Numbered from the whole stretch's first letter, positions 1-59,710 are shown. The stretch: DNA of 59,710 nucleotides, filler included, from 9 parts of 9 records of this genome joined end to end with filler, not necessarily neighbours in it; one strand, 5' to 3'. Program-made: numbers and translations. Notes: a model not told the origin generated them from the sequence alone.

Positions 1-25
1 AACCTACGACCCGCTGATTAAGAGT
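1..25 (-). tRNA. 3' fragment of tRNA-Lys(CTT), anticodon loop to T-arm; probable att site of the island
   Basis: The reverse complement reads ACTCTTAATCAGCGGGTCGTAGGTT: loop CTCTTAA, 3' anticodon stem TCAGC, variable loop and start of the T-arm. The 5' anticodon stem (GCTGA) is missing, replaced by ATATA, so it is not an intact tRNA. Cut by the window edge. Confidence 0.8.
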
Positions 26-141
26 TATATGCTTTTCCTATCCTGCCGTTTCCTGGCATTGCTGTTTATCTCTATAATACATTGAATTTATTGATTTTAT
101 GTGAGATAAGGTTGCCTCACGTTGCATCGCATTGCTTTTTT

Positions 142-163
142 GGTGGCTACCCGGTGGCTACCC
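142..163 (+). repeat. Tandem 11-bp direct repeat, putative integrase arm-type binding sites
   Basis: GGTGGCTACCC at 142-152 and 153-163, between the att fragment and the integrase start. Confidence 0.6.
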
Positions 164-178
164 GACGGGAGATGGCCC

Positions 179-1396
179 ATGCAAGCAAAAATCATGAAAC
201 GGACGGTTGACGCGGCTCGTACCGAGACTGGGCGCTTGTACCTCTACGATACCGACCTCAAGGGATTCGGGCTTCTTGTCACTCCGAAAGGCCATAAAAG
301 TTATTTCGTTGAGTATCGCCGCAAAGGTGGGGGCCGGAATGAACCCAAGCGGCGCATCACGATCGGCACGCATGGCTCGCCATGGACACCGGAGACCGCA
401 AGAGTTAAGGCCAAAAGTCTCCTTGGAGATGTTGCCGAAGGGAATGACCCGGCAGCAAGCCTCGCACTCGCCAAACAGGCGCCCCGGACAACCGTCGAGC
501 AAGTTGCCCATGAGTTCATAGAGATTTACGCAAAACCCCGCCAACGAAGCTGGAGAGAGACCGAGCGTGTTTTCATTCGCGATATTTTTCCGGTTTTGGG
601 TTCCAAAAGATTGGAGGACGTCTCCAAAGCCAATATCGTTGCGCTGTTGGACGGCGTCTCCTCACGAGCCCCCATCATGGCAAACCGATTGCTCGCCTAC
701 CTTAAGAAATTTTTCAATTGGTGCGCGGAGCGAGGCTATATCGAAACCTCACCCTGTTCGGGGTTGAAGCCCCCCGCAGAGGAGCGCAGCAGAGATCGGG
801 TTCTCGACGACAAGGAATTAGTCCGCGTATGGGCGGCATCCCGAGAAGTCGGTTGGCCATGGGAACCCCTGGTCAAATTGCTTCTTCTTACCGCCCAGCG
901 TCGAAACGAAGTGGCGGGCATGAGATGGGAGGAAATAGATTTTGAAGCCTGCACTTGGTCCCTTCCGCAAAAACGGGCAAAAAACAAAAATGCCCACGTC
1001 ATTCCATTGGTTCAAACCGCAATCGACATCATCTCGGAATTACCTCGAACAGGAGAGTTCGTCTTGAGCACGAACGGGAAGACGCCTGTGTCCGGCTTTT
1101 CGAAGGCAAAGGCGTTTCTCGACGAAACAATTCAAAAAGATGATCCGGAAGGCTCACTTGAAACGATGCCCAGATGGACGTTCCATGATCTACGCCGGAC
1201 GACGACGACCGGCCTCGCCCGTCTCGGCGTTGCCCCACATATCGCCGAAGCCATTTTGAACCACAAGAGCGGAACGGTGTCGGGCGTAGCGGCCATCTAC
1301 AATCGACACGCCTATCTGGATGAACGCCGGACGGCACTCGAAGCGTGGGAAAAGCATGTACTGGGTTTAATCGCACAAACTCCGATCCCGACTTAA
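179..1396 (+). CDS. Tyrosine recombinase/integrase (P4/IntA-like, with N-terminal arm-binding domain)
   Basis: N-terminal 'LYDTDLKGFGLLVTPKGHKSY..RRITIG' arm-binding pattern. Catalytic R (TAQRRNE), HDLRR, LNH and Y (AIYNRH). ATG at 179 is preferred to the TTG at 122. Confidence 0.95.
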   Translation: MQAKIMKRTVDAARTETGRLYLYDTDLKGFGLLVTPKGHKSYFVEYRRKGGGRNEPKRRITIGTHGSPWTPETARVKAKSLLGDVAEGNDPAASLALAKQAPRTTVEQVAHEFIEIYAKPRQRSWRETERVFIRDIFPVLGSKRLEDVSKANIVALLDGVSSRAPIMANRLLAYLKKFFNWCAERGYIETSPCSGLKPPAEERSRDRVLDDKELVRVWAASREVGWPWEPLVKLLLLTAQRRNEVAGMRWEEIDFEACTWSLPQKRAKNKNAHVIPLVQTAIDIISELPRTGEFVLSTNGKTPVSGFSKAKAFLDETIQKDDPEGSLETMPRWTFHDLRRTTTTGLARLGVAPHIAEAILNHKSGTVSGVAAIYNRHAYLDERRTALEAWEKHVLGLIAQTPIPT

Positions 1397-1488
1397 ACCT
1401 GGCCTAACCCCACCGTGTGGCCCAGCATTTAAGTTAGAGATTGGCCCATATCCTTATCCACGATTGCCCATATGTGGGCGTACGGAGG

Positions 1489-2682
1489 TCAGGACCATTC
1501 AGCAGCTGACCTTTCGGCCTGGGATGACAGCCTTTTTACCGTGTCGGCAATGATTGTCGCTGATTGGTCCACGTCTGCATTCGTGGTATCGCGGCCCATG
1601 CTGAAGCGAATGCACTCTTCGGCTTCTTGCTCGGTGAGCCCGATGGCGCGAAGCACATGCGACGGTTCAGGCGTACCGGACGTGCAAGCAGAGCCTGTGG
1701 AAGCCGCAACACGCGGCTGGATGCTTTGCACGATGTCGTGAGCATTGATGCCAATAAATCGGAGGTTGACGCTAGCTGGATGCGAGGGTGCATCGGTAGG
1801 TGTAATCAGCACAAACTCAAGCCCAGAGTCATCAAGATGACGAACGAGCCTATCGCGAAGTGACCGCAGCCGATCGCGTTCAGTGAATGCATCATCACAT
1901 AGCAACGCGGCTGATTGCGCCATCCCGACGACAAGATGAGTTGGCACAGTGCCGGATCGAAGATTGTTTTGCTGACCACCACCAAAGATGATAGGGGAAA
2001 TGCGGCTTTGGATGGATCGTTCCACAAAGAGCCCACCGATACCCTTTGGCCCGTAGATTTTGTGACCGGATAAACTGAGCATATCGACGTACGTTGTGAT
2101 CTCAGTCATGTCGGTCGCGAGCGGTGCTTGCGCGCAGTCTGAATGAATAAGTGCCCCGACCCTGTGAGCCATTACAGCGATGGATTGAATATCTTGAATT
2201 GTGCCGATCTCGTTATTCACGCTAATGGCCGAGACGAGCAGTACGTCGCTATCAAGGTTTACGTTTAGCCAATCAAGGTCGATGCGCCCATAGCCATCTA
2301 CCGGCGCGTGCTCAACTGTGATGCAGAACAAATCATGAGCGGCTTGGGCCGCTGCAAGCAAGGATTTGTGTTCGACGGCGCTAACGATAATGCGGTTGCG
2401 GTTGGAGCCTCGCGCGGCGATGGCTGCACCTAATATGGCTTGGTTGTTGGCTTCTGTTGCACCAGATGTGAAGACGATTTCATCGCTCGCGCAGCCTAAA
2501 AGGGATGCGATTTGAGCGGCAGCGCCGTCGACAGCTTGGCTTGCTTGCCAGCCGAAGATGTGATCAGCAGAATGAGGGTTGCCGAACGATTCCCTATAAA
2601 ATGGTGCCATTGCGGCCGAGACACGCTCATCCACAGGCGTTGATGCTTGGTGGTCAAGATAAATGGTGTTCCCAATTTTCAT
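1489..2682 (-). CDS. Cysteine desulfurase (IscS/DndA/SspA-like)
   Basis: YLDHQASTP, FTSGATEANN, PLP-lysine motif SGHKIYGPKG, RSGT, active-site GSAC. Confidence 0.93.
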   Translation of the reverse strand: MKIGNTIYLDHQASTPVDERVSAAMAPFYRESFGNPHSADHIFGWQASQAVDGAAAQIASLLGCASDEIVFTSGATEANNQAILGAAIAARGSNRNRIIVSAVEHKSLLAAAQAAHDLFCITVEHAPVDGYGRIDLDWLNVNLDSDVLLVSAISVNNEIGTIQDIQSIAVMAHRVGALIHSDCAQAPLATDMTEITTYVDMLSLSGHKIYGPKGIGGLFVERSIQSRISPIIFGGGQQNNLRSGTVPTHLVVGMAQSAALLCDDAFTERDRLRSLRDRLVRHLDDSGLEFVLITPTDAPSHPASVNLRFIGINAHDIVQSIQPRVAASTGSACTSGTPEPSHVLRAIGLTEQEAEECIRFSMGRDTTNADVDQSATIIADTVKRLSSQAERSAAEWS

Positions 2683-2745
2683 TATATATCAGCAAGTTAT
2701 ACGAAATTCGTGCTGTCCCATTGGCGTAATCGCCGAGTGTTCCCG

Positions 2746-2830
2746 ACTGGATGTTGGCTCCAGTTACCGTTTGACGATACCGTAAGAGAGGGCTTATTGT
2801 CCATCTGGATGATATCTCCAGTCGGACAAT
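2746..2830. promoter_or_regulatory. Two palindromic CTGGA-N7-TCCAG sites flanking a putative sigma70 promoter in the divergent intergenic region
   Basis: ACTGGA-tgttggc-TCCAGT at 2746-2764 and ATTGTCC-at-CTGGA-tgatatc-TCCAG-tc-GGACAAT at 2796-2830. TTGACG at 2771-2776 and TATTGT at 2795-2800. Confidence 0.6.
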
Positions 2831-2834
2831 TATT

Positions 2835-3788
2835 ATGATACGGGGCCCATTAGCGAGAAGTGACTATCGCCCACAATTTTCAGGGCATGAAACATTCCCA
2901 TTAAGGTATGGGTGGCTGAAGAAAGCATTTGATGCGGTGTCCGCGACGTGTGGCACTGCTGACGCGAAAACGGTTTTTTCGCATGAGGATGTAATTGCCC
3001 GATTTGGAGTTGGCCGAAACATGGTCACGTCCATTCGGCATTGGGCGATTGCGAGCGGCATCATACAAGAAGGTAAATACGGATTTGAGCCGACGGCAAT
3101 TGGCGAGCTGATTTTTGGTGAGCGCGGGCTTGATCCTTATATGGAGCATCCTTGTACGCTATGGCTCGTTCATTGGCATTTGGCCGGGCATCCTGAAAAG
3201 ACGACGTGGTTTTGGGCGTTCAATCATTTCCAAGGCGGGGCGTTTGAACGCGACCACCTTTTGAAACCTTTGGAAGCACTCGCGGCTGAGCGTGAGTGGT
3301 CACGGGTTGCCTCTGCCACAATCAAGCGCGACGTTGAATGCTTCGTTCGGTTTTACGTGGCGAAGTCAGCAACAGGCAAAGGCAGTCACGAGGATGCTTT
3401 AGAATCTCCGCTTGCCGAGCTTGGCCTCATTCGCCCGGTCGGGCGACGCGATGGCTTCCGGTTTGTCCGAGGCGCGAAGCCCACGTTAGGCGATGGCGTT
3501 TTCCTGTATGCGCTAATTGATTTCTGGCAGCGGCATTCAACGGCAAGCACGTTGTCGTTTGAGGCGATTGCCCACGAGCCGGGCTCTCCGGGGCGGGCGT
3601 TCTTGCTCGATGAGGATGAAATCTTTGGGCGCTTGCAAGAGTTGGAAGACATAAGCGCCGGAGCCATGCGGTGGTCGGAAACAGCGGGTCTCAAACAAGT
3701 TATTCGCGATGGCGACATTCAGGTCGAAGACGCCATCGGTTTGATCAGTAGCGACTTCAAAACTCATGAAACGTGGGAGGCGGCATGA
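2835..3788 (+). CDS. DUF4007 family protein (SspB-like)
   Basis: Hallmark start FSGHETFPLRYGWLKK, GVGRNMVTSIRHW, DPYMEHPCTLWLVHW, ESPLAELGLI. Confidence 0.88.
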   Translation: MIRGPLARSDYRPQFSGHETFPLRYGWLKKAFDAVSATCGTADAKTVFSHEDVIARFGVGRNMVTSIRHWAIASGIIQEGKYGFEPTAIGELIFGERGLDPYMEHPCTLWLVHWHLAGHPEKTTWFWAFNHFQGGAFERDHLLKPLEALAAEREWSRVASATIKRDVECFVRFYVAKSATGKGSHEDALESPLAELGLIRPVGRRDGFRFVRGAKPTLGDGVFLYALIDFWQRHSTASTLSFEAIAHEPGSPGRAFLLDEDEIFGRLQELEDISAGAMRWSETAGLKQVIRDGDIQVEDAIGLISSDFKTHETWEAA

Positions 3789-6700
3789 TGGTGTTAGCAG
3801 ATCGTGTTCATATCGCCCGCCGGTTTCAGCGTGCCGTTCGTATTGATACGGACTTTGACGATGTTGCAGCCTTAGAGGGCTTTGTTTGTCCGCAATCATC
3901 TGCTGACGTATTGCTCTCGACGGTGCGTCACCTATCGGAAGTCGGTCACGGTGCGTTTACGTGGACGGGGCCGTATGGTAGTGGCAAGTCGAGCTTGGTT
4001 GTTGCGCTGAGCGCATTGCTCTCCGGCAAGAAAGCGTTGACCACTTCAGCCGTTGAGGCCATCGGTGAGGACACGACTAAAGCTGTATTGGAATCCATGC
4101 CGCCGAAGAAATCAGGATGGCTGACTATTCCGGTTGTCGGACGTCGGGAAAATCCGGTGCATGTGATCGGTGAGGCACTTGCATCTGGCAAACATTCCCG
4201 GCGACCAAAGGGCGGTTGGACTGAAAGTAGACTCATTGCGAAGTTAGATGAGTTGTCGGCGCAAAAGACTGGCTCCACGGGTGGGGTGGTTTTGTTCATC
4301 GATGAGATGGGCAAGTTCCTTGAAGGAGCGGCGCAAAGCGGTGGCGATGTTTTTGTCTTCCAGCAATTGGCTGAGGCGGCATCTCGCAGCGGCGGACGAT
4401 TGTTGGTGGTGGGCATCCTCCATCAGGCGTTTGAAGAATATGCCAACCGGCTGTCACGCGAGCAGCGCGACGAGTGGTCAAAAATTCAAGGGCGGTTTGT
4501 TGATTTGCCGGTCAATGTGGCTGGTGAAGAGCAACTCAGCCTGATTTCGCGTGCGATTGAGTCCGACGGCCACGACAAGGAAATTGAACCCGTTGCGTCA
4601 GCCGTAACCTCGCTCATTCGCGAGCAACGCCCGGCGGCATCACCTCACTTAGAAGAGGTGCTGATTGATTGTTGGCCGTTGCATCCGTTGGTGGCCTGTT
4701 TACTGGGACCGATTTCGCGCAGGCGATTTGGTCAGAACCAGCGCAGCATTTTTGGCTTTTTGAATTCTGCAGAGCCGCAGGGGTTGCAGGACTTTTTGCG
4801 CAATGCATCGAACGGTGAGTTGTACACGCCGATTAGGCTTTGGGACTACCTGCAATACAATCTTGAGCCGTCGATTTTGGCCTCACCCGATGGCCACCGC
4901 TGGTCGCTTGCAGTGGAAGCTGTGCAACGATGCGAGGCGTTGGGCGGCGATCACACTCACCTGACCGTTTTAAAGACGATTGCGCTGGTCGACATGTTCC
5001 GTGAGCGGTCTGGCTTGCTGGCAAGCGAAGGTGTGTTGCTCGCAAGCTGTGATGGCTTGACCAAAAAGGCGCTCGGAAGCGCGCTTCGTCAGCTGCAAAA
5101 ATGGTCGCTGGTTATCTTCCGAAAATTTGCTAACGACTACGCGATCTTCGCGGGCAGTGACTTTGACATTGAAGGTGCAGTTGAGACGGCATTTGCTGAA
5201 ATGGGTGGTCTTGAGTTTTCGTCACTCAAAAAGCTTGCTGACATTCAACCGATCTTAGCCAAGCGTCATTATCACAAGACGGGCGCGCTTCGCTGGTTTG
5301 ATGTTGATCTGGTACCGGTGAGTGAGTTGATTGATGTGGCGCGCCGCTACAAGCCTGAGCGCGGGACGATCGGTCAGTTCATTCTCGCCATTCCAACGGA
5401 AGGTGAGACAGATGATATTTGCAAGAAGGCAGCCCGAGACGCGTCGATTATTGGAGAGGACTGGGACATTGTTGCAGGTGTCTCACCGCGGTCATTAGAA
5501 ATTACCGATCTGACGCGTGAGCTGTGGGCTTTGGAATATGTAAGAGCTAATAGCCATGAGTTAGCCGGTGATCCTGTTGCTCGTCGCGAAGTGAATGCGC
5601 GCGTTGGGGACGTACAGGGGCGGTTGGAAGGCGTGCTGCAAAAGGCATTCGATAATGCGGACTGGTATCGCATAGGCCGTGAGCCGAAGAGGTTGTTCCA
5701 CGCGGAGCTGAATAGCTTAGCGTCGAACTTAGCGGATGAGCGGTACAACCAATCGCCAATTGTCTTCAATGAATTGCTCAACCGCATTAAGCCATCGAGC
5801 AACGCGGTAGCCGCGCAAAATTTATTGCTGCGCCGCATGGTGATGAACGAGGGTGAGCCTCGTTTAGGCATTGAAGGATTCCCGGCCGAAGGCGGGTTGT
5901 TCGCGTCCTTGCTTGAAGCGACTAGTCTTTATGTTATGGACGGTGATGCGTTGGCATTTCGCGAGCCCCCAAAGGGCAAGAAAGACGCGAACAATTTGCG
6001 CCCAATTTGGCGGGCGGCGACTAACCATCTGATGAAGAATGATGATCGGGCCGTTCCAGTGTCAGAGCTGTGCGAAATTTGGCGGGAGGCACCGTTTGGC
6101 GTGCGCGATGGTTTGATGCCGGTGTTGGCGGTTGCTTACATGCTGTCTCGACGCCAGAGTTTGGCATTTTACCGGATGGGTATTTTCCAAGGTCGCCTGC
6201 GCGACTTGGACATGGATTACCTTGCGAAAGACGCGAGAGATATTCAGTTGCGATGGATGGATTTGTCGGAGCTATCGCGCCGGTTGCTATCTGGCATGGC
6301 CGAGATTGTTCGCAAGCTCGATCAATCGAACACGTTGACTGACCTTGCTCCGATTGATGTGGCCAGAGGGTTGATCGCGATTTACATAGCTTTGCCTCCG
6401 TGGACGCAAAAAACCATGCGCCTTTCGAAAAATGCGCTGCGAATCCGGCAGCTATTTAAGAAGGCAAATGATCCAAACAAGTTCTTGTTTGATGACCTGC
6501 CAGAGAGTTTGACCAGCGAAGCTGACCTTGGCTCGGAAGCGGGTGTGCGTCGGATCGTTGAGGCCGTCCATGAGGGCCTCGAAGAATTGTGTGAAGCGTA
6601 TCCGACCATGCTGTGCCGATTGCGGGATGCGACACTTTCCGAATTGCAGGTGCCGAACACCCTTTCACGATCGTTAGCGGAGCTGACGGGGCGAGCGGAA

Positions 6701-7129
6701 AACGTCAAAGAGTTGATGGGCGACCTTCGACTGGATGCGTTTATTGGTAGGCTTATCGAATTTGATGGCAGCAATGAGCATGTAGAGGGATTGGCGAGCT
6801 TAGCTGCAAACAAGCCAGCACGCGATTGGGCTGACCCGGACATCGATCGAGCAGCGATCGAGCTGACTGACCTTGCACAAAAGTTCGTTCGGGCTGAGGC
6901 GTTTGCGCGTGTGAAAGGGCGAGCTGATAAGCGTCATGCGATGGCAGTGGTTGTTGGTGTCGATGGCCGTCCGACGCCGATCACGGGTGAGTTTGATGTG
7001 ACGGATCGCGATCGGGCCGAAATCGACCGTCTAGTTGATCAGTTTGAAGAAGCGCTCGGGCGAGGCGATGCCCGGAAGCGAAACATCGTGCTTGCTGCAC
7101 TGGCTGAGTTGAGTGCGCGTTATCTTGAA
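3785..7129 (+). CDS. Large P-loop ATPase (SspC/BrxC-related); 3' end cut by the contig break
   Basis: Walker A GPYGSGKS, Walker B LFIDEMGK, LHQAF, EWSKIQGRF, FGQNQRSIFGFL. ATGA overlap with the DUF4007 stop. Confidence 0.85.
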
Positions 7130-7229
7130 NNNNNNNNNNNNNNNNNNNNNNNNNNNNNNNNNNNNNNNNNNNNTTAATTAATTAANNNNNNNNNNNNNNN
7201 NNNNNNNNNNNNNNNNNNNNNNNNNNNNN
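7130..7229. other. Artificial contig spacer; identical spacers at 13260-13359, 18830-18929, 24169-24268, 31778-31877, 41835-41934, 47636-47735 and 53567-53666
   Basis: Each is exactly 100 nt with a central TTAATTAATTAA (stops in all six frames). Genes are cut on both sides and composition changes abruptly across most of them. Confidence 0.98.
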
Positions 7230-9785
7230 TATTTCAGCTGATATAAATTCTTCAAAAAGAAGAGCGTTTTTGGCTAATTCGAACGCAGTATTTTGAAGTT
7301 CATTTTCAACCAGATCCGGGTATTCATCGCGGAAAGCGAGAATTGCGGAAGGTTCGATTCCAATCAGTGGTGTGTCCTGAGAAATTATATCTTTTAAAAG
7401 TGATACGTTTTTTGTGGCTATTTTTTTTGAACTTTTTACCAGGCCTTTTGAAAGAAATGTCCGGCCACTTTCAACATGAACCGGAATTTTTACTTCGTAG
7501 CCCAGTTTGGTTAGCAATAAAATTGCTTTTATTCCAATATCGCTTTCGTTATAATTAGTAAACTCGTCGTTAAAAAGGTACACTTTTCCTTTTATTTTGG
7601 TTTGTGGTAGCGGAATTCCGTTTGCTGTCCAGCGGTTCAGTGTTATTTTTGAAAGCGGCGGAACGTTTCGTTTTGTAGAAAAACCAATTGCTTTTTTTAG
7701 CACCGATGTATTCATTACAAAATTGGAAACGGGCCTGAAAAGGATGGCCAGTTTGTTTAATCGTGGTAAATACGCTACCAGTTTCGAACGTAATGGAATA
7801 CCATGAATGTCGTAATAATTTTGCAGGAATTCGGCTTTTAATTTTGCCATGTCAACATTCGACGGGCATTCGCTTTTACACGCTTTGCAAGAAATACATA
7901 AATCCAAAATTTCATAAATTTCCTGGTGGTCGAACGGATTTTCCTTGTCGTTGGAATACAAAAATTCGCGTAAAATATTGGCACGTCCGCGTGTGCTTTT
8001 ATCTTCGTCGCGGGTAGCCATAAAAGTGGGGCAGAGCGTTCCTCCAATTTTTTCACTTTTACGACAGTCGCCAGAGCCGTTACATTTTTCAATACTTTGC
8101 ATGTATCCGTTGTTTCTCGAAAAATCGAAAATGGTGTCGAATTTTGGAGTTGGATTTCCCGGAATTACACGCAGATTTTCTGTAATTGGCGGTGAATCAA
8201 TAATTTTTCCAGGATTAAAAATATTGTTTGGATCCCAGGTTTTTTTCAGATTCCGAATGAGCTTATAATTGTGTTCGCCTAACATAAATGGTATAAATTT
8301 ACCACGTACACGACCATCGCCATGTTCGCCGCTCATTGAACCGCGGTATTTTTTTACCAGTGCGGCCACTTCATTCATTAATGTGTCGAACCGTTGAACG
8401 TCAGCCGGCTCTTTAAAATTTATAAGCGGGCGGAAATGAATTTCGCCGGTTGCAATGTGAGCATAAAACACGCTGTTGAGTCCGAGTTTGGCCAGTACTT
8501 TTTTTACATCTGCAACATAATCGGGTAAATATTCGGGATAAACTGCAGTGTCTTCAATCCCGGGAACACCTTTTCGGTCGTCGGGAATATTCGACAATAA
8601 ACCAAGTCCGGCTGTGCGGAGTGCCCAAACACGTTTAATTTTATCTGCGCCAGTTACAAGCGGAAAATGGTAACCCAAACCAGCTTTTTGGAAATCTTTT
8701 TTCAGTGCTGCAGCTGTATCGTTTAATTCTTTTTCTGTTTCGAACGAAAATTCAATCATCAGCAACGCGCCGGGATCACCTTTTACAAAAAAACGGTTTT
8801 TGTTTTGTTCGATATTTTGTTTGGCAGCCTGCATTACCGGATCGTCCATTAATTCAATGGCAGTGGGTTTATGTTTTAATGCTACTAAATTGCCAAGCAG
8901 CGATTCCTCCAACGTTTCGAAATGAGCACATACCAATCCTTTAGATTTGGGCGGAAGCGGAATTACATTTAGTTTAATTTTATGCGAAAAAGCCAATGTA
9001 CCTTCCGAGCCTGCCAGTAATTTACAGAAATTAAAAGCTTCACCACCTTCGGAAAATATTTCGGAGTTTAATAATTCATCGATAGCGTACCCCATATTTC
9101 GCCTGGTTAATTTGGGCTCCGGAAATTCTTTGCGGATTTCTTTTTGATTTTCCTTATTCGAAAGCGTTTCGTAAATATTTTGGTAAATGGTCTTTTCCAG
9201 CTGGTTTGGATTTCCATTTAATTTTTGCTGAAATTCATCTTTTGATAGCGCTTTGAAAGTCGTTTCTGAACCGTCGGATAAAATGGCGTCAACCTCCAGA
9301 ATATGCTCACGAACACTGCCATAAACCAGCGAATGCAGGCCACAGGAATTGTTTCCCAGCATTCCTCCAATAACACAGCGGTTGGCCGTTGATGTTTCGG
9401 GTCCAAACTGTAAATTATATTTTGCCAGAAATAAATTCAGTTCAGCCAGATTTGCTCCCGGCTCAACAACAACATATTTTTCAGCCTCGTTAAATTCGAG
9501 GATTTGGTTCATGTATTTCGAAATATCAACCACAATTCCAGGGCCTACTACCTGCCCGGCAAGCGATGTACCTGCTCCGCGCGGGATAATTGATGTTCCG
9601 TTTTCGCGGGCAAATGCGATGATTTTTTTTATGTCTTCCTTCGTTTTTGGTTTGGTAACCGCCAGCGGCATTTCCTTGTATTGCGATGCGTCGGTGGAAT
9701 ATAAAATACGCTGTACATTATCGACAAAAAGATCGCCCTCGAGTTGAGATTTTAACAGATTGAAATCGGGTTGCATAAGTTTCAT
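7230..9785 (-). CDS. FAD-binding and Fe-S-binding oxidoreductase (YdiJ/GlcD-GlcF fusion type 2-hydroxyacid dehydrogenase); C-terminus truncated
   Basis: PRGAGTSLAGQ, GGMLGNNSCG, GSEGTL, SGEHGDG, and Fe-S motifs CNGSGDC and CISCKACKSECP. Confidence 0.9.
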
Positions 9786-9862
9786 TTTATAACTTCATAA
9801 AAATAGAAGTTAATTGTTTGTGCAGCAAATTTGGAGGATGTTTTAAAATCGAAAAAGGGTAT

Positions 9863-12118
9863 TTATTTCGAAAGAATTTCCTCCAGCTTTTTAATCACTT
9901 CATCAACATTTTCTTTCGAAAAACAAAGTGGCGGTTTCGATTTTATCACATTGTCGAATGGCCCGTCGGTGCTGATTAAAACAAATTTTTCGCGTAATTC
10001 GTTTTTTACTTTTTGTGCAAGTTCGGTATCGGGTTCCAATGTCAGCCGGTTTTTTACAAATTCAAAACCAATAAAAAGTCCCGAGCCGCGAACATCGCCA
10101 ATGCATTCATGTTTTTGCTGAAGCTTGCGTAATTTCTGCAAATAATAATTACCAACGATTTTTGCATTTTGCTGCAATTGTTCTTCCTCCAAAACATTTA
10201 AAACGGCATTTCCGATGGCACACGAAACCGGATTTCCACCAAACGAACTAAAAAATTCCATGCCGTTATTAAATGCTTCTGCAATTTCGTCGGTACAGAT
10301 CACAGCTCCCATCGGATGACCATTTCCCATCGGTTTTCCAAGAATAACAATGTCGGGAACAACTTCCTGCACCTCATAACCCCAGAAAAAATCTCCTAAT
10401 CTGCCAAACCCGGTTTGTACTTCATCGGAAATGCAAACACCACCCTGATTCCTTATTTCAGCATAAATTTCCTTTAAATATCCTTTGGCAAGTGGAACCT
10501 GTCCGCCGCAACCAACAATTGGTTCAGCAATAAAAGCAGCAATTTTTTCTTTTGAATTCTGAATTTGCTGAATGGCATTTTTTGCGTAAGAAATTCCAGC
10601 ATTTTCAAAACGAAATTCGCCACGATAGACATCCGGAATTGGGAAGCAGATTGTATTTTCTGAAACGCCCATTCCACCTTTTCTACCAAATTTATAATGG
10701 CTGATTTCAATTCCCGCCGCCGTATTTCCATGGTAGCCGTGTTCAACAACTGCAATTTTTTGTTTCCCTGTAAAATTTCGTGCCAGGCGAAGCGCTAAAT
10801 CGGTAGCTGCACTTCCTGAATTTACCAGAAATACTTTGTTTAATGGTTTTGGAAAATAGTGCAAAAGACGGGTCGTGTATTCATTCAGGGAGTCGAATAA
10901 ATAACGTGTATTTGTGTTTAGTTTGGCCATTTGTTTTTGTCCGGCTTCCACTACTTTTGGGTGGGCATGTCCCACGTGCGGAATGTTGTTGTATGCATCT
11001 AAATAACTGTTGCCGTATTTGTCGAACATGTACTGAAATGCTGCACTTTCCATATAAACCGGTTTTTTGTAGCTCACCGAAAAAATGGAACTTACAGATG
11101 TAAATCGTTCATTTAACATATTTTCGATTGGATTTATTTCCCGAATTTTAAATCCGCAGGCTTTACAAAACTCGTTCCGGACAAAAACGGGATTGATTTT
11201 TATCCATTTCTTGAGAAGATTCCAAGCCGGTTTTTCACTGATTTGGATGTATTTATTTTCAGGGCGTTGAACTTTTTCATAAGCAGAATTACAAACGCTG
11301 GTGCAAAGCCGGGCAGCAATCAACCAGTATAAAATATCAATTTCCTTTTCTTCAATTGGTAGTTTTTTGTGATACTCAGAAATGATCGGAACAGCCCATT
11401 CAACAGGATTTTCTTTTTCCAGAATTGCGTAGGTAACTCCTATTGCCAGTTCGTTTATTAAGTGCGAATATGAAACATCACCAAAATCAATTATCCCTGA
11501 AACTTTGTTGTTTTGAACAAGTATATTCCAGTCGTTGGCGTCGCTGTGGATAATCTGTTTTCGCAGGCCGGGTAACACATGAAGTACCTTTTCTTTGTAT
11601 TGTTGAAAGAAATATGCAACTATTTTCCTATCGGAAGAATTTCGAATTTGATGAACATACTTTTCGTTTAACAGGAAATGCTGTAAATCCCATTTTTGCA
11701 GGCGGGCTTCAATAACATAATTTCTAAAAGATTGTAAATTCAAATCCATTTCAGCTAAAAATTCGCCGAGAGATTGAAAAAGTATTTTTTCGGGTTTGGT
11801 TTCAGCAAAAAAATCGCCTTCAAGAAAAGTAAGTAAACGAGCAATTTTTTTAGTGCCGCTTTCCGAAAAATGGCTTAAAAATTCTTTTTGGGGATTGAGA
11901 ATAGGGTTTGGAAAAAGGTTGTTTTTGTTTTGTTGAAGATGAAGTAAAATACCATTTTCAGCAGCAGCAAAATCAATGATTTGTTGTTCTTCCGAGTACA
12001 ATTTCAGAATAAATTTTCCTGTGTCTGATTTAATCAGGTAATTTTCACTGTCGTAGCCGGGTAACTTTTGAATTTTAGTGTTTTTGAGGTTGAAAATATC
12101 GGTCATTAATTTTTGCAT
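9863..12118 (-). CDS. Phosphotransferase (APH/hydroxylysine kinase-like) fused to a class-III PLP enzyme (phospho-lyase/aminotransferase)
   Basis: Kinase motifs [12 protein letters not shown] and GIIDFGD. PLP domain [37 protein letters not shown]. Confidence 0.9.
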
Positions 12119-12122
12119 ATTA

Positions 12123-12130
12123 CAAATTTA
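12123..12130 (-). promoter_or_regulatory. Bacteroidota -7 promoter element (TAnnTTTG) just upstream of the kinase-PLP start codon
   Basis: The minus strand reads TAAATTTG-TAAT-ATG. Confidence 0.55.
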
Positions 12131-12144
12131 ATGAAGGAATTGGT

Positions 12145-12177
12145 AAAAAAAAGAGGCTGCTCTTACGGAACAACCTC
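12145..12177 (-). terminator. Rho-independent terminator after the tricorn-like protease gene
   Basis: Minus strand GAGGTTGTTC-CGTAA-GAGCAGCCTC stem (with G-U pairs) followed by a T run. Confidence 0.8.
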
Positions 12178-12184
12178 ATTTTTG

Positions 12185-13259
12185 TTATTTATTTTGAATG
12201 TCTTCTTCTATCCATCCTGAGCGATTTGGTGGCTCAGGAGTTTTAACTTTTTTCGTCGGATTTTCCTGCAATTGTTTCAGAAGAACCTCAACAGCTTTTT
12301 CAATTCCGGGGTCAATTCCTTTTGCCAATTGTTCAGGTCGGTCAACCACTTCAATATCGGGATAAACGCCAACTCCCTCGATTATCCACTCACCGTTTTC
12401 ATCGTAAATTCCAAAACGGGGAACCGAGAAACTACCACCATCTACAAATTGTGCATTCCCCGAAATTCCTACCAGACCGCCCCAGGTTCTTGTCCCGATA
12501 AGCTGCCCGAGACCTTTCTTTTTGAAATAGTATGGGAATGCATCGCCACCGGAGGAAGAGTATCCGTTTATGAGCATTACTTTTGGCCCGTCGTGCGCCA
12601 CTGCCGGTGTTTTCATAGGCGATAATCCGTTAACATTCCAGTAACTTAATGTTTTACGGTCGAGTAAATCGGCCATTACATCGGGAATGAAACCACCACC
12701 GTTATACCGGTCGTCGATAATTAACGCTTCTTTGTTGTGGTAAGCATACATTCCTTTGTGTAGTTCACGGTTTCCTTCGTAAGAAGTATTTGGAACATGG
12801 ATATATCCTATTTTTCCACCTGAAAGTTTATCGACAAGTGTGCGGCGCTCGTTTACCCAGTTAAAATACATTAAATCCAGTTCGCTGGTAATAGGTTTTA
12901 TTGTTGACGTTCGGACAACTGCTTTATTCGGTTCTGAATTTACCCCAATTTCAATGTGTTTACCAGCGGTGTTTTCAAGGAATTCGTAAGGATTATCGTT
13001 AGTTGTAATTTCGTGTCCGTTTATACTAATCAGATAATCACCTTCATTTACATTTACACCTTGTTCGGTAAGTGGCGAGCGTAACGATTCGTTCCAGTTC
13101 TGGCCTTTCAGTATTTTTTCTATTTTATAATATCCGGCTTTTTTGTCGGCCACGAGTTTTGCTCCAAGCAATCCACCTTCAACGCGTTTAGCTTTTTCAA
13201 AATCGCCCCAGTTTACATAAGAATGACCTGTGTTCGATTCAGAAACAATTTCACTAAAA
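12185..13259 (-). CDS. S41 tricorn-type protease, C-terminal part (PDZ + catalytic domain); 5' truncated
   Basis: Frame open to the contig edge (..NTGHSY..). IGYIHVP, IIDDRYNGGG, SSSGGDAFPY, GTRTWGG, IEGVGVYPDIEV. Confidence 0.92.
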
Positions 13260-13359
13260 NNNNNNNNNNNNNNNNNNNNNNNNNNNNNNNNNNNNNNNNN
13301 NNNTTAATTAATTAANNNNNNNNNNNNNNNNNNNNNNNNNNNNNNNNNNNNNNNNNNNN

Positions 13360-14559
13360 GATGTCTTACATGCCATCAATCGACCATCCATCTTGGCAGA
13401 TCTATACATAAATAGTATTTTCCTCCGGACACCGATGATTAAGACTTGGTTTTCGGCGAGTAGTGGTCCTGTGCCTACAGAGTTCAAGGCACCTGATTAT
13501 TTTCCGGAGCACCTCGGAACCTTCACGGCCCCAATATTCCGCACAAAGTTTGAGCAGTTAGAGCGTATAACTGGATTACCCTTTATGCGCCAGTGGGAAT
13601 GGGAGTGGCAATGTTTAGCTGAACGTTATGGGTACTGGCAGTCTTCACTCTCTCATTTTATTAATGGCCGCGAAGAGGTTGTGTCCGATTTCGAGGCCAG
13701 AACGAGCGCCATTTATCTCTCTTCATACCTTCGAACACTCCATTTTGCTATTGAAAAGTGGGAAATGCCTCTGGACCGCGCTGAAGACTTGGCGCTTCGA
13801 GCCGCCCCTGCCAACATCGCCTTCTCGAAAATAATGCCTAGAGGTCGATTGGCTGGTTGGCCCAATGCAGACACCGATGAGAAGGCAGACAAATTAGCAT
13901 CGGCGGTAGGTCTCGAAGAAGCTTTGACAGACTTCGCCAGAACCGAAAAGGATGAAATAGTGGTGGCCGCATCCGCCCCAATCTATAAATCACCGCTCCG
14001 CTTGTTAGAAATGCGTATAATGTCCGGCTGGGCTCCACCGAGCTACAAGGCACAGGCCGAAGTACTTTTTGATCAAATGTATTTTCCTATGAAAAGCGTT
14101 TTCCGTCTTGGGATACCTGACAAACTAATGCCGGAGTCCTCATCTAATTCCCAGTATAATTCCGAATCTCTATTACCGTCAGTAGTCTGGCCGCCAGATC
14201 CTTGGCCGCGTTGGCACAGTGACATTTTCTTCCGAGGTTTTTTCCTGCCAGCACCATTTATGTTCGACGAGGCACTTAGTATCGAAATTCTACCTAATGA
14301 AGTAAAATTTTTGTCTGCAGGACAGACCGTGAGCCGTTGGTATTATTGGTACGAGAAATGGTCGCTGAGTCACCCGAATGCTGCCAGTTCTGCTGCGGGC
14401 ACTGTGTTGTGGATAAACAGAGATTTTTTAAAAACATATATGGCTAAGAGTGGTATGCAATTTCATCGTTCGGTCTGTCTTCGCAAGTTATTCCGAAATG
14501 AATACTATGGGTCATACAATCATGAAGATTTGCATCACAGTGTCCCATCGGACTTATAA
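13360..14559 (+). CDS. Hypothetical protein, C-terminal part of a larger 5'-truncated protein
   Basis: Frame is open from the first contig base (DVLHAINRPSILADLY..). About 400 codons, Trp-rich, no recognisable catalytic motif. Confidence 0.7.
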   Translation, partial: DVLHAINRPSILADLYINSIFLRTPMIKTWFSASSGPVPTEFKAPDYFPEHLGTFTAPIFRTKFEQLERITGLPFMRQWEWEWQCLAERYGYWQSSLSHFINGREEVVSDFEARTSAIYLSSYLRTLHFAIEKWEMPLDRAEDLALRAAPANIAFSKIMPRGRLAGWPNADTDEKADKLASAVGLEEALTDFARTEKDEIVVAASAPIYKSPLRLLEMRIMSGWAPPSYKAQAEVLFDQMYFPMKSVFRLGIPDKLMPESSSNSQYNSESLLPSVVWPPDPWPRWHSDIFFRGFFLPAPFMFDEALSIEILPNEVKFLSAGQTVSRWYYWYEKWSLSHPNAASSAAGTVLWINRDFLKTYMAKSGMQFHRSVCLRKLFRNEYYGSYNHEDLHHSVPSDL

Positions 14560-14759
14560 ATCAATGCAATTTAATTTGGGCATTCATTTTTATAAATTGC
14601 ATAGCTTCAAGGAATAATTCGGCATGCAGCCAGATTAAAATTATGCAAGTTAGGATAGCCTACGACAACCCGATAATTTACTTTTTTTAATCGCCAGCTC
14701 TTGGCTGCTTTTAAAAGGCGCATCAAGGCCTCATTGAAATACATCCTCTATTCTGGAAA

Positions 14760-15440
14760 TTACTTGATAAATCTGACCGTCCCCAACGCCTTTGCCGTTA
14801 TGCTTTTAGTGCTTATTTCATCAACGGTCTTAAATCCCGCAACAGCCGGAACCACATTGGCAAAAGCAAAAATACAGTGCTTGCTGTCCGGATTCAGGAT
14901 GCCCACCAGCCGCATTACAACCATCCCAATGGATGGCTCTTCATACTGGGCCCATACTTCAACACCGTCACTCTTGCCGTACTTGCCCGTCCTCGTCCCT
15001 ATTACCTTCGCTTTTTGCTTACCCTTCAAGGCCATTGGCAAACCTTGCTTGTTTAACAGCGCGGCTACCGCCTTCAGCCTTGCCTCTGTTTCAGCCATGG
15101 CTATGGTCATATGAGTAAACCTTAAATTTTCAATAAGTTTCTTTTCTTTTGTCGCAAAACTTATTTTTATATATTCTTTAATTTTGTCCGATGGGAACGC
15201 GGCGAAAATCAATACATCGTCGCTCTTGGGCACTATGAATTCAAAAGCCGCTGGAACGGCAATCCCGTATTTTTTGGCATATGCATCGTCTATTTTTACC
15301 TTGGTCCCGACTACCGCGCCTTTTACAGTAAAAGGTTGAAATTTAACCTTGCCTCCAGACTTGTCGTCGGCTGAAACGGTCAAAGCAAAAAGCAAAATTG
15401 ATAAAAAGACGCCTGTCACCGCAAAAGACTTGTTTTTCAT
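14760..15440 (-). CDS. Secreted/periplasmic hypothetical protein
   Basis: AGGAGG RBS before the ATG at 15440; signal peptide MKNKSFAVTGVFLSILLFALTVSA. Confidence 0.8.
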   Translation of the reverse strand: MKNKSFAVTGVFLSILLFALTVSADDKSGGKVKFQPFTVKGAVVGTKVKIDDAYAKKYGIAVPAAFEFIVPKSDDVLIFAAFPSDKIKEYIKISFATKEKKLIENLRFTHMTIAMAETEARLKAVAALLNKQGLPMALKGKQKAKVIGTRTGKYGKSDGVEVWAQYEEPSIGMVVMRLVGILNPDSKHCIFAFANVVPAVAGFKTVDEISTKSITAKALGTVRFIK

Positions 15441-15843
15441 ATATAATCCTCCTGGAGCCCAATATTGAACTGACTCTGCTCCATTAATATTCATGGGTTA
15501 TTATAACAGGTATACATACCGGATTCAGGTTACATTTTTGATTTTCTTCAAGAGCGCCATAATCCTTGCTATAAAGAAAGTTAATTCCTTCCTGCTTAGT
15601 ACTAGTTTTGTTTTCAATGCAATATTACAATCCATCCCCAAATAAGAGATATGGCCCAAGGTTAAAAAAGAAGGAAATGTCGCCCGGAGGAATATAAAAT
15701 TATTCTTCGCGAAGGGAAAAACAATAACATATCCGCGACATGCGGATTGTTACACTTTTTTTGGGGATTGGATTTTATTTCCGCGGCAGAAATTGAGCAG
15801 TAGAATTAATTTGGGTAAGTTTGCCTATGTATAAGATGGCATT

Positions 15844-16089
15844 TTAACTTTTTTTCAAATCGAAATTGGATATACAGCCAAATACCAAGGGAACCTTTCT
15901 ACGCTCCGGATTAACAGATATGGCGCCCGCCGGGCATTCCAGCTCACACTGAAAACAAGTTTGACAATCTTCTTTATAAACTGCGACGGAAATCCGCGAT
16001 TCATGATCTATACGAAACACATCCATGGGACATATCTCCTCACAAAGTCCGCAGCCGACACACTTATGACTATCAATCAATTCAATCAT
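15844..16089 (-). CDS. 2x[4Fe-4S] ferredoxin (AprB-like small subunit)
   Basis: CVGCGLCEEICP and CQTCFQCELECP. Confidence 0.92.
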   Translation of the reverse strand: MIELIDSHKCVGCGLCEEICPMDVFRIDHESRISVAVYKEDCQTCFQCELECPAGAISVNPERRKVPLVFGCISNFDLKKS

Positions 16090-16104
16090 GTTCCCTTACT
16101 TACT

Positions 16105-17820
16105 TTACGACTTGACCAGATAGTCATCCAGAGGCACATCCTCATATGATATCGCGGGGTTGCCGTTAGAGCCCTTTTCCAGGTTTATCCATTTAAGCCA
16201 TTGCCGGTTATCTGTTTCAGGATAATCCGCACGATAGTGATCGCCGCGCGTCTCCTTCCTCGTCAATGAAGCTGACAGATAAAGCTCACCAGTGACTATC
16301 ATCCCGGCAACCTCATGAACCTTTACCAAATCATGTGAATTGTCAGCGCTCATTTCAGGCGCCGCGTTTTCACCAAGGTCTTGAACCCCTCTCAAAGCAG
16401 ACTCCAAAGCCGGTGCGCTTTTCTTTAAAGACGTCCGGTACGGGAATATTAGATTCTGAAGCGCTTCCAAAATACTGTCCGCTTTATATCCAGACGATTT
16501 TGTCATGGGCAGTAAGGCCTTGGAACATAAATCCCGAACCTCGCTTCTTCGAGGCTCAATGCCGTCAGCATCATTTAAAAACCTGGCTGCTGTTTCACCT
16601 GCTTGACGGCCCGACCACATTGCCCTGAGAGTCGAAAATCCGTTTACTCCGATCGGGTCCAACGATTGAGCGACTCCGGCTGGAAACAAACCGAACACAT
16701 CACAAGAACCATCCAGTTCAGTTCGCACGCCGCCGCGTATTGTCCTGATAAGTGGAGACCAAACCTGCGGGACCTGGAGGATTTCAAAACCGTTCCGTTC
16801 AACAGCAGTAAATATCTGGCGCATATAACCAGACATATTTTTCATGTACACCCGGCTCAGGATCATTCGCCATAGTCGTCCGCTCATGTCAAAATGAAAT
16901 GGAGGGCCATTTCCCTTATCAGCCTCGTCGGCCATGGCCTGTGCGATTCGGAATGGTTCCGCCCTATCTCCAAGGGGCGAGTAATTCTTCATGAATACCT
17001 CGCCTTTTGCATTGTGAAATCGACATCCGTAAACCGCCGCGATATCTGCAAAAGCCTCGAAGGAAAGATCGGGGGATCCTGTATTACTGCCGAGAAATTC
17101 CATATTAGTGAGGCGCGCCCCTGCGTTATATGCCAAGCGGAATCCATCGCCCGTGGCTTGGCCAATGCAGCCAGTATTACGGAAACTACAATCCGCGGTT
17201 GCCAAAACTATCGCCCGGGATTCAAACACGATTATCTTCCCTGATAACCTGTGTATACCAATAGCTCCGGCAACTCTGTCATCCCTCATCAGAAGGTCGG
17301 TGATCATTACCTTGGAATAAAGGCGGTATTCGCCGCCCTGGATACGCTCTTTCATCGGTCCGACCAAAGCCGCGCCGCCGCTCAAGTTCTTGTACCGAGC
17401 CATGGCCCTCATCTTCAGGCGCCGGGTTCCGCCTACGGGCAGCCTGGTCGATCCCCAAGGCATTCGTTTGTACCAGAGTCCCCATGATTTTAATCTTTTT
17501 AGTATTCTTTCCGATTCAGACAACATATCCGACAACATGTCCTGACGACTCAACAACGACTGCATATGCACCAATTCGGCCAGCCACTTGTCAGCGTTGT
17601 CCCGCCTTTCGCAGTAAATAGTCGCTCCGGCGCACATCTTGGATTGGCTGGAGTCGGCAATTGACCCCTTATCCACCATAACCACATCGCGCACACCTTT
17701 TTCACGGGCCATTATGGCAGCCCACATGCCGGCCAATCCTGTGCCGATCACAAGCAGATCGGTCTTGACTTTTTCAAGACCGTCTATGCCCCTGACAGGC
17801 TGACGCCCTTTCCCATTCAT
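16105..17820 (-). CDS. FAD-dependent flavoprotein of the SdhA/FrdA/AprA/NadB superfamily, substrate unknown
   Basis: LLVIGTGLAG, IVLAT, TGDG..AYNAGA.L.NMEF, and C-terminal RKETRGDHYRADYPETDN. Confidence 0.85.
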   Translation of the reverse strand: MNGKGRQPVRGIDGLEKVKTDLLVIGTGLAGMWAAIMAREKGVRDVVMVDKGSIADSSQSKMCAGATIYCERRDNADKWLAELVHMQSLLSRQDMLSDMLSESERILKRLKSWGLWYKRMPWGSTRLPVGGTRRLKMRAMARYKNLSGGAALVGPMKERIQGGEYRLYSKVMITDLLMRDDRVAGAIGIHRLSGKIIVFESRAIVLATADCSFRNTGCIGQATGDGFRLAYNAGARLTNMEFLGSNTGSPDLSFEAFADIAAVYGCRFHNAKGEVFMKNYSPLGDRAEPFRIAQAMADEADKGNGPPFHFDMSGRLWRMILSRVYMKNMSGYMRQIFTAVERNGFEILQVPQVWSPLIRTIRGGVRTELDGSCDVFGLFPAGVAQSLDPIGVNGFSTLRAMWSGRQAGETAARFLNDADGIEPRRSEVRDLCSKALLPMTKSSGYKADSILEALQNLIFPYRTSLKKSAPALESALRGVQDLGENAAPEMSADNSHDLVKVHEVAGMIVTGELYLSASLTRKETRGDHYRADYPETDNRQWLKWINLEKGSNGNPAISYEDVPLDDYLVKS

Positions 17821-18311
17821 TCTTCCGACCTGTCGCTCATTTCAAAGACCAGGGTGCACGTTTTGTCTCCCCCGGAAAGAAACGATGGATGACTGTGTAC
17901 TAAAGCAGGGGAGATGGCCCGCCCCAGGGCCGTGAAAGTCGGGAAGCTCATAACCTGCTCACAAAATCTGCGCGAGACAAACCTTGCCGCCGGGCAGCTT
18001 TTTTCGATCCTGACACACCTAAAAGGAGACATTTCAACGATCTCGCCCTTAACCCCGGAAAGTGAATGTATGTATGTCAGAACCTTGATCGCAGCCTCGG
18101 CGTCGGCTTGTTCCACGTTCAGCAACCTCATTATCTTCTTTAATTCATAATCTCTGAAGTAAATGATAAAAACTTCGGTTATGCTTTCATACCGTCCGAA
18201 GGCGTACATCGCCAGCAGGCAGGGTATGACCAATAACCGCTGACCCCAGAAATATAGTCGCTCTATCAAAGGAATATCGTAAGAGCCTTCTTTCATAATT
18301 CTTTCAGTCAT
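17817..18311 (-). CDS. Small Cys-containing protein, possibly V4R/ATC-hydrolase-like ligand-binding fold
   Basis: 'CVRIEKSCP..FCE..GGDKTCTLVFE' Cys pattern. ATGA overlap with the flavoprotein start. Start codon uncertain (18311 or 18296). Confidence 0.6.
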   Translation of the reverse strand: MTERIMKEGSYDIPLIERLYFWGQRLLVIPCLLAMYAFGRYESITEVFIIYFRDYELKKIMRLLNVEQADAEAAIKVLTYIHSLSGVKGEIVEMSPFRCVRIEKSCPAARFVSRRFCEQVMSFPTFTALGRAISPALVHSHPSFLSGGDKTCTLVFEMSDRSEE

Positions 18312-18319
18312 AAAATACT

Positions 18320-18829
18320 CTATATAATCCCAATCCTTGACAACCACCGTGTCGGCCGGATTACAAACAAGTCCAGCAATGCCGGCGGCATTTTGAAAAG
18401 GCTTTTTAGTTCTACAAGTTCAATAACCGAGCCGTTATGATCCGCGACATAAGCCAGCGAACCCCGAGGCCCGAAACCCCAATCAAATTGAGTAGGCGGG
18501 ACCAAGGATTTCGCCCCGTAATTCAGTGCCTGCTCGTACGCTGCGCCGATGTCATTGACGTCAAAAGCGATCTCCGTCAACCCCGGATCGCCGAAACGTC
18601 GCCCTTTGAAAATTCCGGGCCTATTTTTACAATCGCAGTGAAAAAGCTTGATTAAGCCTCCATCCAGTGAGGAAAGCCGAGACGTGGAGCCTTTACTCCT
18701 GGCCAGCAGTATAGCTTGCACGGGCCCGGGCGACGGCATGACCTTATTGATTATTTCACTTTCCATAATCAATCGGTCCGCCTGGCAGTCATATCCGAAT
18801 GCCCCTCCATACAAGTCGCAAGACATTTC
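18320..18829 (-). CDS. VOC/glyoxalase family protein, 5' truncated
   Basis: GDPGLTEIAFDVNDIGAAYE and AYVADHNGSVIELVE, typical of a VOC domain. Confidence 0.8.
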   Translation of the reverse strand, partial: EMSCDLYGGAFGYDCQADRLIMESEIINKVMPSPGPVQAILLARSKGSTSRLSSLDGGLIKLFHCDCKNRPGIFKGRRFGDPGLTEIAFDVNDIGAAYEQALNYGAKSLVPPTQFDWGFGPRGSLAYVADHNGSVIELVELKSLFKMPPALLDLFVIRPTRWLSRIGII

Positions 18830-19086
18830 NNNNNNNNNNNNNNNNNNNNNNNNNNNNNNNNNNNNNNNNNNNNTTAATTAATTAANNNNNNNNNNNNNNN
18901 NNNNNNNNNNNNNNNNNNNNNNNNNNNNNGCGCATCGACCCCCGGGTTCATCGATCCGAAACTGCCGCCGGCGGGGCGCTATGCCCTGACTTGAACGATC
19001 AAAAATGTTTAATGCGTTGCTTCCCGCCGGAGCGTAAGCTGGCGGATACCCAAACTCGTCCAAGAAAAACAATTAGGATCAGCTAA

Positions 19087-19971
19087 TTGAGACCCGTGCA
19101 TATCGCTGTCGCAATCGCCGTCCCGGTTATATGGGGGTTGGGTTTCACCCTTGCGAAGATCGGACTGGTCAGCATCCCGCCGATGTTTCTGATGGGAATG
19201 CGTTATGCGTTGACTGCTGCCGTTCTGATCTGGTTCGTCAAGATTCCAAAGGAAATGCTGGGGCGCATCTTTTGGCTAGCCGTCATCAGCGGCACGGTTC
19301 CTTATGGTTTTGTCTTCAGCGGTTTAAGAGACCTCTACGCGTCGACGGCCATTCTGGTGGTGCAGTTGCAGATCCCGTTCCTGGCCATTCTCGGGGTCGT
19401 GATTCTGAAAGAAAAGCCGAGTCTGCGGCAAATCCTGGGGATGGTCCTGGCCTTCTGCGGGGTTGTCGTGATTACCGGCGAACCGCGCATTCAGGACAAT
19501 CTGTTGCCGGTGTTCCTGGTTATTATCGGTGGCCTGGTTTGGGCTTTTGGTCAGGTGATGATCCGGAAAATCGGATGTTACGTCACCGGCATGCAGCTTC
19601 TGGCCTGGGTGGCGGGCTTTGCCGCACCGCAGTTGGTCATCTCTTCTTTCATTCTTGAAGAAGGACAGTTCGACGCGTTGGCCGCAGCCGGATTGAAGGA
19701 ATGGGCCGTCATTCTGTATGTCGGGCTGATCATGACGGCATTTGCCTATTCCATCTGGTATTGGCTTTTGTCTCAATGTGAGATCACGCGGGTCGCTCCC
19801 TATATGTTGTTGAATCCCCTGTCCACCGTCTTTTTCAGCGTCTTGATTCTGGGCGAGGATATGACTTTGACGATCCTATTCGGTGGCCTAATTGTGCTCG
19901 CAGGTATCGGTGTCATGACCATTGAGCGCCGACGGTCCGCCCCTCCAACCGGCGACATTCCGGCAGAATAG
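19087..19971 (+). CDS. EamA/DMT family transporter
   Basis: About 10 hydrophobic segments; IWGLGF, ILKEKPS, LILGE motifs. Confidence 0.9.
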   Translation: MRPVHIAVAIAVPVIWGLGFTLAKIGLVSIPPMFLMGMRYALTAAVLIWFVKIPKEMLGRIFWLAVISGTVPYGFVFSGLRDLYASTAILVVQLQIPFLAILGVVILKEKPSLRQILGMVLAFCGVVVITGEPRIQDNLLPVFLVIIGGLVWAFGQVMIRKIGCYVTGMQLLAWVAGFAAPQLVISSFILEEGQFDALAAAGLKEWAVILYVGLIMTAFAYSIWYWLLSQCEITRVAPYMLLNPLSTVFFSVLILGEDMTLTILFGGLIVLAGIGVMTIERRRSAPPTGDIPAE

Positions 19972-19987
19972 TCTCAGATGAGTTGAT

Positions 19988-21343
19988 TCAGATGGCGTTG
20001 AGCCAGAGCGACAGGTCATTCAAGGCACGATCGCAATAAGCCTTTTTACGTTCGCGCCCGCGCAGGCGGCGCTTCCCGGCCTCGGGTTCGATCGGCGGAA
20101 ACAGCCCGAAATTGACGTTCATCGGCTGATAGGTTTCAGCATCGCCGCCGCCTGTCACATGGCCCAGAAGAGCGCCCAATGCGGTCGTCGGTGGGGGAAG
20201 GTGAGCGGCCTCGTTTCCAGCACGTTCGGCGGCAACGAAACGCCCCGCCAAAAGACCGATAGCCGCACTTTCGACATAACCTTCGCATCCGGTGATCTGT
20301 CCGGCGAAACGGATTTCCGGCCGGGTCTTCAAGCCGAGACGCGGATCCAACAGACGCGGCCCATTGATGAAGGTGTTTCGATGCAACCCACCCAGGCGGG
20401 CGAATTCAGCGTTCTCCAGGCCCGGTATGGACCGGAATATCCGAACCTGTTCTCCATAGGTCATCTTGGTTTGGAACCCGACCATATTATATAGCGTTCC
20501 CAATGCGTTATCTTGTCTAAGCTGAACTATCGCATGAGGCTTGTTCGTCGGATTATTGGGATTGGTCAGACCGACCGGTTTCATTGGTCCGAAGGCCAGG
20601 GTTTCACGGCCCCTTTCGGCCATGACCTCGATCGGCAGGCAGCCATCGAAATAGGGTGTCGATTTTTCCCAATCCCTGAACGACACCTTTTCGGCGGACA
20701 GAAGGGAATCGATAAACGCACCGTATTGATCGGCGGACAGCGGACAGTTGATATAGTCGGCGCCGTCTCCCTTGTCGTAGCGGGATTGGTACCAGGCTTT
20801 GGAAAAATTGATGCTTTCCTTGTAGACGATCGGCGCAATGGCATCGAAAAAAGCCAGGGATGTCTCGCCGGTCAAGGCGCGAATAGATTCGGCCAAATCG
20901 GGCGAGGTGAGGGGGCCTGTGGCAACGATTACCGAATCAAAGTCGCCATCCGCCAGACCAGAGACCTCTTCGCGTCGGATCTCGACACCCGGAGCCTCTT
21001 CCAGGGCAACCTGGATTGCAGCGCTGAAAGCATTTCTGTCGACCGCGAGCGCACCGCCGGCCGGAACACGATGGGCATCCGCCGATCGCATGACGAGCGA
21101 ACCGCAACGTCGCATTTCCTCGTGCAGAAGTCCGACCGCATTGGCTTCGGCGTCATCGGATCGAAACGAGTTGGAACACACGAGTTCTGCCAAGCCGTCC
21201 GTCAAGTGCGCATCGGTCCCACGAACCGGGCGCATTTCATGGATGACGACGGGCACTCCGGCTTGCGTCAACTGCCACGCGGCCTCACTTCCGGCCAGAC
21301 CGCCACCGATAATATGAACCGTTATTTCGTTTTTCTGAGCCAT
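19988..21343 (-). CDS. trmFO: Methylenetetrahydrofolate-tRNA-(uracil-54)-methyltransferase TrmFO
   Basis: [60 protein letters not shown]. True start is MAQKN at 21343. Confidence 0.96.
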
Positions 21344-21463
21344 GGACCAGGAGAGATAGCCGTCCCTGTGGTCGGATGCAATGGCAACGCTACAGCATGC
21401 TTCACTTGACAGTACGGCGGCGAAGCCGTTAGGTGCGCTGCGGCCAAACAATGGGTAGGAAAG

Positions 21464-21901
21464 ATGGAAGGTCTTGACCAACAAACAGTATGGATGACGG
21501 GTATTTTGGTGGCGCTTTATTTCGGCACCAAATTCGTCGTTCCCAGGATCGTCGCTTCGGGTGCTGCTTTCGTCGATGTTGCCGAAGTTCAAAAGCGAAT
21601 CGAAAGCGGTGACGAAATCCTTCTCTTGGATGTCCGTACAACCGGCGAATTCAGCGGCGGCCATCCCGTCGGCGCAGTCAATGTTCCGCTGGCCGAACTT
21701 TCCGGACGCCTGATCGCCAACGCCGAAGAAATGGACGAACTTCGTGGGGCTCCTGTCTATGTGATGTGCCGAACCGCCAATCGGTCGCCAAGCGCGGCGC
21801 GAATTCTCAGGAAAAAGGGATTTGCCAACGTTTCCGTCGTAAAAGGTGGCGTAAACGCATGGAAACGAGCCAAGCTTCCGGTAGAGGGGGCGAACAAATA
21901 G
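21464..21901 (+). CDS. Membrane-anchored rhodanese-like protein with catalytic Cys
   Basis: N-terminal TM segment; [12 protein letters not shown], active loop CRTANRS, GGVNAW. Confidence 0.88.
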
Positions 21902-21992
21902 GCCTGGGAATACAGGCCCCGCGCTTGACAGAATTCGCCTGCCGTCGTTATCCCTTTAGTCAATAGCAGAAGGGAACGAACCGGAGAAAATC

Positions 21993-22445
21993 GTGGATTT
22001 CGAAACCACCTTCATTATTGCCGTAATGATCATCGGGTTCGTCGCGTGGCGCTATATACCCCGGTTGATCGCCGGCGTGCCGTTTGTGGAGCCGGGTGCG
22101 GCGTATCAGGCGATCAAGGACAAGGAAGTCGACGTTGTCATCGACGTCCGCTCGCACGGAGATTTCATCGGCCAAGGCGGCCATATCGAGGGGGCAATCA
22201 ACCTTCCCTACGGATATTTGTCGGAAAAACTCCGCAAGGTCGAACAGGATTTGGCACCGTTCAAACATCAGCCGATCCTGGTCGCGGCGGGAACGGACAA
22301 TCTATCGGCCCATTCTTCCAGATTGCTGAGAAAGGCCGGCTTTTCCAATCTGGCCATTTTGAAGGGCGGAATGAAACGATGGACGAATATGGGCTTGCCG
22401 GTTGAACACGGCCTTCCGCAAGACGCCGAAATCCGAATGGATTGA
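21993..22445 (+). CDS. Membrane-anchored rhodanese-like protein lacking the catalytic Cys
   Basis: N-terminal TM segment; VIDVRS, GHIEGAINLP, loop AGTDNLS (no Cys), LKGGMKRW. Confidence 0.85.
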   Translation: MDFETTFIIAVMIIGFVAWRYIPRLIAGVPFVEPGAAYQAIKDKEVDVVIDVRSHGDFIGQGGHIEGAINLPYGYLSEKLRKVEQDLAPFKHQPILVAAGTDNLSAHSSRLLRKAGFSNLAILKGGMKRWTNMGLPVEHGLPQDAEIRMD

Positions 22446-22499
22446 GAGGTTCGGGCTATTTGATCCGGTTTAATTCTGTCGGTTTTCAAATGGTCAGGA

Positions 22500-23177
22500 C
22501 TATTTTTCCTTTTCGTACTCGACCGATCCCGACATACGAAAAGTGGCCGATTTCGACAAGCCGACAATGATACATCCATCACCGATATTGTAGATTTGCC
22601 AAGTCCTCAAAACCGCTGACTTGCCTTTCGGTATCGGCATTACTTCTTCGGTCGGCGTGTCGAGGTTCTGCAACGCACCGCGGCCCTGGGGGTCTGCGCG
22701 TATACTGTATTTCCCATCGCCGCCAACGTCGAAGAAAGATTCGCCGCAAACGAACACGTGACGGCTGTGACGGGACATCTTCTGCATTTGGGCCACGGCC
22801 TTGGCGTAGAGAACGCAACGTTCGTTCAATTGGTCCTCGCTGGCATCCGCCGGAAGCCCAACAAGTTGATGAACCGCCGCTTCGGAATAAAACCATCCGC
22901 GTGGCGTCGTATATTCGTCAACAATGTTTTGGCAGGCACTAAAATCGTCTGTTTTGAATCCTTCTTTTCTGGCGCGTTCGGCCAGATCTTTGATCCCCTG
23001 TTTCAGGCCGGCTTCCATGCGGGTCATGGCAGGTTTGTTAAACTCGAAAACGAGGGTATAGGAATACCACCCAAGAAGAAGCATTACCGGTACACCAAGA
23101 ACCCAGTATGCTCTTTTGGCCTCTTTCGACTTCCAGAAAGATCTCTTTCTGCGTTTTGTTGACGGCTTTTGTGCCAT
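22500..23177 (-). CDS. Hypothetical single-pass membrane protein
   Basis: Basic N-terminus, one TM helix and a Cys-containing soluble domain. GGGGGA RBS before the ATG at 23177. Confidence 0.65.
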   Translation of the reverse strand: MAQKPSTKRRKRSFWKSKEAKRAYWVLGVPVMLLLGWYSYTLVFEFNKPAMTRMEAGLKQGIKDLAERARKEGFKTDDFSACQNIVDEYTTPRGWFYSEAAVHQLVGLPADASEDQLNERCVLYAKAVAQMQKMSRHSRHVFVCGESFFDVGGDGKYSIRADPQGRGALQNLDTPTEEVMPIPKGKSAVLRTWQIYNIGDGCIIVGLSKSATFRMSGSVEYEKEK

Positions 23178-23517
23178 ATCCCCCAAATCGCTTCTTTCGA
23201 TCCGGCCCACCGGACAGGCTTTGCTCCCGGCAACATAGACGCGAGAGCCTTCTGTATTTAGATAAGGCCGAAGTTATTCATAAAAAGGCCCATCTCGCCA
23301 CATTTAATTACTGAATACACGGTATAATCGTTTACAAACTTTAATTTCAATCCGGTATCTCTATTCGTCTTCAAAGATCGGCAAGCCGTCTCGATCCGAA
23401 CGCTTTCATCGAACAATATACTGAAATGGCTTGATTCTTTGTTAACGGGCGCCGCCTTTGAAAAGTGGATTTTACCGATAGTCGATCATTTACCTGCCCT
23501 TGGCGTGCCCGGGCGAT

Positions 23518-24168
23518 TCAGGCGCTTCGGCGGCTGTTGTTTGCGTCCAGACGGCCTGCCAGATATTGCCCTGTGAAGCTTTCAGCGTTCGCCGCCACCT
23601 GTTCCGGCGTCCCTGTTGCCACAACACGGCCGCCCTTGTCACCCCCTTCCGGACCGAGATCGATCATCCAATCGGCCGTTTTTATGACCTCTAGATTATG
23701 TTCGATGACGACAACGGTGTTTCCCTGGTCAACCAAAGCCTGCAGGACTTCGAGCAGTTTCCGCACATCCTCGAAATGCAAACCGGTGGTCGGTTCGTCG
23801 AGAATGTAAAAGGTCTTGCCGGTGGCACGGCGCGAAAGTTCCTTGGCCAGTTTCACCCGTTGTGCCTCGCCACCCGATAGCGTCGTCGCCTGTTGGCCAA
23901 GATGGATGTACCCAAGGCCGACTTTTTCCAGAGTTTCCAACTTGTTGCGGATCACCGGCACGGCCTTGAAGAAACGGCTGCCTTCTTCGACCGTCATGTC
24001 GAGGACGTCGGCGATGGATTTGTTGCGGAATCGGATTTCCAGGGTTTCCCGGTTGTAGCGCTTGCCCTGACAGGTATCGCAGGTGACGTAAACGTCGGGC
24101 AGGAAATGCATCTCGATCTTGATCAGTCCGTCGCCCTGGCAGGCCTCGCACCGGCCGCCCTTGACGTT
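23518..24168 (-). CDS. uvrA: Excinuclease ABC subunit A, C-terminal part
   Basis: [56 protein letters not shown]. Confidence 0.97.
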
Positions 24169-24268
24169 NNNNNNNNNNNNNNNNNNNNNNNNNNNNNNNN
24201 NNNNNNNNNNNNTTAATTAATTAANNNNNNNNNNNNNNNNNNNNNNNNNNNNNNNNNNNNNNNNNNNN

Positions 24269-25420
24269 CATATCTTCATCATCAGCGTCATCCGTACCGT
24301 CGACAGGAGCCGTAATAGCCACTAATGATGTGGTGCTGGCTTTGACCAAATATCCGTCTGCCGTTGCATCTGTCCAAGTAAGTGTAACTGTGTTATGATC
24401 TGCAGAACCTGAAAAACTTGTTACATGAGCAGCTGGTTCAGCTTTAGCGGTAGTAGCATTTTGGGTTGTTCCGGGTGAATAATTATCAGAAGCATCCACC
24501 GACCAGAATTTATAATGGTAAGCGGTGTTTGCGGTAAGACTTGAGTGATTGTATGCTTCAGCAGTACCTTGATAGATCACTGTGCCGCCCAAAGCTGAAC
24601 CGGAATATGATACACCGTCTGTAGGATCAGTGAAAGTTCCGTCATTATCAAATACAACCATAACATCATCACCGGAGGCATTGTCGGTCCAGGTTAAATT
24701 GATCTGGCTGGATGAAGCCGTTATGACACTTACATCCGTAGGATTTGCTATTCCACCGGAAGCTGTTCCGGAAAGAACAATATTATCTACTCCAAAAGCT
24801 TCATAGTTAGAACCAGCGTTACAAACTACGCGAATGTATAAAGTACTGCCGGTACCTGTAAAGTTATCTGAAACTATACTTGTTAGGGCATAGGTCAAGG
24901 TAGTTCCATTTGCAGTATTATTGCCTCCGGTAGCATTTCCCGCCAAGTCTAGCGGCATATTTGTACCGGCACTTACAAAATAATAAAGTGTAGACCAATC
25001 TGAGTTATTCCAGCTGTATTCAACTGATAATTGATCAGCAGCATCCCAATCAGATGGAACGCCGCCAAAATCAGCGGAAAATTCCAGGTCCGTATGTCCT
25101 GAAACATCGATTGCACTAAGTGATAAAACACCGGGGCTAGAGGCATTGATGGTATTGGGGTTTGAACCAACAAATAACCAAGATCCGGTTACATTAGTGT
25201 ATGGTCCAACTGAGCCTTCGTAGATGTCTGTGTCACTCGGTTCCGCGCGATAAAAGTATTGATCTCCAGGATCACTAGCAGGTGTTTGCGAGGGAGTGTG
25301 AGAGTAACCGGTCAGGTTAGTTTCAAAGCCCTGCGTAACAATAACTTCTCCCATTGCAAATCCAGTCAGCATAAACAGAGCCGTCAGAATAAGAGCAAAA
25401 TTCTTAGCAAGTTTCATCAT
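24269..25420 (-). CDS. Secreted Thr/Ser/Asp-rich multidomain protein with FN3-like repeats; 3' truncated
   Basis: Signal peptide; 'SSSQINLTWTDN..LTANTAYHYKFWS' and 'NTVTLTWTDA' FN3-like segments; GGAGG RBS. Confidence 0.75.
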
Positions 25421-25683
25421 TTTCTTTCCTCCAAGTTAGATAGAAAAAACCATTAAAAAGATTAACGTTATATTAAGTGTTATTTTATTAAAAATTAAGG
25501 CAGAAAACAAGAAATTATTATAAAGTCAAACATATGTTATATATGATATAATTGGGTGATAACTAGGAAGATATAAGATATGAGATACGAGATAAAGATG
25601 AATATGTGATGAGTATCACAAGATAAATTTTAGATTCCAGATTTATAATTTAAAATTTTATAATCTGGAACCTGGAATCTTCA

Positions 25684-26673
25684 TTACATCAATACCAAAC
25701 TCAATCCAACAAAATAAAACCCATCAATATTTCTGAACTGCCCGTGCGGGTTGATGCCGTAATATAATCTTAGAAAACCACCTACTTTACGGAAGCTATC
25801 GGAGTTGTAAACCCAGCCAAAGTAGCCGTTGACGTTCCAGGTTCGTCGCTCCGGGTCATCGGCTTCATAGCCGTATTTAACTCTGTTCCTCAGTTCAATT
25901 GAATTGACCTGATGAAAGGTATTGGATGCGCCCAAACCGCGTGTTCTGCGCCAGTTGAACTGGATCCAGTATTTCATGGTTTGTTCACCCATAATAAGAT
26001 CTTGTCCCTGCGTTTCGCTGAGCTTGTACTGATAAAATCCATCTTCGGCAGCCCAAACGCCCTGCATGCCGATACGCGTTGAGAACACATTGCCTTTTAG
26101 GGTATCGGGATCATTCAGAGTAATCGCCAGGATCCAGGATTCATAAGATACGTTCACTCTGTAGAACTCACTGCTTTGCTCTAATGCAACGAAAATAAAT
26201 TCATCACCGATGTGAGTGCTTTCATGATATACGGGGGTGAAGGTTAATCCGACATTTTTCAGTTTCAATTTTTCAAGATCCGGATGATAAAAAAGCGTTC
26301 GTATTTCCGAGCCCAGCCAGTAGTCCGTATTAATGACCATGCGGTGCGTGGGCTCCAGGCTGTCAATGATCAGATTGAAAGCTCCATTGAGTACAAAGGT
26401 CGTTTTGAATGAGATCTTATTAAATATACTGCGATAGGAAATGAAGGGTATTTCCGCGCCCACGTGCCCCTCGGAAAAGAGTCGTTTTTGATAATCGGTA
26501 AAATAATAATGTTCACCGAAATCATTGACAAAACCTTCTTCGAATTTGATGATGGACGAACGGATATCAGATACAAATGGTTTTCCGAAATGTTCGGGAG
26601 TGAAAAAGGTAAAAGTTGCAGCGGGAAGGATCGTCATGGAAAGTAGCAAAATAACAACGATCGTTCTTTTCAT
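25684..26673 (-). CDS. Exported DUF1207-like, probable outer-membrane beta-barrel protein
   Basis: Signal peptide; YHESTHIGDEF and YYGINPHGQF resemble DUF1207 motifs; aromatic-rich amphipathic strands. Confidence 0.6.
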   Translation of the reverse strand: MKRTIVVILLLSMTILPAATFTFFTPEHFGKPFVSDIRSSIIKFEEGFVNDFGEHYYFTDYQKRLFSEGHVGAEIPFISYRSIFNKISFKTTFVLNGAFNLIIDSLEPTHRMVINTDYWLGSEIRTLFYHPDLEKLKLKNVGLTFTPVYHESTHIGDEFIFVALEQSSEFYRVNVSYESWILAITLNDPDTLKGNVFSTRIGMQGVWAAEDGFYQYKLSETQGQDLIMGEQTMKYWIQFNWRRTRGLGASNTFHQVNSIELRNRVKYGYEADDPERRTWNVNGYFGWVYNSDSFRKVGGFLRLYYGINPHGQFRNIDGFYFVGLSLVLM

Positions 26674-27329
26674 GTTTTCTCCTGTCTTCTATAGATCTTG
26701 TTAATGAAAATGATAATAGCCGCGCAGAGGAAGAACATCAAAGTCATCAAAAAGATCACATAAGGATAGAAAGAAGTATTAGTATTATCGAACACAAGGA
26801 AATAATAACGATTGATATTGAGGACGTAACCTTCGAATATTGTATAGATCAAATAATATAGCGGATAGATCATCCAAAAGATCAATAAGTCGAATTTATA
26901 GGTATTAGGCGGTACAGAAAGAACATTATCGACCAGGATCAGGACCGTTAACAGAATATGATTACTGTAAAGGACGCAGAGATTCAGCCCGCTGACCTTA
27001 AATGTACCTACAAAAAAAGCACCGAAAAGTATTGATGTGATCAGTCCGTATAAAAGAGCTGCTCCACGAAAGGCCGGACGTGGCCATTTATTTTCACGAC
27101 CAAGAAGTTGATTGACAAGTAGAAAAATAAAAACAATAACAATATACAGCATGCTTTGAACAGAGAAAAACCCCAATGGGAATAAACGGTTATGAGGTCC
27201 CATTTCAAGCAGAGGATTGAAAATAAGTCGGTACGTCAATCCGAACAAACCGATACATACGGCAAAGATCCTCAATACCAGCAATACGTTATTTTTAGTT
27301 ATACTACCCATTAGATGAAAAATAAACAT
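26670..27329 (-). CDS. Pr6Pr/FAR-17a-AIG1-like integral membrane protein
   Basis: About 6 TM segments; FFSVQS, NH, WMIYPLYY, YYFL. ATGA overlap with the next gene. Confidence 0.65.
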   Translation of the reverse strand: MFIFHLMGSITKNNVLLVLRIFAVCIGLFGLTYRLIFNPLLEMGPHNRLFPLGFFSVQSMLYIVIVFIFLLVNQLLGRENKWPRPAFRGAALLYGLITSILFGAFFVGTFKVSGLNLCVLYSNHILLTVLILVDNVLSVPPNTYKFDLLIFWMIYPLYYLIYTIFEGYVLNINRYYFLVFDNTNTSFYPYVIFLMTLMFFLCAAIIIFINKIYRRQEKT

Positions 27330-27427
27330 AATTATGAATAATGCAAAGCAATTTGGAGTGTTAGGGTCCGATTGCGTTGGATATAAATGAGGGTGGATTA
27401 CCCCGACATATGGAGGGGTGAAACAAG

Positions 27428-27610
27428 TAATAACCCGGGGTGAAACCCCGGGTATATGAACTCAATATCAGCAACCCCGAACAGCGTTGAGAGGTTGAAC
27501 TTATTAAAATCAAATACATAGAGAAATTGAAGAGTGTTCAACCCTTCCATAAGGTCAGGGTTGAGAAGGGAGTAAGATTTCAACTCCCGGGGTTTCACCC
27601 CGGGTTATTA
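27428..27610. repeat. REP doublet / REPIN-like element with perfect 25-bp terminal inverted repeats
   Basis: TAATAACCCGGGGTGAAACCCCGGG at 27428-27452 and its exact reverse complement at 27586-27610. An inner imperfect IR (CAACCC..GGTTGAAC / GTTCAACC..GGGTTG) is also present. Confidence 0.85.
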
Positions 27611-27666
27611 TTTAGTTCAAGCTCTCGACAAGCTCGAGCTTAATGAGTATTATTATCATTTCTTCG

Positions 27667-27695
27667 GTAGGGGGCGAAAGATTTTTCGTCCCTAC
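27667..27695. repeat. GTAG-type REP palindrome
   Basis: GTAGGGGGCGAAAGATTTTTCGTCCCTAC. Confidence 0.75.
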
Positions 27696-27715
27696 TGAAT
27701 AATTTTTATTAGAGT

Positions 27716-27745
27716 AAAAAGAAAAGGGCTGAACATGTTCAGCCC
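27716..27745 (-). terminator. Rho-independent terminator of the 5'-nucleotidase operon
   Basis: GGGCTGAAC-AT-GTTCAGCCC followed by TTTTCTTTTT on the minus strand. Confidence 0.8.
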
Positions 27746-27773
27746 CTACTTTTTACTTTATACTTTTGCCTTT

Positions 27774-29399
27774 TTACTTAAAAATCGTCCACCTGTTATC
27801 GATCTTGGCATCAGCGCCAAATTCTACAATATAATCACGCAGGGCTTCGCGCATCATGATACCTGTGTTGATACGATGTTCTTCACCGATGGTGGTAAGA
27901 CGATCATAACCGGAGTTACCTTCTGCAAGATAATCCGAGACAGCGATCTTGTAAGTGGCTTTGGGATCGAATTTTACACCTTGTACGCCTAATATCTCAA
28001 CCCGTTGGCGTTCGGCTTTACGTTTATCCACGATGACTTCGATACCCGATGCGAGCATGCCCCTGGAATTTCCGCTGACGCGGTCTTCGATCAGTTCATC
28101 CAATTCGGCACCGCTCATTTGAAAAACGGTAATGCGGTTACCGAAGGGCAGAAAGCGGAAAAGTTTTTCATAGGTGAGAGGACCCGATTCCAGATCCGAA
28201 CGCAAACCTCCGTAATTGGAGAAAGCGATATCGGCATCCGTAGCCCAAGCGACGGCATCACAAAGAAGGTTGCCCAGTACGGACTGTCCTTCATTTGCGC
28301 GGCGCAGAGGTTTCGGCAGAACGGCAATAACTTCATCAAAACCTTCTTCGGCCACGGCCTTACGGGCTTCGATCATTTTATTGACTTCTTCATCGATCCA
28401 GAATTCATCTTCAAGCAAGGTGACATATGATGAACCATCCACGGCAAAATCATAGCCGGCCAAGGTCTTGGTCTTTTTGTGAATATAGAAATTGACATGA
28501 CCCAGATTGGTGCCGTTGCCATAGTTCTGGAAGATCAATGTATGGTTGATGGGATCTTCATAGGGTTCCTGAAATCCTTTGTGAACGTGGCCGGTGAACA
28601 TCACGTCAATGCCGGGCGTGGAAACCGCGATCTCCATGCCGGGTGCGCCGATCTTGTTCTCATCGGGCCATTCGCCGCGCAGGATGGCTTCCTGAAGTTC
28701 TGCGGCTTCTTTTTCGCGTTCGTAGGGTGTCCAGGAGTGCGTGGATAAGATAATAACATCCGCGCCCTCTTCTTTCATGATGGGGATCCATTTTTTAGCT
28801 GTTGCGATCTCGGGAAGGAATGCAATACCTTCCACGTGATCCGGAAAGCTCATGGATGGGGTAACGGCCGTACCGATACCGAGGATACCGACCTTAATGC
28901 CGTAAATGTCTTTGATGATATAAGGTTCTAAGAAGTGTACAACCTCACCGCTTTCATCCACGATATTGGCTCCCAGAAGCGGAAAGTCGGCTTCTGCAGC
29001 GCGCTTTTCCAGCTCGGTATAGCTTTTATCGAAATCGTGGTTTCCGGCCGTTAGAAGGTCGTATCCAACCACATTCATAAATTCCACCACAGCCGCACCG
29101 GCCGTTTTGGAACCGACGGGTGTTCCTGAAAAGAAATCACCTTCATCGATCAACAAAACACCGTATCCTTCGGCTTCGGCCTCTTCGCGGACTTCCTTAA
29201 CGTAGCGCGCGATGGCGGGTCCGGCTCCGATCTTGGGCGGGAACTGCGGATTCATGAACGTTGCTTCTGTCCGGGGAATGCCGCCGTGCACGTCATTGGT
29301 GAACAGCACGGTGATCTTCTGGTATTCATCTGCCGGGTAATCGGCAGCGAAAACCATTCCGGCCAGAAGAAGCAATGTTAATATTTTCTTTATGTTCAT
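27774..29399 (-). CDS. Exported 5'-nucleotidase / UDP-sugar hydrolase (UshA-like)
   Basis: Signal peptide; TNDVHG, DEGDFFSG, AGNHDFD, GHVH, NYGGLR, LPFGN, DYLAEGNSGY. Confidence 0.93.
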   Translation of the reverse strand: MNIKKILTLLLLAGMVFAADYPADEYQKITVLFTNDVHGGIPRTEATFMNPQFPPKIGAGPAIARYVKEVREEAEAEGYGVLLIDEGDFFSGTPVGSKTAGAAVVEFMNVVGYDLLTAGNHDFDKSYTELEKRAAEADFPLLGANIVDESGEVVHFLEPYIIKDIYGIKVGILGIGTAVTPSMSFPDHVEGIAFLPEIATAKKWIPIMKEEGADVIILSTHSWTPYEREKEAAELQEAILRGEWPDENKIGAPGMEIAVSTPGIDVMFTGHVHKGFQEPYEDPINHTLIFQNYGNGTNLGHVNFYIHKKTKTLAGYDFAVDGSSYVTLLEDEFWIDEEVNKMIEARKAVAEEGFDEVIAVLPKPLRRANEGQSVLGNLLCDAVAWATDADIAFSNYGGLRSDLESGPLTYEKLFRFLPFGNRITVFQMSGAELDELIEDRVSGNSRGMLASGIEVIVDKRKAERQRVEILGVQGVKFDPKATYKIAVSDYLAEGNSGYDRLTTIGEEHRINTGIMMREALRDYIVEFGADAKIDNRWTIFK

Positions 29400-29409
29400 A
29401 AGTTTACCT

Positions 29410-29448
29410 TTTCTCGTTACGCGTCACTCGTTTCTCGTTACGCGTCAC
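29410..29448 (+). repeat. 18-bp direct repeat built from heptamer units
   Basis: TTTCTCGTTACGCGTCAC at 29410-29427 and 29431-29448 (21-nt period). Confidence 0.85.
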
Positions 29449-29452
29449 GTCT

Positions 29453-30784
29453 TTAGAATGCATATGACAAGGAGAGGTTCACTCGTAATCCGTTCTCTTT
29501 GACTTTATCTAAGGTAGTTCGCACCTCATCTTCAACAGGGAAGAGGTCCGAATAATAGTACATGTTTTGGTAGAGCAGGATACCAACGTCCAGAGTAATG
29601 TGTTCGTTGGACCAGCCGGAACCTACGTTGATGGTCGAGCGGTTCATCTCGTTACTCATGGGATTCTTTTCGTAGGTAAAACCGAAGCGGAAAGGAATAC
29701 CCGTGAAGAACACGTGCTCGATACCTGCGCGAATGGCCCAGGAAGGAGCATATTCAGGCGAGAAAAGCGAGACCAGTGAATCGCCTGAATCAAAATAACC
29801 CGCTGCATAGCTGCGCCAGTCCGTTAGATCGAACTGAGCATAGAGCGTAGTTTTCAATTCATTGTCAGGAATATATTTCACGGATAGCGAATAGGTATTC
29901 GGCTTATCGATGATCATCTTATACGCGGAATCTGAAGAAACGCTGTAAGAGGGAAGTATTAATGATGAATCCATACCGGCGATCATTTTTGTGCCTTCCA
30001 AAGTATAAATACCGTGCAATGTTCCGTGCAATCCCAGTTGAATGCGATCAGTGACCTTAGCGGTCAGACCCAGATTCACAATAGAACCGTCGCCGCCGGT
30101 GGGATTGATCGAATAATAGGTGGTATCCGAAGAGGCTAATTTTGGATCGTTCAGTATAGGGATCACACCATATCCTTCTTCCATGCCGGAAGCAAAATAC
30201 TTGGTGTAAGCATAACCGATGGCAAAACGCTCACCGATATCATGTGCTAAAGCCAAATTGTAACCGTGTGTCATGCCATTGAATTTGACCTTGTGATATC
30301 CGGCCAGAGGGTCACGGTTATAGGCGCCGCTTCCAAGATCAGAGCGGATCTCTTCCTGATAGTCGTAATTGAAATTCTCAAAAGAATACCAACCGGCTGT
30401 TGCCGAAAAGCCTTCTTGAGAATAATAGACCGCTAGATCACCTTCGGGCTTTTGGTAGCGGTTAGAAACGTAATCGTTTTCTGCCAGGTAATCGCCAAAG
30501 CTATCCTGTACGGGGAAAGAACGGCGTTCGATCATGGAAACCATATTCAAATTGGCATAAACCTTTAAGGCATCTGCTTTTTTGTATAGCATGGCAGGGT
30601 TATTCAATCCGGCCACGGGATTTTGTTCCAGCGCCAGACTGTTGCCGCCAAGCGACAGCGATCTGGCTGTGTTCTTGGTAGCATTTTCCAAGCCCATGTA
30701 TTGGAAATAGACTTGCCCCATCAGGCTGCCTGCGCAGAGGGTTAAAACGAATATTAAAGTTAAAAGTTTACGAGTCATACTCAT
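29453..30784 (-). CDS. Outer-membrane beta-barrel protein (FadL/PorV-like)
   Basis: Signal peptide, ARSLSLGG..NNPAML N-terminal motif, C-terminal Y-x-F barrel signature. Confidence 0.75.
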   Translation of the reverse strand: MSMTRKLLTLIFVLTLCAGSLMGQVYFQYMGLENATKNTARSLSLGGNSLALEQNPVAGLNNPAMLYKKADALKVYANLNMVSMIERRSFPVQDSFGDYLAENDYVSNRYQKPEGDLAVYYSQEGFSATAGWYSFENFNYDYQEEIRSDLGSGAYNRDPLAGYHKVKFNGMTHGYNLALAHDIGERFAIGYAYTKYFASGMEEGYGVIPILNDPKLASSDTTYYSINPTGGDGSIVNLGLTAKVTDRIQLGLHGTLHGIYTLEGTKMIAGMDSSLILPSYSVSSDSAYKMIIDKPNTYSLSVKYIPDNELKTTLYAQFDLTDWRSYAAGYFDSGDSLVSLFSPEYAPSWAIRAGIEHVFFTGIPFRFGFTYEKNPMSNEMNRSTINVGSGWSNEHITLDVGILLYQNMYYYSDLFPVEDEVRTTLDKVKENGLRVNLSLSYAF

Positions 30785-30798
30785 TCCTTTATGAAAGA

Positions 30799-31777
30799 TT
30801 AAAATCGATAATCCAGTTGTAGTCTGAAATCATTGGTTGACAATCTATAGTCAAAATTGCTCAACTGGAGCTGAGTGCCGTCATCAAGCTGGATGTAGGC
30901 TTCGACGATATTCGTCTGGTCCAGGCGCGTATCAAGCGTATACTTGAAGCGCAGTGAGAGATTGTCCGTGATACGGGTGAACAGCGTAACCCAGCCGCGG
31001 AAAGCATCCACGGGAGAATCGGTGACGCGGAAATCCGTATCCTCAAAATTCCAGATAAAGCCGTTATAGACCATGCCCGAGGCGATGATCTTTAAACGAT
31101 CATTGAAGTTATGTGTAAATCCGGCTCGAATGCCCCGTGAAGGTGAACCGGCGTTTCCAACCATGGACGTTCCGCCGCTGGTAGTGTAAACCAGTCGTGC
31201 TCTCGGCGAGAATTCGGTGTAACCGTAGATCAGGTCGAAGAACAATTTATTGAATCGCGACATGCGGAATTCGTTGGTAAGAATTGTCTCATAAGAGCGG
31301 TAAACGTTCGAGGTAAAGAAATTCTCGTTATAGCGGCTTTGCCATTTCTGACGAAGACGGATACGATAATTGAATACCGGCCGGTATTCCATACGGGCGA
31401 CCAGACGATTGTATTTCGCACGGTCTGCAACACGTTCCCAGATATCGTGTTCCACTGTTGCAATAAGCGAGCGGGAAAGCTGGTAGCGCATGGAGTAGTA
31501 AAGGCCTTTTTCGGATTGCGGCTGAGAAGAACCGGAATAAAGGAATCCGTATGCATCGTCATTAAGATAATAGATGTCCTCGTAGATCGTGGTTTTGTAG
31601 CGCGCATAGTTCGAAAAAGAACGCTGGTAAGGATTATCATATTCAAGATCGTAATTTCTGTACAATGCCAGAAAATTAAAATTCTCGAATTGCCAGTACA
31701 TGTTCAAAACATATGCCCAGGCATCATCGGCAAAATTGAAGATCTTGCCGTCTTTATCAAGAATACCGACCTCGCCC
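30799..31777 (-). CDS. Outer-membrane beta-barrel protein, C-terminal part (resembles barrels fused to ComEA-type helix-hairpin-helix domains)
   Basis: Frame open to the contig edge; ALYRNYDLEYDNPY, SEKGLYY, terminal FRLQLDYRF. Confidence 0.65.
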
Positions 31778-31934
31778 NNNNNNNNNNNNNNNNNNNNNNN
31801 NNNNNNNNNNNNNNNNNNNNNTTAATTAATTAANNNNNNNNNNNNNNNNNNNNNNNNNNNNNNNNNNNNNNNNNNNNATAGTGAGTTTCCGGTCTTGTCC
31901 GGACATAAGGGTGCATCAACTTCCCAGAATTTTT

Positions 31935-32971
31935 CGTTCTGTGTCCATCAGTGAAAAACTGAAATCGTTTTCCTGCAAGGTCATTTTCGAAAATAAAGGC
32001 TATCAAAAAACAAAGAACCGCCCTAATTCCATGGCCGTTCAACGTATAGGCCCGATCTTTGAAGCAAAGATGAGCAACCGTATTGTGAACATATTTTCTT
32101 TTCCCTTTTTCACTTCTTTCGGCCTGTTGACGGGTAGTTTCCTGTCTCTTTACATTCACATCATCTATGGAAATATTCAGCGTGTTTTCAAGGTCTTCAT
32201 AGCATACAGCATTTTCCAAGACCTTGAGTCGGGTTTCTTCTTCCGGAATGCATTCTTCGGCTGCGCCTACGATGTTTTTATCAGGGAGTGTCGCGGGTTC
32301 ATCATTTGCATATGCAGGATTGTTTCCCAAGTATATGCCATCTTCGGTAAAGCATTTCTTTTTCAGAATCCTCTTTGATTTCTCATGAAGATAATCAACA
32401 ACTTTCGTGCCTTCTTTTTCTGTGTTTTCCTGTAGTGTACGATGGGGAGTTCCTCCGATTTCCTGGAAACGCATGCGATTGATCAGTCGGGATGTTCTGC
32501 GATAAGATTCTTTCGTGTCGCCATAAATCATTGCTATTTCTTTGAATCCAACGGTTCGATAAAACTCCTTTACGCTCAATTCAGGGAATAGATCACCGCA
32601 TGTATTAAATCTTTCCCCGGAATCCCCCGTACATCGGTGTGTCGTAAATTGAAAGCGTCCCACTTCACCATCAACTCGATAAGGACTGGGATTGTTCTCT
32701 ATTCCCTCGGAGCCGGCTTTTTCAAGGATTTTTTTTTGGAAAGTTCTGACAGGTGCTTTGCTATTGCGTTTCGGATAGTTGGATGAGCAGTCGCCAAAAG
32801 AGCCCTTTCACAATTGTCGATGCTTTCGCCATCCTTCTCTCCTATCGACATGCTAAAACTGCCATCATTTTCTTTTTTCAGATCATGCTCTTCTGTTTCA
32901 TCGCTGCATTCAACCACTTCAACTTTAACCTGAATCTTGTATTTTCCCATTTTGGTAGCCCTCCCGTGCAC
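31935..32971 (-). pseudogene. DDE transposase (ISKra4/ISLre2-like), two ORFs joined by a -1 shift at A9; C-terminus lost
   Basis: ORF 32699-32971 ends in LSKKK on A9 (32729-32737). The -1 frame reads ILEKAGSEGIENNPSPYRVDGEVGRFQF into the downstream ORF with ISIDDVNVKRQ and FFTDG. Confidence 0.7.
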
Positions 32972-33064
32972 GCATAGTTGGATCTACCAAATCATCGCAC
33001 TCATACGCTCTGATGTTCAACACTTTCTCACTATCATCTAAATTTCTAAGTAAACTACCAAACT

Positions 33065-33160
33065 CTAACCGCACAGGTCGCGTTTTTTCAAGCGCTTCCA
33101 GTCTCGGTAATTTCTTTTCAGTTGTTTTCTGATTATCGCTTTGATATTCTTATGATGCAT
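33065..33160 (-). pseudogene. N-terminal fragment of a different transposase, interrupted
   Basis: AAGGAG RBS then MHHKNIKAIIRKQLKRNYRDWKRLKK, which I recall as a Desulfobacterota transposase N-terminus. The frame stops after 31 codons. Confidence 0.55.
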
Positions 33161-33552
33161 GAGAAAGTCTCCTTAAAGTAAAACTATTTTGTTAAACACA
33201 TATACTTTATAGAGACTTTTTCTTGCTTAAACAACTGTTCTTATTGCTTTATGCACCAATCGTTTTAACACCCTTATGTTGTATGGCTCCATCAAAAAGG
33301 AGAACCGTAAAAACACCCGCGTTTTTTGTGCTTACCTTCGGCATTCTTGAAATATCTAGATCAGTCCAGATTCAAGATTAGGATAAAACTTTCAACATGC
33401 GAAAATTTGGTGCCAAAGCTCATTCCTTAGTATTTTCAGGAAAAGGGTACCCTCGCCCGCCGCAAAATACCTCATTTCGTTTACATCCGAAACTGGTTTT
33501 TGGTAAACTACTTAAATCCCATTTATTTTGCGCTCACGGATCCAGGTAATTG

Positions 33553-34131
33553 CTAAAATTCGCCAAGTTCAAGCTCAGCCCATTTAAACAATTTGAACTC
33601 CCGGTTGCCGTCGGTTGCCTGGTAAACTGCCTTTACAGTCACATAGTATTCATTGCCGCTGCCGCCTGAACAGGGGGGCATATAGGCACCGGCTTTATCC
33701 CAGGCCGGGTTTTTATGCGGCGCGACGGTAAAAAAGCCTTGCGGCAGATCGAAAGTATGACCGGGTACGGATGGTATAATAATCTCCTGAGTGTTTTCGG
33801 GAATTCTAAATCCGATCTTGCCATGTCCGCCGTCATCCATAGGGAAAAAGTGTCTGTCGCTGTATTCAATGACGATGAGATTCGCTCCGGGAGGAATGCC
33901 TTTAATCAGCAGACGGGGGGTGGCGGGGTTCGTGCCGCCATAGCGGCGACATTGCTGACCTGCGGGAACCGTTTTACCATCCCAGATGGAATCGACAAAA
34001 GAGACTTCGAGTTTTGGCGATCTGGAAATCGCGTCAAGATTATCGGCGGCAGAGATCTCTGTCATGAAAAGCGCCGAGACAATCAAAAAATACATCGTCA
34101 GCAACGTCCCTGATTTCATAGAAAACCTCAC
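33553..34131 (-). CDS. Exported YbhB/YbcL (PEBP)-like protein
   Basis: Signal peptide; TPRLLIKGIPPGA, AYMPPCSGGSGNEYYVTVKA. Confidence 0.6.
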   Translation of the reverse strand: MRFSMKSGTLLTMYFLIVSALFMTEISAADNLDAISRSPKLEVSFVDSIWDGKTVPAGQQCRRYGGTNPATPRLLIKGIPPGANLIVIEYSDRHFFPMDDGGHGKIGFRIPENTQEIIIPSVPGHTFDLPQGFFTVAPHKNPAWDKAGAYMPPCSGGSGNEYYVTVKAVYQATDGNREFKLFKWAELELGEF

Positions 34132-34142
34132 TCTGATCGATC

Positions 34143-34988
34143 TCAGAAACAGGCGAGCCGGAACCCATAGTTGTTGTATCTGGCTCCCGATCTGCGCCAG
34201 TAGCGGGTCGCCGAACGGCAGTACCCGGCAAGACTGTACCAGCCGCCACCGCGCAAGACACGGTAAGATCCAGAGGACGGACCTGTTGGATCGACAACAT
34301 GGCCTGCCGGATAGTCACCCAACCGGTCTTGAACCCATTCCCAGACGTTGCCGTGCATGTCGTACAAACCCCATGCATTGGGTGCGTAGCTTTTTACAGG
34401 TGCCGTAGAATCAGGAAACAACCCTTTTTCTTTCACATATGCGACACAGCGGTTTTCCCCTGATCCGGCATCGTTCTGATACATCATTTTGCTGCAAGCC
34501 GCATTGTCTCCCCAGCTAAATCGTCTCCCGCTACCCGCCCGGCAGGCGTATTCCCATTCAGCCTCGGTCGGCAGCCTGAATTTGTCGGTCCTTTCCATCT
34601 GATTCACTCTTCGAAGAAACTCCCGGATATCATCCCATGAAACCCTTTCCACCGGGCAGTTCTCGCCGCAGGCCCTGAATCCCGACGGGTTGAACCCCAT
34701 CACCGCATCCCACTGTCCCTGGGTGACTTCGGTGGTCTGCATGTAAAAACCTCTGGTCAGCGTAACTCTGTGCAGCTTTTCATCGTTGTCTCTGCCCGCT
34801 TCGCCGGATGGGCTCCCCATCATGAAGCTTCCCGGTTCGATGTAAATGAACTTCATGTTTAAGGCCTTTGCATGAAGCTCTTTTGCCTTTCGTTTAGCCT
34901 TTTCCTGCGAATAGGCGATACCGCCCAAAGACATCAGAATAAGGTTTAACAACAACAGAATTAGCGGGGGCTTAATGTTTTTGGTCAT
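34143..34988 (-). CDS. Exported FGE-sulfatase (SUMF1-like) domain protein
   Basis: FMMGSP, TEVTQGQW, RLPTEAEWEYACRAG, PNAWGLYDMHGNVWEW, RVLRGG, GFRL. Confidence 0.92.
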   Translation of the reverse strand: MTKNIKPPLILLLLNLILMSLGGIAYSQEKAKRKAKELHAKALNMKFIYIEPGSFMMGSPSGEAGRDNDEKLHRVTLTRGFYMQTTEVTQGQWDAVMGFNPSGFRACGENCPVERVSWDDIREFLRRVNQMERTDKFRLPTEAEWEYACRAGSGRRFSWGDNAACSKMMYQNDAGSGENRCVAYVKEKGLFPDSTAPVKSYAPNAWGLYDMHGNVWEWVQDRLGDYPAGHVVDPTGPSSGSYRVLRGGGWYSLAGYCRSATRYWRRSGARYNNYGFRLACF

Positions 34989-35466
34989 AGGGATTTCCCA
35001 TTGCAATGATTGGATTTTATCCGGATTGGACTGAGTTTACTATATGGTATCTCGGCAGAAAAGCCAAGGAAGATTGAGGATGTCTATAGTGGTGATTTGT
35101 AGTCATCATCGAGCATCATTCAAGATGGCAATACTTTGACAATACATGGACCCAAAGCCTTCTGGATGCCACCACAACATCGTGTGGTGCGCTGGTAGAC
35201 GATTCAAGGCGTGAAATAAAGAAGCCAGCAAGTCAGCAATAACTTGCATGATCTTTGAATCCCGCCATCTTCGAACATACCATTAGCATGTTCAACTGCA
35301 AACTATCAAGACATCCGCCCGGAGTGTAGGAGGCCGGATACCCACATATTGTGTGCCGCTTTTCAGCCGTCAGAATGGGGTATATTGAGTTCTGAAATGC
35401 TCGTATATGTCAAAAAAAAGGTTCATTCCGTCAGCGGTTGCGGCTCATGAAATAGTCATAACACCA

Positions 35467-35502
35467 TTTGTGGCTCATAAATAGATAAATATGAGCCACA
35501 AA
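35467..35502. repeat. 13-bp inverted repeat downstream of the Fic pseudogene
   Basis: TTTGTGGCTCATA-N10-TATGAGCCACAAA. Confidence 0.7.
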
Positions 35503-35527
35503 ATAGTTTGTGGCCAATTCACGCGCC

Positions 35528-36180
35528 TCAAAAAGCATCATACCCCTCTGCAATATTCAGCAGATCCGGATAGGTTATGGTTGCGGCGCGGCGGCCACTC
35601 CCCGCTTGCAGATCCCGGAGAATTCCTTCCGCCTTCAGCACACCCAGTATCCTCTTGGCCGTGGGCTGGGGATCTGGGCGGACCGCACAAAATCCGAACT
35701 TTTAAAAAATCGGCCGCTCAAAAACCCAGTCCAAAGCGTGAATGGCATACTGAGAATGGGTCAGGTCGACAAAGCGAATTTTCATTGCGTTATAAAGGTC
35801 AAGGATCGCCTGAGCTTTGAGGAGGTTCTCCTCCGCCTGAATTTGAACGACCTTGAGGAAAAACGCACACCAGCCGGACCAGTCGCCGTTGCGGGAGACG
35901 GCAAGCAAACGCCCGTAATATTCATCGCGATTCTTTTCCAGGTAGGCACTGATGTAAAACATCGGTTGCTGGATAATCCCGGCTTGATACAAAAACAGGG
36001 GGATCATCATGCGCCCCAAACGGCCGTTGCCGTCCAAAAACGGATGCAGGGCCTCAAACTCCGCATGAAGCAGGGACAATTGAACCAACCGGTCCTGAGC
36101 ATCCTCGTGAATAAATCTTTCCCAACGCGACATGGCCTCGGGCAGCTTGTCCGCTGCAATCGGTACAAAACTGGCCTCCT
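35528..36180 (-). pseudogene. Fic family AMPylase pseudogene (5' part missing, two frameshifts)
   Basis: Canonical HPFLDGNGRLGR. An extra T near 35704-35709 creates TAA, and a -1 indel near 35668-35671 restores the frame to the C-terminal TAKRIL..SGRR..LLNIAEG. Confidence 0.8.
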
Positions 36181-36268
36181 CATTTGTTTTGTTTCTTCCC
36201 TGTCATATTTGCTTTTCAGCGCTTCTCAACCATGACGAATGAATTTTTAAAATTGAGTATGGATTGAC

Positions 36269-36610
36269 TTATAGCAACTTCTTTTCAGCAAAAAGGAGGA
36301 TTTCTTCCAACTGTTCATCCGTGGGTTCACGGTCAATGAACAGCCTCACCAGCTTCCGAATCTTGGAATTTTTTTTAACAAGTGACGCTATTTCCGGATC
36401 GGTGGAAGCCGAAAGACGAAACAGGACATCCGGATCAGCCGCGAGAATTCTGGCCAGAGATTTGATAATTTCGGGTTTGGGCGGGTTTTCTTTGTTTCTC
36501 TCTATTCTGCTTAAATAGGATGGGGAGATGGAGACGGCAACCGCGGTTTCGCGGAGCCCCATTCTTTGAGCCACCCTTAACTCCCTTAACGTGTCGCCAA
36601 AACTGGTCAT
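36269..36610 (-). CDS. XRE-family HTH transcriptional regulator
   Basis: FGDTLRELR..LRETA..ISPSYLSRIER; GGAGG RBS. Confidence 0.9.
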   Translation of the reverse strand: MTSFGDTLRELRVAQRMGLRETAVAVSISPSYLSRIERNKENPPKPEIIKSLARILAADPDVLFRLSASTDPEIASLVKKNSKIRKLVRLFIDREPTDEQLEEILLFAEKKLL

Positions 36611-36626
36611 GGCACCCTCCAAATGC

Positions 36627-36642
36627 AGTGTTGCGCAACACT
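36627..36642. promoter_or_regulatory. Perfect 16-bp palindrome, probable autoregulatory operator of the XRE gene
   Basis: AGTGTTGCGCAACACT immediately upstream of the RBS. Confidence 0.65.
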
Positions 36643-36815
36643 AAACAATCCGATGGACGGTCAAGCACTTTATAGGCTATTCCGGAAACGGATTGGCATA
36701 CGGTTTCAAACATGTTTTAAGTGACCCTCCTTGATTCCGCTGACAATATATACGATACTTAATAGCAAAAAAATTGGATTTGGCTAATGAAGGTCGAAAA
36801 GAAAAATAGAAGTAA

Positions 36816-37607
36816 ATGGAAATACAGCAGCAAGATGAATCAGGAAAAGGGCCGAAAGAGGTAAGCAGAGATATTACCGTTACCTTCCTGGGCACGGGGG
36901 ATGCCTTCGGTCACGGAGGGCGTTTGCAGCCCTGCATCATGGTGGAAACGTCTTTGCGCCGCTTTCTGGTGGATTGCGGTACCACGGCCACCCTCGCCAT
37001 GCATCGATACGGTATTGTACCCAACGACATTGAATTGATCCTCATTTCCCACCTGCATGGGGATCATTTCGGGGGGCTCCCTTTTTTTATCCTGGATGCC
37101 CAACTGCATGGCAAAAGACGTGAGCCTCTGACCATCGTCGGTCCCGAAGGAACCGGGGAGCGATTAAAAGCAGCCATGGAAATCATGTTTCCGGGCTCTT
37201 CTAAAATCGAACGGCAGTTTTCCGTGAAAATCGTGGAATTTCAACCGGAAATCCCCTGGCGTTACCATGAAATAACGGTCCATTCACTTGCAGTGATCCA
37301 TCCCAGCGGGAGCCCGGCCCTGGCCTTTCGGCTTGAAATCAACGATAGAGTGATCGCCTATACCGGAGATACCCAGTGGTTTGACGGTCTCATTCCCATC
37401 TTGAAAAATGCGGACCTGCTGATCGCCGAAAGCTATTTCTATGAGAAACCCATCAAATATCATCTCAATTACCGAACGCTTATGGATCAACAGGCGGTGC
37501 TGAAACCAAGGAAACTCCTGTTCACCCACATGAGCCAGGATATGTTGGATCGGTTGGATAAGATCGATACAGAGGCAGCCTATGACGGCCTTAAAGTTGG
37601 TATTTAG
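36816..37607 (+). CDS. MBL-fold metallo-hydrolase (RNase Z/ElaC-like)
   Basis: FLGTGDAFG, VDCG, SHLHGDHFGG, YTGDT, THM. Confidence 0.9.
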   Translation: MEIQQQDESGKGPKEVSRDITVTFLGTGDAFGHGGRLQPCIMVETSLRRFLVDCGTTATLAMHRYGIVPNDIELILISHLHGDHFGGLPFFILDAQLHGKRREPLTIVGPEGTGERLKAAMEIMFPGSSKIERQFSVKIVEFQPEIPWRYHEITVHSLAVIHPSGSPALAFRLEINDRVIAYTGDTQWFDGLIPILKNADLLIAESYFYEKPIKYHLNYRTLMDQQAVLKPRKLLFTHMSQDMLDRLDKIDTEAAYDGLKVGI

Positions 37608-37981
37608 TCGGCCTCATCCCCCCAGATAGGCTTTTTCCACCTGTGGGAATTCCGGGGTGAGGATTCAAAACAGCGCCTCGGTCACCGTCGTTGCCCCTGA
37701 AATCGATTTCGTGCCGGGATTCCGCACGGAACCGGGATCGGTGCTGAAAACGCGGCAGAACTGATGGGAGAAGTGACCTTCCATACCACGACACATCACA
37801 TGGTGCATCGTTCCAGTCTTCAAATACAGTTCGCCGTCTTTCCAGGAAATTTCATACCGTTTGAGAGTGAAGAGAGAATTGAGGGAAAAGACAGATTGCC
37901 GGAGGAAACCGGACCGCATCAATTCACAATTCAAGATGTAACCACATTTTTCCGGGACAGGAAAATAAGCAACGCGATTTT

Positions 37982-38140
37982 TGCCGTCTAAGCGGTAAAT
38001 TTAATTGCATAGTGCCTTCCAGGCAACAATAGTCAAATAATGCATTGACAAAATACCGCCAAAGCGGTAATTCAAGGCTAATTCATCCGTTTCATTTCAA
38101 TCTTGAGTTTAAAAGCCCTTAGGTTGCCGTTATGCCGGTT
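37982..38140 (+). promoter_or_regulatory. Three T(A/G)CCG-N6-CGGT(A/T) operators and a sigma70 -35 element of the hip operon
   Basis: TGCCG-tctaag-CGGTA at 37982, TACCG-ccaaag-CGGTA at 38054 (right after TTGACA at 38045-38050), and TGCCG-ttatgc-CGGTT at 38125 overlapping the ATG. Confidence 0.7.
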
Positions 38141-38392
38141 AATATAAACGCAGAAACAACCCGGAAAATTGGCCGTATCGTCCGGTTCCACCGCAAAGAG
38201 GCCGGGCTGGTCCGGATAGATTTGGCCGATATTGCAGGGGTGGGAAAGACGGTTGTCTATGATATCGAAAACGGTAAAGAAACAGTAAGGCTGAATACCC
38301 TTTTAAAGGTCTTGGGAGCGCTCAATGTCTCCATATTCCTGGACAGTCCCTTGATGGATCGTTACAAGGCGGATGACGATGCGGAGGGCTGA
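38132..38392 (+). CDS. hipB: HipB-like HTH antitoxin/regulator
   Basis: RKEAGL..LADIAGVGKTVVYDIENGK..LNTLLKVL; first gene of the hip triplet. Confidence 0.85.
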   Translation: MPVNINAETTRKIGRIVRFHRKEAGLVRIDLADIAGVGKTVVYDIENGKETVRLNTLLKVLGALNVSIFLDSPLMDRYKADDDAEG

Positions 38393-38690
38393 TGTGTTCA
38401 TGCACGACCTCCATGCTGGCATTCTGGAGGAAATCGCGCCGCGGACGGCCTTCCGGTTTACCTATGACTCGACCTATGACGGGCCTCCGGTTTCTCTGAC
38501 AGCGCCTGTCAGACCTGAGCCATACGGGTATGATACGTTCCCGCCTTTCCTGGAGGGGCTGCTGCCCGAAGGGTACAACCTGGAAGCCCTCCTTCGCGCC
38601 CTGAAGATCGACCGGCAGGATCTTTTCAGCCAGTTGCTGGCGGTGGGAGGGGATATGGTGGGTGCGGTGACGGTGCGGGAGGCCGAATGA
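38373..38690 (+). CDS. HipA N-terminal domain protein (HipS-like)
   Basis: AGILEE..FRFTYD..PPVSLT..FPPFLEGLLPEG..DMVGAV. Start could be 38379. Confidence 0.85.
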   Translation: MTMRRADVFMHDLHAGILEEIAPRTAFRFTYDSTYDGPPVSLTAPVRPEPYGYDTFPPFLEGLLPEGYNLEALLRALKIDRQDLFSQLLAVGGDMVGAVTVREAE

Positions 38691-39613
38691 GCATCTGCCC
38701 CATCACCTATGAACCGTGCGAGGGGAAATATTCGCTCCGGGGGCTGAAGAAATTCTCACGAAGCCTCAAGGAACTGAAGGATCTTCCCTACACCGCCTCG
38801 GATCAGATATTTGAAGCCGCGGCCCGTGCCCCCAAGATGTCGATCCAGGGGGTTCAGCCCAAGCTCAGTGCCGTCTTGAACACCCGTAAAAACGGTTTCG
38901 AGCTTGTGGATACCGGCGGCCGGTATATCTTGAAGCCCCAGAACCCCCAATACCGACACCTCCCGGAAAACGAGGACCTTTCAATGCGCCTGGCGGCCGC
39001 GGCCGGCATTCCGGTTCCCTTTCACGGGCTGGTTTATTCAAAAGACGGTTCCATGACCTATTTTATCCGGCGGTTTGACAGGGTGGGGAAAAAGAAAATC
39101 GCCGTGGAGGACTTCTCGCAGCTCCTGGGCCTGAGCCGAGACACCAAATACGATGCCTCCATGGAAAAAATCGCCAAGGTGATCGACCAATACTGCACCT
39201 TTCCGGCAGTGGAAAAAATAAAGCTGTTCAGACTGACCCTGGTGAATTTTCTCATCGGCAACGAGGACATGCACGTGAAAAACTTTTCCCTGATGACCCG
39301 GGATGGCAAGGTGGAGTTCACACCTGCCTATGATATCCTGAACACCACCATGGTGCTGTCTGATCCAAAAGAGGAGATCGCGCTGCCGATAAAAGGGATA
39401 AAACGCAAGCTGGATTTCGAAATTTTGATTGATTATTTCGGTCGGATTCGGCTGGGGCTGAACCGGAAAATCATATCGTCCTTGCTGGAGGATCTTAAGG
39501 GAGTGACACATGTTTGGGACAGACTTATCGGTGTCAGCTTTTTACCCCGGAAGATGAAAAGGGGATATCGTCTGTTGCTGGAAAGTAGACGCGTAAGGTT
39601 GTTGAATGGGTAG
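38687..39613 (+). CDS. HipA C-terminal kinase domain toxin (HipT-like)
   Basis: Gly-rich loop MSIQGVQPK, YILKP, ENE, RRFDR, GNEDMHVKNFS, PAYD. Confidence 0.9.
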   Translation: MSICPITYEPCEGKYSLRGLKKFSRSLKELKDLPYTASDQIFEAAARAPKMSIQGVQPKLSAVLNTRKNGFELVDTGGRYILKPQNPQYRHLPENEDLSMRLAAAAGIPVPFHGLVYSKDGSMTYFIRRFDRVGKKKIAVEDFSQLLGLSRDTKYDASMEKIAKVIDQYCTFPAVEKIKLFRLTLVNFLIGNEDMHVKNFSLMTRDGKVEFTPAYDILNTTMVLSDPKEEIALPIKGIKRKLDFEILIDYFGRIRLGLNRKIISSLLEDLKGVTHVWDRLIGVSFLPRKMKRGYRLLLESRRVRLLNG

Positions 39614-39748
39614 GGCCTTCGGGCTAATTGGATCGGTCTTTCCCTATTGCGTCGTTACCAAACCGTTTGCCTTTTAGAAATGGTCTACAACCCGGGACGA
39701 CTGCGCATGGCGTGGCAGCGCAATTGAAAAAGTGGAAGAATCCGCAAA

Positions 39749-40465
39749 TTATCCTCCCAGATAAGCCTTTTCCACATCGGGGTTGGCGATCAATTCGTCA
39801 GAGGCCCCTTTCAACGAAATAATGCCGTTTTCAAGCACGTAACCCCGCTGGGCGAATCGGAGTGCCATGCGCGCATTCTGCTCCACCAGCAAAATGGTGG
39901 TCCCTTCACCGCTGATGGCTTTTAATGCCTTAAAAACATCCAGCATCAAGAGGGGCGCCAGACCCATGGAAGGCTCATCCAGGAGCATCACCCGTCGACC
40001 GCTCATGAATGCACGGCCGATGGCCAGCATCTGTTGCTCTCCGCCGCTCAGGGTGCCCGATTTTTGAATTTCCCGCTCTTTCAGCCGTGGAAATATGGCG
40101 AAAACCCGTTCCATATCCTTTTGAATTTCAGGCCGGTCTTTACGGGCAAAGGTGGCCAGCTTCAGATTTTCCAGAATGGTCATATTTCCAAAAAGCCTGC
40201 GCCCTTCGGGAACGTGGGAAATGCCCAGTTCACTGACCACCCGGTCCGCGGAATATTGAAGAAGGTCCTTTCCATTGAAGACCATTTTTGTGCCGGATTC
40301 CACCGGAATCAGCCGTGAAATGGCCTGGAGAGTGGTGCTTTTTCCCGCGCCGTTGGCGCCGATCATGCAGACAATCTCCCCCCGGTCCACCTGGAAATCA
40401 ATCCCTTGAAGGGCCTTTATTTTTTCATAAGAGACCCTCAGATTTTCAATCTCTAAAAACATCAT
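39749..40465 (-). CDS. livF: Branched-chain amino acid ABC transporter ATP-binding protein
   Basis: GANGAGKST, HVPEGRRLF, LSGGEQQMLAIGRA, LDEPSMGLAP, VEQN. Confidence 0.92.
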   Translation of the reverse strand: MMFLEIENLRVSYEKIKALQGIDFQVDRGEIVCMIGANGAGKSTTLQAISRLIPVESGTKMVFNGKDLLQYSADRVVSELGISHVPEGRRLFGNMTILENLKLATFARKDRPEIQKDMERVFAIFPRLKEREIQKSGTLSGGEQQMLAIGRAFMSGRRVMLLDEPSMGLAPLLMLDVFKALKAISGEGTTILLVEQNARMALRFAQRGYVLENGIISLKGASDELIANPDVEKAYLGG

Positions 40466-41232
40466 TCCACCATATCCTGCCCCAGATAGGCATCAATGAC
40501 CTGTGGGTTATTCTGGATTTCCGTTGGGGTGCCTTCCGCAATCACTTCACCGAACACCAGTGTCTGGATTCGGTGGCAGAGTTCCATGACCACTTTCAAA
40601 CGGTGTTCAATGAGGAAAATGGCCACCCTCATTTTTTCGTGGATCAGCCTGATGATTTCCATCATCTGGAGCAACTCTTCCGGGTTCATCCCTGCGGTGG
40701 GCTCATCCAGAAAGAGGACTTTCGGTTCCGTGGCCAGGGCCCGGGCCATTTCCACCCGCCGTTGGGCACCGTACGGCAGCTGAAGGACATTTTGATGGGC
40801 AAATCCATGAACGCCCACCATTTCCAGTAACTCAAGGGCCGTTGTTTCGATGGCCTCTTCTTCCCGGTTCCGCTTTGGGGTTCCGAAAAATGCCCCCGTA
40901 AGCCCATAGGTCAGCCGCGAATACCGGGCCATCTTGACATGTTCCAGAACGGACATGTGGCGCCACAGCCTCAAGTTTTGAAAGGTCCGGCCCAACCCCT
41001 TTGAAGCGATCCGGTGGGGCCTTAATCCCACGATGTTTTCCCCCTCCAGGATAACGCTCCCCTCACTGGGGTGATGGATGCCGGTAATGAGGTTGAACAC
41101 GGTGGTCTTGCCCGCCCCGTTGGGGCCGATCAAGGCGCGGATCTGGCCCGGTTCAATTTCAAGATTATATCGGTGTACCGCCCGCAGGCCCCCGAAATAG
41201 TGCGTCATGTTTTTTACCTGCAGAAGGGGCAT
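40462..41232 (-). CDS. livG: Branched-chain amino acid ABC transporter ATP-binding protein
   Basis: [43 protein letters not shown]. Confidence 0.92.
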
Positions 41233-41233
41233 C

Positions 41234-41834
41234 TCAATCCTCAATCGGGGTTTGGATTTTGGGCTTAATCAGATTTCCCACATTGAATTCCTTGAAAGCG
41301 ATGAGCCCCGTGGGCCGGAAAATCATCACCAGAATAAGCAGAAGGGGGATAATGATCCATTTCAGTATTTCAAGGGGCCGTAAGGCTTCGCTTAAAAGGC
41401 TGAGACTGACCGCTCCCAGGATGGAGCCGTAGACCGAATTGAGCCCCCCGAAATAGACCATGGCCAACCCTTCGGCCAACCGTTGAATGCCGAAGGTGCC
41501 GGGATTGATGTAGCGAAGCACGTGGGCAAACAGCCCCCCCGCCACACCGGCCCAGAAAGCGGCAAAGAGAAATCCCACCATCTTGGTTTTCCGGGTATTC
41601 ACGGTCATGGCGTCGGCCGCGGTTTCATCGTCCCGCACGGCATTTAAGGCCTTGCCCATGGTAGATCGAACAAAGTTATTGATAATCCAGACACATAACA
41701 CAGCCCATATGAACACCGTGGGCAGATTGGCCCAGTTGGGCTGGCTCCCCATCCCTCTGGGCCCCCCCACCATTTCCAGGTTCTCAAAAAGGCTTTTGAC
41801 GATAAACATGAAGGCCAGGGAAATAATGGCCAGG
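41234..41834 (-). CDS. livM: Branched-chain amino acid ABC transporter permease, 5' truncated
   Basis: GKALNAVRDDETAADAM, AGVAGGLFAH, GGLNSVYGSILGA, RPTGL. Confidence 0.88.
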
Positions 41835-41934
41835 NNNNNNNNNNNNNNNNNNNNNNNNNNNNNNNNNNNNNNNNNNNNTTAATTAATTAANNNNNNNNNN
41901 NNNNNNNNNNNNNNNNNNNNNNNNNNNNNNNNNN

Positions 41935-44597
41935 AATACGGATCCATGAAGATGACATTTTCAAAGGCCTATTCGGCCTTTGGGCAGGCCATCATCGATA
42001 CCCAGCTGGAACAAAAGCGAAACGAAATCGTCTGCCATCAGGTCAAGAACATACTCAGGGTATTTTTCGGTATGTCATCGGACCAGGGAGGCAAGGCCGA
42101 TGTGCCTCCGCCCCTGCCCGAAGATGCCCGGAGCCTGCTCAAAAAACATGCGCACTGTGCCCGGGAGGTGTTTGAACTGACCTATGATTTTATCGTCAAT
42201 GCCAAACCCTATGAAAAGGGGCTGGAATTCGGCACCCATGCCCTTGTAAGCCGGCTCCTCTACGACAATGACAAATCCATTATCGGCCGGGTCCGGGACC
42301 GAATCAACAAGGACATCAATGACATCCTGTCTGCCACGGAAAAAGACCAGCGCCTGGCAAGGATCGACACCCTGAGAAAGCAGCTGGACCGAGACCTGGG
42401 CATAGATGGTGAAGCGACCGATCCGGGGGCTCGGGCACTGGAAAACAGCATCAGGGACCAGCGGAAAAGACTGTATGAAAAGCTGGTTGGTGACGACGAC
42501 GGTCTGATCAATGCGCTCTGGGCCGCCGTTGACAACAAGGAAAGGGGCGGACTGGGGTACACCCTCCAGCTCATTGAGCTTTTAAAGGATGACATCTCCA
42601 ATAAGAAAACCGGCCTGATCATGCAGATCACCCGGGCGGAACACTGGTTCAGCGGCCTTTGCGATACCATCAAGGACAAGGAACTCCAGGTTCTAAGAGA
42701 ACACCTGAACCAGACCCGGGGCCGGGGCCTTTTCGGCTTCGGCAACCGGGAGGCCCATGCCGAGGCCAAACTGGAACAGACCGGCGAAGCCATCCGCTGG
42801 TATGCCGAAGCCCGTCTCCGGGCGGTTGCAGCCAGGGAGGCCGCCATACTGCTCCGGGACCTGGCCAAGTGGCTGGGCAAACATGAGGGAATGGATGACA
42901 ATACCGGAAAAAAACGCTGGTCCAAAAACAGTTTTGCCGGAAAACTGGTGGCCTTTGAATCCCTTATCCGGGACATTACATCGGCCATGGACGAGGAGGT
43001 GGAACGTTCCAGGGAGGCCTTAAAACAGGATCATCCCACTTACCAAATCGTTAAGGCCACGGTAAAGGAGCTGGATGAGGCTGGCCAGGTATCGCCGGAG
43101 CAGGCCAAGGCATGGGCCCGGACAATTTTTGACAACCTCGGGGGGGCCCGGGAGATATTCAAAGAACTCAAACAGGCCAAGCAGATATTGAACGGTCAGC
43201 CTGCGCCCAAGAACGGGACCAACCTGATCCTCCGGCTGAAGAATCTGGTCCTGGCCCATCTCCCGTCCTTGGGCAGCGGCGAGGAGAACCCACTGATCCA
43301 AGCCTTTTCCCACATGTCCGAAGCCGAGCGCAGGGTGTATTTTGAAAACTGCCTGGGCATGGCCATGCCTTGGGTGGAAGTCAACCTTGAAGGGGCCTGG
43401 ACCGTAGACCCTGACCAGTATGCCTGTGTGATCGGCGTCAGCGGGGCCAAAGTGTTTGAAAAAAAATTCGGGGATGATTTTAAAAGCGCGCTGCCGGCCC
43501 TGGCCCGGATGTCCCCGGACAAAATCAGTTTTTATGAAACCGGGGTGTCAGGAAAACTGACCTGTTATGTGGAACTCTCCGGGGTGCCCCTGCCGGCCTT
43601 GAAAATGCTTGCCAACTGGAAGGCCTCCTACAAGGAAGCCGGAAAAAAAATCCCGGTCCACACCCATAAGGACAAAACCATATTCGTCCACCCCATCGCC
43701 CCCAGTGCCGAATCCCTGGACCGGCTTGCAGACCACTTCAAAACCTATATACAGGGCATTGTCTTCAACATACTCAAACGGCGGAAAGACCATCTCTATT
43801 GTTTTAAGATATCCGGCGATACCCTTGCCGTGGGCAACGAACGGGCCATCCGCATGGAGGGAATGGACAGCGAGCACTTGAATGAATTCAAGCCCAAACT
43901 CACCAAAGCCATGGACCGCATCAAAACTCCGGCGCAGGTGGCCGGGCTGGACGCCATTTATGACTACTATATCCGTCGCGTCTATCCTCCCAGGAAAATC
44001 ATGGATGAAGACATGCGGGAGAATATGCAGAAAGGTTTCTGCAATGTCATGGGCGAGGACCTCAAAAAACAGACAGGCAGATTACTGGAGAAGAAGTATG
44101 GAACATCGGACATGGACCTGTCGGTCCTGTCGGCCAAGCTGAAAGATCCCGCGAACCTGGATGTCTGGACAGATGAGGTTGCGGGTTCAGAATCGGATGT
44201 CTATGAAATCGAAATCGGAGACACCTTTTTTCCCAAGCGGACGCTCAGGCCGGAATTTTTCGAGCCCGGATGGCTGGAGTCCAGATTCCTGCCCCTGGCC
44301 AGCCCCAAACCGGCCACTTCCCTGGAAGCGCCAGGGCCGGTCCCGGCTGTCGGGGGAACCTGGTGGGTGGCCCTGAACAGACAAAAGGACGGCCCCCATG
44401 AATGGTCCCGGTTGGAATCGTTGATCGCACAAGGGGTGGTGACCATGGACACCAAGGTCTGGACATCGGGATTTCCAAAATGGGAACCGGCCGGCCAGGT
44501 GGATGAACTGGCCGTATTGTTCCACCAGCCGCCACCGCTGGAGGAAGACCAGCCCCCTCCCCTGGAGGAAGGACCGCCGGACATTGACGGGGTGTAA
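41935..44597 (+). CDS. C-terminal ~885 aa of a large protein, probably tubulin-like (Tubulin_2/FtsZl family), ending in a GYF_2 (DUF4339) domain and a Pro/acidic tail
   Basis: Frame open at the contig edge. 'YSAFG' followed by long helical segments and 'CYVELSGVPL..W..SY..PVHTH' resembles the post-GTPase region of Tubulin_2 proteins. WWVALNRQKDGP..L..G..TKVW.SG..W is the GYF_2 pattern. The GTPase domain itself is not in the window. Confidence 0.6.
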
Positions 44598-44675
44598 AAG
44601 GCGGCAACCAATACCCATCGCACGATTGTGAACACCGGGCGGCTGCCTGTTGCAGCCGGCCATGCCTGAAGGAGC

Positions 44676-45536
44676 ATGCGGCATATGCCGGAAACATCCT
44701 ATCCCATTCCATGTGGGACCTGTAAAACATCATTGTATGGAAAGGTTGACTATTGCCCGTACTGCGGCTGCCTTCTGACAGAGAAGCCGCCTCCCCCGAA
44801 CCTGGAGGAACTCCGCCCGGCCCCCGGGGAGCACGGATTTGAACCGCCCACGGAAGATCCCCCCCCTTCCCCGGCCCCTGGGCCAAAAGAGCCGCCCCCT
44901 GCGCCCATGGAAACGGCCCCCCCATACTTTGAACCGGTTGCCCCGGGAAATGGGGAAAAAATACACTGTCCTAAAAAAACGGCTGCCCTTCCTGTGGAGC
45001 CGAAACAGGCACCGGCCGGGCGAGAAAAATCGAATCTGGCCCCTGCCCTGGTCGTCCTCACTGCCCTGTTGATCGCTGGGGCTGCCGGGTTTTATTTATA
45101 CGGATACGGCGTTCTGGCACCCGGCAGCCAGAACGCCATTGCCAGGGCAGGCCAGGCCCTGGATAAGGGAATCCAGCTGTCAATCCTCTGCACCAATCTT
45201 CCCAGGTTGGAAAAAAGGACAAAGACGGCAAAAAAATTGTACGACATCAATCCGTCAAAATATAAGGATACGTTCACCGCTGAAAAAAAATTAATGGCAT
45301 TGGCCTTAAAAAAAAGACAGGACCTGCTTGCGGCTTATATCCGCCTGGCAGGGAAACTGGACAAAAGCGACCCCAATTTTCTGTCCAGGTCATTGGCCTC
45401 AATCCAGGCTCACCCCCAAGGGGATCGCGGCCGGCAAGTCGCCGGGCTGCTGGCCCGACATGTCCCTGCCCTGAAGAAACACCCCCCACCGGGTTCCCAA
45501 CAAATTTTGTCGGACTTCACCAGGCAATTTAAATAA
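44676..45536 (+). CDS. Zn-ribbon, Pro-rich, single-TM membrane protein
   Basis: CGTC..CPYCG, a Pro-rich linker, TM segment LVVLTALLIAGAAGFYLY, then a helical extracytoplasmic domain; GGAG RBS. Confidence 0.75.
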   Translation: MRHMPETSYPIPCGTCKTSLYGKVDYCPYCGCLLTEKPPPPNLEELRPAPGEHGFEPPTEDPPPSPAPGPKEPPPAPMETAPPYFEPVAPGNGEKIHCPKKTAALPVEPKQAPAGREKSNLAPALVVLTALLIAGAAGFYLYGYGVLAPGSQNAIARAGQALDKGIQLSILCTNLPRLEKRTKTAKKLYDINPSKYKDTFTAEKKLMALALKKRQDLLAAYIRLAGKLDKSDPNFLSRSLASIQAHPQGDRGRQVAGLLARHVPALKKHPPPGSQQILSDFTRQFK

Positions 45537-45587
45537 ATGAACCAAGCAAGCAAAACGCTAAAAAACGCCACAAAAAAGGAAAAACAA

Positions 45588-46301
45588 ATGAAACTTCAGA
45601 TGGAACAAGGCATTATTTTATGGATAATCCTGGTATTTTTATCGGGCTGTGTAACCACAGGGACCAACACCGCTCATACGGATCCTTGCAGCCCGGTGGA
45701 CCGGTCACGATTAGAAAATGAGGGCACGGCCCTTGTTGCCATTGGCGGCGCTTTAGCAGGCGCAATTATAGGCCAGCTGCACGGTAAAAATACGAAGAGC
45801 ACCCTGATCGGGGGCGCATCAGGTCTGCTGGCCGGCGGCATCATCGGCCGGGAGTGGGGGAAGACCATTGCTGACCGGAAAGAACAGTATGCCAGTAAAG
45901 AATGCCGTCTCAAAGGAGAACTTGATCTTGTGACAGCCCGGAACAGCCAGCTCAAAGCATCAAACAAAAAACTTGCTGCTGAAGTTAAGCGCAGGAAGCA
46001 GACCGTTGCCCGCCTCAAAGAACAATATTTGGCAAAAGAAATCAAAGCAAAGGACCTGAAGCTGCAACAGGAAAAAATCAAGCAGGAAGTACTTGCCCTG
46101 ACTGAAATTAAAGAAAATCTGACTGCGGAACTATCCGCCCTGAAGGCCTACCATGACAGCATTCAGGCATCAGGGGACCCGGTTAGGCTGGCTGAACTGA
46201 AAATCGAAATCGAGTCCCTCCAGAGCGGCATAAATGATTTGAATACAAGCAACCGCGAACTTGCCCGGATGGCAGCCACCCTTGATCTGAGGCGCTCATA
46301 A
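45588..46301 (+). CDS. Lipoprotein with glycine zipper and long coiled coil
   Basis: Lipobox LSGC; GGALAGAIIG..LIGGASGLLAGGIIG; heptad-rich C-terminus. Start uncertain (45537, 45588 or 45600). Confidence 0.8.
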   Translation: MKLQMEQGIILWIILVFLSGCVTTGTNTAHTDPCSPVDRSRLENEGTALVAIGGALAGAIIGQLHGKNTKSTLIGGASGLLAGGIIGREWGKTIADRKEQYASKECRLKGELDLVTARNSQLKASNKKLAAEVKRRKQTVARLKEQYLAKEIKAKDLKLQQEKIKQEVLALTEIKENLTAELSALKAYHDSIQASGDPVRLAELKIEIESLQSGINDLNTSNRELARMAATLDLRRS

Positions 46302-46822
46302 TGAAATGGAGATATTTCTTCCTGACTGTGGCGGCAATATTAACCCTGTCGTCATGCGGTACCGGCGGATTTCTTGATGAAGCCGTGAACGTCCACACCG
46401 GTGTATACGAAAAACGGAATGCAGAAAAAAACAAGGCCATTGATCGGCAGCAAAAAGAACATCTGGCCCTCCTGTCAGAATCCGACAGGCTGACAACGTG
46501 GTCAAGGGAATATGAACAATTGCTGGCCCAGGAACAGTACCGGGTGGCCGCGATGGAAAAACGCCTTGAACGATTGGTCTCCAAGATCCGAACCCTGACC
46601 GGCCAATACGCCGATAGCACCATTGATATCAACACTTTAAAAGACAAAATCTCCACCTGTCAAACCCGTCTCACCAGACAGAAGTCAGCGGTCTCAGCAA
46701 TGGAGCAGGGACTGGTTGACCCGGCAAGAATCCGCATGCTGGAACAGGAAAGGGATGAACTAAAAAAAGAGTACAAGGCCCTGCTGGAGTATTCCCAGGC
46801 AATCGTAAATACAGTGGATTAG
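46301..46822 (+). CDS. Coiled-coil lipoprotein
   Basis: Lipobox LSSC; TAATG overlap with the previous gene; heptad pattern. Confidence 0.8.
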   Translation: MKWRYFFLTVAAILTLSSCGTGGFLDEAVNVHTGVYEKRNAEKNKAIDRQQKEHLALLSESDRLTTWSREYEQLLAQEQYRVAAMEKRLERLVSKIRTLTGQYADSTIDINTLKDKISTCQTRLTRQKSAVSAMEQGLVDPARIRMLEQERDELKKEYKALLEYSQAIVNTVD

Positions 46823-46931
46823 TCTTTTCATGTAGGAATATTTCAAACCGAACACCCATTGCAAGGGGATGCCGCTTTGAGTCCGGCATCCTGTTTTTAT
46901 TGGCCGATATCCTGTCCCCCAAGGAACTCAT

Positions 46932-47635
46932 ATGATGAACAACCGGATCAACCTGTTCCTCAATAATAATGTAAAGAAGATCAACCGGCTAATTCGCCGT
47001 GTCTTTTTTATTCTGCATTTCATCATTGCCGCCCAGTTGACGGCCCAGGCCGGCCAGCCCTATCCCAAAAGCAATTCAAAATACGATTATGCCGTAACAA
47101 AAGCAGAAAACACGATCTGTTCTGCCATACGGTTACAATGCACGGAAAAGCAGATTAAATCAGCCAAGGATGCACTGGAAAAGGTCAAGGAAGACTTGAT
47201 CGCCTTTGAGCATGCATTGCTTGCAAAAGATATCTACCATGAAAGGTCAAAGATGGTCCTGGGCGGGTGGCGGAGGCTAAGCCATACTGAACTGCTTCGG
47301 TTGGGATTAAATCCACCGGACTTTAAAAACCTGGGCAGCGAATTCAGGGCCGGCCTCTATCACCACCCGGAAAAAAAACGATATGCCTTGGTTTTTAAAG
47401 GAACCTCCGCCTGGGAGGACTGGCTCAATAACCTTTCCCAAAAAATTCCCTACTTCAAACTGATCGAGTTGATTGACAAAACGCCTGTCAATCAGACAGC
47501 ATACCCCGTGCTCCTTTTTATCCTGAAGGCCTCTCCCTTCCTGGTCCCTTTTGACTATCATAAAAAAGCCGTCAATCTTGCCCTTTCCGTTAAGACCGCA
47601 TTAAAAGATAAATTGGAAAAAAAAGGGATCATCCT
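46932..47635 (+). CDS. Secreted alpha/beta-hydrolase lipase (lipase_3/DUF2974/Tle-like); 3' truncated
   Basis: Signal-like N-terminus; ALLAKDIY, FRAGLY, YALVFKGT..DWLNNL. Truncated just before the expected GHSxG. Confidence 0.7.
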
Positions 47636-47993
47636 NNNNNNNNNNNNNNNNNNNNNNNNNNNNNNNNNNNNNNNNNNNNTTAATTAATTAANNNNNNNNN
47701 NNNNNNNNNNNNNNNNNNNNNNNNNNNNNNNNNNNCGAGGAAGCTATGAGGAGCGCCAAACGTCCTCAAGTGATTTTCCACTGATACTGCCATTCAAGAT
47801 GATCCCGGCTGTCTGCCCATTGCGCCTTGGCGACGATTCCGAAAAGAAGGCCGGGTTGAGTCACTCGAAATTAGATCTGAATACGAAATCCGGCGGTTAT
47901 TTTCTGCTCGGATTCGGGGCCTGCCCCGGCGCCTACAACCATCAGGTTGAAAAATCCGGTAAAAATCCGAAATTTGGTTTCATTGCTACTGAT

Positions 47994-48013
47994 TTTGGTA
48001 TAAAATTACCAAA
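47994..48013. promoter_or_regulatory. Palindromic operator upstream of the ABC operon
   Basis: TTTGGTA-taaaat-TACCAAA. Confidence 0.45.
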
Positions 48014-48120
48014 TATGGCCAATTTCATTGATATTGACTTTCCAAGCGGCGGTAACTTATGGTTAAAACTACGTAGTCTTGGATTGAATTATATCATCTG
48101 GGAGAGGAAAGGGAGACGAA

Positions 48121-49488
48121 ATGGAGGCCAATTCTAAGAAGACAAAATCGGCGGTTGGCGGCATAAGCCGGCGTCGGGTTCTCGGTGGGTTCGGAGCTGC
48201 GGCCGTCGGCGCAGCGGCGGCTCCGCTCGTCGGTAGAAGTGCATGGGGGGCCAAGGGTCCCATCAAAATCAGCTTTTGGACGTTTGAAAATCCGCAGCAG
48301 CGCCCGTGGATTCACAAGCGCATCAAACTGTATATGGAGAAGAACCCCAACGTTAAGGTGGACTTCCAGTATTACACCTTCGGGGATCTTGGAAAGAAAC
48401 TCAGTGTCGGTTTCGCGACAGGAACGGCGCCGGAAGGTTTCATCAGCCAGGACTGGTTTATGCCGATCTGGCTGGACAAGGGATTGTTGGCGCCGCTCGA
48501 TCCGGGATTGCTCGGATACTCGTCACTGGCCGATTTCGAGGCCGTTCACGCCAAAGCATCCGTACAGAGCGCCATTTCCAATGGCAAGATCTACGGTTTT
48601 CCGTTCAACTTCTATGGCTACGAGAATTACCTGAACACGAGGCAGTTCAAGGAAGTCGGTCTCGACGCCGAAAAGGACTGGCCGAAGGATTGGGAAGAGC
48701 TCGGCGAAGTCGCCAAGCGCCTGACCATCAAGGACGGCAGCCGGTTCGTCCGTCAGGGCTTCAAATTCGCGATGCACTCCCCGACCTGGACCATGATCCA
48801 ATACAATCCGATCCTGATCCAGCACGGCGGCGAATGGTTCGACGCCAACGGCAAGTGCGCCGTCAACAACGCGGCCGGCATCAAGGCAATGGAAGTCCGT
48901 TCCTCCATGGTCCGCGAATACGGGGCCGAGGATGCGGCGGATACGATCGCGACCAACCCGCTTCCGCAGATGGACTGGCTGAAGGAACGGTGTTCCATGT
49001 TCTTCTGCCATCCGATTCCGGAACCGGCGATCACGTCGCAGAATCCGGCGATGGTGAAAGAAAAGTACTACCGTCCGGTGCAGTATCCGGGCGTCGAGCG
49101 GGGCAAGGGCTATTCGACAACGTACGGCTTCCATTTTGTCGCCAATGCCCAGGCCGACAGCGCCAAGCAGGAAGTTCTTCAGGATATGTATCGCTTCATC
49201 ATGAGCGATATCCTGGACCTGTGGAACGACGTCAAACCGTTTACCCCAGCCCGGAAGGGTGCGTGGTCGGACGATCCCGCCGCCACCAACTTCCCGTTCG
49301 CCGGCGAATTCATCACCGCACGGGACAACGGCGTGTTCCTGCCGCGGACGCTGGTATTCAACGAGCTGGCAGACGCCATGCACCGGGCCGTTCAGAATGT
49401 CGTGCTTAACAACGGCGACATCAAAGCAAGCCTGGATGCTGCTGCTGCCGACGTTGATCGCGCGGTTGCAGGTTACAAACGGGGTTAA
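48121..49488 (+). CDS. Carbohydrate-type ABC transporter substrate-binding protein (Tat signal)
   Basis: SRRRVLG Tat motif; NPNVKV, GKIYGFP, PKDWEEL. Confidence 0.9.
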   Translation: MEANSKKTKSAVGGISRRRVLGGFGAAAVGAAAAPLVGRSAWGAKGPIKISFWTFENPQQRPWIHKRIKLYMEKNPNVKVDFQYYTFGDLGKKLSVGFATGTAPEGFISQDWFMPIWLDKGLLAPLDPGLLGYSSLADFEAVHAKASVQSAISNGKIYGFPFNFYGYENYLNTRQFKEVGLDAEKDWPKDWEELGEVAKRLTIKDGSRFVRQGFKFAMHSPTWTMIQYNPILIQHGGEWFDANGKCAVNNAAGIKAMEVRSSMVREYGAEDAADTIATNPLPQMDWLKERCSMFFCHPIPEPAITSQNPAMVKEKYYRPVQYPGVERGKGYSTTYGFHFVANAQADSAKQEVLQDMYRFIMSDILDLWNDVKPFTPARKGAWSDDPAATNFPFAGEFITARDNGVFLPRTLVFNELADAMHRAVQNVVLNNGDIKASLDAAAADVDRAVAGYKRG

Positions 49489-49664
49489 GTCGCCCCGTCC
49501 GACTTTGAGACGATCACTTGGGGCGGCGAAGTCCAGCGGCGGATGCCGACCGCGACAGCGGGCTCGTCGCCCCCCCGTTCGTCCGTTTTACCAGTGAGAG
49601 TTTTCTAAGACGAAAAACCGGCTATCATTTAAAATTAGCTTTTACGACAAGGATTTGAGGAAAC

Positions 49665-50621
49665 ATGATCGGCACATCATCGGGCCACGGCCCGCAGCTT
49701 GAGACGGCGGCGGACGGCGTGGCGGTGGCCACATCGCGGCCATTCTGGCACATCGGTTACAACCGTCGCATTCAGCTCTGGGGCATCGGTTTCGTCCTGC
49801 CCACCATCCTTTTCTTTATGGTCTTCAAATACGGCCCGATGCTGTGGGCCATGGAGATGAGCTTCACCTCCTATGACATGGTGTCGACCCCGGATTTTGT
49901 CGGATTCGAGAATTACCAAAGGCTTGCTCAGGACCCGGTCTTCTGGGAAACCCTGGTCAATACATTGGTTTATATCCTTGGTTCGACGGTTCTGATCACG
50001 TTGGTCGGTCTTGGCCTTGCGCTGGCAATCAGCGCCGGGGTGCCGGGATCCCGCCATTGCATGGGGGCGATGTTCCTGACCAACCTGATGCCGATCATCG
50101 CGGTGTGTCTGGTCTGGAAGTTCCTGCTCCATCCCCACGGCTTGGTGACCCAGCTTCTGCATCTCGACTCGGTCAATTGGCTGACCAGTTCGCAGATGGC
50201 GATGCCGTCGATCATCGGCATTACGGTCTGGCGGTTCGCGCCATATTTCATGGTGGTCCTGTTGGCCGGGATCCTTGCCATTCCCCGCGACTATTACGAG
50301 GCGGCGGAACTGGACGGGGCGAATGCGTTTCGGCGGTTCTGGAGCATCACCCTGCCGCTGCTGATGCCGACCATCTTTTTTGTCGTCGTCGTGTCCGCCC
50401 TGTTGTCGGCGCGGATATTCCTGATGCCCTACATCATCACCGGCGGCGGACCGGGCAATTCGACCCGGGTGCTGTCGATGCTGATCTACGAAACCGGTTT
50501 TTCCTATTTGAAGATGGGATTGGCGGCGGCGATCTCCGTCGTGCTGTTCAGCATCATGATGATCTTTACGCTTCTCCAGATGAAGCTCTTCATGCGTAGC
50601 GAGAAGGTATACGTCCAATGA
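49665..50621 (+). CDS. Carbohydrate ABC transporter permease (MalF/UgpA-like)
   Basis: FVGFENY, EAAELDGAN..FWSITLPLL, GGGPG. Confidence 0.92.
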   Translation: MIGTSSGHGPQLETAADGVAVATSRPFWHIGYNRRIQLWGIGFVLPTILFFMVFKYGPMLWAMEMSFTSYDMVSTPDFVGFENYQRLAQDPVFWETLVNTLVYILGSTVLITLVGLGLALAISAGVPGSRHCMGAMFLTNLMPIIAVCLVWKFLLHPHGLVTQLLHLDSVNWLTSSQMAMPSIIGITVWRFAPYFMVVLLAGILAIPRDYYEAAELDGANAFRRFWSITLPLLMPTIFFVVVVSALLSARIFLMPYIITGGGPGNSTRVLSMLIYETGFSYLKMGLAAAISVVLFSIMMIFTLLQMKLFMRSEKVYVQ

Positions 50622-51472
50622 CGCCGGCCGATACGATGACACCCAGCAGTACCTATCGCTTCCGCTTTTCCAACGTCCTGAAGCTGAGTCCGCTGATCAT
50701 CCTGGCGATCATCTTCATCATTCCCATCGTTTGGATGACGACGACTTCGTTCCAGGCCAGCGAGAAGATGTTCGATCTGACGACCGAATGGATCCCGACG
50801 GTCTGGCATCCGGAAAACTTCCCGAATGCCTTGTCCCGTGCCGATTTCCCGCGTTATTTCCTGAACAGCGGGATCATTTCCTTCATCGTTATGTTCGGGA
50901 ACCTGGTATTCGGGACATTGGCCGGATACGGCTTGGCGAAGTTCAAGTTTCCCGGTGACCGGTTTGTTCTCGTCCTCATCCTGTGCACGCTGATGCTGCC
51001 GATGGAAGTGACGCTGGTGCCGACATTCCTGATCGTTCACAAGTTCGGATGGCTCAACACCTATCAGGGAATCGCCGGGCCGTTGCTGATCGATGCGTTC
51101 GGCATCTTCCTGATGCGCCAGGCGATTCTGGCGGTGCCGACCGACTATCTGGAAGCGGCACGCATGGACGGTGCCGGCGAGTTGCGGATTCTCTGGAAGA
51201 TCGTCATCCCGCAATGCCTGCCGTCGCTGGCCGTTCTTGGAATTTTTTCATTCCGTGATAGCTGGGACCAGTTCCTGTGGCCGTTGACCGTCGTGTCGGT
51301 CGACGAGATGCGGACCTACCCGCTGGGATTGGTCTGGTTCGGCGAGCTTTATGATAATCCGGCGAACGAGCAAATGGCGATCGGCGTGCTGGCGACCATA
51401 CCGGTGTTCCTGGTCTTCTGGGGGCTGCAACGCGCCGTCAATCGCGGATTTGGATTGAGCGGATTGAAATGA
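50618..51472 (+). CDS. Carbohydrate ABC transporter permease (MalG/UgpE-like)
   Basis: YFLNS, AGYGLAKFKFPG, EAARMDGA, WDQFLWP. Confidence 0.92.
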   Translation: MTPADTMTPSSTYRFRFSNVLKLSPLIILAIIFIIPIVWMTTTSFQASEKMFDLTTEWIPTVWHPENFPNALSRADFPRYFLNSGIISFIVMFGNLVFGTLAGYGLAKFKFPGDRFVLVLILCTLMLPMEVTLVPTFLIVHKFGWLNTYQGIAGPLLIDAFGIFLMRQAILAVPTDYLEAARMDGAGELRILWKIVIPQCLPSLAVLGIFSFRDSWDQFLWPLTVVSVDEMRTYPLGLVWFGELYDNPANEQMAIGVLATIPVFLVFWGLQRAVNRGFGLSGLK

Positions 51473-51552
51473 GGACATCGGCGGTTCGGTAGATGCGCCA
51501 ACCGCCGATCGATTGAACGACGTCGATAACGACCGCAGGAAACGAGGCCAAA

Positions 51553-52320
51553 ATGCCGCTCGACAACCCATTCGATTTCTCGGGAAAAACCGTCGTCCTG
51601 GCCGGCGCGACGGGAGGTCTCGGCCTTCCGATCAGCCGTGCGTTCGCCGAAGCCGGGGCCAATATCGCCGCCTGCGCCCGCAATGGTTCCGCCCTATCCA
51701 AACTCGCCGATGAATTGCACGGCTGTGCCGGCGGTGTCCTGACGGCGCCGGTCGATCTGTGCAACGAAACGGAAGTCGGTGAATTCGTCGAAACGGTGAA
51801 CGAACGGTTCGGGGCCATCGACATTCTGGTGACGCTGGTCGGCGGTATTATCCGCAAACCGTCGGTCGACTATCCGTTGGACGAATGGCAGCAGGTCATG
51901 GACATCAATCTAAAGGCCTGCTGGTTGATCTGTCAGGCCGTCGGCCGGGTCATGATCGCCCAGGGCAGCGGCTGCATCGTCAACTTTTCGTCCAACGCGG
52001 GAATGCACGGCATTCCCGGATATCCGGCATACAGCCCGGCCAAGGCCGGGGTCATCGCCCTGACCCGCGGATTGGCTGTCGAATGGGGGCCGCATGGGAT
52101 TAGGACCAACGCTCTGTCGCCGGGTTTCGCCGACACGCCGTTCAATGCCGATGTGTTGTGCCAACCCGATAGGGTCGAAAACATCCTGAAACGGATGCCG
52201 CTCGGCCAGGTGCTTCCGGACGACGCCCTGGTCGGGCCGACCCTTTTCCTGGCTTCCGACGCGGCCCGTTGGATCAACGGCCATACGATCAACGTCGATA
52301 CCGGGTTCAACGCCACATAG
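51553..52320 (+). CDS. SDR family oxidoreductase
   Basis: GATGGLG, S..YSPAK catalytic motif, PG, INGHTINVDTG. Confidence 0.9.
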   Translation: MPLDNPFDFSGKTVVLAGATGGLGLPISRAFAEAGANIAACARNGSALSKLADELHGCAGGVLTAPVDLCNETEVGEFVETVNERFGAIDILVTLVGGIIRKPSVDYPLDEWQQVMDINLKACWLICQAVGRVMIAQGSGCIVNFSSNAGMHGIPGYPAYSPAKAGVIALTRGLAVEWGPHGIRTNALSPGFADTPFNADVLCQPDRVENILKRMPLGQVLPDDALVGPTLFLASDAARWINGHTINVDTGFNAT

Positions 52321-52344
52321 AAGAAAACGAGGGTAGGTGCGCCA

Positions 52345-53286
52345 GTGGAAAAAATAAGAATTGCCGTCGCCCATCGCGGGGCCGGCCTTGCACCGGTCTT
52401 TGCGACCGTCGAAGGCGGGTATTTCCAAGAGCAGGGATTGGACGCCCAACTTGTCGACGTTCACGGGCACCCCCGCGCGATGGCGGCGATGTTCGCCGGC
52501 GAAGCCGAATTCATCAACTCCGTCGGGCCCGAGCTGATCCTGGCCAATCTCCGCCATGGCGGCGATGGCGTCATCATCTCATCGGCCATCAGCCGAAGCG
52601 CGCAACAGGTTTCGGCCCGCCCCGGGTTGAGCGAACGTGAGCAGTTGCGCGGCAAGCGATGGGGGGTCACGGCCCGCCAGGATGCCGACGAATGCTCGAT
52701 CCTGATGGCCTTCGAGCGGTGGGGATGGGACATAGGCAAGGATGCCGAGATCGTCGTCGTCGGCGACGACGGGCCGCGTCTGGATTTGCTTCTCGACAAG
52801 GAGCGGGTCGACGTTGCCATCATGCACGCCCCCGAACCGTTCCAGGCGATCAAGCGCGGCTGGAATCTGGTCGAGGATCTCGGCCGTCTGGGCGTTGCCT
52901 TCCAGAACAGTTGTGCCGGCACGACGCGGCGCATGATCCGGGAAAACCCCGAAACCGTGCTTCGCTACGTGCGGGCCTATTGCCAGGGGGTCTACCGGTT
53001 CCGTACCGACGCCGATTTCGGCATCGGGGTATTGCGCAAGTACACCGGAGAAACCGACGAAGCCGTGCTCGAACAGACCTGGGTACTGTTCGCCCGCCTG
53101 ATGGGCGGCATGATGTACCCGAGCGTCGAAGGTGTGCGCAACGCGGGTTACGTTCTGCATCGGCTGGGCGCATTGCCGAAACCGGTCGATCCGATGGATG
53201 TCGTCGATCTCGAACCTATCGCGACGGTCGAGCGCGAGGGATTCTTTTCAACATTCGTCGGGCGCGGCCACGGCGCGAAGGCCTGA
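52345..53286 (+). CDS. NMT1/THI5/TauA-like substrate-binding domain protein, no obvious signal peptide
   Basis: A.EGGYFQEQGLD, LRGKRWGV, ENPETVLRYVRA. Confidence 0.8.
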   Translation: MEKIRIAVAHRGAGLAPVFATVEGGYFQEQGLDAQLVDVHGHPRAMAAMFAGEAEFINSVGPELILANLRHGGDGVIISSAISRSAQQVSARPGLSEREQLRGKRWGVTARQDADECSILMAFERWGWDIGKDAEIVVVGDDGPRLDLLLDKERVDVAIMHAPEPFQAIKRGWNLVEDLGRLGVAFQNSCAGTTRRMIRENPETVLRYVRAYCQGVYRFRTDADFGIGVLRKYTGETDEAVLEQTWVLFARLMGGMMYPSVEGVRNAGYVLHRLGALPKPVDPMDVVDLEPIATVEREGFFSTFVGRGHGAKA

Positions 53287-53312
53287 AGGCGAAGGATGGG
53301 CACGTGACAACC

Positions 53313-53566
53313 ATGCAATACCGCAATCTCGGTCGGGCCGGCATCAAATTGAGCGCCCTCGCTCTCGGCAGCTGGACGACGTTCGGCGACAGCGTCAAGG
53401 ACCGCGACATGGTGCGCGCGATCATCACCGCGGCCTATGAACGCGGAGTCAATTTTTTCGACATGGCGGACGCCTATGCCCGGGGCGAATCCGAGCGCGC
53501 CATGGGCGAAGTATTGAAGCAGTTCCCGCGTCACACGCTGGTGCTCTCGAGCAAGGTTTTCCGGCC
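53313..53566 (+). CDS. Aldo/keto reductase (Kv-beta-like), 3' truncated
   Basis: MQYRNLGRAGIKLS.LALGSW.TFG, GVNFFDMADAY..G.SE, SSKV. Confidence 0.9.
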
Positions 53567-53666
53567 NNNNNNNNNNNNNNNNNNNNNNNNNNNNNNNNNN
53601 NNNNNNNNNNTTAATTAATTAANNNNNNNNNNNNNNNNNNNNNNNNNNNNNNNNNNNNNNNNNNNN

Positions 53667-55780
53667 AGCGCGGCACCCTGTTTCTGAATGATCCCCAAAC
53701 CGGCGAACTCTATTCGCGGGTCGCCCAGGGCAATTTCAAGCGGGAAATCCGCATTCTCAATTCCAGCGGCATCGCCGGCCACGTCTTTACCGATGGCAAA
53801 GGCCTCATCATCAAGGACGCCTACGCCGACAAACGCTTCAACCGGTCGGTCGACGAGCAGACCGGGTTCAAGACGAAATCCATCATCTGCGCCCCGATCA
53901 AAACCGTTAAAGGCGAAATCATCGGCGTCAGCCAGGCCCTGAACAAGAAGAAGGGTGAATTCGACAAAGAGGATCTGGCGCTGCTTGAGGCGATGACGAC
54001 ACAGGCGGCGGTCGCCATGCAAAGCCGGCAGTTCGTCGAACGCATGAAAAAGTCCCGGGAACAGGAGATGGAGTTCCTGGATATCGTTGCCGACGTTACG
54101 TCGGAACTGGAACTTGGCACGCTTTTGCAACGCGTCATGGGCGAAGCGACGCGCATGCTGGGGGCGGAACGTTCAACCCTGTTCCTCAACGACGAAAAAA
54201 CCAACGAGCTTTTCTCGCGTGTCGCGCAGGGCGATTCGATCGGTGAAATCCGCCTTCCGAACCATCTGGGCATTGCCGGCGCCGTGTTTACCAGCGGCGA
54301 AACCGTGAATATCCCCTATGCCTATGCCGATCTTCGTTTCAACCCCTCCTTCGACAAGCAAACCGGTTATTTCACCCGGTCCATCCTGTGCGTTCCGGTG
54401 GTCAACAAGAACGGCAAGATGATCGGCGTCACCCAGGTTCTGAACAAACGCGGTGGTCCGTTCTCCGGCGAAGACGAATCCCGTCTCAAGGCGTTTACGG
54501 CGCAGGTCGCCATCGCGCTCGAGAACGCCAAGCTGTTCGACGACGTCCAGAACATGAAGAACTACAACGAAAGCATGCTCCAGAGTATGTCGAGCGGCGT
54601 TGCCACCCTGGACGAGGAAGGCAATATCATAACCTGCAATACCGCCGGACAGCGGATCATGAAGGTCGAGGAAGCCGACATCATCGACCGGCCGGCGAGC
54701 GATTTTTTCACCGGCAGCAACGCCTGGGTGGTCGAGAAAATCAACCGCGTCGGCGAAACCCAGAGCGCCGAGATGGTCGTCGACGCGGAAATGGAATTCG
54801 ACGGCGAGAGGCTTTCCATCAATCTTACCGTCCTGCCCCTGGTCAGCGGCGAGGGCAAAAAGCTCGGCACGCTGATCATGCTGGAAGACATCAGTTCCGA
54901 AAAGCGCATGAAATCGACCATGTCGCGCTATATGGACCCGGGACTGGCCGACCAGCTTCTGGAAGGCGGCGGCGAGGATATTCTCGGCGGCAAAAGCATG
55001 TCGGCGACGGTTTTGTTCTCCGACGTCCGCGGCTTTACGACCCTGACCGAGGAACTGGGCGCCCAGGGCACGGTGGCGCTGCTGAACGAATATTTCACCA
55101 TCATGGTCGATTGCATCCAGAACCAGGGCGGCATGCTGGATAAGTTCATCGGCGATGCGATCATGGCCGCGTTCGGAATTCCGATCGGCAACGAAGACGA
55201 TGAAGACCGCGCCGTCCGTGCCGCCATTTCGATGATATCCGAACTGTGGACGTGGAATGCGGAGCGCTCCAAAGCCGGCCAAATGACCGTCGACATGGGA
55301 ATCGGACTGAACACCGACGTCGTCGTTTCCGGTAACATCGGGTCGCCGAAGCGCATGGATTACACGATCATCGGCGACGGCGTGAACCTGGCGGCGCGTC
55401 TGGAAAGCGCCTGCAAGCAATACGCGGCGCGCATCCTGATCAGCGAAAACACCTACAAGAAGCTTCGCGGAACCTACCGCATCCGCGATATCGACGAAGT
55501 CGTCGTCAAGGGCAAGACCGAACCGGTTAGCGTTTACGAGGTTCTCGACTTCCACAACGATGAAACCTTCCCCAACCTGATGGAGGTGGTGAACCACTTC
55601 AAGGAAGGACGGAAGCAATACAAATCCGGCAGTTGGGACAAGGCGATTCGGTCGTTCAACGACGCCCTGACCCTGAATTCCCAGGACAAGCTTTCGCAGA
55701 TCTATATCGACCGCTGCGAAACCCTGAAGGCCGATCCGCCCGCCGACTGGAAAGGCGTCTGGGTGATGACGTCGAAGTAG
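53667..55780 (+). CDS. Class III adenylate cyclase with tandem GAF-GAF, PAS and a C-terminal TPR-like region; 5' truncated
   Basis: Two GAF repeats (TLFLND..ELxSRVAQG..DxRFN..D.QTG..T.SI.C.P), a PAS domain, and cyclase motifs FSDVRGFT, DKFIGDAIMA, DYTIIGDGVNLAARLE. Confidence 0.93.
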
Positions 55781-56031
55781 CCACTTGGTGGGATGTTTTT
55801 CCACCATACGGCATCATCCCGCCATCCGGAATCTATCGATTGCGCGCTCCCGGAGGCCGGTGTATTACACAGCCGCTTACAAATCGCGCTGACTGAAAAC
55901 CGGCTTGGCAAGCAAATGCCATCGACAATGCTGGAAATAAATTCGAAACTCCAATGAACTGAACCTAAAACGGGCGGCCCCATCTCGCTGATCCCGGAAG
56001 GGTTGCCGCGTCCAAGAAAAAAAGGCGCTCA

Positions 56032-58710
56032 ATGTCAACGCTCAACTTCGACAAACTGTTCAATCCGAAATCGATCGCTGTAATCGGCGCATCGAACCGT
56101 ACCGGCGCCGTTGGCCAATTGGTTATGCGGAATCTGCTTGAAGGCGGTTTCGACGGACCGATCATGCCGGTCAATCCGAACCGCCCGGCAGTTTCCGGCG
56201 TCTTGACCTATCCGTCGGTTGACGCCCTGCCGATGATCCCCGATTGCGCCGTCATCTGTACGCCGCCGCAAACCGTTCCGCAGTTGATCGACGATCTTGG
56301 CCAAAAAGGAACCAAGGCCGCGATCGTCCTGACGGCCGGTCTTGCCCGCGAAAAAGACGAAAGCGGCGAATCCCTGCAGGACATCATGGCGGCGAAGGCG
56401 CGGTCCTACCGATTGCGCATCCTCGGCCCGAACTGCCTGGGCCTGCTGGTTCCCGGCATCGGGCTGAACGCCAGCTTCTCGCACCTGCCCGCCCTGCCCG
56501 GCCGGATCGCCTTCATTTCGCAATCGGGCGCGCTGTGCACGTCGGTCCTGGATTGGGCGCGCACCAACGAAATCGGTTTCTCCCACTTTATTTCGGTCGG
56601 CGACACGGTCGACGTCGATTTCGGCGCCGTCATCGACTATCTCGGCAGCGACCCGCATACCCGCTCGATCCTGCTGTACATCGAATCGATCAAGGAGCGT
56701 CGCAACTTCATGTCGGCGGCCCGTGCCGCGGCGCGCAACAAACCCGTTCTCGTCATCAAGTCCGGCCGCGTTGCCGAAGGCGCCAAGGCGGCCGCTTCGC
56801 ACACCGGTGCCCTGGCCGGCGCCGACGACGTTTACGACGCCGCCATCAACCGGTCCGGCATGTTGCGTGTCGCCTCCATCGACGAGTTGTTCTCGGCCAG
56901 CGAAACCCTGGCCCGGACCCGGCCGCTGAGCGGCGAGCGGCTGGCCATCATGACGAACGGCGGCGGCGCCGGCGTGCTGGCGGTCGATGCCCTGATCGCC
57001 GGCGGCGGCACCCTGGCGACATTGAGCAAGGATACCATCGCCAAACTGGACAAGCACCTGCCCGACACCTGGTCGAAGGCGAATCCGGTCGACATCATCG
57101 GCGACGCCCCGCGCGAACGGTATGCGACGACGCTGGAGACTCTTTCCGAGGCGGAGGAGGTCGACGCCATCCTGGTCATGCACTGCCCGACGGCGACGGC
57201 ATCGAGCACCGAGGCCGCCAGGGCCATCGTCGACACCGCGAAAAAACATCCGGCCAACGTGCTGACGACCTGGATCGGCGGCGAAGTGGTGGCCGAGGCG
57301 CGGACGCTGTTCCGCGATTCCGGTATTCCCACCTATGCGACGCCGGAAGCCGCGGTGCAGGCCTTCATGCATCTGGTCAGATACCGCCGCAACCAGGATA
57401 TGCTGACCGAGACGCCGCAATCGGCGCCGACCGATTTCGTCCCCGATGTCGATTTCGTCAAAACGCAGATCGAAACCGTTCTGGCCGACGGCCGCGACAT
57501 GATGAGCGAGGCCGAGGCCAAATCGGTGCTGGCCGCCTATGGCATTCCGACGGTCCGCACCGAAATCGTCGCATCGCCGGACGAGGCGGTCAAAATGGCC
57601 GACGAAATCGGCTATCCGGTGGCGCTGAAGATCCTGTCGCCGGATATCACCCACAAATCGGACGCCGGCGGCGTGCGGCTGTTTCTGAAATCGGCCGAGT
57701 CGGTCAAAGCCGAGGCCGAGGCGATGCTGGACAAGATCGGCAAAGCCTTCCCCGAAGCGACGCTGGAAGGCTTCACCGTCCAGCAGATGGCGGTTCGGCC
57801 CGGCGCCCATGAACTGATCGTCGGCACGACGACCGACAACATCTTCGGCCCGACCATTCTGTTCGGCCACGGCGGCACCGCCGTCGAGGTCATTGGCGAT
57901 CGCGCCGTCGCCCTGCCGCCGCTGAATATGAGCCTGGCCGGCGAATTGATTTCGCGGACCCGCATCTCAAAACTGATGAAGGGTTACCGGGATCGTCCGG
58001 CGGCCGACCTCGATGCCGTCAAGATGGTGCTGATCCAGGTATCGCAGCTGATCGTCGATTTTCCAGAGATATCGGAACTGGACATCAACCCGCTGTTCGC
58101 CGACGAAAAGGGCGTGCTGGCGGTCGATGCCCGCATCGGCGTGCGGCCGCGCCCGGCAAATGCACACAGCCTTCTGGCCATCCGCCCCTATCCGAAGGAA
58201 CTGGAAGAAGACTTCACCCTGGTCAACGGCACCCAGACCCTGTTGCGGCCGATCCGCCCCGAAGACGAACCGGAGCATTACACCTTCATCTCGAAGCTGA
58301 CGCCCGAGGATATCCGGTTCCGGTTTTTCGGTACCGTTCGCCAGTTGCCACACTCGGAAATGGCGCGGCTGACGCAGCTCAACTACGACCGCGAGATGGC
58401 CTTCATCTCAAGCACCCAGAAGGCCGACGGCGGCCGCGAAACCCTGGCCGTGGTCCGCACCGTCACCGACCCGAACAACGAACGGGCCGAATTCGCCATC
58501 GTCGTCAGATCCGATTTGCAGGATCAGGGACTGGGCTCGAAGCTGCTGGACAAGATGATCCAATACTGCCGCGACCGCGGCACCGAATGGATGGTCGGGC
58601 AGGTTCTGGAAGACAACCGACGCATGCTAAAACTGGCCGAAGGCAAGGGATTCAGCCGCCGGCGCATCCCCGACGAAGGCGTCTTCGAGGTCAGCCTGAA
58701 GCTGGAATAG
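56032..58710 (+). CDS. Bifunctional acetate-CoA ligase family / GNAT protein acetyltransferase (Pat/YfiQ type)
   Basis: PKSIAVIGAS, GPNCLG, SQSG, ASHTGALAG, NPVD, HKSDAGGV, DINP, and C-terminal GNAT LRPIRPED..QDQGLG. Confidence 0.93.
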   Translation: MSTLNFDKLFNPKSIAVIGASNRTGAVGQLVMRNLLEGGFDGPIMPVNPNRPAVSGVLTYPSVDALPMIPDCAVICTPPQTVPQLIDDLGQKGTKAAIVLTAGLAREKDESGESLQDIMAAKARSYRLRILGPNCLGLLVPGIGLNASFSHLPALPGRIAFISQSGALCTSVLDWARTNEIGFSHFISVGDTVDVDFGAVIDYLGSDPHTRSILLYIESIKERRNFMSAARAAARNKPVLVIKSGRVAEGAKAAASHTGALAGADDVYDAAINRSGMLRVASIDELFSASETLARTRPLSGERLAIMTNGGGAGVLAVDALIAGGGTLATLSKDTIAKLDKHLPDTWSKANPVDIIGDAPRERYATTLETLSEAEEVDAILVMHCPTATASSTEAARAIVDTAKKHPANVLTTWIGGEVVAEARTLFRDSGIPTYATPEAAVQAFMHLVRYRRNQDMLTETPQSAPTDFVPDVDFVKTQIETVLADGRDMMSEAEAKSVLAAYGIPTVRTEIVASPDEAVKMADEIGYPVALKILSPDITHKSDAGGVRLFLKSAESVKAEAEAMLDKIGKAFPEATLEGFTVQQMAVRPGAHELIVGTTTDNIFGPTILFGHGGTAVEVIGDRAVALPPLNMSLAGELISRTRISKLMKGYRDRPAADLDAVKMVLIQVSQLIVDFPEISELDINPLFADEKGVLAVDARIGVRPRPANAHSLLAIRPYPKELEEDFTLVNGTQTLLRPIRPEDEPEHYTFISKLTPEDIRFRFFGTVRQLPHSEMARLTQLNYDREMAFISSTQKADGGRETLAVVRTVTDPNNERAEFAIVVRSDLQDQGLGSKLLDKMIQYCRDRGTEWMVGQVLEDNRRMLKLAEGKGFSRRRIPDEGVFEVSLKLE

Positions 58711-58916
58711 ATGCCAAAGGCATCGAGTTCCAAATTCAAATGAAGGTTCGGGGCCGGAAATGACGATTTTCCGGCCCTTCGCTTTCGCGCCAATTCCTTG
58801 AATTCAAAGAGATATTCCGGGTTCGCACGGACGAATTATCGTCATTCCTCGTCTTTAATCGTCATTATGGCGATTTGTTGTTTGGTTTCAGCATCTTGGC
58901 TTGCCTCTGCATCCAT

Positions 58917-58983
58917 TCATTCCCAAACAAGCAGGGATCCGAAATCTTGAAGCTTTCCGGACTCCCAACTTCGAGGGAGTGAC
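58917..58983. repeat. Degenerate alphaproteobacterial palindromic repeat (GTCATTCCCGC..GGGAATCC / GGATTCCC..GGGAATGAC type)
   Basis: TCATTCCCAAACAAGCAGGGATCCG..CGGACTCCCAACTTCGAGGGAGTGAC. Confidence 0.5.
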
Positions 58984-59292
58984 GGCTGGGCGTAGTGTAG
59001 GCTGGACCCATTGTCGAACACGTGCCACCGGCCGCCTCCGACGCGGATTTCCGCATTCCTATTCACCGTTCAAAAAGCGCTTTTATGAATATAGTCACAT
59101 ACCAAGCCACCGCAACCGAGGTGACTGCGTTTTTCTCGTATTTGAAAAAAGCCGGGGACGGCCAAGTCTTCGCCCGGCGACGACAATTTAATTGCCGCAA
59201 CCAAATCGGTCGGCCCGCCATTGACTTCCCCGGCCCGTACACACATTTGAGTTGGCGGCGGCGGGAAACTCTTCGACACAGGGTTCCAATAC

Positions 59293-59710
59293 ATGACCGA
59301 CTTGACGGGTAAAACCGCCCTGGTCACCGGCGGCAGCCGTGGCCTGGGCAAGGACATCGCATTGCGCCTGGCCGAGGCCGGCGCCGATATCGTACTGACC
59401 TATCGGACGGGCGCCAAAGAAGGCGCCGAGGTGGCCCGTGCCATCGAAGAAATGGGCCGCAAGGCGGTCGCCCTGCCGGTCGACCTGGAGGGCGCCGGCG
59501 ACATCCCGCGCTTCACCGGGGAATTCAAAACGGCGCTGAACGAGATCAACGGCGGCGATACCTTCGACATCCTGATCAACAACGCCGGCATGGCCAAGCC
59601 CGGCGTGATCGGCGGCGTCACCGAAGAGGATTTCGACACCCAGTTCGACACCAACGTCAAAAGCGTTCTGTTCCTGACCCAGGCCCTACTGCCGCACCTG
59701 AACGACGGTG
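59293..59710 (+). CDS. SDR family oxidoreductase, 3' truncated
   Basis: MTDLTGKTALVTGGSRGLG, DILINNAG. Confidence 0.92.
   Translation, partial: MTDLTGKTALVTGGSRGLGKDIALRLAEAGADIVLTYRTGAKEGAEVARAIEEMGRKAVALPVDLEGAGDIPRFTGEFKTALNEINGGDTFDILINNAGMAKPGVIGGVTEEDFDTQFDTNVKSVLFLTQALLPHLNDG

What the first reader, a model, noticed from the sequence alone, without database searches (positions are those of the whole stretch)
41935..47635. Tubulin-like/GYF_2 protein with membrane, lipoprotein and lipase partners: candidate undescribed envelope-spanning conflict or membrane-remodelling system
Seen: five co-oriented genes, none housekeeping. They encode a giant helical protein with a C-terminal GYF_2 domain, a Zn-ribbon/Pro-rich inner-membrane protein, a glycine-zipper coiled-coil lipoprotein coupled to a second coiled-coil lipoprotein, and a secreted lipase. 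Known: divergent FtsZ/tubulin-like (FtsZl/Tubulin_2) genes occur in poorly understood operons with vWA, GTPase and kinase genes. Glycine-zipper lipoproteins such as TagQ and lipase_3-type effectors accompany antagonism systems. Inferred: a cytoplasm-to-outer-membrane assembly coupled to a lipolytic enzyme. The tubulin call rests on recalled similarity of the non-GTPase region only.
Basis: partly seen in the sequence, partly recalled or inferred. Interest (0 to 1): 0.72.

Follow-up and report, generated by a model that had tools for sequence, protein, structure and literature searches.

The report
Tubulin-like FtsZl1 operon fragment
This short contig holds the back half of a conserved bacterial gene cluster built around a tubulin-like protein first predicted in 2010 and apparently never tested, while the lipase gene at its end is a one-off neighbour.

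Summary
The five co-oriented ORFs are real. The region 41935-47635 is one whole 5.7-kb contig of a concatenated draft assembly. Its first gene has lost its 5' end and its last gene its 3' end at the contig ends.

59 of 61 homologues of the 886-aa fragment (most ~1,190-1,270 aa) carry Pfam Tubulin_2, and 50 of 61 carry GYF_2. This is the FtsZl1 family of Makarova and Koonin (2010).

In 160 related loci the conserved unit is A (Zn-ribbon protein), B (exported, membrane-anchored vWA-fold protein), C (small membrane protein), TUB and g2 (Zn-ribbon/TM protein).
- g2 follows TUB in 106 of 114 loci.
- The glycine-zipper lipoprotein g3 follows in 31 of 104.
- The second lipoprotein g4 follows in 6 of 100, and is then always followed by an S41 peptidase.
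- The lipase-like gene g5 occurs in 0 of 160.

g5 is the N-terminal part of a class-3/Tle-like lipase with a signal peptide. No defence-system model matches, and 55 of 58 genomes of one genus carry the tubulin gene.

Best reading: a tubulin-like GTPase scaffold docked through GYF/Zn-ribbon adaptors to an envelope-spanning complex. The function is untested. It is a variant of a known, uncharacterised kind.

The parts
41835..41934 (.). Assembly linker (N44-TTAATTAATTAA-N44) marking the left end of the contig
41937..44597 (+). g1/TUB: the C-terminal 886 residues of an FtsZl1 (Tubulin_2) protein. The frame is open at the contig start, so the tubulin-like GTPase domain (about 350 residues) is missing. 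What remains is a helical bundle, an alpha/beta region, a GYF_2 domain and a tail.
44361..44510 (+). GYF_2 domain of TUB (residues 806-855, counted from the ATG at 41946)
   Evidence: Pfam E 1.4e-12. In the model, the GYF fold is the top Foldseek match, to the GltJ GYF domain 7z3c at 29% identity. VIA gives Z 8.3 and 7.7 to two TIC/TOC-TIC complex chains and 6.4 to the GIGYF1 GYF domain over model residues 800-863.
44511..44594 (+). Proline- and acid-rich C-terminal tail with two PPPL motifs (PPPLEEDQPPPLEEGPP)
   Evidence: 133 of 136 GYF-type relatives have at least one such motif.
44676..45536 (+). g2: an N-terminal Zn ribbon (residues 13-31), a proline-rich linker, one transmembrane helix (about residues 121-139) and a periplasmic helical domain. 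This domain type occurs only in loci that also have g4.
45537..46301 (+). g3: a lipoprotein (lipobox LSGC, Cys38) with a glycine zipper (residues 63-109) and a coiled coil
46301..46822 (+). g4: a coiled-coil lipoprotein (lipobox LSSC, Cys19). Its start codon overlaps the g3 stop codon by one base.
46932..47635 (+). g5: a signal peptide plus the N-terminal part of a class-3/Tle-like alpha/beta-hydrolase. The contig ends just before the expected GHSLGG nucleophile. It is not conserved with the system.
   Evidence: absent from all 160 loci
47636..47735 (.). Assembly linker marking the right end of the contig

Best explanation
The contig carries the 3' part of an FtsZl1 (Pfam Tubulin_2) operon.

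**The conserved unit.** In relatives it is A, B, C, TUB and g2.
- A is a cytoplasmic Zn-ribbon protein of about 500 aa.
- B is exported. It has a vWA fold with a degenerate MIDAS site, two Ig-like sandwiches, a C-terminal transmembrane helix and a small cytoplasmic beta domain.
- C is a roughly 135-aa membrane protein with three transmembrane helices.
- TUB has a tubulin-like GTPase domain, a helical bundle, an alpha/beta region, a GYF_2 domain and a Pro/acidic tail.
- g2 has a Zn ribbon, a linker, a transmembrane helix and a periplasmic domain.

The window belongs to a rare subtype in which g2 carries a special periplasmic domain. In this subtype g2 is followed by a glycine-zipper lipoprotein (g3), a coiled-coil lipoprotein (g4) and normally a periplasmic S41 serine peptidase.

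**Proposed mechanism (inferred, not shown).** TUB forms a GTP-regulated scaffold under the inner membrane. Its C-terminal adaptor docks it to the cytoplasmic parts of the membrane proteins. The adaptor is GYF_2 plus a twin proline motif, or Zn ribbons or a SHOCT-like end in variants. This resembles the way FtsZ's C-terminal peptide docks to FtsA/ZipA, and the way the GltJ GYF domain docks to a proline-rich partner. The periplasmic domains of B and g2, together with the lipoproteins, extend the assembly to the outer membrane. In this subtype they place a periplasmic hydrolase there for local envelope remodelling.

**The lipase-like g5** is most likely an unrelated neighbour or a local replacement in the hydrolase slot.
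For: **Identity**
- 59 of 61 homologues carry PF13809 and 50 of 61 carry PF14237.
- L002's orthologue scores Tubulin_2 E 6.8e-47 and GYF_2 E 3.5e-10.
- Santana-Molina 2023 (PMC9871819; three matching passages seen by term search) equates Tubulin_2 with the FtsZ-like family of Makarova and Koonin.

**Gene order, among loci with enough flank**
- C: 136 of 145.
- B: 125 of 129.
- A: 110 of 112.
- g2: 106 of 114.
- g3: 31 of 104.
- g4: 6 of 100.
- S41: 7 of 93.

**Fold of B**
- The AF2 model has pLDDT 85.7.
- Residues 39-230 align to vWA domains with Z 9-10; nearly all of the top 40 rows are vWA domains.

**Subtype**
- The window-type g2 periplasmic domain occurs in exactly the 8 loci that have g4.
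- S41 follows g4 in 6 of the 6 loci with enough flank.

**Adaptor**
- 136 of 154 complete TUB C-termini have the GYF-like domain followed by a tail of median 19 aa that is 21% Pro and 26% acidic.
- The best structural match of the window's model is the GltJ GYF domain. That domain binds a proline-rich sequence of AglZ with micromolar affinity (PMC11135422; passages read).

**Against a mobile or defence role**
- TUB is present in 55 of 58 genomes of one genus.
- There was no PADLOC hit apart from coiled-coil matches.
Against: - No experiment exists for any member, as far as my searches show.
- The window itself lacks the tubulin domain and genes A-C, so its membership rests on orthology of the remaining 886 residues (at most 56% identity).
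- The proline content of the g2 linker does not track the presence of GYF_2. It is 2-29% in GYF-type loci and 26% in a Zn-ribbon-type locus. g2 is therefore not clearly the GYF ligand.
- Polymerisation is doubtful for FtsZl1. Makarova and Koonin could not identify the T6-H7 elements.
- B's MIDAS motif is degenerate (invariant QNSGW instead of DxSxS), unlike most vWA partners they describe.
- At the GTDB family level only 25 of 151 genomes have TUB (one of the 25 is the unpublished genome G084).
- Assorted exported hydrolases lie near some loci. This would also fit an effector-type system.
Confidence: 0.6

Rival explanations
1. A conflict or defence system. The tubulin-like NTPase and the vWA receptor sense an invader or envelope damage and release or activate an exported degradative effector. 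The effector would be the S41 peptidase in relatives and the Tle-like lipase here.
For: - The last position of the cluster varies and holds exported hydrolases: S41 in 6 loci and the lipase in the window.
- L088 has a CARDB-caspase protein. L009 has an M4 peptidase gene after g3 (similar-sized ORFs in L010 and L011 were not scanned). L084 has a non-specific endonuclease further downstream.
- The g5 family profile matches a T6SS lipase effector, 7ubz_B, at E 8.2e-43.
- Earlier notes of this scan link other FtsZl1/vWA loci to caspases, BrxL or CRISPR genes (these are leads only).
Against: - The only PADLOC matches among eight operon proteins and g5 were coiled-coil noise on the g4-like protein.
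- The A-B-C-TUB-g2 core has no recognisable effector, and most loci have no hydrolase after it.
- 55 of 58 genomes of one genus keep the gene, which is unusual for defence islands.
- The M4 peptidase and the endonuclease are separated from the system by gaps or by unrelated genes.
Confidence: 0.17
2. A surface adhesion or gliding-type machine like Agl-Glt. The vWA/Ig-like protein would be an adhesin, and the Zn-ribbon/GYF modules would be a switch linking it to a cytoplasmic track.
For: - GltJ of the Myxococcus focal-adhesion machine combines Zn-ribbon and GYF domains. Its GYF domain is the best structural match here.
- Fold matches of B include the pilus tip adhesins RrgA, SpaC and Mfa5.
Against: - No motor genes (TolQR/ExbBD-like) or outer-membrane beta-barrel genes were seen in the core.
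- B is predicted to stay anchored in the inner membrane, with its vWA domain in the periplasm.
- Attia et al. state that, outside Myxococcales, ZnR-GYF proteins do not correlate with Mgl/AglZ genes.
Confidence: 0.08
3. g5 is a functional member of this particular operon. A Tle-like lipase has replaced the S41 peptidase as the periplasmic hydrolase that the g2-g3-g4 module handles.
For: - g5 is co-oriented and lies 110 nt after g4, with no terminator-like site on the + strand between them.
- It occupies the position that S41 holds in 6 of 6 relatives.
- Both are exported serine hydrolases.
Against: - This is a single occurrence; g5 is in 0 of 160 other loci.
- S41 starts within about 20 nt of g4 or overlaps it in relatives, whereas g5 follows a 110-nt gap.
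- GC content falls from about 0.50 to about 0.45-0.47.
- S41 could still lie beyond the contig end.
Confidence: 0.15

Closest known systems
FtsZl1 (FtsZ-like 1) family, Pfam Tubulin_2 (PF13809), with its vWA operons (Makarova and Koonin 2010, Biol Direct 5:33, PMC2875224)
   Same: - Full-length orthologues have an N-terminal tubulin/FtsZ-like domain with the GGTGxG signature, a long helical region and a C-terminal globular part.
- The operon includes a vWA-fold protein with a signal peptide and a transmembrane helix, plus several membrane proteins of no known family.
- One relative (L088) also has an OmpA-family gene.
   Different: - No GTPase or kinase domain (no Pfam family at all) was found in the A, B and C proteins of the two loci scanned.
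- The vWA MIDAS motif is degenerate but invariant (QNSGW).
- TUB ends in a GYF_2 domain plus a twin proline motif.
- Zn-ribbon proteins flank it on both sides.
- This subtype adds two lipoproteins and an S41 peptidase.
- I could not see the paper's Additional files 5 and 6, which list the operon families A1-A2 and B1-B9. Some of these partners may already be catalogued there.
GltJ ZnR-linker-GYF switch of the Myxococcus xanthus Agl-Glt focal-adhesion machine (Attia et al. 2024, Sci Adv, PMC11135422)
   Same: - Both use a bacterial GYF domain and Zn ribbons on the cytoplasmic side of an envelope-spanning set of membrane proteins and lipoproteins.
- The GltJ GYF domain binds a proline-rich sequence.
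- The authors propose that ZnR-GYF modules are general switch modules in operons with receptor-like membrane proteins.
   Different: - Here the GYF domain sits on the tubulin-like protein, and the Zn ribbons sit on separate proteins (A and g2).
- No MglA/MglB/AglZ genes were seen.
- The ligand of this GYF domain is unknown.
FtsZ with its conserved C-terminal peptide and membrane tethers FtsA/ZipA (textbook knowledge, recalled)
   Same: A tubulin-superfamily GTPase whose extreme C-terminus is a short conserved docking motif placed after a spacer.
   Different: - FtsZl1 lacks the FtsZ C-terminal domain and recognisable T6-H7 elements.
- It is four times larger.
- It coexists with normal FtsZ (per Makarova and Koonin).
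- Docking has not been shown.
Enterobacter cloacae T6SS phospholipase effector Tle (PDB 7UBZ; Nat Commun 2024, PMC11470151; search listing and abstract start only)
   Same: - A profile of g5 and seven relatives matches Tle at E 8.2e-43.
- Relatives carry the GHSLGG nucleophile (51 of 55 have a GxSxG motif).
   Different: - g5 alone gives no PDB match.
- It has a Sec-type signal peptide.
- Its catalytic part is cut off.
- No T6SS or immunity gene is on the contig.
Outer-membrane lipoprotein adaptors of S41 C-terminal processing proteases (NlpI-Prc, LbcA-CtpA; recalled, not checked in a paper here)
   Same: Lipoprotein genes are paired with a periplasmic S41 peptidase in the subtype the window belongs to.
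   Different: g3 and g4 are glycine-zipper and coiled-coil proteins, not TPR proteins. No interaction or substrate is known.

Membership tests
FtsZl1 / Pfam Tubulin_2 | N-terminal tubulin/FtsZ-like GTP-binding domain with the GGTG(S/T)G signature, in the window's own protein | not testable with these tools
   The contig starts about 350 residues into the gene. A 28-kb Logan contig in run X1 spans the stretch, but its flanks cannot be read here.
FtsZl1 / Pfam Tubulin_2 | The same domain in full-length homologues of the window's 886-aa fragment | tested here: met
   59 of 61 hits carry PF13809; the two without it are shorter than the rest (890 and 986 aa). L002's orthologue scores E 6.8e-47. AGGTGxG columns are at least 90% conserved.
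FtsZl1 / Pfam Tubulin_2 | Long helical or coiled-coil region followed by a further globular region | tested here: met
   AF2 model, pLDDT 78.7. There are long helices at about residues 115-360, then an alpha/beta region at about 490-790. Fold matches to the helical part are generic, with Z at most 8.4.
FtsZl1/vWA operon (Makarova and Koonin 2010) | A vWA-domain protein encoded in the same operon | tested here: met
   Met in relatives, not on this contig. Gene B lies upstream in 125 of 129 loci. Model residues 39-230 match vWA domains at Z 9-10. Pfam and a PDB sequence profile do not detect the domain.
FtsZl1/vWA operon (Makarova and Koonin 2010) | Associated P-loop GTPase and/or Ser/Thr kinase (frequent, but not universal) | tested here: not met
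   No Pfam or NCBIfam hit of that kind in A, B or C of L001 and L002. Only two loci were scanned.
GYF_2 (PF14237) | Profile match above the curated cut-off, plus the GYF fold | tested here: met
   47.6 bits against a cut-off of 25.8. The top Foldseek hit is 7z3c, the GltJ GYF domain.
Class-3 lipase / Tle-like alpha/beta-hydrolase (g5) | GxSxG nucleophile elbow and the catalytic triad | not testable with these tools
   The contig ends where relatives have GHSLGG.
Class-3 lipase / Tle-like alpha/beta-hydrolase (g5) | Sequence similarity of the part that is present to family members | tested here: met
   There are 55 hits, the best at E 2.9e-10 over residues 67-175. 51 of 55 have GxSxG. Of 10 relatives scanned, 4 have weak Lipase_3 hits and 1 has Mbeg1-like only. 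The family profile matches the T6SS lipase 7ubz_B at E 8.2e-43. g5 alone has no Pfam or PDB hit.
Bacterial lipoproteins (g3, g4) | Signal peptide ending in a lipobox [LVI][ASTVI][GAS]C | tested here: met
   LSGC in g3 and LSSC in g4. A lipobox-like motif is present in 38 of 42 g3-family ORFs and 7 of 8 g4-family ORFs. Outer-membrane sorting is inferred from the +2 residue rule (recalled).
Known anti-phage defence systems (PADLOC-DB 2.0) | A match of any component to a defence-system model | tested here: not met
   There were 0 hits for A, B, C, TUB, g2, g3, S41 and g5. The g4-like protein gave only coiled-coil matches to LmuB/JetC.

The most novel reading that the evidence does not exclude
A tubulin-superfamily GTPase is wired to the cell envelope by a split version of the GltJ-type Zn-ribbon/GYF switch. 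Through g2, a SlyB-like glycine-zipper lipoprotein and a coiled-coil lipoprotein, it positions an exchangeable periplasmic hydrolase: an S41 protease in relatives and a Tle-like lipase here. That would be a new kind of cytoskeleton-guided machine for local remodelling of the outer membrane or cell wall. It would also give the first function for FtsZl1.
Probability: 0.15. Interest if true: 0.8.

Novelty: new variant of a known kind. Interest (0 to 1): 0.4.

Why it matters
FtsZl1 was described as among the most diverged branches of the tubulin/FtsZ superfamily. It has had no experimental function since its prediction in 2010.

This analysis defines a clean five-gene core, A-B-C-TUB-g2, present in at least 110 loci. 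It shows that the partner B has a vWA fold that sequence methods miss. It also links the family to the recently characterised bacterial GYF/Zn-ribbon adaptor logic.

The same core is present in cultured Janthinobacterium, Massilia, Duganella, Rugamonas, Acidovorax and Azoarcus strains. It occurs in 55 of 58 genomes of one genus. The open question of what FtsZl1 does can therefore be approached by ordinary genetics.

For this window specifically, the result is mostly a correction. The locus is a truncated member of a known class, and the lipase link is not general.

Tried and rejected
- **Own genome.** None is held, so the missing ends could not be sought there. HMMs of A, B and C found nothing on the other contigs of the window. 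A weak S41-like hit at 12188-13303(-) lies on a contig of different GC content and was judged unrelated.
- **PDB sequence-profile searches.** The profiles of A and B gave 0 hits.
- **Protein A.** An ESM Atlas look-up gave only sub-threshold leads to Zn-ribbon and NHL/SBBP beta-propeller clusters.
- **Fold searches of the TUB fragment.** Foldseek gave no match at E <= 0.001. The VIA wide search gave only generic helical matches, including dynamin-like stalks at Z 6-7. I do not claim a relationship.
- **Complex prediction.** The GYF domain plus tail of TUB against the cytoplasmic part of g2 returned no answer.
- **Covariation check.** A GYF-type TUB does not go with a proline-rich g2 linker; there is no clear link.
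- **RNA evidence.** No RNA holder was listed. Run X2 holds only two 250-nt pieces.
- **Automatic chaining of downstream ORFs.** It was too noisy in high-GC genomes and was dropped. A conserved gene after S41 was sought and not found.
- **HMM drift.** The iterated g3 HMM drifts. It also picks up g4 and, in two loci, g2. The g3 counts are therefore approximate.
- **Earlier findings of this scan.** Look-ups by place and by sequence returned nothing.
- **Paper searches.** Searches for FtsZl1, PF13809/Tubulin_2, tubulin-like + vWA + anti-phage, and GYF_2/PF14237/DUF4339 found no experimental study of this family. The supplements of Makarova and Koonin 2010 could not be opened.

Full report
**What is in the window.**
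The window is a chain of draft contigs joined by N44-TTAATTAATTAA-N44 linkers. The finding's coordinates, 41935-47635, are exactly one 5,701-nt contig. It carries five co-oriented ORFs:
- g1: 41946-44597. Its frame stays open back to the first bases of the contig, giving an 886-aa fragment read from 41937.
- g2: 44676-45536.
- g3: 45537-46301.
- g4: 46301-46822. Its start codon overlaps the g3 stop codon by one base.
- g5: 46932-47635. It runs into the right-hand linker.

The neighbouring contigs encode unrelated genes: ABC transporters, a HipA-like kinase and a short-chain dehydrogenase. They are not physical neighbours of this contig.

- g1 has a GYF_2 domain (E 1.4e-12, above Pfam's cut-off).
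- g2 has a Zn ribbon whose C16, C27, P28, C30 and G31 are invariant, and C13 nearly invariant, among 13 relatives. It then has an 89-residue linker that is 29% proline and one hydrophobic helix.
- g3 has a lipobox and a glycine zipper.
- g4 has a lipobox and coiled-coil-type matches only.
- g5 starts with a signal-peptide-like segment.

**The tubulin call.**
A search with the 886-aa fragment found 61 proteins. Most are about 1,190-1,270 aa long and the best is 56% identical. 59 of them carry PF13809 Tubulin_2, and 50 carry PF14237 GYF_2. The two without Tubulin_2 are shorter than the rest (890 and 986 aa).

The alignment consensus shows GGTGME near the N-terminus and AGGTGSG further on. The second motif is at least 90% conserved. 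The window's fragment starts about 350 residues into the protein, so the GTPase domain is lost to the contig end and is not absent from the gene.

Tubulin_2 is the FtsZ-like (FtsZl1) family of Makarova and Koonin 2010 (PMC2875224; sections 3 part 1, 5 and 6 read). The equation of the two is stated by Santana-Molina et al. 2023 (PMC9871819; three matching passages seen by term search).

**The real conserved unit.**
I fetched 80 genome loci and 80 metagenome loci around relatives. I then built iterated HMMs for each neighbouring gene family.

Three relatives (L001, L002, L008) showed the order A (~500-527 aa), B (~500-510 aa), C (~135-144 aa), TUB, g2-like, glycine-zipper lipoprotein, coiled-coil lipoprotein, Peptidase_S41.

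| Gene | Side of TUB | Present / loci with enough flank |
|---|---|---|
| C | upstream | 136 of 145 |
| B | upstream | 125 of 129 |
| A | upstream | 110 of 112 |
| g2 | downstream | 106 of 114 |
| g3 | downstream | 31 of 104 |
| g4 | downstream | 6 of 100 |
| S41 | downstream | 7 of 93 |

In a few loci g3 lies in front of A instead. g5 was found in none of the 160 loci, either by tblastn at E 1e-3 or by phmmer.

The set that co-occurs is therefore A-B-C-TUB-g2.

**The subtype of the window.**
The C-terminal, predicted periplasmic domain of the window's g2 is found in exactly the eight loci that have g4, the window included. In the six of those with enough flank, an S41 peptidase with a signal peptide starts within about 20 nt of g4 or overlaps it. 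In the seventh, L099, the contig ends inside g4.

The window is the only case where g4 is followed by something else. g5 comes after a 110-nt gap, and GC content falls slightly from about 0.50 to 0.45-0.47. There is no terminator-like site on the + strand in between. An S41 gene could still lie beyond the contig end.

**What the partners are.**
Pfam, NCBIfam and PADLOC give nothing for A, B, C or g2. PDB sequence profiles of A and B give nothing either.

*B.* The AlphaFold2 model (pLDDT 85.7) shows these parts in order:
- an N-terminal signal or anchor helix;
- an alpha/beta domain at residues 41-225;
- two beta sandwiches at 235-418;
- a transmembrane helix at 422-446;
- a small beta domain of about 57 residues.

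Residues 39-230 align to vWA domains with Z 9-10. The matches include alpha2delta subunits, ArnB, Rpn10, vWF A1, integrin beta-I, BatB and Sec23/24. Nearly all of the top 40 rows are vWA domains. The Z values are moderate, but the matches are uniform.

The family's invariant residues include Q47-N48-S49-G50-W51 at the end of the first strand, T129-D130, and T154-N155-N156. I read these as a degenerate but fixed MIDAS site. That reading is an inference from position.

*A.* It has a CPxCG-type Zn-ribbon motif followed by a tryptophan-rich region of about 430 residues. The Atlas leads to beta-propellers are below a usable score.

*C.* It has three hydrophobic helices.

**TUB beyond the GTPase domain.**
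The model of the window's fragment (pLDDT 78.7) has four parts:
- long helices at about residues 115-360;
- a mixed alpha/beta region at about 490-790;
- a GYF fold at about 800-862;
- a disordered tail.

The best Foldseek match is the GYF domain of Myxococcus GltJ (7z3c, 29% identity). The helical part has only generic matches.

Among 154 relatives with a complete C-terminus, 136 have the GYF-like domain. It is followed by a short tail (median 19 aa, 21% Pro, 26% acidic). 133 of the 136 tails have at least one proline motif, and 101 have two or more. Examples are PPPL...PPPL here and IPDP...IPDP in Oxalobacteraceae.

The other 18 mostly end in Zn-ribbon repeats or a SHOCT-like helix. Three keep a proline-rich tail after a single Zn ribbon. 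The C-terminus therefore behaves as an exchangeable adaptor plus a docking peptide.

**How it most likely works.**

*Shown:*
- the gene order and its conservation;
- the domain identities listed above;
- the predicted topologies.

*Known from the literature:*
- Makarova and Koonin proposed FtsZl1/vWA operons as membrane-associated, membrane-remodelling complexes.
- The bacterial GYF domain of GltJ binds a proline-rich sequence of AglZ. ZnR-GYF modules act as a switch in an envelope-spanning machine (PMC11135422; passages read).

*Inferred:*
- TUB is a GTP-regulated scaffold under the inner membrane.
- Its GYF domain and tail dock it to the cytoplasmic parts of A, B, C or g2.
- The periplasmic domains of B and g2, with the lipoproteins g3 and g4, extend the assembly outward.
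- In this subtype they place the S41 peptidase.

I give about 0.9 to the identity statement and about 0.35 to this mechanism. The overall figure of 0.6 reflects both.

Points against the mechanism:
- The proline content of the g2 linker does not follow the presence of GYF.
- FtsZl1 may not polymerise.

**Rival readings.**
A conflict-system reading keeps some weight. Exported hydrolases of several kinds occur at or near the end of some loci: S41; a CARDB-caspase and an OmpA-family gene in L088; an M4 peptidase in L009; and an endonuclease in L084. The g5 family is also related to a T6SS lipase effector.

Against it:
- There is no PADLOC match.
- The core contains no effector.
- Most loci have no such gene.
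- TUB is in 55 of 58 genomes of one genus. At the GTDB family level it is in only 25 of 151 genomes (this tally includes the unpublished genome G084).

**g5.**
A scan of 1.84 billion representative proteins gave 55 hits, none stronger than E 2.9e-10, all over residues ~30-190. Of ten relatives scanned, four have weak Lipase_3 matches and one has Mbeg1-like only. In the alignment, all seven relatives have GHSLGGG directly after the point where the contig ends. 51 of the 55 have a GxSxG motif.

A profile of that alignment matches the T6SS lipase effector 7ubz_B at E 8.2e-43, and fungal class-3 lipases at about 1e-4. g5 alone matches nothing in the PDB. g5 is thus the N-terminal part of a divergent Tle-like, class-3 lipase with a signal peptide.

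**Extending the contig.**
A public run (X1, possibly the source of this assembly) holds a 28,251-nt contig that contains the whole stretch without a difference. The flanks therefore exist, but they cannot be read with these tools.

**Earlier notes of this scan.**
Other GYF-tailed FtsZl1 genes and FtsZl1/vWA loci were filed under the same 2010 family. These notes agree with my reading but are not independent evidence.

**Verdict.**
- The locus is a truncated member of a distinctive subtype of a known but uncharacterised class.
- Interest is moderate, at 0.4.

Noticed in passing
window 1-59710 (linkers at 7130-7229, 13260-13359, 18830-18929, 24169-24268, 31778-31877, 41835-41934, 47636-47735, 53567-53666): The window is nine contig pieces joined by six-frame-stop linkers. 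GC content ranges from 0.38 to 0.64 between pieces. Adjacency across linkers therefore means nothing, and the bin may be mixed.
   Followed up: partly
window 38373-39613 (+): A HipA_C-domain protein (E 4.8e-48) is preceded by a short overlapping ORF. It looks like a HipBA-type toxin-antitoxin pair, on the contig to the left.
   Followed up: no
L088:17077-22428; L090:3756-16097: Some close relatives carry extra genes after the S41 gene: an OmpA-family protein, a second Zn-ribbon/TM protein and a 1,056-aa CARDB-caspase protein (L088). Some carry two TUB systems in tandem (L090, L083, L122/L123).
   Followed up: partly
L009:15393-16424, with similar-sized ORFs in L010 and L011: In L009 (a Duganella MAG) a thermolysin-type M4 metallopeptidase gene lies about 700 nt after g3 on the same strand. 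L010 and L011 have ORFs of similar size at the same place, about 320 nt after g3, which were not scanned.
   Followed up: no
B family, e.g. L081:5156-6673, residues 449-505: The cytoplasmic C-terminal tail of the vWA protein is predicted as a small six-stranded beta domain. It is a candidate docking site for the proline-rich tail of TUB, but this was not tested.
   Followed up: no
L002:12958-14007 (g2 linker): In L002 the g2 linker carries three copies of a KKDIP motif (two as KKDIPPETSK) instead of a proline-rich stretch.
   Followed up: no
window 12188-13303 (-): There is a weak S41-peptidase-like ORF (E 6.7e-6 to the operon's S41 HMM) on a low-GC contig. It is probably an unrelated tricorn/Tsp-like protease.
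   Followed up: no
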